Shown piece after piece: positions 1 through 64,000 of a DNA stretch of 64,000 nucleotides. Within the stretch, counting starts at the first letter, position 1; each line of letters starts with the position of its first letter. The translations under genes were made by a program, and so were the position numbers. The stretch is from positions 32,502 to 96,501 of the forward strand of contig QPMI01000228.1 of assembly GCA_004431415.1 (NCBI GenBank). The letters run 5' to 3'. This stretch comes from Cyanophora paradoxa CCMP329 (lineage: Eukaryota > Plantae > Glaucophyta). The notes beneath the pieces were generated by a model. The model was given only the letters and a program-made list of their open reading frames with translations, searched no databases and was not told the origin of the DNA.

Positions 1-2357
1 TGCCGCGTGAGACCACGGCTCGGGATCCAGCGGGGGCGGCGGACCGAAGCGGGGAGGGGATCGGGCGAGCGGCCGTCCAGTGCACCGGCGAGGGCGCAGG
101 CGTACTCTTCGTCGCTGATCCCTGCGCGCGCGCCGCCGCCGTCGTCAGGCCTGGGGATCATGCTGGGGCTCGAGCGGGGTGGAGGGCGTACTGGCGACGA
201 GGAGGAGCTCCTGGATGGCGCGCCAGCGCTGCTCGGCCGCCTCCGGCGTCGCCGCCCCGCGCCGCAGCTCCCGCTGCGCCGGCGTCAGCGGCGGGGCCCT
301 CGGGGCGGAGGGGCGAGGGCCTGCGCGGGCCTCGAGCGCGGAGCGGTCGAGGGCGAGCTCCAAGGCGGGGCGGGCGGGGAGGCCCCGCATCTCCTCCACG
401 AGGCCCGCCAGGCGCCCCAGCGACGCCTGCGGGCCCGCCCCCGGCGCCCCCGCAGCCAGCCGCCGGGCCGCCTGCGGGGAGAGGTCAACGTCAAGCGCTC
501 GCGCGGGCGAGCGAGGAAGCGAGAGGGGCGCACGGCGAGGAGGGAGGAGCCGTCGGCGCGGGCGAGGGCGGGCAGGCGGGCGGCGAGGCGGGGCCCCACG
601 CCCGGCGCGAGGGGCGACACGGCCTGCGCGGAGCCACTCGGCGAGGGCGGGTGGGGCGGGGCGGGCGGGCGGGCGAGGAGGCGGGCGGACGACGCGGGCG
701 AAGGCGGCCTCGTCGGAGGGGTCCTCGGCGAGCAGCAGAAGGGCCAGCAGCGCCGCCACCTCCCGGCCCCCGAAAAAGCCCTCCCCCGCCCCGACCAGCC
801 GGCACGGCACCCTGCGCGCCAGCGTGGGCGAGAGGCAGCAGGAGAGGGGCGCGGGGCGACGTGCACCCGTGGCGGGCCAGGCCGAGCTCGAGGGCGGGGA
901 CCTGCGAGTGGGCCCGCACCAGCACCGCCACCTCCCAAGGGCGGCACGCGCCCCCGGCCACCAGCTCTGCCGCCCCCCGGCCCTCAGCGGGGGGGGCAGC
1001 GAAGGAAGGGCTGCGAGAGCGGGCACCGGCGATGGAGGACGCAATGAATTCGGACTCGCTTCGGGGATCCCCCGCCGCCTGGACCACCACCGGTTCCCCC
1101 TCCCCGTTCCGCGTGTGCAGCGCCCCGCCTCCACCTCCCGCCGCCCCCGCCGTCCCCGCCCCGCCCCTGCGCGGCATTTCGCCCCGGCGCCGTGCCGGGG
1201 GAAAGATGACGGGGGTACCGCATGAGAGCGGACGCGCAGGCGAGGATGTTCTGCGTGGACCGGAAGCTCTCCCGCAGGGGCACCACCGTGGCCTGCGGAC
1301 AAGGATCGAGAGCAGCGGGGAGGAACGGGGGTACAGAGCGCGCCTCGGGAAATGCTTGGCGGAAGGCGGCGAAGGGGTCGAAGGCGCGGCCGGCGGCGCG
1401 CCAGCCGTAGATGCTCTGGTCGGGGTCCCCGACGCCCGTGAGGCCGCCGTGCCGCCGCGCCAGCTCCCGCACGATCGCGAAGTCCACCTCGCTGCAGTCC
1501 TGGAACTCGTCCACGAGCACGAAGCGAAAGCGGGCGGCCCAGGCGCCCCCCTCCAGCGGGTGCTGCCTCAGGAGCTCCGCCGTCTTCAGAATTAGATCCG
1601 TGAAATCGAGGAGGCAGCGCGCATGCAGCGCCGCGGCGTACGCCCGCGCCACCGCCTCCAGCTCCGCGCTCGACTCCACCAGGTCCTCCGGCCTCGCCCG
1701 CCCCGCCAGCATCGCTTGCGTGCGCTGCGGCCGCGCTCCAAGTAAGCGGGTGCAGTCGATCGGCCAGTTACAGGCGCGTGCACGAATGCGCACGACCGAC
1801 TTCGTCCGCTCGATGTAGTTCGCGCACTTCCCGAGGGCGATGCCCGTCACCCCGCACTCCTGCATCGCTTCCCGCAGGACGGTCTTTGCCTCCGCCTCAT
1901 CGACGACCAACCAGTTCGGCGGGAGGCCAACTACGTGCCCCAACCCTCGCAAGACGGTCGCACACACGCTGTGAAACGTCCCGACCTGCACGCGCGAGGG
2001 GCCTGCCCCATGCTCCCTCAGCACCGCTGTAATACGCTCTTGCATCTGCGGATCCGGTCGGTTGATCGCGCGAGTGCGAGGCCCAAGAACGGCGCCCGAC
2101 CTCCCCCGCGGCCTTCTTCGTGAAAGTCAAGCATAGAATCGCGTCAGCTGGAATCCCTTCAGAGGAGATCATCCGTGCAACTCTGTGCGCCGCCACTCGC
2201 GTCTTGCCGGCGCCTGCGGCCTCCGCGAGAACCGCAGGTGCGTGAGATTTGATCTCGGGGTTGGCGCTCTCCGGAACGCACCGGGACCGGCAAGGATGAG
2301 CAGAGCGCGGTTTGGGGCGCCCACGGCCTCTTCCTGCGCCTCGGAGAGTGCGGCCAT
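1..2357 (-). CDS. UvrD/PcrA/Srs2-family (SF1A) DNA helicase, multi-exon, 3' end runs off the window
   Basis: Spliced motifs: LSEAQEEAV (Q motif), ILAGPG-AGKT (Walker A), LTFTKKAA (Ia), VGTFHS, LDFTDLI, VLVDEFQD (Walker B), VGDPDQSIYGWR (III), ESFRSTQNIL (IV). ATG at 2357. Confidence 0.93.
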
Positions 2358-2736
2358 GGCTGGCTTGGATTTTGTGCACAGCTGGGTTCGCCCGGTTGCC
2401 TCCTTCACGTCACGAGGTGCGGAAGAGCCCCAGAGCGTCTTGCGTAGGCCGCTCGCATGTCGAACTCTCTAGCTGGCCCAGCTTGGCCCGGGCTGGCCGC
2501 GATTTCCGGGTATCGCGTTCTTGAGAGGGGGGAGGAAGGGAGGGGGAACATCTCTAGCCTGACTTCACACGAGCTCGAGATCCACAGCCCAGCCGTGCGT
2601 CCTGCGTGCGGATCAGTAAGTGCCAGAGGACACCGCCTGACTCCATCAATCGTGCATGTGAGCGCTCAGTGCGTTGACCCGGCCGCGCGCGCCCCTAGGC
2701 CTGCATACGTGCACGATCTAAACCGTGAGCAGCCAA

Positions 2737-5700
2737 ATGATGCAACAAGCGGGTAGGAGACGGCAATCTTTGCATGGAATCTGGAGCTTTTCGTTCTTTG
2801 AGGACGGGAACCTGCCGACCCGCTCGCCGGCAAATGAGGTGCGAGAAGATAAGCCTCATCTAGATTGGCACCTTTATGGCGCAGGAGCTCCTTCATTATT
2901 GAGCCCACCGGTCAGGTGAAACTCGGCGAGAAGTCGCGGATCCCCGGGGCATGGCAGGCGGACAGGCATGGGCTCGCCCCAGGCTCGGCGTCGACGTTCC
3001 TGCCCGGGCTCGGCGTGTACCGGCAGACCTTCGTGGTTGACGGCGCGTTCGAGCGGCGGCGGATTTTCCTGCGGATCGAGCGCGCGAAGGAGCGGGCTAC
3101 GCTCTGGGTGGCCTCGCCGACGATGCCGGCGGCGCGCTTCGAGCTGGACGCCTTCCCCGCCGACGTGGAGCTCACGCCGCACATCCTCCCGGGCGCCCCC
3201 GTGACCCTTACCCTCGCCGTCGAGGCCGGCGGGGGCGGCTGGGGCGGCCTCGCCGGCGAGCTCCTCCTCGAGGCCCGCCCCCGCACCTTCATCGAGAGCC
3301 TCCACGTCCTCCCCGACCCCGCATCCGGTCCCCGCCCGCCGGCCCTGTACCCCCCCACGCGCCGCCGCCGACCGCTGACCTGGGCGCAGGGACGGTGCGG
3401 GTGCGGGCGCGGCTGGACGGGCCCCTCTCGGGGGACCAGCGCCTGGAGCTGAGCGTGCTGGGCCGGGGCGGGGCGGCGGTGCCGTGCGAGGTGCGCGGCG
3501 GGGCGCTGAGCGGGGGCGAGCTGGACGCCGTGCTCGCGCCGGCCTCGGGGCCCCTCGAGCCCTGGCTCCCCGACGCCGGCCCCGAGGGCCCCGCCCTCTA
3601 CACCCTCCGCGCCGCCCTCCACGAGGGGGCCCCCGCACCCGGCGGCCCCGCCCTGGACGCCCAGGAGCGCTCCTTCGGCCTCTGCGGCGTGGCCGAGGCG
3701 GCGGGGCGGGCGGCCGTGCCCGGCGGCGAGCTCCTCCTGCGCGCCTGCATCGACCCGCTGCACCTCCCCCGGGACCTCGTGCCCCCGCCCGACGCCCGCT
3801 TCTTCGCCGAGCGCCTCGCCGCCGCCGCGCGCCTCGGCTTCAACTGCCTCGTCGTGCCCCGCGCCTCCCCGCTCGCCCCCTACCGCGCGGGGGCGGCCCA
3901 CGCGGCGCTGCCCGAGGAGCTCCTCGCCGCCGCCGACCGCGCCGGCCTCCTCGTCGCCCTCGAGGGGGAGGGCGCGCCCGCCGTCCTCTCCCGCGGGGAG
4001 CCGGCCCTGCGGCACCCTTCCCTCCTCCCCTTCGCCCTCGCCTGCCCCGCCACGCACCCCTTCCGCACCCTCGGCCCCCGCCCCGTGCCCCTCGAGTGGG
4101 TCGGCCCCCGCTCGGGGACCCTGCCGCTGGAGAACGCGGGGCGCGGGCGGGGTGGACGGCCGGCCCCGCCCCGCTGGAGGTGCCCCGGGGGTGCTGCCCC
4201 CGCGCGACGCGGCGGCCGTGCGGCAGCGCTCCGAGGCGGACTTCGCGGCGCGGCTCGCGGCCGCCGTGGAGTCCGCCCGCGCCCGCCGCCTCCCCGGCCT
4301 CGCCGCCCGCCTGCAGGACGCCCCGGCGGGCCCTGCGACGGCGCCCTCGGGCCCGACTCGGCCCCAAGGCGGCGGTCGCGGCGGCCCTCGCCCGCTGCAA
4401 CGCGCCCGTCGCCCTCCTCGCCGGCGGGGCGCGCCCCGCGTACCGCGCCGGCCCGAGGGCGCCGAGGTGCGCCTCGCGGCGCACAACGGGGGGGCCCGGC
4501 CGCTGGCCCCCGCCGACGGCCTTTGGGTAAAGTGGGAGCTGCTGCTCTCGGGCCGCCCCGCCGCCGCCGGGCGCCTCGCCGTGCCCCTCGGCCCCGACGC
4601 CGCCCTCGCCCCGGGGGCGGCCGCCCAGGCCGAGGCGCCCCTCGCCCTCCCGCTGGCGGCCGCCGGCGCCGGCCCCGCCGAGCTGACCCTCGTGGCGGAG
4701 CTGACAGACGGCGCCGGCGCGCGCCTCGCCGCCGGCGCCTGGCCGGCCTTCCTCCTCCCGCCGGCCCCCGCCGTCCTCGCGACGTGCCCGGGCCCCGCCC
4801 CGGCGCTGCGGGCGGCCCCGGGTCCGGAGGCGGCGGCGCTGGCGGCGGCGCTCGGGCTGCCGGCGGGCGAGGGCCGCCCCGCCGCGCTGCTCGTTGCGGG
4901 GGCGCGCCCCGAGGCCCTCGACGCCGCCGCCGTCGTCCTCGAGGCGGGCGGCACCGTCGTCGCCGCCGGGCCCGAGGCCGTCGCCGCGCTCGTCGGGGCC
5001 CCGCGCCCCCGCCCCCGGCCCCGACGCGCCCTTCGAAGCCGTCTACTCGGAGGAGGTGCGCGCTCCGAGGTGCCGCGGGACCGATCCCGCAAGACTTGAC
5101 CCACGCGATCGCAGCACGCGCTGGGGCACGGGCTGCCGGCCGACGTCCTCCCCTCCCACCTCAGCCGCGCCTTCGCCCGCTGGCTCCGCCCGGGGGCCGC
5201 CCCCGCCAAGCCCCTCCCCTCCTCCTCCTCCCGCGGGCGCATCCTCGTCCCGCAGGCGGGCGCCGGCGCGAGCCCCTGGCGGCGCCTCGCCGAGCGCGCC
5301 GCGGGGGGGCTCCCCGGGACCCTCGAGGGCGCGGCGGGGCCGCTGGTGCGGGCGGGCCCCGGGGGGCGGCGGCTGGTGGTGGGGGAGGCGCGCGTAGGTC
5401 CGGGCCTCCTCATAGCCCTCGCCTTCGACCCGTGGGAGGCGGAGGGCGCGCCGCGCCTCCTCCCCGAGGCCGAGCACCTCCTCGCCTCCGCCCTCCGCTA
5501 CGCCGCCTTCGCCGCCGCCCACCCCGCCCCCGCCCCCGCCCCCGCCCCCGCCCACCCCGCCCCCGCACCCGCCCCCGCCCCCGCCCTCCCTAGGCCTCCC
5601 ACGAGCCCCGCCGAGAAGGTGGCCTCCTTGGCGAGCGTGCCGGCAGCCCTGGCAGCTGCGGCGGCTGCGGAGGGGGCCGGAGCGGTGCCGGGGCCCCGGG

Positions 5701-5786
5701 CCGGGGAGTCCGGGGAGGCGGAGGAGTTCTATCTGGTGCTGGCGGAGGATGTCGACGCCGCCGAGCTCCCCGCCCCGCGCTCCTAG
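2737..5786 (+). CDS. Glycoside hydrolase family 2-like protein, probably catalytically degenerate, multi-exon
   Basis: SLHGIWSF, IPGAW, GVYRQTF..RRIFLRIE (sugar-binding domain); GGLAGELLL..PRTFI; W.P..P.LY, D.QERSFG (Ig-like domain); LGFN..PEELLAAADRAGLLV..RHPSL (TIM barrel). The usual NHPS..W..GNE reads RHPSLLPFALACP. Confidence 0.7.
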
Positions 5787-6011
5787 CCGCTGAGCTTCAC
5801 AGCCCCGTCCCGCTCCCGCCTGGCCCCGCCTCGAAACTTTCCCCCAAACTCTTGAACTCTCTGCTTTTTTGTTTTGCTAAAGCGTAAGCTGATGAGTATA
5901 CGTTTGTGAACGCGAATGCTAGACTACTCTCAAAAAGGACATAAGCTGCCGTACATGTACACGAACTAGATAGCAAAACCGAAGGGAGCGGCCGGGCTGG
6001 AAGCGAGGAAA

Positions 6012-9000
6012 CTAGGTCTTGCAGGAGACGCCGTAGGTGGAGGAGGCGAGGGGCACGCAGGAGCAGATGACGAGGGTGTTCTGCGTGAAAGGTGTCCCCG
6101 AAACGCCCGGCCCCGTCACCGAGAAGGTGTTCGCCGCGCGCGTGTTCCACACGTAGACCGTCGTCCCCACCGTCGTCGCGTCGCACTGCGCGCGGGCCGG
6201 CGGGCGGTGAGCGCTGCGCGCTGCTTCGTCTCGCGTCGCGGGGACGGGCGCACGTGGAAGTAGACGGGCTGCGTGGTGGTCGTCGACGCGGAGGCGACGT
6301 CGAAGGTCACCACGTTCGCCGACGCCACTGCGCGTGCGCGGGGGAGGCCCGTCAGGCGGCGCGCGGCCGGCGCGGGCGCGCCCCGCACCCGCCAGCTGGT
6401 CGTCCCGCGTCTGCTGCGCCGTGGGGCAGCTCCCGCTGCGCACGCGGCGCCTCAGGCCAGGCAGGCAGCTCGGGCGAAGCGGCGGCGCAGCAAGCAAGCA
6501 GACGCGGACCCCGTGCCCATCAGGCAGTAGCCGGCGGGGCCGGTGGCGGCGGCCGGGAGGTGGACGCTGGCGTACGCGCTCTTCATCTGGGGGCGCGGGG
6601 GCGTCAGAGCCCTGGAGAGGGAAGGGGAGGGGGCGGGGCGGGGCGCCTGGAAGCGGGAGAGGAGGGAGATGGAGCCCTGGGAGGCGGCCTCGAGGCGGAG
6701 GTCGCCCGTGGCCGCCTTGATCGGCCCCCCCACGATCACCTGCCCCGAGTTGCGGGGGTTGAGGGTCAGGTCCGGCGAGCTGCTCCCGGCGTCCACCTCG
6801 ATCGTGGAGCTGCCGCCCACGAGGAGCTTCCCCGTCCCCGCGGGGTTCAGCTGCCGCGCGGGTGAGCCTCGGGGGAGCGAGCGGGAGGGGCGGGTGGCGG
6901 GGCGGGGCGGGGGCGGACGCGGAGGTCCTGGGAGGCGCCGCCGGGGAGGGCCTCGATGGTGCGCGTGCCGCCCACGAAGACGGAGCCCGAGGTCGAGGAG
7001 GCCTCGTTCAGGACGACGTTGCCCGAGCCCGAGGCCGCGAGCACGAGGTCCGCCGTGCTCGCCGCCGCCGTCTCCGGCTGCACCGCCGCCCGGTACGCCC
7101 CGTTGCTCGAGGCCGCCGAGACGAGGAGCTTCCCAGACGAGGGGCGCAGCGTGAGGGGCCCGTCCGTGGCGCCCTCGATGGTGCGGGCGCCGCCGAGGAG
7201 CACGCGGCCGCCGACGATGTCGCCGTTGAGGACCACGTCGCCGTACGTCGTCGTGCTCCCGCTCGTCGCCGACCCAGCGTTGATCTGCCCCGCCCCGCCT
7301 CAGCGGCCCGCTAGCTAGCGAGCCGGCCCGGCCCGGCGCACGCGGAGGTCCTGGTCGGAGGCGGTGCCGGCGGCGGCGATCGTCGGGGTGGCCCCCGAGA
7401 CGAGCAGGCGGCCCGTGCCGGCCGGCGCGAGCGTCAGGTCCTGGTTCGGGAAATTCGCCGAGGAGGCCGCCTGCGGAGGGAGCCGCGCTGAGCGAGCGAG
7501 CTCTGCCGCCTCGGAGCGCTCGGAGCGGGGCGCACGGTGATGGTGGCGGAGCCGCCGAGGAGGAGCCGGCCGGCGCCGCCGTGGGCGTTGACGACGACGT
7601 CGCCGTCGCCGGCCGCGTTCACGTTCAGATCAACGTTCGCAGAGGAGGTGATCGCAGAGGCCGCCGCCGCCAAAGTCGGGGCCTGCGAGGGGCCTCAGGC
7701 CGCCGCCCGGTGGCCGCGCCCACGCCGGACGGGTCGCACGAGGGAGGACTGCTGGGAGTTGATGAGGACGCGGCCGGTGCCGGCGGGGTTCAGCTGCGCG
7801 CGCGTCAGCCGCGTCGGGGCGGGGCGGGGCGGGGGCGGGGCGGGGAGGGGGGCGGGGCGCGCGATGAGGTCCTGGGAGAGGCCGGACTGCGTGGCCGCCT
7901 CGATGGTGCGCGAGCCGCCGATCTGCACCCGCCCCAGCTGCGACGGGTTCAGGAACACGTCCCCGTTCCCCGCCGCGTTCAGCTGCCCCCCGCGCGTCAG
8001 GCCGAGAAGCGAGGGGAGGGGAGTGCGGGGCGGGGCGCGGACGTTGAGGCTGACGTCGCCGGCGGCGGCGGACTGGACCTGCGGGGGCGTGAGGCTCCGG
8101 GAGAACGGGGAGCCGAGGGGCGGGGGCGCGCGTTGGCGACGACGACGGTGGGGTGGGTGCCCCCGACGACGAGCTTCCCGTCCCCCGCCGGCGAGATGAA
8201 GAGGTCCTGCCGGCCCCTCAGCGCGGGGCGCCCAGGCTCGAGCGGGGCGCGGGCCTTGCTGTTGAGGGGCGACGACGCGTCCGGCATCGCCTCGATGGTG
8301 CGGGTGCCGCCGATGCGGACGGCCCCGCCCGAGGCCTGCGCGTGCAGGCGGATGTAGCCCGAGCCGACGGAGCGCAGGTTCAGGTCCGTCGAGGCCGACG
8401 CCGGGTCCCCGGAGCTGCCCCGCAGCTCAGAGTGGGGGGCGTGCGCGCGGGGCGGGGGCGCCGGGGCGCGCACCGGATGGCGGCGACCTGCAGGGTGGCG
8501 GGGACGGACTGGCCGGCGACCACGCGCACGGTGCCCGAGCCCGGCTGGAGCGTGATGTCGTTTCCGGCCGCCAGGGTGAGCTCCGAGGCGCTGGGCGCCT
8601 GCAGCGTCGAGGTCTGGACGGCGCCGAGCACGGCGACCTTGCCGTTGACGCCCGGGTTGAGGGTGATGTCCTGGGTCGGCGCGCTCGACGTGGAGCTGAT
8701 GGTCGCCGCCCCCGCCAGGAAGAGCGTCCCGCTCCCGCCCGGCCGCCCCACGTACATGTCCCCGGAGACAAAGAGCGACTTCGGCGGGAAGAGCGTCGAC
8801 GACCGTGCGTAGTAGCCTGACGCGAGAGCTTAGCTAACGCCGGCGAGCCGGCTGGGGCCTCTCAAGGAAACGCTGCCGCATCGCGCGACAGGCGACCGCG
8901 GGGAGCTACACACCGATCTGTGCGCTTTCCTCTAAGATAACGTGGCTCCTTGCCTACGCGCGAGGGATGGCGTGTCACTGGCGCCGGGTGACGGCAGGCG

Positions 9001-9235
9001 CGACACTTGCCGTGCTTCCGGATGGCCGGTCGACGTCGGCGTCTGCGGTGACAGGGCTACCCTCAGCTTGGGAGAGAGTAACATTGGGATCTTTTCGTGC
9101 TCTCTGGCGGGTGGGACAGCTAGCTAGGGCCGGCCGACCTGAAACTGAAACCCAAGCATGCGAGAGCGTCGGGGACAAGACCAGGGCAAGCAGCACGAGC
9201 TTGGCCGCTGCCGACGGCCTCCTACACGCTCTCAT
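6012..9235 (-). CDS. Secreted repeat protein (DLxLxPxGxGxxxxGG repeats, Cys-containing C-terminal domain), paralog of 14495-17678
   Basis: Hydrophobic signal peptide ending ..LSHA-WVS; PKSLFVSGD; many repeats such as DITLNPGVNGKV, DLTLNPRNSGQV and GRVQIGGSRTI; C-terminus VYVWN..ICSCVPLASSTYGVSC. First exons uncertain. Confidence 0.75.
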
Positions 9236-9408
9236 CGCGGCTGGCAGCGCTGTACTGGCTGCTGGAGCGCGGATAAGCGGAGAGACCGTTGTTGTCAACT
9301 CGGAACCCTGGGGATTTCGTGGGTCGGCGGTACCCCCCCGGGACCGGCGTGCGGGGGGGTCGAGCCAGGCGTGGCCCGCCACGGGTACGCCGACCCGCCA
9401 CCGCCACG

Positions 9409-9502
9409 CGTGACCCCCGTGACTCCCGTGACACCCGTGACGCGGGCGGTGGTCGGACCGGCGGCGAACCGGCGAGTCCGGGATGACGTCACGGTGACGT
9501 CA
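9409..9502. repeat. Four CGTGAC units at 9-bp spacing plus two TGACGTCA palindromes
   Basis: CGTGAC at 9409, 9418, 9427, 9436; TGACGTCA at 9484 and 9495. Confidence 0.85.
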
Positions 9503-9558
9503 GCGCTCGCGCCTGATTCGCCATTGATGTTACATGAAAGGACAATGTTCCGATTCAG

Positions 9559-9685
9559 CCGTCGCCAACCCGACGCGACCCGATGCGCGCCGACCGTCGG
9601 CCGTGCTGTATAAGCCGACTCTAGGCGCCGTCACCATGACGGTGACGGTAAACCCTGCGGAGTTGAATCAAGGGTTCGACTCCCC
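9559..9685 (+). repeat. Structured island repeat, copy 1 (leader + TATA-like + two hairpins + B-box/T-arm)
   Basis: CCGTCGCC.ACCCGACGCG..GTGCTGTATAAGCCGACTCTAGGCGCCGTCACCATGACGGTGACGGTAAACCCTGCGGAGTTGAATCAAGGGTTCGACTCCCC. Confidence 0.9.
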
Positions 9686-9690
9686 GCGGG

Positions 9691-9806
9691 CCCGTCGCCG
9701 ACCCGACGCGCGCCGAACGTCGAGCGCGCCACCAGAGGCGAGCATAGGCGCCGTCACTCTGACGGTGACGGTAAACCCTGCGGAGTTGAATCAAGGGTTC
9801 GAATCT
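9691..9806 (+). repeat. Structured island repeat, copy 2 (tandem with copy 1, core period 123 bp)
   Basis: Core 9745-9802 differs from copy 1 core (9622-9679) by 2 nt. Confidence 0.9.
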
Positions 9807-9886
9807 CGGCGGGTCCCGTTTGGCCGATGGCGCGTCGGGCGCTGGTGCGGTCCTTTCGCGCCCGCCAGTACGGTCGCGGCGCTCTG

Positions 9887-10480
9887 ATGCATGATTGGCA
9901 GCGCGAGCAGTTCAACGGACGGGCGGCGGCCGGCGGCGCGCTCGGCGAGGATTTGAACCGCGAGGGCCACGTGGTGGTGCTGGCGAACGCCGCCGTGCAC
10001 GTGGCGCACTGCGTGAACGACGCGCTGCACGAGATGCGCGCGGGCGCCGGCGACCCGTTTGTGTACAACCCGCTGCTCGTCGCGGCGGTTGCCGGCGTCC
10101 AATCGGCGCTGGACGGCGTCGCGAGCTTCTGCGACCGGCACTTCCCGAGCGGCGAGCGGCGGGAAGACAAGCTCTTCTTCGACAGCTACCGTTTCGCGCA
10201 CCAGTGGCTCGAGCCGGTCGAGCGCGCGCGCCTGGCGCTCCGGCGGCCCGACTTCTACAACGGCGGCGACTTTGCCGCCGTCGCCAACCGCGCCAAGCAC
10301 ACGCTCCCGTGGTTCGGCGTCGCGTCGGCGGACGCGGACGGCGCGCTCGACGTCCGCGACGCCGCCGGCCGCCGCCTGGTCGCCGGCACGGTCGCGCCCG
10401 CCTACCGCCTGCTCTGCCAGTGCGTGGCCGCGCTCGCCGTCCAGTGCGGCGTGCGCCTCCGCGAGTGGCCCGCGGTCTGA
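9887..10480 (+). CDS. Intronless protein A, putative HEPN-like helical domain; paralog of 11350-11967
   Basis: Non-low-complexity ORF with SALD..FC.R, LFF.SY.FA, F..VANRAKH, D..D..GR and PAYR motifs shared with ORF B. An upstream ATG at 9827 is also in frame. HEPN assignment is tentative. Confidence 0.75.
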   Translation: MHDWQREQFNGRAAAGGALGEDLNREGHVVVLANAAVHVAHCVNDALHEMRAGAGDPFVYNPLLVAAVAGVQSALDGVASFCDRHFPSGERREDKLFFDSYRFAHQWLEPVERARLALRRPDFYNGGDFAAVANRAKHTLPWFGVASADADGALDVRDAAGRRLVAGTVAPAYRLLCQCVAALAVQCGVRLREWPAV

Positions 10481-10538
10481 CGATCGTTCGCACTGCCGCG
10501 GCCCGTGATGAATGCGAATATATATACGACAGTACTAC

Positions 10539-11261
10539 CTAACCAGACAAACCAGACTCCTCGGCTATCGAGAGGCTCAGCGATGCGTATCGGACGGTGA
10601 GGACCAGGCGGTTTGCGACGAAGTACGAGGCTCCGAGCACGCAGGCCTTGCTGAAGTGCGAGTGCGACTCGTACACCGTGGCCGGTCGGCCGTTGACCAG
10701 GAGCGTGGCGCCGAGCGCCGAGACAGACGAGAGGCCGAGCGCCTCGATGACGTCGCCCGAGACGTAGGTGTGCGGCGAGCCCGTGTCGATGATGAATGGG
10801 GCGAACACGGCGCGCCCGCGCCTCGCGGCGACCGACAGGACTGCGAGCGGCCGGCTGTTGGGGCCGGCGATCTGGCCCTCGACGGGGAACGCGGGGCGGC
10901 GGTCCGGCGGGACTTCTGCGAGGTAAGCGACGCCGAACAGCTGAGCGATTGACTCCAGGTCGCTGCGGTCACGGATGTCCGTGAGCAGGACGTCGAACTG
11001 CTTCGGCGTCACGAGCGCCGGGTGCGCGTCCGCGAGCCCGGCGGCCTGCATGCTTCTGAACAGGAGCGCGAGTGGCGCGAGCGCTGAGTCGATCTCAGAG
11101 AGCTCCGGCGACTTGTCGGGCACGTTGACCCGGATCAACCGAAGCTCCGAAAGAACGTCCGCGATGTTGGCCGCATCGCCGCGCAGGGCTGCGACTGGTC
11201 GGAGCCCGGCCGGCAGCGCGCCGAGCGCCGCTGCAGCCGCCGCCGCCTCGGCGCTTTCCAT
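10539..11261 (-). CDS. Intronless retropepsin-like (clan AA) aspartic protease
   Basis: FIIDTGSPHTYVS catalytic motif and downstream VLGASYF (hhG motif); one DTG, so an obligate-dimer type. Alternative start at 11351. Confidence 0.8.
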   Translation of the reverse strand: MESAEAAAAAAALGALPAGLRPVAALRGDAANIADVLSELRLIRVNVPDKSPELSEIDSALAPLALLFRSMQAAGLADAHPALVTPKQFDVLLTDIRDRSDLESIAQLFGVAYLAEVPPDRRPAFPVEGQIAGPNSRPLAVLSVAARRGRAVFAPFIIDTGSPHTYVSGDVIEALGLSSVSALGATLLVNGRPATVYESHSHFSKACVLGASYFVANRLVLTVRYASLSLSIAEESGLSG

Positions 11262-11349
11262 CAAAGACCCTAGTTCGAGCCCCCGCGGGCCCCGTTCGGC
11301 GCCGTGTTCGCTGGCTCGGCGCTTCTTTCGCACGTCGACGGTGAAACCC

Positions 11350-11967
11350 ATGGCGGACGACGCGTTCCCGCTGCTGTCTGACGGTTCGCGCTTCTGGCAG
11401 GTGATGCGCGGCGCGCGGGAACCGGCCGCCAGCGGCCTCAACGCCGCCGGCCACCTGGGCACTGTGCGGGCCGCGGTGTGCGTGGTCGGCGCGCTCGTCT
11501 GCCAGGCCCAGGAGCTGTGCGCCGGGGCCGGGGCGCCGGCGGCGGACGAGCTGAACGGGCTGGCGTTCACCGCCACCGTGAGCCTGGCGGCGCTGCTGGA
11601 CAGCGTCGCGCACTACTGCGAGCGCGCGCAGCCGCGCGGCCCGTACCGCCGCGACGGCAACATATACTTCGCAAGCTACCCGTTCGCGCAGAGCGATTTC
11701 CGATTCGTCGCGGAGGCCCGCGCGCGGCTCGGCGAGCTGGCGTTCGCCGGCAAGCCGTTCGCCACGCTCGTCAACGAGCTCAAGCACCACTGCCCGCACG
11801 TCGGCCAGCCGTCGCTCTTCGGCCGCACGGGCCACTGCGACCTGCACGACGGCACGGGCCGCGGCTACGTGTACGACGTCCTCGTGCCGGCCTATCGGAT
11901 CGCGCGCGACACCGTCGCGCGCCTCGCGGCCCTGTCGCCGCCGCCGCCCGGCTTCCCCCACCCGTGA
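11350..11967 (+). CDS. Intronless protein B, putative HEPN-like helical domain; paralog of 9887-10480
   Basis: LNAAGH, ALLDSVAHYCER, IYFASYPFA, FATLVNELKH, DLHDGTGR and VPAYR align colinearly with ORF A. Confidence 0.75.
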   Translation: MADDAFPLLSDGSRFWQVMRGAREPAASGLNAAGHLGTVRAAVCVVGALVCQAQELCAGAGAPAADELNGLAFTATVSLAALLDSVAHYCERAQPRGPYRRDGNIYFASYPFAQSDFRFVAEARARLGELAFAGKPFATLVNELKHHCPHVGQPSLFGRTGHCDLHDGTGRGYVYDVLVPAYRIARDTVARLAALSPPPPGFPHP

Positions 11968-12024
11968 TGAACGTGAACATACGTGCCACCCAGCACGCTC
12001 GCGGGTCGGGTGCCGGTCCTGGGT

Positions 12025-12114
12025 GTCGAGCGTGCTGTATAAACCGACTATAGGCGCCGTCACCATGACGGTGACGGTAAACCCTGCGGAGTTGAATCGA
12101 GGGTTCGAGTCCCT
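12025..12114 (+). repeat. Structured island repeat, copy 3
   Basis: GTCGAGCGTGCTGTATAAACCGACTATAGGCGCCGTCACCATGACGGTGACGGTAAACCCTGCGGAGTTGAATCGAGGGTTCGAGTCCCT. Confidence 0.9.
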
Positions 12115-12463
12115 ACGAAACCTGAATGAGACCTCGCATGACGTCCGGGTCCATGTAGCCGGCGGTGAGCATGAGCGCGAGCCCTGACGTCATTGTAAGC
12201 TTTGCCGGGCCGACGCGCCCGACCATGAACGTGAGGAGCAGCATCACCACGCCGAGCGGCGCGCTTCCCTTCCAGCCGAAGCGGCCGTGGAGGCCGCGGA
12301 AGGCCTTGTACAGGCCGTACGGCGCCGTCGTGGCCAGCAGCAGCACCAGCGCGTAGAGCGTCAGCTTGAGCTCGAGCTCGCCGCCGTCATCCTCCGCGGC
12401 CTGCTGCTGCGGCTGCGTCGTCGAGGCCTGCGCGCCCGGCGGTCGTGACTCGGCGTTACCCAT
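12113..12463 (-). CDS. Small intronless membrane protein with N-myristoylation motif
   Basis: Starts MGNAES (MGxxxS); about three hydrophobic segments; stop codon overlaps the end of repeat copy 3. Confidence 0.65.
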   Translation of the reverse strand: MGNAESRPPGAQASTTQPQQQAAEDDGGELELKLTLYALVLLLATTAPYGLYKAFRGLHGRFGWKGSAPLGVVMLLLTFMVGRVGPAKLTMTSGLALMLTAGYMDPDVMRGLIQVS

Positions 12464-12497
12464 GGTCACTCATTGCGCTCGAAAAAAACGCGCGCGG

Positions 12498-12617
12498 CCC
12501 GTCGCCGACCCCACGCGCGCCGACCGTCGAGCGTGCTATGGGATGAATCCGATCCGTCACGGGTCGAAGGCCGGCGGACGCGTCGCCGTCACCGACGGTG
12601 ACGCGTCACCGTGACGC
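12498..12617 (+). repeat. Leader half of the island repeat (copy 4) followed by a GTCAC/GTGAC palindrome cluster
   Basis: CCCGTCGCCGACCCCACGCGCGCCGACCGTCGAGCGTGCT matches 9691-9729; then GCCGTCACCGACGGTGACGCGTCACCGTGACGCG. Confidence 0.8.
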
Positions 12618-12864
12618 GCGATCATGCGGGAAGCCGGAAAATGCGAGCGCGAAATGCCGCGCGCGCGTTTTCCTGCGGTCGCGTTTCCCGGCGCTGCGAA
12701 CTGGGCCCCCGAATGACCTCCCGAGCGCCGGCCTCCGAACCTCATTCCACTCGCCCAGCGAGATTCGCAAAGCCTCAGCGCTAGCTAGCAACTCACGGTG
12801 CGCGCGGTTTTCCCTTGGCTGCAAAACTTGGCTGACTTTTCCCTTTGCGCGCAGATCTCTCAAG

Positions 12865-14444
12865 ATGAACTCTGCCAAGTCCGACCTCAAGGGCAAGGGC
12901 GCTCTCACGGTAAGGGGATTTTGCCTTGGTGAAAAGCGCATGCCTTGGCTGATTTTGCCCGTTTTGCCGCAGCCCTCTGCGTACTTCACGATGCTTCAGG
13001 AGTTTGTCGTCGAGCCCGATTTCCCCTTCGACGAGCGCCGCTGTTTCCGCCTCAACCACGAGGGCCTTGTGCTCGCCGTGCCGGTGCGCGGGGCTTGGCT
13101 TGCCGATTGAATCGCCTCTAACTCCCGTCCGTCTTTGGCGCAGGCGGACAAGGCCACGTATGTCATGCAGCTTGTCGACAAGGACAAGCAGTCCCGCGTC
13201 CCCGAGGTCATCGACATGACCGATATCGAGGACGAGCCCGCCGGCCAGGGCCCCCCGCCCCCCGCCCCGCGCGCCAAGGGTCCGTGACTCTGCCGAAATT
13301 TCTCGCATGACGTCACGCTGACCTTTTTCGCGCCACAGCGGCCGTCCCCTTGAACTTCCCCAGCCTGGCTGCACCGGCGGCCGCGGCGGCCGCGGCGCCT
13401 GTGGCGGGCCCTTCGAGCCAGCCGGCCGCGGGCCCTTCGAGCAAGCCGGCCTCGGCGGCCTCTACGTCGGACGACGACGACGACAACGTGCCGCTGAACC
13501 GCTGTGAGCCCCGCCCCTTGCCCGCGTGCCTGCCCACGCTCACCGCCTTGCCGGCAGTGAAGCGCGGCCGGGACTCTGAGACTGCCGCCGCCAAGCCCGC
13601 CGCCGCCAAGCCCGCCGCTGCCAAGCCCGCCGCCGCCAAGCCCGCCGCCGCCAAGCCCGCCGCCGCCAAGCCCGCCGGCGGTCTCGCTGCCAAGCTCGCC
13701 GCCAAGGCTGCCAAGTTCGCTGCCAAGTTCGTTGCCGAGCCCGCGGCCAAGCCCGCGGCCAAGCCCGCCGCCAAGCCCGCCGCCGCCAAGCCCGCGAGCC
13801 CTAGTGCGTAACCCTGTTTTTCGTCTGTTTGAATAGCCCATTGACCCCCGTTGTGCGCAGAGCCGGACGACCCCACGTTCCAGCTCATCCCCTCGGCTCT
13901 GATTCCGTCGAGGCCGATCAGCCCGCCGACCCCGGCCCCGGCTGCCGCCGCCCCGGCCCCGGCTGCCGCCGCCCCGGCCCCGGCCCCGGCTGCCGTTGCC
14001 CCGGCCTCGGCCGACGCCCCGGCTGCCGCTGCCAGCGACGACGAGGACGTTGTTGGTCGCCAGATTCGGGAGGCCACTCAGAAGCCCGGCGGCAAGGACT
14101 TCCTCGACAAGGTCGCCAGCGACGCGTGGGAGAACGAGTCTGTGCGCGCCGAGTACGGCAAGCGCTACCTTGTGTGCGCATCGGAGCTTCGCATGGCCAT
14201 CATACCCACGAGCCAGCCTGTGTCTCCCAACGCGCCGAAGAACTACGTGACTCGCGAGTGCAAGGCCCGCATTGCCATCTGCAAGCGCACCGCAGAGTAC
14301 GACTACGACTACGACTACGACTACGCGGTTCAAGCGATGGGGGGTATCGATTCATATAACCAACGGCGCTCTGTCAATCCCGGGCCTGCTGCCCGGCCCT
14401 CTGTAGCTAAAATCAGTCTGATAATACCTCGGCGTTACTCTTAA
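12865..14444 (+). CDS. Hypothetical multi-exon protein with AAAKP (histone H1-tail-like) repeats
   Basis: GT-AG introns at about 12910-12972, 13084-13143, 13280-13338 and 13805-13860 join into one reading frame; GCCGCCGCCAAGCCC repeats at 13583-13793; (GACTAC)n near the 3' end. Confidence 0.6.
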
Positions 14445-14494
14445 TACGCTTCACTTGGGCGTCAGGAGCTCGGGCGACCCGCGAGCTCGCGAGG

Positions 14495-17400
14495 ATGTAT
14501 GCGAGGCGCCCCGTCGGGCCTCGGCGTCCTCTGCGCACGAATGCTAGCTGCCTAGTTCTTGTAGCAACTCTACTTGCGTGTGCGGCGCTGGCGCCATTGG
14601 CAGAGGCCTGGGTCTCCTTCGTGGAGCAGAGCTCGGATCGGCCGCCGCTCTCCTTGAGTCTCGCGCACCTCGTCATTGAGGACTCGACGGCGATCGGATT
14701 CTACAGAGCGACTCCTGGCGCGACGGGTGGCGGCCGCGATAGCAACTTCTACAACCCGAAGGTGACATGCCCTGCAGCTGCCCCCAAGCGCAACGAAGGG
14801 GCAGCGGCTGAGCGGCGGCCCGCAGAACCTGTTTGTCTCCGGCGACGTTGTCCTCGGGCGGGCGGACCCGAACACGGGGGCGCTGGTGCTGGGGGGCAGC
14901 TCGACGATCACAACAGTGACCTCGGGGGTGCCCCTGGGAAGGGACATAACGATCGCGCCCAACGGCGGCGTGCTCGCCGTCGTGGGCAGCTCCCTGCTGC
15001 AGGCGCGGGGCGTCTCCTCGCCCGCCGGCCTCACCATTTCCACCCCTTCCTCCGACCGCGACATCGTGCCCCCCCGCGCCCCCCCCGCCCACGCTACCCC
15101 TCTCGAGCGGGCGCATGGCGGCAGGTCATGAGCCCGTCGAGCTCGCAGTCGAGCTACGTCGTCAAGCTCCCCTCCAACAGCGTCCTCCAGGCCCGCCAGC
15201 CAGCCGCCCCGCCTTCCCTCCTTTGCCCCCACCCGCCGCGCCCTCTCATCGGACGCGCAGCTGCACTGCCCGGCCGGCTCGACGTGCACGTGCTCGACGC
15301 CGGCGATCGCGTGCACGGCGCCGGTGCCGGGCGTGCAGTCGAACGACGCGGCCGGCAACCTGCAGCTCCTGACCTCGGGCACGGGCGCGGCGCGCGACAT
15401 CGTCTTCAACGGCGGCAACGAGGCCGGCCGCGTGCAGATCGGCGGCTCCCGCAGCATCGCCGCCGACCCGCCCGTCGGGGGCACCTCCCAGGACCTCGTG
15501 CGCCCCGGATCAAATCCGCCCGGGCCGCCGCCCCGTGCCCGAGCGACCGCCCGCCCGCGCGGCAGCACGTGAACCCGGTGGCGGGGGGGCGGCTCTTCGT
15601 GGTGCGCGTGAGCGACCTCGCCTCCTCCACCCTCGTGGCGCGCACCGTCGCCGCCCCGCCCGCCGCCGAGGACCTGCTGCTCGAGGCGCACGGCGCGGGG
15701 CACGTCGTGCTGCAGAACAACGCCAACGGGAAGGTCTTCGTCGCCGGCCGCCGCATGATCTCCACCCTCCACGGCGCCGGCGACGGCAAGGACAACCTCG
15801 ACCTCACCCTCCAGGCGGTGCCCCCCCCTCCCCCCGGTCCTCGAGCCGGGCGGGGCGTGAGGGGGCGGGGCAGGGCGGGAGCGCGGCGGTGCGGGTCGGG
15901 GGCAGCAGCCCGACGGTGGCCTCCTTCGTGGACGGCGCCGGGGCCGCCGAGCTCCGCGTCAACTCCCACCTCAACGGTGCCCCCGCGCGCGAAGCCCGCC
16001 CCGCCCCCGCCGCCCCGCCCCGCTCACCGCCGCCGCAGGCTCCGTGGTGATCAACCACCCCGCGGTTCCGCGCACGGGCACGCGCGGCCGCCTCGTCGTC
16101 GGCGGCCGCCGCACGCTCGCCTCCCTCGGGACGAACGCCGACATCGTCTTCTCGCCCCCGGAGTCCCGCCGCCTGCTGGTCTCGGGCCTGCAGCCGCGCC
16201 TCACGGCCGCGCCCACGAACGCGAGCGCCGGGCTGAGCCTCCGCATCAACGCCGGCGCCGCCTCCGCGGCCATCTCCCTCCTCGCCTCGGGCGCCGCCGC
16301 CGGCCAGGGCGAGGCGCGCGCCCCGCCCCGCCCCGCGCCCCCTGCCCCGCCCTGAGCGCCGCCGGTGCAGCTGCGGGTCGGGGGCGAGCGGGTGGTGGCG
16401 ACGGCGGGCGGGGACCTGACGCTCACGCCGCGGGCCAGCGGGCGTCTCCTCGTCGGGCGGTCGACCCCCGGTGGCCCCCAGGCCGTCATCCAGGCCGACG
16501 GTCCGCCCTCTTCTCCGCGTCGCGCCCCGCGTCGCCGCCGCCTCGCGTCATTCGGCGTGCAGGAGCCGGCATCCCGAACGCGCACCTGCACCTCCTGGGC
16601 TACGGCACCACCACCTCCAACGTCGGCAGCGTGCGCCCGCCCCGCCCCGCCCCGCCCCCTCCGCCGGTCGCGAGCGCGGGCGCCAGGTGTACTTCAACCC
16701 GGACGTGAACACGGGCAGGCTCTTCATCGGCGGCGAGCGCCGCATCGAGGCCCAGACCGCGCGCCCGCCTCCCCGCTCCTTGCCTCGACTTCCATCTGAG
16801 AGGGCGGCAGGACGCGTCGCCGAACAAGAACCTCCTCCTGAAGCCCGTCGCCAAGCTCCTCATCGGCGGTGCGCCGGCGCCCTCGGCCGTCACCCCTCGC
16901 CCGTCGCGTTGCTTGCTGAGCTGCGCGGGCGGACGGCAGCGTCGGCGACGATCGAGAGCGCGGCGGGGGCGACGACGGCGGACATCGCGCTCAACCCGCG
17001 CAGCGGCGGCACCGTGCGCCCCGCCCCGCACCCGCCCCGCCGGCGCCCCTCTGCCGCCCGGCCGAGCGCTCGCGGGCAGGTGTACGTGGGGGCGGCGGGG
17101 AGCGCGGCGGGGGCGAAGGTGACGTCGTCGACGGGGACGGACGCGTCGCTAAAGCTCCTCGCCGCCGACGCCTCCAAGGCCGTCCGGGCCCGCCCCGCCC
17201 CTCCCCGCTCCGCCCCTCCGCCGCGCCGGGCCGGCGCTGACGGGGCGGCAGTTCGACTCGCGGCTGCGGATGGCGGCCTCGTTCGTGGAGGCCGGCGTCA
17301 ACCTCGTCCTCGGGCGCACCCTCGGCCAGGTCCCCCCCCGCCCCGGCCCCTGCCCAGGCCCCCGCCTTCGAGTTCACGGACCCGCCTTGACGGTCGCGAG

Positions 17401-17678
17401 GGCAGGCCTCCAACGTGCTCACCATCGGGATGGCCTCCGGGGCCCCCGCCGCCGCCTGCACCGCCGGTGCCCCGCGCCCCGCCCCGCCCCTCCCTCGAAC
17501 CTTCGCCCTCAATGCTGAGGCGCCTCTTGCCCGCTCGGCGCCAGACAACGTGGGGAGCATTTTCTACGTGCACAACCCGAACTCAAATACGGCGTCGACG
17601 CCGGCCTTCCTCGCCGGCCTCAACGTCTGCGTCTGCGTGCCCCTCGCCGGCCCCACCTACGACATGAAGTGCCGCTAG
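14495..17678 (+). CDS. Secreted repeat protein, paralog of 6012-9235
   Basis: Signal peptide ..LAEA-WVS; PK-NLFVSGD; repeats GRVQIGGSRSI, DLTLTPRASGRLLVG, DIALNPRSGG; C-terminus IFYVHN..VCVCVPLAGPTYDMKC. Confidence 0.78.
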
Positions 17679-17913
17679 CGCTGCGCCTTCGTGCTTTGTG
17701 CTGTGAGCTTTCGAGTTCTGACATTAGCTTTGTCTACTTATTGAGATCTAGTCATTCAATGCAACTCTTCCAGGAGACAGACCTCGGCAAAGCTCTAACC
17801 GAGCAGGCCAACAGCGCCGCGGCGCAGAAGGGCACGCGTACGCATACGCGAGCTGCCGCCTCAGCTGCAGCGGCGCGTCCCGCGGGGCCAGGCGCGGTCC
17901 GAGAAAGAGAGCG

Positions 17914-19717
17914 CTAGCGAGAGGAGGCGGCGCGGAAGGCAGCCAGCTCGGCGCGCGTGGGGAGCCGCAGGATGCCGGCCCCCGTGTCCAGCGCCAGCGC
18001 TGCCCCCGCCCCGTGAGGCGCGGGGGCGGGGGCGAGGCGTCGGGGCGCACGGAGGCCGATGGGGACGGTGAAGTTGTTGCGGATGTGGCCCACGGGCACC
18101 TCCGCCAGCACGGGCAGCGCCCCGCTGGCCCGCCCGTCGGATCGGAGAGTGGAAAGAGACGAAAGGCGCGGGGAGGGCGCACGCGCGGAGGCGGGCGAGG
18201 CCGAGGCGCTCGCGCCAGAAGTCCTCGCGGGGGTACGACGCGTACTGGTCCCGGTAGAGGTCCGCCGCCGCGTCCTCCGCCGAGCGCCGCGAGAAGGTGA
18301 AGTCCCCCAGGACGACCCCCACCACCCCGTCAAGCAGCCCTGCGGGGCGCGCCGGCTCGCCCTCCGGGGCGGGGTGGAGGGTCGAAGGGGGGTACGCGCG
18401 CACCGGAGAGGCGCAGCTGGGCGAGCATGCGGTCCAGGCGGTCTGCGGGGGGGGGGGAGGGTACGCGACGCCGTCGCGCAGGGGTACAAAAGCAGAGTCA
18501 GCTAAAGCGAAGTCGCACAGGGCGGCTCGTCGATGTCCTCGAGGAGCAGGATGCAGCCGGCCGCCTGCGTCTGCCCCGCCCGCCACCGTCAGCCCGGGCC
18601 GGGGGCGCTTGGTTGGATGGGGCGGGGGGGGCGGGGGCCGGCACGCCTGCCAGCGCGTGCCCGCCAGCGCGGCCAGCAGCGCCAGGTTCCCTGCGCCGCC
18701 CTCTCACCCTCCTCCCCTCCCTGCTGCCGGCGGCGGCGGGGCGCGCACCGCCGACGACGGGGGCGACGGTAACCGCCTGCGCGCCGCGCTGGAGGACGCG
18801 CCCCGGGATGGGCGGCATGAGAGGCTCCCCCGGCCCCTCCGCCGCCGCCGCCTCCCCGAAGAGCGCGAGCCGCAGCCGCTCCACGCTCTCCGCCGTCCCT
18901 GCGCGCCGCGATCAAATCAGCGCCCTCCGGCAGCCGCTGCCACTGCTGAAGCGCGCCCCGCACCCTCGCAAAAGATGCCCGTCGCGACCATGGGCGCTGC
19001 GCGCGGGGAGGGGCGGAGGAGGGGCTGAGCGCGCGTGCGCGTGCCCCGGGGCAGAGGGGAGCCGAGTGGGGGCCGGGGCGAACCGTGGAAGGTGACGAAG
19101 GGGAAGACGCCGTGGAGCGCCGTCACGTCCGAGAAGCCTGCGGCGCCCTGAGCCCCCGGCAGCGCTCTCCGACCCCCGCCCGGCCCCCGCATGCGCACCC
19201 GTGAAGCGCTTGCGCGGGATGCCGGGCCCCGCCTCCAGCGGCAGAAGCTCCAGCAGCCGCGCGCACCCGTACCTGCCGCGCCGCCGCGTCGCGCCGCGCC
19301 TCTCGGGCGCGCGCGGGGAGGAGCGTTGCCGGACCCGCCGCGGGCGCAGAGGACGGCCTTGATCTCCTCGTCGGTGAACGCGTCGAGGAGGTCCCGCGCG
19401 CGCTCGTGGTCCTCCCCTGCCCCCTCCGCGTCAGCCTTGGCCTAACAGCGGATTCGAAGGCCGCCGCCGCGCTCGCTCGCCTGCGAGGTAGCCCCATCGG
19501 TTTAGGGCGTGCGGGTATACGACGGGCTCGAGGCCCCAGCTCCGCAGCACGGCGCAGCCCTGCTCCAAAACTGGACGGCGATTGTCATTTCGCATCGATC
19601 GGCGTAACTTGCCCCGCCCAGCGCACGCTTCGGGTCGATCGGGGACGATGTTGAAACGATGCCGACCTTGTCGCCGCGCTTGACCGGCGGCGGCAGCTCC
19701 CGCTCAAGTGCCGCCAT
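17914..19717 (-). CDS. LD-carboxypeptidase (peptidase S66, LdcA/MccF family), multi-exon
   Basis: PPPVKRGDKVGIVSTSSP, ERARDL..AF.D.EIKAVLCARGG, GFSDVTAL (Ser nucleophile), TFHG-PM, GGNL, LLLED (Glu), VGH (His). Confidence 0.92.
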
Positions 19718-20132
19718 AATAGTCGACGCCGGTGCCTACGTATGAACAGTTGCTGGCAATCGCCTAGGGCCCGCCGTCCCAGCTCTGCGGCGTCCGCAGC
19801 TGCAGATCGAGGCAGATCGACCGACTGCGGCAGGCCAGCAATCTCAAGCCAGAGCTCGAGTGCTGCGAGAGCGTCGCGGGCCGCGCTGCGACGTCCGACG
19901 GCGACGTCGACGACGAAGCCGCAACAGAAAAAAAGTCCGCGGTTGCGAAAAAAAGCCAGAATTTGATCCCGAATTTGATCTGGCCCCTTGGCTCCCAGGC
20001 CACATGCATATGTACAGGCATCCGAAACGCGCCCGCTTTGGTGGCATGGTGGAGAAGGGGTGCGGGGCAAGAAGTTTGGGTACAAGCAGATTCCAGGGGG
20101 GAAGTGGGAGGGAGGGGGAGTGGCGCCAGGCC

Positions 20133-25070
<4,938 letters not shown>

Positions 25071-25685
25071 GAAGTTCGCGGTGCTGCGAGGGTCGAGCGT
25101 GAGCCGCGCTTCGACTGTAATAGAGCGAAGCGAGCAACAGTCTCACTCCACATCATCAGCCGCAGAGGGTGCAGAGCGGCGGGCGCCCGGCATTTGAAAC
25201 TTTGAACCGAGGCGACTTGGCAGGGAGCCGCGCCGGCCGGGTTCTACGCGCGCTGCGGATGCTGCAGGCAGCCCAGGCGCGGCAGGTCGTCGCGGGACAG
25301 GTTCTCTCGGAAAGCGGGGGGAGAAGAGCTGGGGTCCACGAATCGGCGAAAATCGCAGTAGCCCCCCTATGAAAAACTTAAGTTTTCTGAGCCGATACGA
25401 ACGCCGTCTAGCCTAGTGCGCGAGCTTTGAGCACCTTGCAGCAGCGCAGCAGCAACATCATTGATAGAGCAACCAAGGACGTGAGCAGGACGAGCGGAAA
25501 GGGCCCGGATGCAGGCGACAGAGAGCTCGTTGAGTGACGCGCCCGGCCCGCCGGGCCTGGGCGACGGCCTCCGGGGCAAGAAGCGCAACCCTGACAGCAA
25601 GGAAGAGGTTAGCCATCGACGTACGCCGAGTGGGATCGTCCCTTTGCGACCTATCGGCGTCGGACGCGGCTAGATCAGCCCGAGA

Positions 25686-28004
25686 ATGAGCCCCCCAGTG
25701 CTCTCCCCGAGTCTCACGCATTCTGCGCAGGAGCACGGAGAATCAGCGGTATCCTCTGCGGCTCCGAAGGGGCTCCGTGTGACCGGGGGATCGGCGACGG
25801 CGTCGCCGCTCCTGGGTCCTCGGTCGGAGGGATTGGCCCCGGATGGGGGCCCTGCGGGATGGGAGTCTCCAGCAGACGGCACGTCGACACCTGGAGACAT
25901 GGACGAGGAAGGGACGGACGAGGAGCGGGACGGGCATCCGCCCGGGCAGCGCTCGCGTCGGGGTCTGTCTCGCAAGTCAAAGAAGCCCCGCCTGCAGTGG
26001 TCTCCAGAACTGCATCAGAGATTCGTGGAAGCCGTTTCAGTTCTGGGATCATCCGGTGCGGAGGCGCGCGTGATGTGGTCTCGCCTCCGACCTGATCGCC
26101 CCTTTTCGTGCTTCGCAGCCGTCCCCAAATCCATTCTGCAGCACATGAATGAACCTGGTCTTTCGCGAGAAAACATTGCGAGCCACTTGCAGGTGCGGAT
26201 CAAATCCGTTTTTGTTTGGTCCCTTTTCCGACTCGCCTTTTCCTTGTTTGGTCCCTTTTCCGACTCGCCTTCGTTTCTTCCCCTGCCTTTCCTTCGAATT
26301 TCACATCTGACCTTCATGCTTCCGCAGAAATATCGCTTGAGCCTGAGGAGGAACTCTCCGCAAGTGACGCCGAAGCAGGAGCCGATGACGGGGCTTGGGC
26401 GGACACCGCCGCAGACGGCTCAGATCGCGCTGCTTGGCGCCACCACGGCGGAGGCATTTCCGATGACGACGATGTACCACGCGGCGGCGTTCCACGGACT
26501 CCCGCCGCCCTCCACGCACGGACGGTCGCACCACGACACGCTCCTCCGGTACCAGCAAGCGTTCGCCAGCGACCCGCTCGCCGGGTACCACCGACCGGCG
26601 GGACCTGGGGACTTCCTGGCGCTCCAGTCGCAAGTCTATCGGATGCGGCCCGATCTGATGCGGCACGCGTTCTCGAACGAGTCGGTGGCGGCGGCGGTAG
26701 CGACGGCGGCGGCGGCGACGATGGCGCAGGGCGGCGACGCGGCCGTCTCAAACGCGGCGGCCATCACGTCGCTGTACGGAGCGCCCGTCCCGCCCGGCCA
26801 CCCGCAGGCGGCCGCCGGGCAGGCCGCCTTCCGCCTCGCCATCGATCAGCTTGCTGCCCAGGCGCGCAGGGGCGCGCAGCTCGCCTCCGGCAACACCTCA
26901 GCGGCGTCGGCGGCGTCCGGCGGGGCGGCGGTGGAGAAGGCGGCGGCGCTGGCGGGCGAGGCGCCGATGGCGGTGGTGCGGGCGGCGACGTCGGTGCGGC
27001 CGGTCAGCGACGGGCGGGGCAGTGCGAGCAGCGCCTCCAGCAGCGAGGAGGACGCGAACACGGAGGACGGGGCCGGCGGCGGCTCCGGGGAGGGCTCCGG
27101 CGCCTCGGGGGCGGAGCGGGGCCGGGGCGGCACCGGCGGCTCGGGCTCCGGGTCCCGGAGCTCGAGCTCGGGGAGCAGCGGGGAGCAGGGCGGCTCGGAC
27201 CGGAGCGCGGCGAGCAGCGCCGTGCCCATCTTCGTGCGCAACCTCCAGCAGGGCGGCCACGGCCACGGGCAGCACGGCAAGCCCGGCGCCGGCGAGAGGC
27301 CACGGGCGTCCGGCGGCAGCGGCGGGCGGGGGGCGGCGGAGGTGCCGGAGCTGCGGCTGCCGCGGGCGTCGCTGCCGGGCGGGGGCGGCGGGCGGTCGCT
27401 GCCGTCGCGCGCCGACTCGGTCTCGACGGCCTCCTCCTCCATGACCTCGGGCCTCGGGTTCCCCGACCTGACCCTCTCCTCCCCGGCCCTCTCCTCCACC
27501 TACGGCTCCCCCGCCACCGGGCCCGCCCACACGGGCCCCTCCTCCTCCTCCACCGGCCCCGGCAGCTTCCTCCTCGGCCCCGCCCGCGGCAGCGTCTTCC
27601 CCTACACGCCCTACTCCTTCGACTCGGGCTCCTCGTCGCCCGTGCCGGGCAGCCACTCGGCCGCCTTCGACTACATGTCCGAGTCGGGCGCGGGGGCCTC
27701 GGCGCCGGCGGCCGGCTCGGGGGAGAGCCTCCCCGCGCTGGGCTTGAGCGCCGGCCTGCTCCAGGAGTACGCCAACGCGATGGCGGCGCAGTCGGCGGCT
27801 TTCAGCGCGATGCACGGGGGCCTCGCGGGGTACCCGTCGACGGTGGAGTACGCGGGGGAGGGCTGGAAGGGCTCGAGCGCGCTGCTGCCGTCCCTGGGGC
27901 AGGCGCTGCGCCCCTCGAGCAGCTGGAACGAGCTCCTCGACGTCGAGAACCGCTCCAAGGACGCCGAGGGCGGCGGCAGCTCCGGCGAGGCCACCGCCGC
28001 CTGA
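25686..28004 (+). CDS. GARP-family (G2-like/ARR-B-type) Myb transcription factor
   Basis: [50 protein letters not shown] across two introns; long low-complexity C-terminus. Confidence 0.93.
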
Positions 28005-28347
28005 ACAAGTCACCAGCACGGCCCGCTTGGGCTTCTCGATCCTCGAGATTCGGCTAGCCTTAAGCGTCGGCCGCCCGCCGCACGTACAGTATACAGGTAG
28101 CGCTCCGATCCGCGCCAGTATTTATATCGCATTTGTATTCCGCCACCCTCGCGCAGGCAGGCGTTTTTGCGTTTCGCTTAACTTGATGTGATTTTAACGT
28201 TTAAAGAGCAGTCGTAGGCTGACAGTTTCCTACCTATCAATATTTGTAGCACGTACACGTACAATTATCTTCAACCGAATTTCAAGACGACCCCTTTGCA
28301 TGTCCTTGCGCACTCGAAGAGGGGACGCCTGCGGCTGGGGCCTACAG

Positions 28348-29544
28348 CTACTGGGTGGAGTCGTAGCGGGGCTGGGGCCCGAAGTGGATGTGGCCGGTGG
28401 CCGGCGAGGTCGCCTCGGAGGCGGGGACCGTGCTGCGCGCCGCCTCCGCCTTGCCGTGCGGCCCCCCGAGGTCGCCCCGCATGAGGAACTCCGCCGCGCC
28501 GGGCCCCTCCGGCGCGCCCTCCGCCTCCCGCACGCGGAAGTGCGTCGCAGCGAGCGACGGCCAGTCCTCGATCACGCTCACCCCGCAGGTCTCCTGCCGC
28601 GCGGAGTGAGAAAGGCGGCGCGGGACGGGTGCCGGCGCAGCCGAGGCGCGGGCGAGCCTGGAAGGGGACGAGGAGGACGGCGATCTGGGGCCCGGGCGGG
28701 TCGAGCGCCACGGCGGGGGCCCGCGCCGCGTGGTGCCCCGCGAGGGTCCCGATCCCCTCCGCGAGCGCCCGCTCGAGGCCCTCCCGGTGCTCCGCCGGGT
28801 GCGCGTGCGCCTCGTAGACGATGCCCCACTGCCGCCCCGTCAGGAGTGCCGCGGCGGCGTCAGACGAGGCGCCGTAGCTACCGTCGTGTTCGTGCCACCC
28901 GCTCCTGCGCCCCGGCGCTCCAGTGCAGGCAGCACCACGTTGCGCGCAAGCTCGCGGACACTCTGCGGGCGGTGAGCGCGCACGAGATACGAAATTACTT
29001 AAGCACGGAATCGGACATCCGAGTCCAACGCTGTTGTTGCTTCGATCGGTATGACTCTTATGCAATGCCTGCACCTCAGTGAGCGCTGAATAGTGAGCGA
29101 ATACTGAGCGCGTATACGTACTTGAATTTTACAATGCCACTCTGCACCGCCTGCAGAAGGCGACGCCCCGTACGAACGATATCGAGATAGTTTTCGGGGG
29201 CACCAGCCTCGAAAAACAGTGTTCTGCGATTTACTATGTGTACGGGCGCCTTCCGAAGGACGCCAGCGAGAAACAGGGACGAGAGCGCCGCGTGAGCCTC
29301 AACACATGCGCTCGCGCGATCTGTGCTCAAACCGTGAGCGCCAGAATACACAATTTTGTGCAGAATACACGTGAGAAATCGGACCGCCTGCAAAAGTGAC
29401 AAGAAAACCGGCCCGGCCGTGTATGGCTGAAGACTGCGACGCGGAAGCGCAAGCTGTGCGCGCGATGTCGAGCGCATTCGCCGCGCCATCAAAAGCCTCG
29501 AGCAGATCGTCATCCGGCCCTTCCTGTTCAACTCCGAATTCCAC
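28348..29544 (-). CDS. Hypothetical multi-exon protein
   Basis: Coding-like segments (QWGIVYEAH..LLVPFQ / ETCGVSVIEDW..YDSTQ*) joined by host-type GC-AG introns; 5' extent unclear, possibly to about 30050. Confidence 0.4.
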
Positions 29545-29681
29545 GGCCTGAAACTGGTCAGAGAGAGCGCCGGATTCGGCTTCGCAGAGAGAGTGCGCGG
29601 ATTCGGCTTCTGGGACGGACCTCGCTGCTCATCTCGTTGATTTTTGACGTGCACGCGAAAAGCTCGAGCTTGCAGTTTGGC

Positions 29682-29753
29682 GCTTGAACGGCGAGAACCG
29701 CTTTCGACGCGCAGAGAGCAGCTTGAACGGCGAGAACCGCTTTCGTCGCGCAG
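29682..29753. repeat. Tandem duplication, 39-bp period
   Basis: GCTTGAACGGCGAGAACCGCTTTCG(A/T)CGCGCAG at 29682 and 29721. Confidence 0.85.
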
Positions 29754-30179
29754 CTCTCTGAGAGCTGTTTGCCGGGGTACGATGGAGCATGCCGCTTAGT
29801 GCTACCCCCCGCGAACAATGGCACCGTCCGCCGGTTCCGCCCGGCAGTTATAGCGGCGGGCAACATCGCTGTAAGCGTTTCTAGCTAGCGGGCATCACCG
29901 CCCAGCAGCGGCCACCGGGAGCGGGAACGAAGCGCTTGTGCGGCGGAGCTGGCCCAGCTGGGCGGCCGGCCGGCGCGGCCAGCGTCTGCAACCGGTACCA
30001 GCTGGCCTCGCCGACACGTCATTTAAGTAGCTTGTAATCAATTTCGCTCTCATCGCCGCGGTCTTGGTGCTTCCAGTCTCCACCGTCCACGCCCGCCATC
30101 AGCAGCATCAGCGAGTGCAGAACGGGCACCGGCGGGAGCGAGTGCAAGTCTGAAATCTCTCCTTATGCAGTGAGGGGCC

Positions 30180-33100
30180 ATGGAGTCTGCGCGCGAGAGC
30201 AGAACTTACCTGGTGCCGCCTAGCCAGGCGACGAGCCAGCCTCAGTCTGCCGGCACGCTATCGATCTCGCTGGCTCAGCAAGAGGGCGGCAGCATGCAAG
30301 GTCCAGATGTGACGTTTGTGATCGACGCTTCCGCCTCCGCCGTCTACAGCTCGCAGCAAGCCCCCGACAAGCAGAACGGGCCCCGCGAGAACGAGGGGCT
30401 TGGCAGCATCATGGAGAAGTCTGAGCCGCCGCCAGAGGCCGAACCGGAGAAGCCAAAGGAGCGGCGGCCGGCGGCCGGCTCCGCGCCGGCCAGCCGAGTC
30501 CTGCCGAGCACGTCCTTCCGCAGCTCCAACTCGGGCAGCTTCCGCCGCGCGTCGAGAAGAGCTGGGCCCCTGCGACGACTGCGGGCGGCCGCGGCGAGGC
30601 GGGCGGCGGCGGCCGGCGCCGCCGCGGCGGAATGGGGCCTTCTTCCCTTTGCGCTCGAGGAGGACGAGGAGGCCTTCCGCGCCTCCTGGGCCGGCGACCG
30701 CCTCGCCTGCGCCCGGCGCGCCCGCCACCGTCCCTCCCGCCTGCGCCGCCCCGCTCACCCCGGGCACGCAGGAGGACGTGCCTGCTCGGCATCCTCCCCC
30801 TGCTGGTGGCGGCGGCCGTGCTCGTCGCCGCGGTGCACGGCGGCTCGATCAGCGCGGGGGCCGCGGAGGGCGCCTGGGTGGCAGCGTGGGCGGCGGCGGG
30901 GGCGGCCCTCGCGGCGCTGGCCGTCTGCGCGGCGACGCTGGGGCCGGGGGCGGAGGGCTGGGCCCCGCGGCGGCACTGGCAGGGGTGGCGGCGGGGGCGC
31001 TGGTGGTGGTGCTGGTGAGCGCGCACGTGGCGGCGCGCGTGCTCGCCCTCCCCGCCCTCTTCCTCGTGGCCTTCGCCGCCGCCGCGGAGGCCGCCTCCTC
31101 GGGCCTCGGCCTCCGCTCCCCGCAGGCCCGCCCCCCCCGCCCCGAGCCCGCCCCAGCCGGCCCGGCATCGCCTGAGGCCCGTGGCGCAGGTGCTCCTCAT
31201 CGCCTTCGCGGGTCTGGGCCTCGCGCTGGACGCGTGCGTCTCGCACGGGACCGCGTGGGAGGCCCGCGCCGCCCTGCCCCTCGCCGCCGCCGCCGTCGCC
31301 CTCGCGGCCGCCCGCGCGCTGCAGGAGGAGCGCGCGGCGCGGGCCGCCTTCCTCCGCGCCCGCGAGGCCGCCGGCGAGGCCGAGGCGGTGCGCATGCGCC
31401 CCGCGCCCCACGCCGGCAGGCAGGCTCGCCGGCGCTGAGGCGGTCGGGGGGCAGTTCCGGGCGGAGCACGCGTCGCTGGCGCACGAGCTCGAGGTCCGCC
31501 CCGCCGCCGCCCTCTCCTCGTCCCACCGTTGCAGCCCGAGCATTCTTAAATAGCACTCTCGCCTCTTAACTCTCCTGCCGCTGCTCTGCTCGCTTGCGCT
31601 GCGGCGCTGCGGTGGCCGACGCTGCGGGGGCAGTCGTTCCGGCGGCTGGTGGTGGAGCTGGACCTCGCCTCGCCCCTCGCCTCTGCTGTCTTCCTCATCG
31701 GCGACATCACCGAGCGCTCCCTCGCCGGTCCGCCCCTCCCTCCCCCTCCCTCCCCGAGCCCCTCCCCGAGCCCCCTCCAGGGTGCGACATCGCGCTGGCG
31801 GCCTCGGCGGCGGCGGCGCTGCGGCACCTGCTCTCCTCGGGCAACCTCCGCTCCCCGCTCAAGTTCGCCGGGGGCGAGCTGGAGGAGCTCGAGGAGGCGG
31901 GCGACGAGCTCGCCGCCGGCATGCGCGACTGGCTGCGGGCCACCGCCGTCGGGCACCAGGCCGCCCCCTCGGGCGCGGAGGGCGCGCTCACGGTCCGCGG
32001 CGGCGTCGGCGCCCGCTCCCGCGGCGGCAGCCTCGAGGAGGACGGCGCCGCCTCCCGCGCCGCCGCCGCCGCCGCCGCCCCGCAGGCGCCCCACGCCGAG
32101 GAGCAGGCCGGCCCGCCCGTCGTGGGCCTCCCCGCCGAGCTGCGCCCGGAGCGGGCGGCGGCGCTGCAGGCGGCGCTGCAGGCGGCGCACACCTCGTGGG
32201 AGGCCGACGCCTTCCAGCTGGCGGAGCTCACGGGGGGGCGGCCCCTCTCCACCCTGGGGCTCTCCCTCGTCCGCCACGCCGGCCTGCACGACGCGCTCCC
32301 GCTCGACATGGGCAAGCTCGCCGCGTACCTCGGCGCCGTCGAGGGCTCGTACCGGGAGAACCCGTACCACTCCCGGGTCCACGCCGCGGACGTCCTCCAG
32401 GCGCGCGCGGGAGGGACCCCCGGCACCCCCTCGCTGCCCTCCGCGGCGCCCCCCTCTGAGCCCCCCCGCAGGCGACGCACTTCCTGGTGCACTGCGGCGG
32501 GCTGCGGCCCCTCGTCCGCTCCGCCGACGTCCTCGCCGTTCTGCTCGCCGCCGCCGTGCACGACGCCGACCACACCGCCTGCTCCAACGGCTTCGAGATC
32601 GCCACCCAGTCCGAGCTCGCCCTCCTCTACAACGACCAGTCCGGTGCGCGCCCCGCCCCGCCCCGCCCCCTCCTGCCCCAGCAGAGACGGCGGCTTGCCC
32701 CTCGTCCCCCTCCCTCTCTGTCCCTCCGGCGCCTCACGGGGGCCCCTCCTGGGCGCGCGCAGTGCTGGAGAACAACTCGCTGACGCTCGCCTTCCGCCTG
32801 CTGCGGGACCCGGCGCTCGACTTCCTCGCGGCGCTCCCCCGCGACCAGCGGGCCGAGCTGCGCCGCACCGTCGTCCAGCTCGTCCTCGCCACCGACATGG
32901 CCAGGCACTTCGAGACCCTCTCCGCCTGGCGCGCCCGCCTCCTCGCCGAGACCCTCGAGGGCGCCTCCCTGCCTGACCGCGACGGGTCCGACCCCCGCCC
33001 CGCCAGCGAGCCCGCGCGCGGCGCCCCCCTCAGCGGGCCGGGGCCGCGCAGGGAAAAGCCGGCGCCGGGCTCTGCGCTGGCCTCGCCCTCAATGGCCGCC

Positions 33101-34503
33101 GCCGTCGCCGCGGCCGCTCAGCAGCAGCAGCAGCAGGGCGGGTCGGCGCGGCCGCGGGGCTCGGGGGCGGGGGCGGGCGGCTCGCTGGCGCCCTCGTCGA
33201 ACGGGACGCCGGCCGGCTCCCGGCGGCGCGTCGGGCTGCCCCTCCACCGCGAGGCGGCGGGGGCGCTGGGGCGGGAGCAGCTGCCGGGGGCGCAGCGGCT
33301 GCTGAGCCCCGACGACCGCCGCCTCTACCTCTCCGTCTGCCTCAAGGCCCGCCCCGCCGCCCCGCCCTCTTCTCGCCGCGCTGACGGGCGGGGAAGGTGG
33401 CGGACCTCGCGAACGCGGCGCGGCCCTTCGCGCAGCACGTCCGCTGGTGCCAGCGCGGTGCGCCCGCCCGCGCACGCCCGCGCCGCCACCCCTCCTCCGC
33501 TGCCCCTCACGGGGCCGGCGCCTGCTTCTCCGCGCAGTGTACGACGAGTTCTGCGGGCAGGGCGACCGCGAGCGGGAGCTCGGCCTCCCCGTCTCCCCCT
33601 AGTGCGTCCGCCTCCTCCCTCCCCTCCCCCGCCGCCTCGCCAGAGCGTCTGGCACAATGAAAGATGCACATCATGAAAGATAATAGACATGATTAGAAGC
33701 AGGCGAGCGCCCGCGCGGCGGCGGCTGACGAGGGCGGGGCGGCAGCTGCGACCGGGAGACGGCGAGCATCCCGCGGACGACGGCCGGCTTCCTCTCCTTC
33801 CTCGCCCTGCCCCTCTTCGCCGCCTGGGCCTCCCGCTTCCCCGCCGCCCGCGCCCTCCTCGAGGTCCCCCGCCCCGCCCCGAGCCCCCTGCAGCGCCCCG
33901 CCCCGCCCCGAGCCGCCACCGCGCAGAACGGGGAGGCGCACCTCAAGCACTGGGAGACGATGGCGGCGTCCGGGAGCGGGGCCCCGCTGCACTCCCCCGG
34001 GCCCGACACGCCGGGCCTCGACACCCCCGGCGGCTCGGCGCGCGGCCACGGCCAGCAGCGCTCCTCCCTCGTCACCCGCGCCGCCCGCCGCGCCGAGCGC
34101 GCCGAGCGGCTGGCGGCGGGGCCGGCGTGGCGCGGGCGCACTGGGAGCTGGGGCAGGCGGGCGGCTCGGGGCGCAACTCGCGGAGCAGCTCGGTGGTGGC
34201 GGGCGGCGGGGGCGCGGGGCGATGGCGGCCTGGGAGGCGCGCGTCTCGCGGACGCCGGGGCGGGGCAGCGCGCGGGGGAGCGCGCGGGAGAGCGTGCGGG
34301 AGAGCGGGGGCGTGCTGCGGGCGGGGTCGGGGGCCGTGGAGCGCGACATCCTCGCCGCCGTGCGCGAGGTCGCCGCCGGCCGGGGGGGGGCCCTCCTCGA
34401 GCTCTCCTCGCCCCTCCACTCCCCGCTCCAGAGCCCCCTCGCCTCGACCCGCCCCTCCCGCCGCATCGCCCCCTCCGACCCCCCCACGCCCCTCTCGACC
34501 TAG
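30180..34503 (+). CDS. Class I 3',5'-cyclic nucleotide phosphodiesterase with N-terminal transmembrane region, multi-exon
   Basis: YRENPYHSRVHAADVLQ, AAAVHDADH..SN, LALLYNDQSVLEN, LVLATDM..HF, KVADLAN..RP, EF..QGDRERELGLPVSP; hydrophobic segments at 30.8-31.3 kb. Confidence 0.93.
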
Positions 34504-35571
34504 TCCGCCGTGCGAGCCATCGAATCTTTCTTCCTGCTTCGCTGTTGTTCCTTGAAGTGGCGTAGGAAGCACGAGCTTAGTCATTTCAACCTCTTCTTTG
34601 CTTTCCGTGTACATTCCCCTGCGAGACTGTAAGTCGACTCTAGTGTACATGCCATGGCCCCGTGGCCAGCTGCCTCGTCGGACCCGGACAGCTAGCCGCC
34701 GGACCCCCCCTGTAGATTGAGTATTCTTTTCAAAACGGACTTCAAATTCGCTCAGCCTGCATGTAGCGTCGTAGATAGCTATAGCTATAGCTAGCTTACG
34801 CACTACTTTCGCAATTGTAAGCTTAAGCTTTCAGCTCCGGATCCCCCTTAAACAGTTGCAAGCCTAGCAGCTCCCTTTTCGCTTTCCGTTCTTCCACATC
34901 ATCACTCGTGTGTGTCACGTCCGACGGTCATAATGTCAGTGTCGCCGATTTTTTGAATCATGCCACAGGGCCGCCGGGCCATCAGATCTTGATTCCGACG
35001 TCGACTGCCCGATTCGGCGACTCAGTGTGACTGTGCATGTCATTGCCAAGTTGCGGCGTGTGGCCAGAGGCCACTGGCCATGGGCCTAGTGGGGGGTGCC
35101 CGTGGAGACTTCGAGTGTCGGGGCCCGGGGTGCCAGGGGTGGTCAAGGGGTGAAGCTTTTAAGGCGCAACTTGGCAATGCACTGCCAGGCTGCAGCTGTG
35201 TACTACGGTATACGCAGGCAACCGAACGTATATGGCTCATGATCAGGTGCAAGGCCCTGAACCTCATATGCAGACTCTGAGACGCGGCTCACTGATCATG
35301 AGTCAAGCCGGCATGCGCTCAGCCCTGGCACTGCGGCATGCAGGCCCTGCATCTGAGGCCTCCGCGTTCACGGTTTCTGGGCCCCGCCGCGGGGCCTGCA
35401 ACACCGTTCCACGCCAACTGCACTGCCGCCATCTCGTGGCCGGCGGTTGGCCTGGCGTCAGTGACGGTGGCTCCTCGTGCTCTCCACCCCAGCCCACGTG
35501 ACCACGACCGGTACCATCGGATGCACGTGCATGTGCTCTCGTGGCCCCACGGGCGCGATCGCGACCGACGG

Positions 35572-38500
35572 CTACGAGAAAGGGAAGGATTGCGCCCGCG
35601 GCCGCGAGTCGGCCGCCTCCGGGCCGAGCCGTCCCCGCGGCGCCCCCGCCGCCTCGCGGTCGGGCCCGCTGGGGGCGGGGGCGGGCAAAGGGGCCGCCTC
35701 GAAGCGGGGGGCGGGGGCGGGGGGAGGCGGCCGCCGGGGCGGGGAGCGGGAGGGGCCGTGGCCCTGGCCCCGGCCGGGGTGCACGTTGGCGTGGGCGTGG
35801 AGCTCGCGGTGGCGGCGGAGGTAGCGGCGGAAGGCGGCAAGCAGCTCGGCGCGCATCGTGGCGCCCGCCGCCAGCAGCGGGCCCACCGAGGCGCGCAGGT
35901 GCTCGAGCAGCTGCTCGGGGGGCGGGTCCTGCAGGGAGATGCGGTGGCCGCGCCCGAGCTGCGAGCCGAGGGCGCGGGCGTAGTCGACGGCCTCCTCCTC
36001 CGTCATCGCCGCCTTCAGCTTGAGGCTCACCGTCGGCACCTGCCGCACGTGGTACTGGCCCCGAACCCCCGCCCTCAGCGACGCGACGCAAAGGAGGGGG
36101 CGGGGGCACCTCGGAGCCGCGCCAGGTGGCCCAGCCCTCGCGCAGCGTCCACCCCGGGCAGTAGAGCTCCGACGCCGCCATCATCCGCTTCCCTGCGCGG
36201 CGCCCCGTCGCGCGCGCCCGGGGAGGCGGGGCGGTTGCGCGGGGCGGGGCGGGGCGGGCCCTGATGGGAGTAGGGGTTGCGGAAGTAGCGCGTGTCGGGG
36301 TCCGCGCGGACCTGCGGGGCGGGGGAGAGCGGGCGTCAGGGCCCGAGGGGCGGGGGCGGGGGGCGGGGCGGGGGCGGGGCGGGGCGGGGACCTGCTTGAG
36401 GTCGAGGAGGAGGGCGTCGTCGGAGTCGAGGGGGCCGGGGGCGCCGGCGGGGCGGGGGCGGGGCTCGAGGGCGACGAGGAAGCGGTCGCGGCGGGTCTCG
36501 GAGACGCGGGAGGAGAGGAAGCCGGCCTCCGCCACCTCGTACCCCTCCAGCACGTGCAGCTCGTTCCGGTTCTTGAAGTACTCCCTCAGCACCCCCAGCA
36601 TCTCCCCGCTGCCCGCCAGCACCCTCAGCGCGGGAGCCGGGGGCGGGTGCGGGGGCGGGCGGGGGCGAGGGGCGGGATGCGGACTCGGTGGTGGGGATGG
36701 CGTGGGCGCGCATCTCGCGGGCCCAGTGGCGGTTGGCGGCGAGGTAGGCGCGGGTGGAGAGCTCGCGCGCCGGCAGCTCCACCGCCTTCAGCGCCCGCAT
36801 CTCCGCGTACGGCGCCCGCGGGCTGCCCCCCCTCACCTCAGCCCCCGCTGCGCTGCGCGGGGCGCGGCGGGGCGGACTTGGCGAAGGCGTGGGCGTAGGC
36901 GGCGAGGAAGGCGTCGAGGGCGGGGCGGGGGAGGAGCTTCTCGGCAGGGACGGCGAGGCGGAGGGAGAGGGAGAGCCAGGCGCGGAGGACGTCCCACGTG
37001 AACGGGCCGTACCGCGACCGGTCGAAGTCCGCCATCGCGCACCCCTGCGCCCCCGCCCCCCGCTCAGTCTTCGTGCACATGGCCCGGGGCGGGGGCGGGG
37101 GCGGGGCGGGGGCGGGGGCGGGCCTGGAGGGTGCGGGCGTAGTTGTCGACGTGGGGGTTGCCGTGGAGGAAGACGCGGGGCACGCGGCGGCAGTCGACGA
37201 GCTCCACGAAGCGCGCCTGCATCCGCAGCACCGCGTTCCGGAAGAAGAAGTCCAGGCCCCTGCGCGCCCCCACCCCGCTCGCCCCCGCGCCGCGCAGGGG
37301 CGGGGGGCGGGGCGGGGCCCGCGCCGGCTGCGGTGGGTGTAGTTGGCGGCGACGTGGGGGGGGTCGAGGGCGGGGTCCTTGTCGAAGAGGTTGGGCCCCG
37401 CCTCGCGCGCCGCCCCCGCCAGCAGCGGCTCCAGCGTGCGCAGCACGGCCTCGAGGGTGGCCTCGGGGGCCCCCTCGGCGGGCACGACGCGGAAGCGGTG
37501 CTTGCGGGCGAGCAGCAGGTACTCGTTGTTCACGGCGGTCTGGAAGAGCACGAAGTTCTCCATGGGGTCCCCGCTGAGCTGCAGGTCCAGCCCCGCCTCG
37601 TAGTAGTTCAGCCGCGCCACCGCCCCCGCCCCGGCCCCCGCCCCCGCCCCCGCCCCGGGGCTGTGCAGGCTCCCCTCGGGGCGGAAGGGCGAGGGGGCGC
37701 CGGCGCCTCGGGGGGCGGCCGGGGAGGGGAGGGCGTCGGCCGCCGCCGCGCCCGGCCCGAGGGCCTCCACGCCGGCGCCGAGGCCAAGCTCCCCTTCCCC
37801 CTCCCCCTCCCCCTCCTCCTCCTCGTCCTCGTCGGTGGCGTCGTTCTCGGGGCGGCCGTCCTCGGAGGCCGGCCCCGGGCGCGGGGCGGCGTGCCGCGCG
37901 AGCACCCGCCCGATCGCGGCCCGCACGGGGAGGCGGAAGAAGAGGACGGCGTCGGGCGGGATGGCGAAGCTGTAGAGCGACTCCAGCCAGGGCGCCGCCA
38001 TCCCCCGCACCTGCAGCAGGTCCCCGCCGCCTCGGCAGCCTTGGCCGGGGGCGCGGGGCGGGGGCGGGCGGGGGCGGGGAGGCGGGCCTTGTCGCGGGCG
38101 AGGGCGGTGTAGAAGTAGCGGTCGCAGAGGACGACCTTGCCCTCCTGCAGGGCCGGCCGGATCACCGACAGCGTCCGCTCCGCTAGGTCCGTCGCCTGCG
38201 CCGCGCCCGGCGCCGCGCCCCCTGAGCGCCGCCGCCGGCCGGCGGCTCGCGAGGGAGGGACCTGCATCATGGAGAAGGTGATGGGGGTGAGCTTCTTGGC
38301 GCGCTTCGCCTGCCGCGTCGCCTCGTGCAGCAGCGGCGACGAGTTCCACCGCGTCTCCACCACCCCGACTGCACCCCCGCCTCACTCAGCGGGGCGGAGG
38401 GGCGGGGGCCGGAGGGGGGCTGAGGGGCCGCACTGCCGCGCTCCTCGAGGGCGGCGCGGACGAGGGCGAGCTGCGTGCTCTTGCCCGAGCCGTCGAGCCC

Positions 38501-41352
38501 CTCGAACACGATCAGGCGCCCCGGGAAGCCCGTCACGCGGCTCTTCGTTGGGCCCCCCGCCCCGCCCCCCCGCCCCGCCCCCCGCCCCATCGCGGCCGCC
38601 CCGACGGCGACGAGGAGGGCGGCGGCGGCGGGGGCGGCGGCGAAGGCGGCGAGGCGCTGGGACGGGTCGAGGTCAGGCAGGGCGAGGGCGCCGGCGAGGA
38701 GCAGCTTGCCCGCCACCACCGCCCCCGCGCCCCGCAGCCGCGCCCCGCCGCCCCCGCCTCCCCCTCGGCGCCCCGCGCCGCGAGCTCGGCCTGCAGCGCG
38801 AGCCGCGCGGGGGCCGCCGTCGCCGCGAGGAGCGCTGCCGCGCCCAGCATGCCCCGAGCTGCGCCCAGAGCGGAACCGCCACGCTGCGCCCGGCGCGTCA
38901 GGCCGGCCGGCCCTCGCAATCGACAGCGCGGGGCAGGGCGGGCGGGGCGGGCGCACGGGAGGAAGCCGGCGAGGAGCGGCGTGGCGGCGGCGAAGGCGGC
39001 GAGGCCGGCGGCGGCGAGGGCGAGGAGGGCCGGCGGGCGAGGCGGCGCGCGAGGGGCGCGTGCGCGAAGGCGCCGAGGGCGGCGCCGGCGGCGAAGGCGG
39101 CGGCGAGCACGGCCGCGAGGTGCGCCTCCGCGAGCACCTGCGCCCCGCCCCGCCTCGTCTCGTCTCGCGCGGCGGCCCCGCGGGCGGGGCGGGGCGGGGG
39201 CGGGCGGGCGGGCGCGCCTGCGTGGCGAAGAGGGCGGCGAGGAGGGCGCCCAGGCGCGGCGCCTCGAGGCAGCACGCCGCCGCCGCCGCCACCGCCCCCG
39301 GCCCCCCGGAGCCGGCGGCGACGGCGGGGCGGCGGGGGCGGCCCAGGGGCGCGCCGCCGCCGCCGCGAGGGCCTCGCCCCGGCAGACGGGCGAGGGGCGG
39401 GGCTCGGGCGCGGAAGCCCCCTCCTCGAGATCGGGGGCCCGCGGGGGTCGCCGGCGGGCTCGCGTCCGTCAGCCGCGGCGTCGAGCCGGGCTGCGGCGTC
39501 GGTGCCGGGGCGAGGCGAACGCCGGAGACCAACCGAGGGGCTGCCGCGCGGGTGAGAAGCCGAGGGCGGGCCGGGGCGGGGCGGGGCGGGCGGGCGCGAG
39601 GGCGCGAGGGGGGCGCACGGCGGGGCGGACGGCGGCGAGGGCGGCGGCGGCGGCGAGGAGGGGGGCCGGGGGCAGGAGGGGGGCGAGGAGCGGGGCGGCC
39701 AGGAGCAGCGGGGCGAGGGCGAGGAGGGCGCAGGCCTCGGCCAGGGGGCGCCACGGGCCCGGGGCGGCCTCGGGGAGCCCCGCGGCGGCGAGGGCGGCGA
39801 GGCGGAGGGTCTCGCCGGCGCCCCGCGCGAGGCCCTCCAGCAGCACCAGGCCGCCCGCCGGCGCGAGCAGCCGCCCGGGCTCCTCCCTCCAGCCCCGCCT
39901 GCCCGAGAGGGCGACGAGGGCAGCGAGGGCGGCCTGCGCGGCGGCGCGCACGAGGAGGGAGGCGGCGAGGAGGGCCCGCGCCCCCGCCCGCCCGTAGAGG
40001 CGGCCCCCGAGCACGCTGCCGGCCGCCGCCGCGGCGGAGGCGGCGGCCGAGAGGGCGGCGGCGGCGGGGGCCGGCGCGAGGGCGAGGAGGAGGAGCGTGG
40101 CGACGACCGCGAAGGCGCTGCTCGAGAGGCTGCACGCGAGACAGTCAAGCGGGAGGCGGCGGGAGCAGGCGGGGCGGGGCGGGCGGACGCGGAGGCGAGG
40201 GGGGCAAGGAGGAGGGGGGCGAGGGCGCGGGGCGGGGCGTGGGCGGGGGCGGGGGCTGGGGTGCCGGGGAGGCGCATGTGGGCGAGCTCCTGGCCGGCCT
40301 CCTTGCCGTGCTGCTCCAGCGCCTCGCTCAGGATCTCCTCCACGAGGCTCGCCCCGCCGGCCCCCTCCTCGCCGGCGGGGGCGACCATCTCGAGCTTGCG
40401 CTTCATCTGCTGCAGCTTGGAGAGGAGCTGGTCGAGGGTGCGCGACGTGTAGAAGGGCTGCCCCTCCAGCCGCCCCCGCACGAAGCGCGCGCGCGTGACC
40501 CGCCCCGTGCGCTTGTCGTGCTTCTTCAGGATCTTGTTGACGGCCGTGTAGTTGAGGAGCACGAACTGCTCGAGGAGGACGAGCTGCCGCCCCGCCTCCA
40601 CCAGCTCCTGCCGCGCCGCCCCCAGCTGCCCCGCCCTCCCCGCCTCCCCCCGCCCCGCCGCCCGCCGGATGCGCGCCCCCTGCGCCCCGCCGGCCTCAGC
40701 CGGGGGCGGCGGGCGGGGGGCGGACGGGGGGCACGAGGAGGGGCTCCCGCGGGTCGTCCCCCCCCGGGGCCTCCCCCGCGGCGAACTCGTCGAAGAGGGC
40801 CTCCACCCTGCCCGGCCCCCGGCCCCCGTCAGACCGGCCGCCTCCCCGCGGCGCGCGCAGGCGGGGCGGGCGGCGGGCGCGCATCGAGTCGAGGAAGAGG
40901 ACGCGGGCCTTGGACTCCTCCTCCTTCGCCCGGAAGAAGCGGTTGATCTTCTCCACCTCACCCTCCAGCATCTGCGCCCCGCCCGAGTCGGCCCCCGCGC
41001 CCCGCCCGCTCCGCGCCGGGGCCCCCGGACCGTGAAGAACTGGGCCTCCTCCTTGTCGGGGTCCGGCTTCCCCGGCGGCAGCGGCGCTGCGCAGGCCCCA
41101 GTCAGGAGCGCGGCGCGAGCGGTCGCTCCCGCCGGCCGCACCGCGGATCGCCTTGATGCATTTGATCTGTGGCGCAGCGCGTGAGGGGCCGGGGAGGAGC
41201 TGCGGGCGGCGCGGACCTGGCGCTTCAGCTCCTGCCGGCGTCGCGTGAGAGGGTGAGACGAAATTCGGAGCGGCGGAGCGGACCTTGTAGTTCAAGTAGT
41301 GCGCACGCCACTCGGGCACCGCCGACGAGGCGAGCGTCTTGGTAAATTTCAT
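35572..41352 (-). CDS. Multidomain fusion: SPX + MFS-like transmembrane region + thymidylate-kinase-like domain + DUF2252-like domain
   Basis: SPX: MKFTK..VPEW..YLNYK/ELKRQ/IK, EVEKINRFF, LNYTAVNKILKKHDK. Ala/Leu-rich TM helices at 40.1-38.6 kb with GGRLYGRAGAR (MFS motif A-like). LIVFEGLDGSGKST, WNSS, VLCDRYFYT, YYEAGLDL. FFFR..HGNPHVDNY..DFDRS..PF.WD..R and LDLKQ. Confidence 0.82.
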
Positions 41353-42077
41353 TCGAAGATGCGGCTGCGAAGACGCGAGCGCCTAGAGGATGCCTCGAAA
41401 TTCAAGGACCAGGAAGTCTTCAGCACGCTCGTGAGCCCCGAAGTCGCAGGGCGCGTGATCGGCGCGTACAAGTACCACAAACGTCGCGCGTACACAACTG
41501 CCTCAGCGCTCTCCGCCGCGCTCCCAGCCGCTGCGGTTCTCGCGTAGATTCGCCTGGTGACACCAGCACAACTCGCTGCCTATCTTGCTGACCGATGCGC
41601 GACTCGCTTCTGATCGTCTGATCGATTGTTGAGCTAGCGCATTGTTCGTCCGATCGATTGTTCAGTGATGTTGGGCCCGGCGGCTGATGCGGCGCGTGGA
41701 TGCGGCGCGCGCGTCCTGCCTTACGGTACGAAAATGCGCCGTCTGGGTAGGTCGGAGACGAGCTATGGCCCGCCGCATACAGCCCCAGACAAGTTGCCAG
41801 CCGCTGCCAGGGGTACAGTCCGATACGGATCGACGGCTGAAGGCCGCGAAATCCGACTGCTGCAGCGCAGTCTGACGCAGAATGTCGCAGGCAGCCGTGC
41901 GGCCGATAAATGTGAAGGTAGGGAAACCCTGCGAGCGGACCTGCGATAGCTAAGCCGCGCCCCAGGCCCTCGTGGCGAAGATGCGCGCGTGCAAGTGCGT
42001 GAAGGGCCTCGGCGGAGAGCCTGAGGTCCCTCTCGTTCCGTTTGTGAATTCTTTCCTCCCTTTCCTCGCCTGAACCG
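41206..42077. repeat. 872-bp direct repeat A, copy 1 (bidirectional SPX/GLTP promoter plus first exons of both genes)
   Basis: Matches 46009-46880 (offset 4803). Confidence 0.95.
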
Positions 42078-42501
42078 GGACCGTTCCGTTTGTGAATTCT
42101 TTCCTCCCTTTCCATTCTTCGAAAATACGAAGGCGGCCACGGCCTGCTGCGACTACTCACTCAGTCGCCAGCAGGTCGGGCTAATCGGACGGAGCCTCCA
42201 GCTCCGCTTGAACGCGTACGCAACCCGTTCATTTCCGTGCCTTACCTCTGGTACTGAGAATCTCGCAGGCCGCGGCCGAGCGGAAATCTCCGCTGGGTTA
42301 GTGGTGGGTCACAGCCTCGGCGCAGCGCGCGCGGCCGCCCCCCGCCGCGCGCGCAGCGCCTCGGCTGTCTCTTTCTCGCGCGAAAGAATAGCCTTCTCGG
42401 CGTTGTTTGTTTTTTAAAATACAATCATGTACCCAACTTGCAAGGTCCAAATTGCAACACGCATAACAGCGTACCCCCCTGGGGTCTCCTCCCCCGGGTC
42501 C

Positions 42502-42508
42502 TATAAAA
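42502..42508 (+). promoter_or_regulatory. TATA box within repeat B (second copy 45349-45355)
   Basis: CCTATAAAAG followed by GTCACGT; a downstream GTGAGT..CTGAC..CAG intron (42847-43034) suggests a transcribed leader. Confidence 0.55.
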
Positions 42509-44043
42509 GTCACGTACCCTGCTGCAAAAAGCACATTCGCCGCGTTTGAACTTCGATTCCGTGCGCCCAGACGCCGACACCTCGCCGCCCGCGCCGTCGC
42601 TCAAGTCTTACGACCGCACAGAACGATGCGAAATGCCCCGCCTATCGACAACGCCCTGGGCGGCGGCAAGCCCCTCCACGTCAATCGTTCGCCCACCGCC
42701 GCGGTTCGGGCTTCTTTCCTTCTTTTCCGACACTGCCGACTCGCTTTTCAGAGTCCTGCCTCGTTCCCTGCTGGAATCGTTGTCTTGGCCTCCCGATCAA
42801 ATTGCTGTCGGGCAGCGCCTTTAGCTCCTCACCGCGGCCACGCCCGGTGAGTGCAGCTCCTGCATCGCGCAGGCAAAAGCCTCTAGGCTAAACTCTGTCC
42901 AAATCCAGAGATCTAAATCCCGCTGAAGACGGCTCCGCTCAAATCACTGAGACTCGTCACGGAGCAGAAACAGAGCCAAGAGGCAGCGCGCGAGCGCACG
43001 TACCTCTCTCTGTACGGGAACTGACGTACGACAGCGCCCGCGAGGTGCGCGCATTCTTCTGCGCCTCGAGAACGGGGGACGCCGCCGCTTCTTGAACGGA
43101 AGCACGCCTAGCGCCTCCGCCACACCCGCGAGGGATCTAAATCCCTCGCTTCTATCCTACCGCGCGCCATACATGAGACGAGCGACTGCGAGCCTGACGG
43201 GCAGGGACTACCCTCAGGCGATGAGCTCTCCTCGACATCTCCGGTGGCACTGTCCACGCGCGTAGGCGTCCCGAAGACTTCGTCTTCGGTCGAATAAGGT
43301 GTTCTTCCGTTCCATTCCCGTGGACTTCGTCCTCGGTCGATTCTGCACCTCAATCTAATCTTTACCGCGTTCAGCCTCTGGCTCTTCGATTCTGAACTTC
43401 CGTGACGAGCAATCTATTCAAAACAAAGCCGCTTCAACCTCAACGTTTAACTCTGCGCTCTCGCGCTTCCCAACCATTACATCGACTGGTGGCGGCGCAT
43501 CGTCCTGCCAGCTCATGATCACTTGCCCATGCTCATCTGCAAGCTCCAACGATAACATCTCCCCCGGCCCGGCATCAGCCGCGAAGCTCAAGCAGGATCG
43601 GCCTCCACCGCCGCGTCAGCCACGTTCATCGTGTGCCTGCCCGCCCTCGCCCGAAACTTCACGTTCTAACCGGCCTGCAGCTGTCCTTTGAGTAGCTCCA
43701 TCAAATGCAGCAAAGCAGGGCGCCCTCCGCGCGCCAACACCAAGGACACAGCGTGTCCGGCAGCGCCCGCGATCCTCGAATCGTGCGTGCGTGCTTCTAA
43801 AACTGCGATCTTTCCGAGGTCTTAAGGACTGCCGCTGCTCCGCGCCGCAGAAGCGTCCAGAACGGCGCGGCTCTAACGATTGACCTCCACGCCCTGCATC
43901 GGCGCCGCGATCCTGGGATCGTACGCTGCGATCTTGCTGACCGTCGGTCTCTCTCTAAGCTCAGAATCTGCTCCTCCTCGCAGAAGCGTCCATGACGGGG
44001 TTCTTGCAGCTGCAGCTCGTGGCTCTTACGCCCACCCAGCGCG

Positions 44044-44840
44044 TGCGTGCTCTGCGCTCTTGCTCTTCCCGAGCTAGATTCCTGATCTTTCTCTGCCCAC
44101 AGAACAGCAGCTACATGCTCGCTTACCAGGTACGCGCCTCCAACCGCGCTTTCGGCGCTCGCGAACTGATTCCCGGGTGGCGCAGCACCCGAGCTGAAGC
44201 TCATCCCCCACACGAGCACATTCCTTTCATCTTCCTTTTTGGAAGGCTTCTCCTTGTCTCTCTCTCCGCCTCCGCGGTGCACCTCGCTTCAGCTCACTCC
44301 GAGTCAATCTCTGAGTCGGCTCACTTCTTACATGCGCACTTGCATGCTCCTGCAGGCCACGCTCTCTTCATCTACAGAGCTTTACTCTTCTCTTTGCCGT
44401 CCTGGCGTCGGCCCTCGATCTGATGCGCATCGGACCGGCTCATTCCAGTAGCGCGTGCGCATGCGTGCTCTGCGCTCTTGCTCTTCCCGAGCTAGATTCC
44501 TGATCTTTCTCTGCCCGCAGAACAGCAGCTATATGCTCGCTTACCAGGTACGCGCCTCCAGACACGCTTTCGGCGCTCGCCAACTGATTCCCGGGTGGCG
44601 CAGCAACCGAGCTGAAGCTCATCCCCCACACGAGCACATTCCTTTCATCTTGCTTCTCCTTGTCTCTCTCTCCACCTCCGCGGTGCACCTCGCTTCAGCT
44701 CACTCCGAGTCAATCTCTGAGTCGGCTCACTTCTTGCATGCGCACTTGCATGCTCCTGCAGGCCACGCTCTCTTCATCTTCAGAGCTTTACTCTTCTCTT
44801 TGCCGTCCTGGCGTCGGCCCTCGATCTGATGCACATCGGA
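44044..44840. repeat. Near-tandem duplication of about 390 bp (repeat C)
   Basis: 44044-44434 versus 44462-44840, scattered substitutions and a short indel. Confidence 0.9.
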
Positions 44841-46008
44841 TCTGCCCATTCCAACAGTGCTCGGCGCCAGCCTTCGCCCTGGGTTCGCCCTCCCCGTGCA
44901 CGCCTTCCAAACCCTGTAACAGATCTAGACATTGCGTCAGCGCTAGCCGCATTCTTGCCGCATTCTTCGAAAATACGAAGGCGGCCACGGCCTGCTGCGA
45001 CTACTCACTCAGTCGCCAGCAGGTCGGGCTAATCGGACGGAGCCTCCAGCTCCGCTTGAACGCGTACGCAACCCGTTCATTTCCGTGCCTTACCTCTGGT
45101 ACTGAGAATCTCGCAGGCCGCGGCCGAGCGGAAATCTCCGCTGGGTTAGTGGTGGGTCACAGCCTCGGCGCAGCGCGCGCGGCCGCCCCCGCCGCGCGCG
45201 CAGCGCCTCGGCTGTCTCTTTCTCGCGCGAAAGAATAGCCTTCTCGGCGTTGTTTGTTTTTTAAAATACAATCATGTACCCAACTTGCAAGGTCCAAATT
45301 GCAACACGCATAACAGCGTACCCCCCTGGGGTCTCCTCCCCCGGGTCCTATAAAAGTCACGTACCCTGCTGCAAAAAGCACATTCGCCGCGTTTGAACTT
45401 CGATTCCGTGCGCCCAGACGCCGACACCTCGCCGCCCGCGCCGTCGCTCAAGTCTTACGACCGCACAGAACGATGCGAAATGCCCCGCCTATCGACAACG
45501 CCCTGGGCGGCGGCAAGCCCCTCCACGTCAATCGTTCGCCCACCGCCGCGGTTCGGGCTTCTTTCCTTCTTTTCCGACACTGCCGACTCGCTTTTCAGAG
45601 TCCTGCCTCGTTCCCTGCTGGAATCGTTGTCTTGGCCTCCCGATCAAATTGCTGTCGGGCAGCGCCTTTAGCTCCTCACCGCGGCCACGCCCGGTGAGTG
45701 CAGCTCCTGCATCGCGCAGGCAAAAGCCTCTAGGCTAAACTCTGTCCAAATCCAGAGATCTAAATCCCGCTGAAGACGGCTCCGCTCAAATCACTGAGAC
45801 TCGTCACGGAGCAGAAACAGAGCCAAGAGGCAGCGCGCGAGCGCACGTACCTCTCTCTGTACGGGAACTGACGTACGACAGCGCCCGCGAGGTGCGCGCA
45901 TTCTTCTGCGCCTCGAGAACGGGGGACGCCGCCGCTTCTTGAACGGAAGCACGCCTAGCGCCTCCGCCACACCCGCGAGGGATCTAAATCCCTCGCTTCT
46001 ATCCTACC

Positions 46009-46880
46009 GCGGCGCGGACCTGGCGCTTCAGCTCCTGCCGGCGTCGCGTGAGAGGGTGAGACGAAATTCGGAGCGGCGGAGCGGACCTTGTAGTTCAAGT
46101 AGTGCGCACGCCACTCGGGCACCGCCGACGAGGCGAGCGTCTTGGTAAATTTCATTCGAAGATGCGGCTGCGAAGACGCGAGCGCCTAGAGGATGCCTCG
46201 AAATTCAAGGACCAGGAAGTCTTCAGCACGCTCGTGAGCCCCGAAGTCGCAGGGCGCGTGATCGGCGCGTACAAGTACCACAAACGTCGCGCGTACACAA
46301 CTGCCTCAGCGCTCTCCGCCGCGCTCCCAGCCGCTGCGGTTCTCGCGTAGATTCGCCTGGTGACACCAGCACAACTCGCTGCCTATCTTGCTGACCGATG
46401 CGCGACTCGCTTCTGATCGTCTGATCGATTGTTGAGCTAGCGCATTGTTCGTCCGATCGATTGTTCAGTGATGTTGGGCCCGGCGGCTGATGCGGCGCGT
46501 GGATGCGGCGCGCGCGTCCTGCCTTACGGTACGAAAATGCGCCGTCTGGGTAGGTCGGAGACGAGCTATGGCCCGCCGCATACAGCCCCAGACAAGTTGC
46601 CAGCCGCTGCCAGGGGTACAGTCCGATACGGATCGACGGCTGAAGGCCGCGAAATCCGACTGCTGCAGCGCAGTCTGACGCAGAATGTCGCAGGCAGCCG
46701 TGCGGCCGATAAATGTGAAGGTAGGGAAACCCTGCGAGCGGACCTGCGATAGCTAAGCCGCGCCCCAGGCCCTCGTGGCGAAGATGCGCGCGTGCAAGTG
46801 CGTGAAGGGCCTCGGCGGAGAGCCTGAGGTCCCTCTCGTTCCGTTTGTGAATTCTTTCCTCCCTTTCCTCGCCTGAACCG
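46009..46880. repeat. 872-bp direct repeat A, copy 2 (includes truncated SPX exons at 46009-46155)
   Basis: Matches 41206-42077. Confidence 0.95.
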
Positions 46881-48240
46881 ACTTCGTGTTGAAGTCCCAC
46901 GATGGGCAGGTGCAACTCATGCGGGAGATCGCGGGCCTCTTCAGTGCGTTTAGCTAGGCGCTACTAGCGTTTCGACTCGTCTCTACAGACGTTTGGCCAC
47001 CTTTTCCTGACCGCTCGCGCAGAGATTCTGGGGCCCAACAGCTTCAAGGTGCGAAGCAATGGGCTAGCGGCGATGTGCTACGGAGGAGGCGGGCGGAGGA
47101 GAGTTAGGGATCGAATTCACTGAAATCTCCGTCGCGGGGGCGCGTTGAAGCAGGGCTAGTTACGCGGGGGCTCCTCGAGCTCGTGAGGGGTCCTCCCTAT
47201 GCTCTGCCGCCTTGGATGAAGCGCATACAGCCAACAGACAGGCTCGCAGATCATCATCGACGACGTGAGCAACAAGGCGGAGATCCTCGCCCAGATCGCC
47301 AAAGCAGCGGGCCACGACATCGAGACCGCAGAGGTCGACGAGTCTGTGAGCACGCTCCCCACTACGTGCCCCCGCGGAATTGAGCGCTGACCTGCCCTCA
47401 GGACGACAGCTTGTGGCGCCGCGTCATAGAGCTCATAACGTGCACCAGCGGGGTGCGGCTTCGCTCCCCGCCCTCGTCCCCCCACCCTGCGCGCAGAGCA
47501 TCGACGCGCGCCCCGCGGGCAGGTGGTGGGCGACAAGTGGGAGAGCGGGGCGCTCAAGCAACACAAGATCGCCACGCTCCAATCCATGATGCGGTGGGAG
47601 ATGCAGACCGGTGCGCCCCGCGCCGCGGGCCACCGCGAGCGCGCGCCGGGCCCCCGAGCGCGCCCCCCTGCAGGCCGCATCCGGCAGTCTGGCAACGGCA
47701 GCAGGACAACAATCCGCCTGCGGTGGTGCGCCGCGCCGCCGTCGCGCGGAGCCCGCCCGCCGGCGGCGGGGCTTGACGGCGAGGGATGGGGGTGCGGCAG
47801 GCTGCTCGACTTCTTGATAAAATTCAGCGGACTGATCCAGGACCGGCGGAACACAATCAAGGACTGCGGCGCGCAGGCGTACAAGGAGACCCTTGCCCCG
47901 CACCACCCGCTCCCCATCCGCGGCGCCGCCAAGATCGCGATGGCGCGCCGGCCCCGCGCTCCCGGGGCGGGGCGCGAGGGGCTGGCTGGCGGGCTGAGCG
48001 GAGGCGTGGGCGGGCAGGTGATGATCCCGTCGCGGGAGGACTTCTGCCGAAAGTTCGCTGTGGTGGAGCCCGAGGCGCTGGCCGACATGCGCGAGTTCAA
48101 GGCCTACGCCGAGCCCGTCTTCCGCTCCCTCATCAACTTCCACACCCGGCGCGCCCCGCCCCGCCCCGCCCCGCCCCGCGCGCCCACCATCCGCCCCCGT
48201 GAGCTTGCCCCGCAGGAACAACCTCAACAATCTCCCGTAG
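46685..48240 (+). CDS. Glycolipid transfer protein domain protein (ACD11/CPTP-type), multi-exon
   Basis: Spliced MSQAAVRPINVK/ALVAKM..VPLVPF/VQLMREIAGLF/KILGPNSFK..IIIDDVSNKAEIL; GNGSRTTIRLRW; AYKETLAPHHP..IRGA; PSREDF. Confidence 0.85.
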
Positions 48241-48878
48241 CGACTCACGGGCCGCGGCCTGCCAGTCATCCTCCCGGCTCGCCTTCTCGAGCGGGGCGCC
48301 GCCGCCACGTCACCGCGTCCCGGATGGCGTGTCAGGGAGCCGAACCCACCCCGAACCCTCCTCTCGTGCAAGCGCGTCAAATTCAACCAGAACCTCCCGC
48401 GAACGTCATTTTCCGTACTCAGTACGAAAACATGGCGTGCGGGCCGGTGCGGCACTGCGGCGCCGCCGGGCCAGATGTACAACAGACTCGCGGTGGGGAG
48501 CCTATAACTAATTAATAACACATTTCTAGATAACACAAAATATTCAAAGTTGGGGGGTACTTGCACTCTAGAACGTGTCTGCATTCTAGCATATTCTAGA
48601 ATCTAGAACACGTATGTGTCATTCGATCTGTTCACGCTAGAGCGATGTAAAGCGGTTCCGAAGTTCTGTGTGCACGTTTAGACTCTAGAGACCTTCTGGA
48701 TACTTTTACAGCTCCGATCCGGCAGCTTCGGTCCCGGAAAGTCCATCCAGTACCCCCTTAAAATTTGTCGCAGTTTTAATTCTAATTCTTATAAATTAAT
48801 TCCATCACTGGTGAATCAGTGGTGATTCGACTGCATTCACGTCGACGTCGACGTCCGCGCCGGCCGCACTCGCATGTA

Positions 48879-49125
48879 CCGTATAACACAATATTAATGC
48901 GCTCAATATTAATGCGTTTTTGGACCCGGACCCCTATTATGGCTATTAATGCGGCACCAAATTAATGCGTTTTGAAGCCTTTTGGCTGCATATGGGGGGT
49001 ACAGACCGCAGTTTCTTAGCGCTTCAATATTAATGCGCCCCCAAATTAATGCGTTTTGACAGCAGAAAACGCATTAAATTGGGGGCGCATTAATATTATG
49101 CGCGCACTAATATTCTGTTATACGG
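48879..49125. mobile_element. MITE (Tc1/mariner-pogo type), 247 bp, TA target-site duplication
   Basis: TIR CCGTATAACACAATATTAATGCGC versus reverse-complemented right end CCGTATAACAGAATATTAGTGCGC; TA on both sides; AT-rich with repeated ATTAATGCG subterminal motifs. Confidence 0.88.
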
Positions 49126-49309
49126 TACTAGTATACTGCAGCAGACCGGTAGTGGTCCGGTACCTGCGCCGGGCCGAAGCTTTAAGCTATAGCTAGCGGG
49201 TTCCTAGCTGCGTGAACCCCTGCGATCTCGCTGACACAACAGCACGCGCCGAAGCGTTAGAGCATCCCAGCTGCGTAGCGACGGGATCGCGGCCGGCGCC
49301 GACTCACGC

Positions 49310-52300
49310 ATGGCCGCTCCCAACCACCCGCCCGGGCCCGTCCCAGGCGTTCCGCAAGGACCAGGAGCCGGCATGCCGAATTCCTCAGCGATGCCTGCTG
49401 GGCACGTCTTGATACAGCGCCTCAACCACGCGAACGAGACGACCTGGGTCCAAATGGGTGCGTATCGCGCGGTTGGGTGCATGGCACGGCTGACAGGATG
49501 CAGGCATAATCGCGGAGAACATGGGAGACACAGACCGTGCTGTCATGTCGTTCGAGAATGCGCTTCGACACAATCCGTATTGTTATCGCGCGTTGGTCGG
49601 CATCGCGCAACTGTGCAAGAAGCGGGAGCAATACCCGCAGGTAGGGTTCACGATGAACGAACTCGAATCCATTCCGCTAACGAACTCATAGGCTGCTGAG
49701 TACTATCAACGTGTTCTCAACATCGACGCGAACGCCGGGGAGATCTGGGGCTCCCTCGGCTACTGCTATCTGATGATGGATGACCTCCAGAAGGCGTACA
49801 CTGCGTACCAGCAGTCCCTCTACCACCTTCCGAATCCGAAAGTGCGTCGCCCTAGCAGCAGGCGCTAGAACGGCCGTTTTAATGCGGACGCTTTTCCAGG
49901 ACCCCAATCTTTGGTATGGCATCGGGGTTCTTTATGACCGCTACGGGAGCTTCGAGCACGCGGAGGAAGCGTTCACCGCGGTGCTGAAGATGGACCAGAA
50001 TTTCGAGAAGAAGGACGAAGTGTATTTCCGCCTGGGCATCATCTACAAGCAGCAGATGAAATACGACCAGAGCCTCGAGGTTCGTAAGGGGCCCTAGAGT
50101 ATTTGTTTTTCTCCCTATCTCAACAATTCGACGCAGTGCTTCCGGGCGATTCTACAGACGCCACCCAAGCCTCTCGCTGACGCGGACATTTGGTTCCAGA
50201 TCGGTCACATCTATGAGCTGCAGAAGGAGGTTAGAAAGGCTCCTTTTCGCCTCTTTTTAATTCCGCTTAGCACGCCGTGCAGTTCGCGCTGGCGAAGGAC
50301 GCGTATGAGCGGGTGCTGAAGGACAACCCGAACCACGCGAAGGTCCTGCAGCAGCTCGGCTGGCTCTACCATCAGAGCACGAACTTCACTAACCAGGTCC
50401 GCTCTGCTGTGCGCCGCCGATCGCCCCGGCGGGCGCCGACCACCGCGCAGGACATGTCCATCAGCTACCTGATGCGCTCCATCGACGCTGGTTGGGCTGC
50501 CCCCGCACGCACTACCACGCGCCGCCTAACTCGCACGCGGGGCGCAGACCCGACGGATGCCCAGACGTGGTACCTCCTGGGCCGGTGCTACATGGCCCAG
50601 CAGAACTACCGCAAGGCCTACGATGCCTACCAGCAGGCAGTGTAAGCCTCCGCCGCGCCCCGCGCAACCGTCGCTGCGACCGTCCAGCTCAGGCGGGCCA
50701 CGCAGGTACCGGGACGGGCGCAACCCGACCTTCTGGTGCTCCATCGGCGTCCTGTACTACCAGATCAACCAGGCAAGCCGCCGGCGCGCCCGGCGGTGCC
50801 GGCCCGGTCGCTGACGGGCGGGGCGGCGGGTGCAGTACCGAGACGCGCTGGATGCGTACAGTCGGGCGATCCGCCTGAACCCATACCTCTCCGAGGTCTG
50901 GTACGACTTGGGCACGCTCTACGAGAGCTGCAGCCAGCTCGCGGACGCGCTCGACGCCTACCAGCGCGCCGCCGAGCTCGACCCCAACAACAAGGTGCCG
51001 TCCCCCGTGCCGGCCGCCTCGCCGGTCCCGCCGACCCCCGCGCAGCACATCCAGCAGCGCCTCGCCGTCCTGCGCACCGCCGGGCCCTCCAGCAATGTCC
51101 CCAGCCAGCAGCAGGCCGGTGGCCCGCCCGGCCCGCTCTCCGGCGTGCCCACGCCGCTCGGGCCGAGCGTGCACGGCGTCGCCCCCGCTGGTATGAGCCA
51201 GCCGCTCTCGCAGTTGCAGGGACTGGCCGCTGATCGCCCCGCCGCAGGCCCCCCGGGCTCCTCGCCGCTGGCCCCCATGCACGGCGGCCCGCTGCCGAGG
51301 CCCGGCGAGGGCGGTCCCCCAGAGGGCCCCATGGGCTACGCCATGGCCGGCCCTGGCCTCCCCAAGGCATGCCTCGCTATGCGTCACCGCAGAGACTGCT
51401 GCCACGGCTCACGGCCGCGCAGGGGCCGCTCCCCGGCATGGGCGCGCACTTCGCCCCCCCGGAGGCGATGATGCAGCAGGGCCGCGGGGGCAGGCACCAG
51501 GCCCCCCCCCCGCAGGGCCCCAACCGCTCCGTGCGCCCCGCCCCTGCCGCGGCGGCGACGCGGGGGAGCTGATGCCGGGGGCAGCCGTCGCCGGGGGTGG
51601 GGGCGGAGCGCCCGAAGAAGGGGGCGGGGAAGAGTAAGGTGAGCCGCTCGGAGAAGGCGGCTGCTGCGGCAGCGGCGGCGGCGCTCGCGTCGGGGCGGGG
51701 CGTCTCCCCGGGGGGCCCCATGGAGGGACCCCCCCCGCCCCTCTCGGCGGCCTCCTCGTCGGGGGCGCCCTCGGCCTCGGGGTACGGCTGGCACGGCAAG
51801 GGCGGCGACGCCGGGCACGCGGAGGGGCCGGCCCCCACCAAGTCGAAGCGGGCGCGGCGTGAGGAGGCCTCGGGCGCGCGCGGCTCGCGGGGCGGGGCGG
51901 AAGAGGAGGTCGAGAGCGGCCCCCTGCGCGAGCGGCGGAAGAAGGGGAGCGCCGAGCAGCGGGAGCGCCGCCGGGACAACGCGGCGGAGGCGGCGGCAAT
52001 GGAGGAGCGCAACCGCGCCACCGCCGCGGCGATGGCTGCGGCCGCCGCCGCCGCAGCGGCCGCCGACGGCGGCGACGGGCCGGGCGGGGCCCTGGCGGTG
52101 GTGGCCGCAGCGGCGGCGGCGGCCGCCGCATCGGCCGCGGCGAGCGGGCCGGAGGAACGGCACCCGATTCCGAAGAGGAAGCGATCCTCGTTCGTGCCGC
52201 CGCCCGAGCACGAGGCGAGCGAGCGGGGCGGCTGGCACCCGCCCCCGCATCCCCGCCTGACCGCCGGCGGGAGGCGCCGGCGCCGAGCGCGCCGGCGGGG

Positions 52301-52784
52301 GCCCGCCGGAGGCCGAGGAGGTGGTCGAGGCCGTCGGCAGCGTCGTCGGACCCCCGCCGGCGGCCCCGAGGCGGAGGCGCCGGCGCCGGCGGCCCCGCGG
52401 CGGCCCTGCCGAGCGCCCGCCGTCGCCGCGCGCCACGGCCTCCCCGGCCCCGCCGACGGGAGCTCGCCGGCAGAGGCGACCGGAGAGGCGGCCGCCTGGT
52501 CACGGCGGCCCAGGAGCCCCGCAGGCGAGGCGCCGGCCCCGGCCGCGGCGGCCCCGAAGAGCCCCGAGCGGCCTGCGGTGAGCGCCGAGGTGGAGGAGCC
52601 GGCGCGCGCGTCGCCGGTGCCGGAGGCGGCACGAGGGGAGGGCAGGGGTGCGGGGGATGAGGAGGGGAAGGCGGGGGGTGAGGAGAAGGCGGGGGCGGAG
52701 AAGGCGGCGGAGGCGGGCGGGGGGAACGCGAAGGACGACTCGGACGAGGAGGAGGCCCGCGGCATGCAGGTCGACGACGACTAG
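49310..52784 (+). CDS. CYC8: General transcriptional corepressor Cyc8/Ssn6-like TPR protein, multi-exon
   Basis: ANETTWVQMG, ENALRHNPY, WGSLGYCYLMMDDLQKAYTAYQQSLYHLPNPK, LWYGIGVLYDRYGS, YRDGRNPTFWCSIGVLYYQINQYRDALDAYSRAIRLNPY. Confidence 0.93.
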
Positions 52785-53240
52785 CCGCCAGGGCGCCTCA
52801 TCGGGCCCCATCGCCCCGCCCCCACACCCCACACACCGACCCAGTCTGTACAGTAGAATTAGGAAGTTTCCCAACGAAGCCCAAGAGAGCGCACGTGCAC
52901 GCCCTTCAGCCGTCGGCATTGCACTGGCCATGGTCGCATATCACACAGAAATGAACAAAAAAGCAAACGAACTAAATACCGGAAGCTAAATAAAAAGCCG
53001 GTCTCCACACTGCTTTATTGATAGAAGGAAATATGGTACAGTGGCGCTCGTCGGAGGGAAAACTGCTTCCTTTACAATTTGGGCCACGTCTAACGACTGT
53101 CGAGGGGGAGCTGAAGAAATCAGCTAGCAAGCGTACAAGCGAGCGAAATCAGATAGGTTTTTTAATGCGTCGCAGAGAGATAAAATAAAGGTTCAGTCGG
53201 GCTTGATCCGGAAACGGTCATGCAGAGAAGAAACGTCGCG

Positions 53241-54824
53241 TCATTCGCAGACGGTGGGGCGGGGCCGCGCGAAGTGCACGACGACTGTTGTAGCGTTATC
53301 CTGCGAGCCGCGCTCGTAGGCGGCCGCGATGATGCGCTTCGCGACGCCCGTCGGGTCCCGCGCCGCCGCCACGACGTGCTCGCACTCGTCCCCGGAGGCG
53401 CTTTCGCAGCTCGCGCAGTCGGCCCGCACGATGGCCGCCAGCTCCGCCGGGCCCAGCACGTCGCACACGCCGTCCGACGCCAGGATCAGCGTCCCCTCCA
53501 TCCCCGGCGGCACCTGCCGCGCCGTCAAGAGGTGCGCGCAGGCAGACCGTCGGGCTCGAGCGATGCGCACCTCGCACTCGACGATCTCCGGCTCGTTACT
53601 TACTTGCGGCTTGAAGGACAGGTCTCCCAGGGCGCGCGTGACCTGCGGGCGACCGGTAAGCGCCGTGTCTTCTCGGACGGGACGGCCGCGCAGTGCACCT
53701 GCAGCATGCCGTTGACCCGAAGCGCCCCGTCCGGGTCCTCGTGCACAAGCCCACCGCGCGACCGGATCTGGGGAGCGAATCAGACGGGAAAACGAAGAGG
53801 GGATCAGGAAGGCGGACCATTTCCCGCTCGGACTCGATGTCCGCGCGGTGTGCCGAGACGAGGCTGACACCGCGGATGGTCCGGCGGCTCGTCCGCGCGG
53901 ACCGGTTGTCCTCACCGCTGCAGGTGGAGGAAGCGGAGGAGACGGGGTTCGGGCAGGAGGCGCTGTTGGAAGGAGACTCCGAGCAGAGGGACTCGGAGGG
54001 AGAGAGGGGCCCGCGCGCGTTGAGCGCCCGGTTTGGGATGGGCACAGAGATCTCCGTCGAATTCAGCACCGGGCACGCATCTGCGCTGCCAGAGTCCGAC
54101 GAGGACGCGTCCTCGAGGCCCGCCATGTTCTCGGCCCCGAAGTCTTGGCCGAACGAGTCTGAAGTGAGGTCGCAAATCTCCTCCTCGGAGCGATCGCTCA
54201 CGAGGACGGCGCTGCGACGCGGAGAATACGGTATGGGAATGCGGCTTCGCAAAAGCGCTCACGGTGGCGCACCCGCAGTCCCCAACATGCGCGACGATGA
54301 TGCGGTCGGGCCCGACGAGCGCGACGAGCGCGGTGGTACCGTCAGACATGCCAAACTTCCTCGCCTGCAGGGGCTCAGCGTGGGCTCTCGGGGCAGCGCC
54401 ATAGGCGCGCGGCGCACCATGTCCAAGAACCCGTTGTCTGTCTCCTCGAACGCTTCTTTCAAGGCCTTGCGGAAGTCCGTCGGGTCCTCTTCCAGCTTTT
54501 GCTTAAGAAGCGCAGGAAGCTGGTCACGTGCGCTTAGTACCAGAGTTTGCCCGATTCGCCGCGCGGATCACCTGGCGTGCAGCATACTCCGCTGCTCGGC
54601 TGCCGCCGTGTCCGTCCATGACTGCAAAAAGATGCCACTCTCCCTTAATGACAGAGCTCGAAGATGACGGAATCCAGCTCTTGTGGATGGTGTGCTTGTC
54701 CTCCATCCTGAGTCGCGAGTGCAGCGTGGCGTGGGCAAGGGCGGCGCAAAGGGCCGGGCGCGCGGGGAATGGGGGACCTCGGGCGCGGCCCGACGCCATA
54801 GTGTGCGCCCGACGAGACGAGCAT
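53241..54824 (-). CDS. Protein phosphatase 2C (PPM family), multi-exon
   Basis: RMED, FAVMDGHGG, GTTA, AHVGDC, VTRALGD, LILASDG, GSQDN. Confidence 0.92.
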
Positions 54825-55189
54825 CTGAGCGGCCTGCGCAAGCGCGGCCAAGTCAGAAACAGTGCACGAGACGTCAACGAGGGCGGCGGCTTACCGGGAA
54901 GTCGCCTATGGCGTTCTCTCGTGCGCCGTGGCCTGGGCGACTCTCGTGGGCGGCTGACCGAGAAGAAGTTTCCCAACGACTGCGCCAACGGCGCTGCTAA
55001 AATCTGACGCTGAAGCTGCTGGCGGACTTCGAGACGCGGCGGAATGCCTAGAACGGGAAGAAAACCGAACTGGAGAGAGCCACGCCGCGCACACTGTACC
55101 CCCTTCCGGCTCGCTGGCTTGGCCTCAAGCCGTCCTCCGCTCGAAGCCGGGACTCGCGGAACGCAGCCCTTCCCTCCCTCCGAACGGCG

Positions 55190-60287
<5,098 letters not shown>

Positions 60288-61220
60288 CAGCGCTCCTCCC
60301 CCCGATGAATATTTTCAATCCGGAGTTAGCGAATTTCACGCTCGCGGAGCCCGCGCGAGAGCCAGTGAGACGCGCGCTCGGACCGGAGCGCGCCTCGTGA
60401 TCACATGTACAGCCGCTGCCGCGGCCGCGGAATCCGGAAGAGACGCGTTGGCCACCGCGCGCGCGCCGCCGCGATAAACTGGCCCTCGGCGGAGCTCGAT
60501 CCACGGCGGCCTGGAAGGCTACGGTAGCGCTTGTCGACGTCGACGTCACGGGCCTAGGTCTGCAGCTGGACCCGCGATCCGTCGACATTTTGCATACGTA
60601 TACGCGCGCGCGCCGCGGCCGGCGCCGCGGCGCGTTGCGCGAAGGCAATTTGTTGTCGCGCCGGCGTGTAAAGACTCGCTACACACGTTTTTTTTCTGGT
60701 AGGGTACAGCGCAGATATCGCTTAGGTTCCTGGCTGCCAGCTGCAGGCGGATAGAGGTGCGTCCTACGCGCGTCATCGGCGCTGTGGACGTCGTCGACGT
60801 CAGTCCCGAGTGGTGCGGCACGATTATGCAGCCGGGGCCGGGCGCGGCGAATTCCCCGAAGCGCTGCGGTGTGGGTGCTCCGGCGCAGAGCTTGAGTCCG
60901 CTGGCGAAACCCCTAATGCCAGACCGGTATGCAGCGCAAAAAGTATGCGCCAGCGCCGCGTAACCGCGTGGCAGGCCGCTGGCGGTTGAGGCCCTCCTCT
61001 CGCTGCCGCGCGCCTCGGGCAGATTCACTCAAGCTACTGGTGCAAAGCTCACCGTGGTGCAAGTAAACGCACGAGTTTACGCCCGCGCAGTTTTCGAGGA
61101 TTTGCCGTGCCTCGGCACCGGCGACCTGCCGTCCGATCTGGGAACAGGTCTGCGCAGCAGATCTGATTTGGTTTCACAAACTTATCCGCGCTCTGATCCT
61201 TGTCTGTGCCAACGCAGGAG

Positions 61221-63867
61221 ATGGCAATAGCAAAGCAAGCTCGCGCAGATCGTCGGCGCGGGGGGCGAGGATGTCTGTAGGCGAGTTCCTTGTTTTTCCT
61301 CCTTTCTGCCGGCTTGTAACGCTTGTTCTGTAGAATACTTTGCATTAGGATCGATTCCAGTGGCCCCGCGACTGAGCGCAGGCGAGTTCTTGGTTTTCCC
61401 TCCTTCGCCCCGCCTGCTGACGTCGCAGCAGAGCTCCAGTCGCTGCCGCCCGTCCTTTCTCTCAGCGATCTGAACAGCGCGCTGCAACAAGCGCGCGAGA
61501 ACTTCTTCCGGGAGCTGCAGTCGGGCGGAGGAAGCGGGCACGGCGAGTCTCCGGCGGGTCTTAGCGGACTTGGCGCCAGCCTCGGCGGGGCCGGCTTAGG
61601 GCAGGGTGGCCTGGGGTTTGCAGGCCTCGGACCCGATATCACGGCCGACGGCATCGGCGGGCAGATTCAGCCCATTCTGTGCGACCTTCCTCCCCGCTGG
61701 CCGCCCGGCGGACGCTGCGCGCCCTGCGCCGGGCGCCGGCTGACGGCGCGGCAGAGCGGTGTTCACGGAGGAACCCGACTCGGCGAGCGAGAGCCAGTCG
61801 GCGGCGTCGCCGGCCGAGGAAGCGCACCATGCGAGCCCCCAGCCGTGCCCCTACTGCCACTGCCACTCGAGGCCGAGCCGGTCGATCGCGACGCAGACCG
61901 AGGGCCCGACCATCTCGCGTGAGCGCCCGCCCTCTTTCCGTGCCTTTTCGGGCGCTGGCGTGAGGCGCTGGGCAGAGCAAATCGACATGACGGGCCCGCT
62001 GCTCACGGAGGGGCTCCAGCGGATGAGCATCACGAACCCCTCCTCCTCGCAGCACCAGCAGCAGGCGTCGTCGTCGCACGGGGAGGCGCACCAGGAGCAT
62101 GAGAAGGAGCTGCTCCCTGCTTCGCTGCAGGGCCTCTTCTCGCACATGCCGCTCCTCCCCGGGCCCTTCGGGGAGATGCACGGGGCGCCGGCGATGACCG
62201 TCACGGCCCCGGCGGCGCCCGTGCGGGCGATCGACCCCGCCGGGCGGTCGGCGACGCCGGTCTTCGCGGGGCAGCAGGCCCTCGCCCCGCCGGACGTCTC
62301 CCCGGGGGCGCGCCCGCGGCAGAACTCGCTGGCGCCGAGCTCCACGGGGGCCCCCTCCCCCGGGCCCTCCTCTACCGCCGACGACGAGGAGGAGCCCGAG
62401 AGCGTCGACGACCCCTCCGCCGAGCTCGGTCCGCCCGCCCCGCCCTGCCCCGCCGGCTACCCGCCGAGGCGCGCCGGCAGAGGGGCGGGCCCCCGCGGAC
62501 GAGGAGGGCGCGGGGGACGAGGGCGAGCGGAAGGGCAGCCCGAACCCGGGCGACCTCATCTCGCGCCCCCAGAACGCCTTCATCATCTTCAGCGCCGGTG
62601 CGCCGCTCCCCGCCCCGGGACCCCCGCCGGACGCCGGCCGCCCTCCGACCGCGTGCCTGCGGCAGAGCGGCGGAAGGACGTGCGGAAGCAGCACAAGGGG
62701 ATGCACAACGGGCAGCTCTCCGTCATCCTGGCCGAGGAGTGGTGCGCCCCGCTGTCCCGCGCCGCGCCGCGCCGCGCCGCCCCGCGCCGGGCGCGCTGCT
62801 CGCGGCGCCTCACCGGGGGCGCGGGGGCAGGCGGAAGATGTCGGCGGAAGAGAAGCGGCCGTACCAGGAGGAGGCGAGCCGCCGCCGCGCCGAGTTCAAG
62901 AAGCTCGTCGCCACCGTGCGCCCCGCCCCGCCCCGCCCCGCCCCGCCCCGCCCCGCCCCGCCCCGCCTCGCGTGACGGGGCGCGGGGCGGGGCGGGGGCG
63001 CAGAACCCGGACTGGAAGAGCCAGCTGCGGACGTCGGTGCACGGGGCGTCGCGCAAGTCGAAGGCGAAGCGGCTGATGAACCAGCACCACCCGTACGCCG
63101 CCTCGCCGGCCTCCCTCGAGGCCCTCCCCGCCGTCCCAACCGGCATGCGCCTCCTCCCCCTCTACGCCTTTCCCGACCCCGCCGGCTCCGGCCTCCCCTT
63201 CAGCCCCGCCGCCATGGGCGGCCTCCCCGTCCCCGGCTCTTCCCACGGGCCCTCGCACGGCGCTCACGGCCCCTCCCTCGGCGCCCACCACCACCAGCAG
63301 CAGCAGCAGCACCAGCACCAGCAGCACCAGCACCAGCAGCACCAGCACCAGCAGCACCAGCACCAGCAGCACCAGCAGCAGGCGCGCCGCTACTACTCCA
63401 TACTGGTGGACAGCAGCGCGGCGGCGCGGCACGGGCAGCACGGCGGGGACGGCTCGGGCGGCCCGGTGGACGCCAAGCCGATCGACCTGCCGCCGGGCTA
63501 CGTGCAGATGTCCCTCCGCCTCCAGCAGGCCGCCGCCGAGCAGGCCGCCCACGGCGACGGCGGCTCGGAGCACGCGCCGCTGACCGTCGCCGATGTCGCC
63601 GGCTGGAGCACGGGCGGCGGGGGCGGCTCGGCGGGGGTGGGGGCGGACGGGGAGCTGCATGCGGGGCCGCTGGACCCGCTGAACGCCGTCCAGTCGATCG
63701 AGCAGCTCGCGCACAGCGCCGCGAGCCTCCACGCCCGCGCCCTCGCCCAGCGCTTCGCCCCCGGCGCCCTCTACGGCCAGACGCCGGGCCTCCCGCCCTA
63801 CAACCTGCACTCCCACGGGCAGCACCACTACAACCCCAACTCGTACGCAAGCTACACAAGCTCCTAG
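61221..63867 (+). CDS. Sequence-specific HMG-box transcription factor (SOX/MATA-HMG-like); start uncertain
   Basis: ISRPQNAFIIFSAERRKDV..MHNGQLSVILAEEWRKMSAEEKRPYQEEA..NPDWK across short introns; Gln/His tract downstream. Confidence 0.88.
63286..63381 (+). repeat. CAG/CAC trinucleotide tract encoding poly-Q/H
   Basis: HHHQQQQQHQHQQHQHQQHQHQQHQHQQHQQQ. Confidence 0.9.
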
Positions 63868-64000
63868 ACGTGCTTTCGGGCCCCGGCCCACGCTTCCCGC
63901 GAGTCTTTCACCCGAGCCATGTACACACGAATCTTTGCGCGCTTTCTCGCTCTTTGCTTCTGTATTCCATGTCGTAGTCAGTAACTTGAGGCCAGATTAA

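Follow-up and report, generated by a model that had tools for sequence, protein, structure and literature searches.

The minus strand of the window (the whole stretch of 64,000 nucleotides that was analysed) carries between 41352 and 35572 one intron-rich gene with four parts, namely an SPX domain, a divergent MFS transporter part, a thymidylate-kinase-like P-loop domain and a DUF2252 domain. As judged from sequence comparison, we favour with moderate confidence the reading that the product is an SPX-gated, membrane-tethered PPK3-type polyphosphate/nucleotide phosphotransferase with DUF2252 as partner or regulator.

The window was searched as stop-free frames and as single exons, a family profile made from orthologs was used to locate the divergent parts, and structure models were built from orthologs. 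All features quoted in an earlier sequence-only reading of this DNA were present on the minus strand, and the four-part order that it proposed was borne out. Family-profile matches in support of it are colinear from 40182 to 35800 (E-values 7e-16 to 8e-40), and the same order recurs in P0120, an uninterrupted ORF of 1297 aa with SPX, MFS_1, Thymidylate_kin and DUF2252. The parts of the gene are listed in Table 1.

Table 1 Exons and regions of the four-part gene, and the second copy of its 5' end
Feature	Positions	Strand	Evidence and remarks
Exon 1, first SPX helix MKF...PEWRAHYLNYK with Tyr22	41284..41352	-	Start codon; Pfam SPX profile positions 1-23; GT donor follows (splice predicted from sequence)
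Exon 2, 15-nt micro-exon ELKRQ with Lys26	41217..41231	-	Predicted; AG acceptor 41233-41232, GT donor 41216-41215; restores SPX consensus YxxYKxLK
Middle SPX exons (about 41166-41142, about 41086-41031, about 40971 onward)	40700..41166	-	GT..AG borders at frame changes (approximate, read from sequence); SPX-like helices; peptides IKCIKAIR, PDKEEAQFFT, MLEGEVEKINRFF...
C-terminal SPX helices, lysine cluster in NYTAVNKILKKHDK	40247..40660	-	Pfam SPX positions 293-336; tblastn of P0120 and P0004; unspliced RNA contigs over 40247-40640
MFS N-terminal half, about TM1-6	39472..40182	-	GGRL..R and LARG family motifs; profile positions 196-315 at 40182-39796, E 6.8e-16; RNA contigs over 39690-40116
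MFS C-terminal half	38680..39471	-	Very Ala/Gly-rich; frame changes; hydrophobic segments visible
Junction exon: last TM helix, Gly-rich linker, P-loop FPGRLIVFEGLDGSGKST	38434..38677	-	One stop-free frame; profile positions 557-643, E 8e-17; Pfam Thymidylate_kin positions 1-30
Kinase exon, RWNSS and Lys/Arg-rich loop RQAKRAKKLTP	38262..38368	-	Profile E 1.4e-9; best PDB match 2plr residues 35-66; borders read from sequence
Kinase exon, DRX motif CDRYFYT	38088..38195	-	Profile E 1e-16; 2plr residues 67-105
Long exon, kinase core to DUF2252 linker	37325..38010	-	Profile positions 715-878, E 8e-40; matches 2plr; core strand, low-complexity lid insert, NYYEAGLD, kinase C-terminus, FDKDP linker; RNA contigs over 37607-37334
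DUF2252 exon, altered catalytic-loop motif FLHGNPHVDN	37124..37259	-	Profile E 3e-21; RNA contig X8 record 22 at 37131-37260; flanked by GC-AG introns 37324-37260 and 37123-37045
DUF2252 exon, DFDRS metal-binding motif	36878..37044	-	RNA contigs; profile E 2e-18; Pfam DUF2252 profile positions 67-116
DUF2252 exon	36685..36822	-	Profile E 4e-10; RNA joints both sides
Three DUF2252 exons	about 36608-36380, about 36320-36255, about 36200-36110	-	Profile E 3e-9, 3e-4, 9e-7; LDLKQV strand lysine within 36110-36608; RNA over 36475-36608 and 36110-36178
Last exon, DUF2252 C-terminal helices GSQLGRGH...RRYL	35572..36054	-	Profile E 1.4e-26; Ala/Pro-rich tail; TAG stop 35574-35572 (stop codon checked); RNA joint 36055-36109; contigs 35731-36054, 35534-35704
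Exact second copy, 872 nt	46009..46880	-	100% identical to 41206-42077

Both SPX pieces exceed the Pfam cut-off of 27.8 bits (PF03105). The N-terminal piece, which starts at ATG 41352, scored 42.3 bits (E-value 1.3e-10), and the KILKKHDK helix at about 40613-40482 (minus strand) scored 36.8 bits (E-value 6e-9). The inositol-pyrophosphate-binding residues, which the sequence-only reading had described as intact, could be read in both clusters: Tyr22 and Lys26 of the phosphate-binding cluster in MKF...YLNYK/ELK, and a lysine surface K-x-x-K-K-x-x-K in NKILKKHDK. We take the phosphate-binding cluster to be Tyr22, Lys26 and Lys131 and the lysine surface to be Lys127, Lys130 and Lys134 (ScVtc4-based numbering). 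Lys26 would come from the micro-exon, whose splicing is deduced from the sequence, and the YLNYK/ELK reading requires a 52-nt intron (41283-41232). When P0120 was used in tblastn, its residues 1-23 also matched at 46155-46087. This match was rejected as a second SPX gene because it lies in an exact duplicate of the gene's 5' end, which takes in upstream sequence, exons 1 and 2 and the initial 10 nt of intron 2; the copy may represent either an alternative first exon or an artefact of assembly.

In the case of the many transmembrane helices noted after the SPX domain, the family profile supported the N-terminal half, while the C-terminal half gave weak, colinear matches (39140-39039, E-value 0.007; 38862-38746, E-value 5.9). 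The C-terminal half changes frame, so several introns probably lie within 38680-39471. No match to Pfam MFS_1 (PF07690) was found on the window's own frames, although the orthologs P0120 and P0008 do pass this model, and comparison of the MFS with solved MFS structures gave no match.

When the architecture was searched beyond the window, related proteins were found in addition to P0120. P0004 from Ancoracysta twista contains SPX, kinase and DUF2252 without MFS, and dozens of Elusimicrobiota proteins, annotated as "dTMP kinase", contain MFS, kinase and DUF2252. P0009 consists of kinase and DUF2252, with the MFS encoded as a separate ORF upstream. No SPX identity was found on examination of the N-terminus of P0011. 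Literature searches on SPX together with thymidylate kinase, on SPX classes of algae and dinoflagellates, on PPK3 and on Cyanophora SPX-MFS turned up no description of the architecture; the Elusimicrobiota three-part proteins bear a generic annotation only, and no study of them was found. The algal MFS and kinase module descend jointly from a bacterial three-part protein.

The window contains the kinase motifs RWNSS, CDRYFYT and NYYEAGLD. The sequence-only reading had described kinases of the WNSS/YYEAG.D type as an atypical subfamily linked to polyphosphate, and the published work, the best PDB match (2plr/5h70) and a fusion to Ppx-GppA all agree with this. 'Thymidylate kinases' of this type form PPK3 and have PPX, CHAD and NUDIX neighbours (PMC12995831). 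The family was described in 2026 for archaea and a few bacteria only; S. tokodaii STK_15430 (PDB 5h70) is a homolog of its catalytic subunit cPPK3, and Saci_2019 has PPK activity without dTMPK activity (PMC12995831). Phosphate transfer between polyphosphate and adenine nucleotides is the reaction of Sulfolobus PPK3, with polyP + ADP -> ATP strongly favoured. In PPK3 operons an rPPK3 partner is reported to be always present and PPK1 to be mostly absent (PMC12995831).

When grouping with canonical dTMP kinases was checked, the kinase was found to be nearer to 2plr/5h70. Residues 180-420 of P0004 scored 131.5 bits with 2plr/5h70, compared with 67 bits for the best canonical TMK, 2plr was also the top match in structure comparison, and the window's own exon frames gave E-values of 3e-9 with 2plr and of 7e-3 with canonical TMKs. 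By these comparisons, the domain is probably no dTMP kinase of the canonical type, and its closest solved relative is STK_15430. The nearest standalone relatives occur as tandem paralog pairs or are fused to Ppx-GppA. In a quick tree, for which the outgroup was one long branch and Sulfolobus sequences were absent, the fused clade branched as sister of, and not within, the clade of standalone, PPX-fused and partner proteins, with moderate support. The fused proteins could therefore use a different second substrate.

The sequence-only reading had also proposed the bacterial homologs' neighbourhood as a place to look for polyphosphate genes, and PPK1, CYTH and metallophosphoesterase genes do adjoin. 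A metallophosphoesterase gene lies directly downstream of the ortholog in all six bacterial loci, PPK1 within 10 kb in five of the six (one PPK1 is a fragment) and CYTH in five. In the ortholog operons Metallophos, MFS, PPK1, CYTH and His_Phos_1 follow, and His_Phos_1 and PhoB/PhoR-like pairs were also seen in the loci examined. A second TMK-like gene (rPPK3) was absent from the six bacterial loci and from the vicinity of the gene in the window. The missing rPPK3 and the nearby PPK1 both depart from the reported PPK3 operons and count against the favoured reading. In one bacterial locus, dUTPase/DCD and HAD genes lie upstream.

It is unlikely, in our view, that the P-loop domain is a dTMP or NMP kinase and the protein a transporter-kinase for nucleoside/nucleotide salvage. 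Databases name the homologs dTMP kinase, and the TIGR00041 equivalog (cut-off 83.25 bits) gives 104 bits for P0004, 98 for P0008, 80.4 for P0120 and 80.6 for P0289; evidently, this dTMP-kinase model also captures PPK3-type proteins, and Saci_2019 of the same subfamily lacks dTMPK activity, as cited above. MFS and TMK fusions are common in Actinomycetota, but these carry a canonical TMK (control P0185: 166 bits with P. aeruginosa TMK, 53 with 2plr) and the scores of the algal family are reversed. The dUTPase/DCD and HAD genes of one locus would suit a salvage role, whereas the operons combine the orthologs with PPK1, CYTH and phosphatases rather than with genes of nucleotide metabolism.

With Pfam DUF2252 (PF10009, cut-off 22.3 bits), the orthologs scored 37-75 bits and a single exon of the window 16.2 bits. 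An ortholog model of the domain (pLDDT 94) matched DUF2252 clusters with TM 0.81-0.82, while Foldseek found no match for it in the PDB. VIA-align gave Z scores of at most 5.5; cystatin-like sheets ranked first and small-molecule kinases reached 4.2-4.9, values too weak for a substrate class to be assigned. The catalytic loop in the window reads HGNPHVDN, with Asn where the canonical catalytic Asp is expected. Asn or Ser (HG[N/S]PHxxN) takes the place of this Asp in every fused member inspected and in the subfamily's standalone proteins, compared with GDCHVEN in one canonical DUF2252 and HGDCHAGN in YihE. The fused DUF2252 has lost the canonical catalytic Asp of the GDxHxxN loop, and kinase activity of this part would be hypothetical.

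The loss of this Asp would also suit a reading without catalysis, in which the kinase-like domains sense ATP/ADP or polyphosphate and, together with SPX, do no more than gate an MFS carrier of phosphate or anions. SPX commonly gates fused transporters, as in PHT5/VPT1, XPR1 and Pho91. However, we consider this improbable. The P-loop Lys (GLDGSGKST) and the DRX Arg (CDRYFYT) are kept in the window and, like many basic residues, are invariant across the 33 diverged sequences of alignment A1, and Ancoracysta keeps SPX, kinase and DUF2252 without any transporter; therefore the kinase module should have its own role, which SPX can regulate. The DRX Arg is lost in rPPK3, the inactive archaeal subunit.

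As to whether the four parts belong to one gene, the last TM helix, the ..AAAMGRG.. linker and the P-loop do lie in one stop-free frame (38677-38434), as had been claimed. The DUF2252-like region was also reported to follow the kinase, and its exons are colinear to 35800 with E-values of 1e-9 to 1e-40 per exon in the family profile. The short intron described between the two domains is real (37324-37260, 65 nt, GC-AG), but it is far from the sole intron: the kinase and DUF2252 part alone has at least nine, among them a predicted GC-AG intron (38087-38011) after the DRX exon. Spliced RNA contigs from three studies (runs X1, X4 and X8) join the kinase C-terminus in frame to four DUF2252 exons. 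In X1 record 2 and X4 record 16, the segment 37607-37334 is followed by 142 unplaced bases and then by 37047-36878, 36822-36685 and 36608-36475; these bases equal exactly exon 37259-37124 plus 9 bases, and the phases close exactly. The joints 36823-36877 and 36609-36684 (CT..AC on the plus strand) were seen in all three runs. RNA joints with sides of 20-22 nt in GC-rich low complexity were dropped as cross-matches, and the inner borders within 36110-36608 are approximate because the repeat 36231-36474 was left out of RNA mapping.

None of the RNA contigs seen spans the MFS-kinase junction (38250-38957), so the link between MFS and kinase is without direct RNA proof and we infer it from the shared reading frame, the uniform coding composition and the homologs. 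Two adjacent genes, with an SPX-MFS gene ending before about 38600 and a kinase-DUF2252 gene starting at the in-frame ATG at about 38590 within the junction exon (MGRGAG...FPGRLIVFEG), are most improbable: this ATG, the missing contig and the MFS-free proteins P0009 and P0004 would allow them, but helix, linker and P-loop align as a unit with fused homologs, the GC content is 0.78-0.87 throughout 35500-41000 with dips at the gene's two ends and none between, and P0120 and the bacterial orthologs are single ORFs.

The product of a single transcript running from the MFS into the kinase would be a polytopic membrane protein whose SPX, PPK3-type (catalytic-subunit) kinase and DUF2252 face the cytosol, with the MFS as membrane anchor. 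Its P-loop domain would most likely shuttle phosphate between polyphosphate and adenine nucleotides, as Sulfolobus PPK3 does, and the activity, its direction and the cargo of the MFS are predictions. DUF2252 is probably a fixed partner or regulator, in place of the archaea's inactive rPPK3 subunit, and SPX may switch the enzyme, and perhaps the transporter too, by the inositol-pyrophosphate level. Transport may be coupled to phosphate transfer, as the sequence-only reading had it; however, MFS carriers transport small solutes, not polymers, and synthesis coupled to translocation in the manner of VTC is therefore not evident. We put forward only tentatively that some eukaryotes (the alga, Ancoracysta, the source of P0120, perhaps also Symbiodinium and a rotifer) gained a membrane-bound PPK3-type kinase from bacteria akin to Elusimicrobiota and placed it under SPX as a second, VTC-independent enzyme that makes or mobilises polyphosphate at a membrane, with a catalytically altered DUF2252 pseudokinase replacing the rPPK3 activator.

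To our knowledge, the SPX-controlled VTC complex is the sole well-established polyphosphate route in eukaryotes; we know PPK1 and PPK2 of the bacterial type there as rare, and we know of no polyphosphate synthase in animals. Sensor, transporter, PPK3-type kinase and DUF2252 in one gene suggest a second eukaryotic polyphosphate control besides VTC, not described before. If this is true, PPK3 would be extended to eukaryotes, and DUF2252 and a large mis-named bacterial 'dTMP kinase' family would receive a first functional context. It would also provide a module for inositol-pyrophosphate control of polyphosphate and ATP buffering, which is compact and testable because the SPX-kinase-DUF2252 protein of Ancoracysta is soluble, and would bear on the engineering of algal phosphorus uptake.

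Among the known systems, the actinobacterial 'bifunctional MFS transporter/dTMP kinase' (MFS_3 and Thymidylate_kin) has an MFS followed by a TMK-fold kinase, as in the alga, but this kinase is a canonical TMK, DUF2252 is lacking and the fusion is independent. PHT5/VPT1, the vacuolar phosphate transporters of plants and algae, share an N-terminal SPX followed by an MFS; however, the MFS of the algal family resembles DHA3-type carriers (TIGR00900, 79.6 bits in P0008), and PHT5 has no kinase domains. Canonical DUF2252 is a circularly permuted protein-kinase-like family of unknown function whose fold matches that of the domain in orthologs of the algal protein; the fused domain keeps its DFD motif and strand lysine and differs in the catalytic-loop Asp.

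The Elusimicrobiota 'dTMP kinases' of about 1200 aa have the orthologous MFS_1, Thymidylate_kin and DUF2252 core with the same motifs throughout (41-49% identity across the kinase-DUF2252 module). Their operon also contains PPK1, CYTH and Metallophos genes, and in place of the algal protein's SPX they have a hydrophobic N-terminal segment and about 180 aa of disordered sequence. Archaeal PPK3 (Saci_2019/Saci_2020 of S. acidocaldarius, STK_15430 with PDB 2plr/5h70) is by far the best match in sequence and structure, with WNSS and EAG.D motifs in common, about 32-34% identity to STK_15430, and a polyphosphate gene context among bacterial relatives. Unlike it, the algal protein has a fused DUF2252 and no rPPK3 partner gene, an MFS membrane anchor, an SPX sensor and a eukaryotic host, and in its bacterial orthologs PPK1 co-occurs.

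VTC of fungi, algae and protists carries SPX with the same inositol-pyrophosphate-binding residues on a polyphosphate-linked membrane protein. The algal protein had been called analogous but unrelated to it, which fits: no Pfam match to the triphosphate-tunnel (VTC4) domain or the VTC transmembrane domain was found in any window frame or ortholog. Its catalytic candidate is a P-loop kinase, and triphosphate-tunnel and VTC/DUF202 domains are lacking, whereas in concept the two are alike, with sensor, enzyme and membrane part in one machine.

When Pfam was run on the stop-free minus-strand frames of the window, compared frame by frame, SPX, Thymidylate_kin and DUF2252 pieces were found, and a family profile made from 26 full-length members mapped onto the window colinearly (see table). 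The G+C content is 77-87 % across 35500-41000 and 52-68 % in both flanks, and all six frames are open in 35500-41000, so that ORF lists alone say little. The motifs named in the sequence-only reading were recovered: YLNYK/ELK is split by a 52-nt intron, KILKKHDK, RWNSS and NYYEAGLD all lie in minus-strand frames and the AAAMGRG..FPGRLIVFEGLDGSGKST stretch lies within one frame. The MFS part is DHA3-like (NCBIfam).

Features of the proposed SPX-MFS-kinase-DUF2252 gene in the window
Feature	Position	Strand	Evidence
SPX N-terminus	41352-41284	minus	Pfam, 42.3 bits
SPX C-terminus	about 40613-40482	minus	Pfam, 36.8 bits
MFS N-half	40182-39796	minus	family profile, E 7e-16
MFS, two weak matches	39140-39039 and 38862-38746	minus	family profile
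Last TM and P-loop	38677-38432	minus	family profile, E 8e-17
Thymidylate_kin P-loop	about 38500-38420	minus	Pfam; second piece near 38180-38100
DUF2252 piece	37035-36877	minus	Pfam
Nine more colinear pieces	down to 35800	minus	family profile, E 3e-4 to 8e-40

Contigs from three of the four runs examined (X1, X4 and X8, from three studies) carry CT..AC joints on the plus strand, and the RNA therefore stems from a minus-strand gene. A contig of X1 (894 nt) and another of X4 (873 nt) cover in order 37607-37334, 142 bases left unplaced by a repeat filter, 37047-36878, 36822-36685 and 36608-36475; X8 contigs cover 37131-37260 and 36178-36110 joined to 36054-35898. The 142 bases are exactly exon 37259-37124 (minus three ambiguous bases) plus nine bases past 37334, which fixes GC-AG introns at 37324-37260 and 37123-37045; the former is the short intron previously placed at about 37270-37330. 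Reading phases close at every junction from the kinase C-terminus to DUF2252. At least four DUF2252 exons are joined in frame to the kinase C-terminus on a single spliced RNA.

Other RNA contigs match 40247-40640, in the SPX C-terminus, and 39690-40116, in the MFS N-half; no listed contig crosses 38250-38957. RNA supports the single transcript proposed earlier from kinase to DUF2252, and the MFS-to-kinase join is probable on three other grounds: the last hydrophobic helix, linker and P-loop form one stop-free frame, the whole of which aligns with fused homologs (E 8e-17), coding-type composition runs unbroken over the junction, and the homologs described below are single ORFs. GC-AG borders occur in three of about nine resolved introns (38087-38011 and the two fixed by RNA). 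All of these introns are 52-79 nt long and several are rich in CCGCCCC repeats.

Two nested pairs of direct repeats, in the plus-strand layout A-B-X-B-A, were observed at the 5' end. Repeat A (872 nt, 100 % identical; 41206-42077 and 46009-46880) runs from upstream of the SPX gene through exons 1-2 into the first 10 nt of intron 2, so that the 5' end of the gene is present twice, 4803 nt apart. Repeat B (about 1052 nt; 42113-43164 and 44961-46011) is 100 % identical with one indel, and at 44039-44860, between the repeats, copies of about 406-418 nt that are 95 % identical to one another stand in tandem. The doubling may have arisen by segmental duplication or by an insertion into intron 2, or may be an assembly artefact.

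By sequence comparison, the kinase domain belongs with the polyphosphate kinase PPK3. The kinase part of the Ancoracysta twista protein P0004 matched the S. tokodaii 'probable thymidylate kinase' (PDB 2plr/4nzy/4rzx/5h70) with 131.5 bits (E 2.6e-37) versus 67 bits for the best canonical TMK, and Foldseek ranked the same entries first. One exon frame of the window gave E 3e-9 to 2plr versus 7e-3 to canonical TMK, and a second matched 2plr only. An actinobacterial MFS-TMK fusion, used as control, scored in reverse (166 bits to canonical TMKs, 53 bits to 2plr), which indicates that this fusion is independent and that the comparison discriminates. PPK3 is heteromeric and consists of Saci_2019 and Saci_2020, two proteins that carry the annotation thymidylate kinase; its catalytic subunit Saci_2019 (homolog STK_15430, PDB 5h70) has no dTMPK activity, its reaction is reversible, with polyP + ADP -> ATP favoured, and PPX, CHAD, SixA/PhoE, NUDIX and Pst genes neighbour the clade (PMC12995831, J Biol Chem, Feb 2026). 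That report bears out the atypical polyP-linked subfamily named in the sequence-only reading. The P-loop Lys and DRX Arg are kept in the window and invariant in 33 diverged modules; the DRX Arg tells catalytic from regulatory PPK3 subunits (PMC12995831). PPK3-type proteins score 80-104 bits against the NCBIfam dTMP-kinase 'equivalog' TIGR00041, about or over its cut-off of 83.25, hence the database name 'dTMP kinase' for the whole family.

The closest standalone relatives (Acidobacteriota, about 50 % identical) are encoded in tandem, each gene overlapping that of a TMK paralog, and the two proteins of a pair match 2plr with 201 and 143 bits, far better than canonical TMKs. At one such locus (L009, 7753-8529) the partner paralog keeps DRY and has the P-loop GAGRTT; its inactivation would be via Lys to Arg, whereas archaeal rPPK3 has lost the DRX Arg (PMC12995831). 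Fusions of this kinase type with Ppx-GppA (Phycisphaerales), with NUDIX and with an inorganic pyrophosphatase domain also occur, the last (PF18823) in P0019 (2575 aa), P0015 and P0014. In P0019 there is also an ADP-ribosyltransferase of the 'polyvalent proteins' kind, a hint that this kinase type serves in mobile-element or conflict proteins.

Modelling of P0004 residues 180-794 (both domains) gave pLDDT 89.8 and pTM 0.79, and of the DUF2252 part alone 94.4 and 0.91. The latter model matched DUF2252 clusters in the ESM Atlas (TM 0.81-0.82); among solved structures Foldseek found no similar one, and VIA reached at most Z 5.5 (small-molecule kinases 4.2-4.9), with no convincing match. This agrees with publications in which DUF2252 is said to resemble protein kinases in fold, with the lobes swapped (PMC9758233; 2026 preprint). 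The catalytic-loop motif of the fused subfamily is HG[N/S]PHxxN versus GDCHVEN in the one canonical DUF2252 compared (Cupriavidus) and HGDCHAGN in YihE, so that the usual catalytic Asp is absent; the DFD motif is still invariant, as are a strand lysine and several Arg, His and Glu.

A phmmer search with one stop-free frame (36841-38385, minus) against 1.84 billion representatives gave 116 matches, many 1000-1300 aa long; the long ones are MFS_1 + Thymidylate_kin + DUF2252/APH in Pfam, and the named relatives of this type are Elusimicrobiota proteins labelled 'dTMP kinase'. The four-part order recurs in P0120, an uninterrupted ORF of 1297 aa whose contig (3965 nt) stems from a public run, and P0004 (EukProt) has SPX + kinase + DUF2252 without MFS. 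P0011 has a TM-rich N-terminal region, in which Pfam found no MFS, before kinase + DUF2252. Its adjoining tandem paralog, a second kinase-DUF2252 gene, stops just upstream (L002, a 66 % G+C metagenome scaffold; 1-1509 and 1609-5565), and the pair is apparently intron-free. Further eukaryotic or eukaryote-like members are a partial Symbiodinium 'tmk' (P0020) and Rotaria sordida proteins of about 1350 aa (P0033, P0118 and P0119), with a 450-aa N-terminus lacking Pfam matches before the kinase + DUF2252 homologs; the rotifer copy was probably acquired horizontally by an animal.

In a quick tree, rooted on a single long branch and leaving out Sulfolobus sequences, the fused clade (SH-aLRT 83) was sister to the standalone, PPX-fused and partner paralog clade (90). 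P0004, P0120 and P0011 cluster with one bacterial sequence within the fused clade (84/91), which fits, without proving, a bacterial origin of the eukaryotic fusions.

Six Elusimicrobiota loci, with proteins less than about 50 % identical pairwise in several cases, were sampled for neighbouring polyP genes, and these were present: PPK1 in four, a PPK fragment in one and CYTH in at least five, although the synteny may be partly inherited rather than selected as all loci are from one phylum. A metallophosphoesterase lies directly 3' of the fused gene in every locus, often with overlapping stop/start codons. In the four it is followed by a second MFS, PPK1, then CYTH + His_Phos_1; the fragment accompanies CYTH, and the sixth locus has CYTH and no PPK within 10 kb. 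PhoB/PhoR-like pairs are also found near these genes.

PPK3, SPX fusions and DUF2252 are each already known, and our literature search found no paper on the SPX + MFS + PPK3-type kinase + DUF2252 combination. SPX domains are cytosolic, and a 12-TM MFS of N-in topology would likewise place the kinase module in the cytosol. That the Ancoracysta protein keeps SPX, kinase and DUF2252 and lacks the transporter speaks for direct control of the kinase module by SPX. The protein may be a membrane-tethered PPK3-type enzyme exchanging phosphate between polyphosphate and ADP/ATP, with SPX as inositol-pyrophosphate switch and DUF2252 as a permanently attached partner that would take the place of rPPK3.
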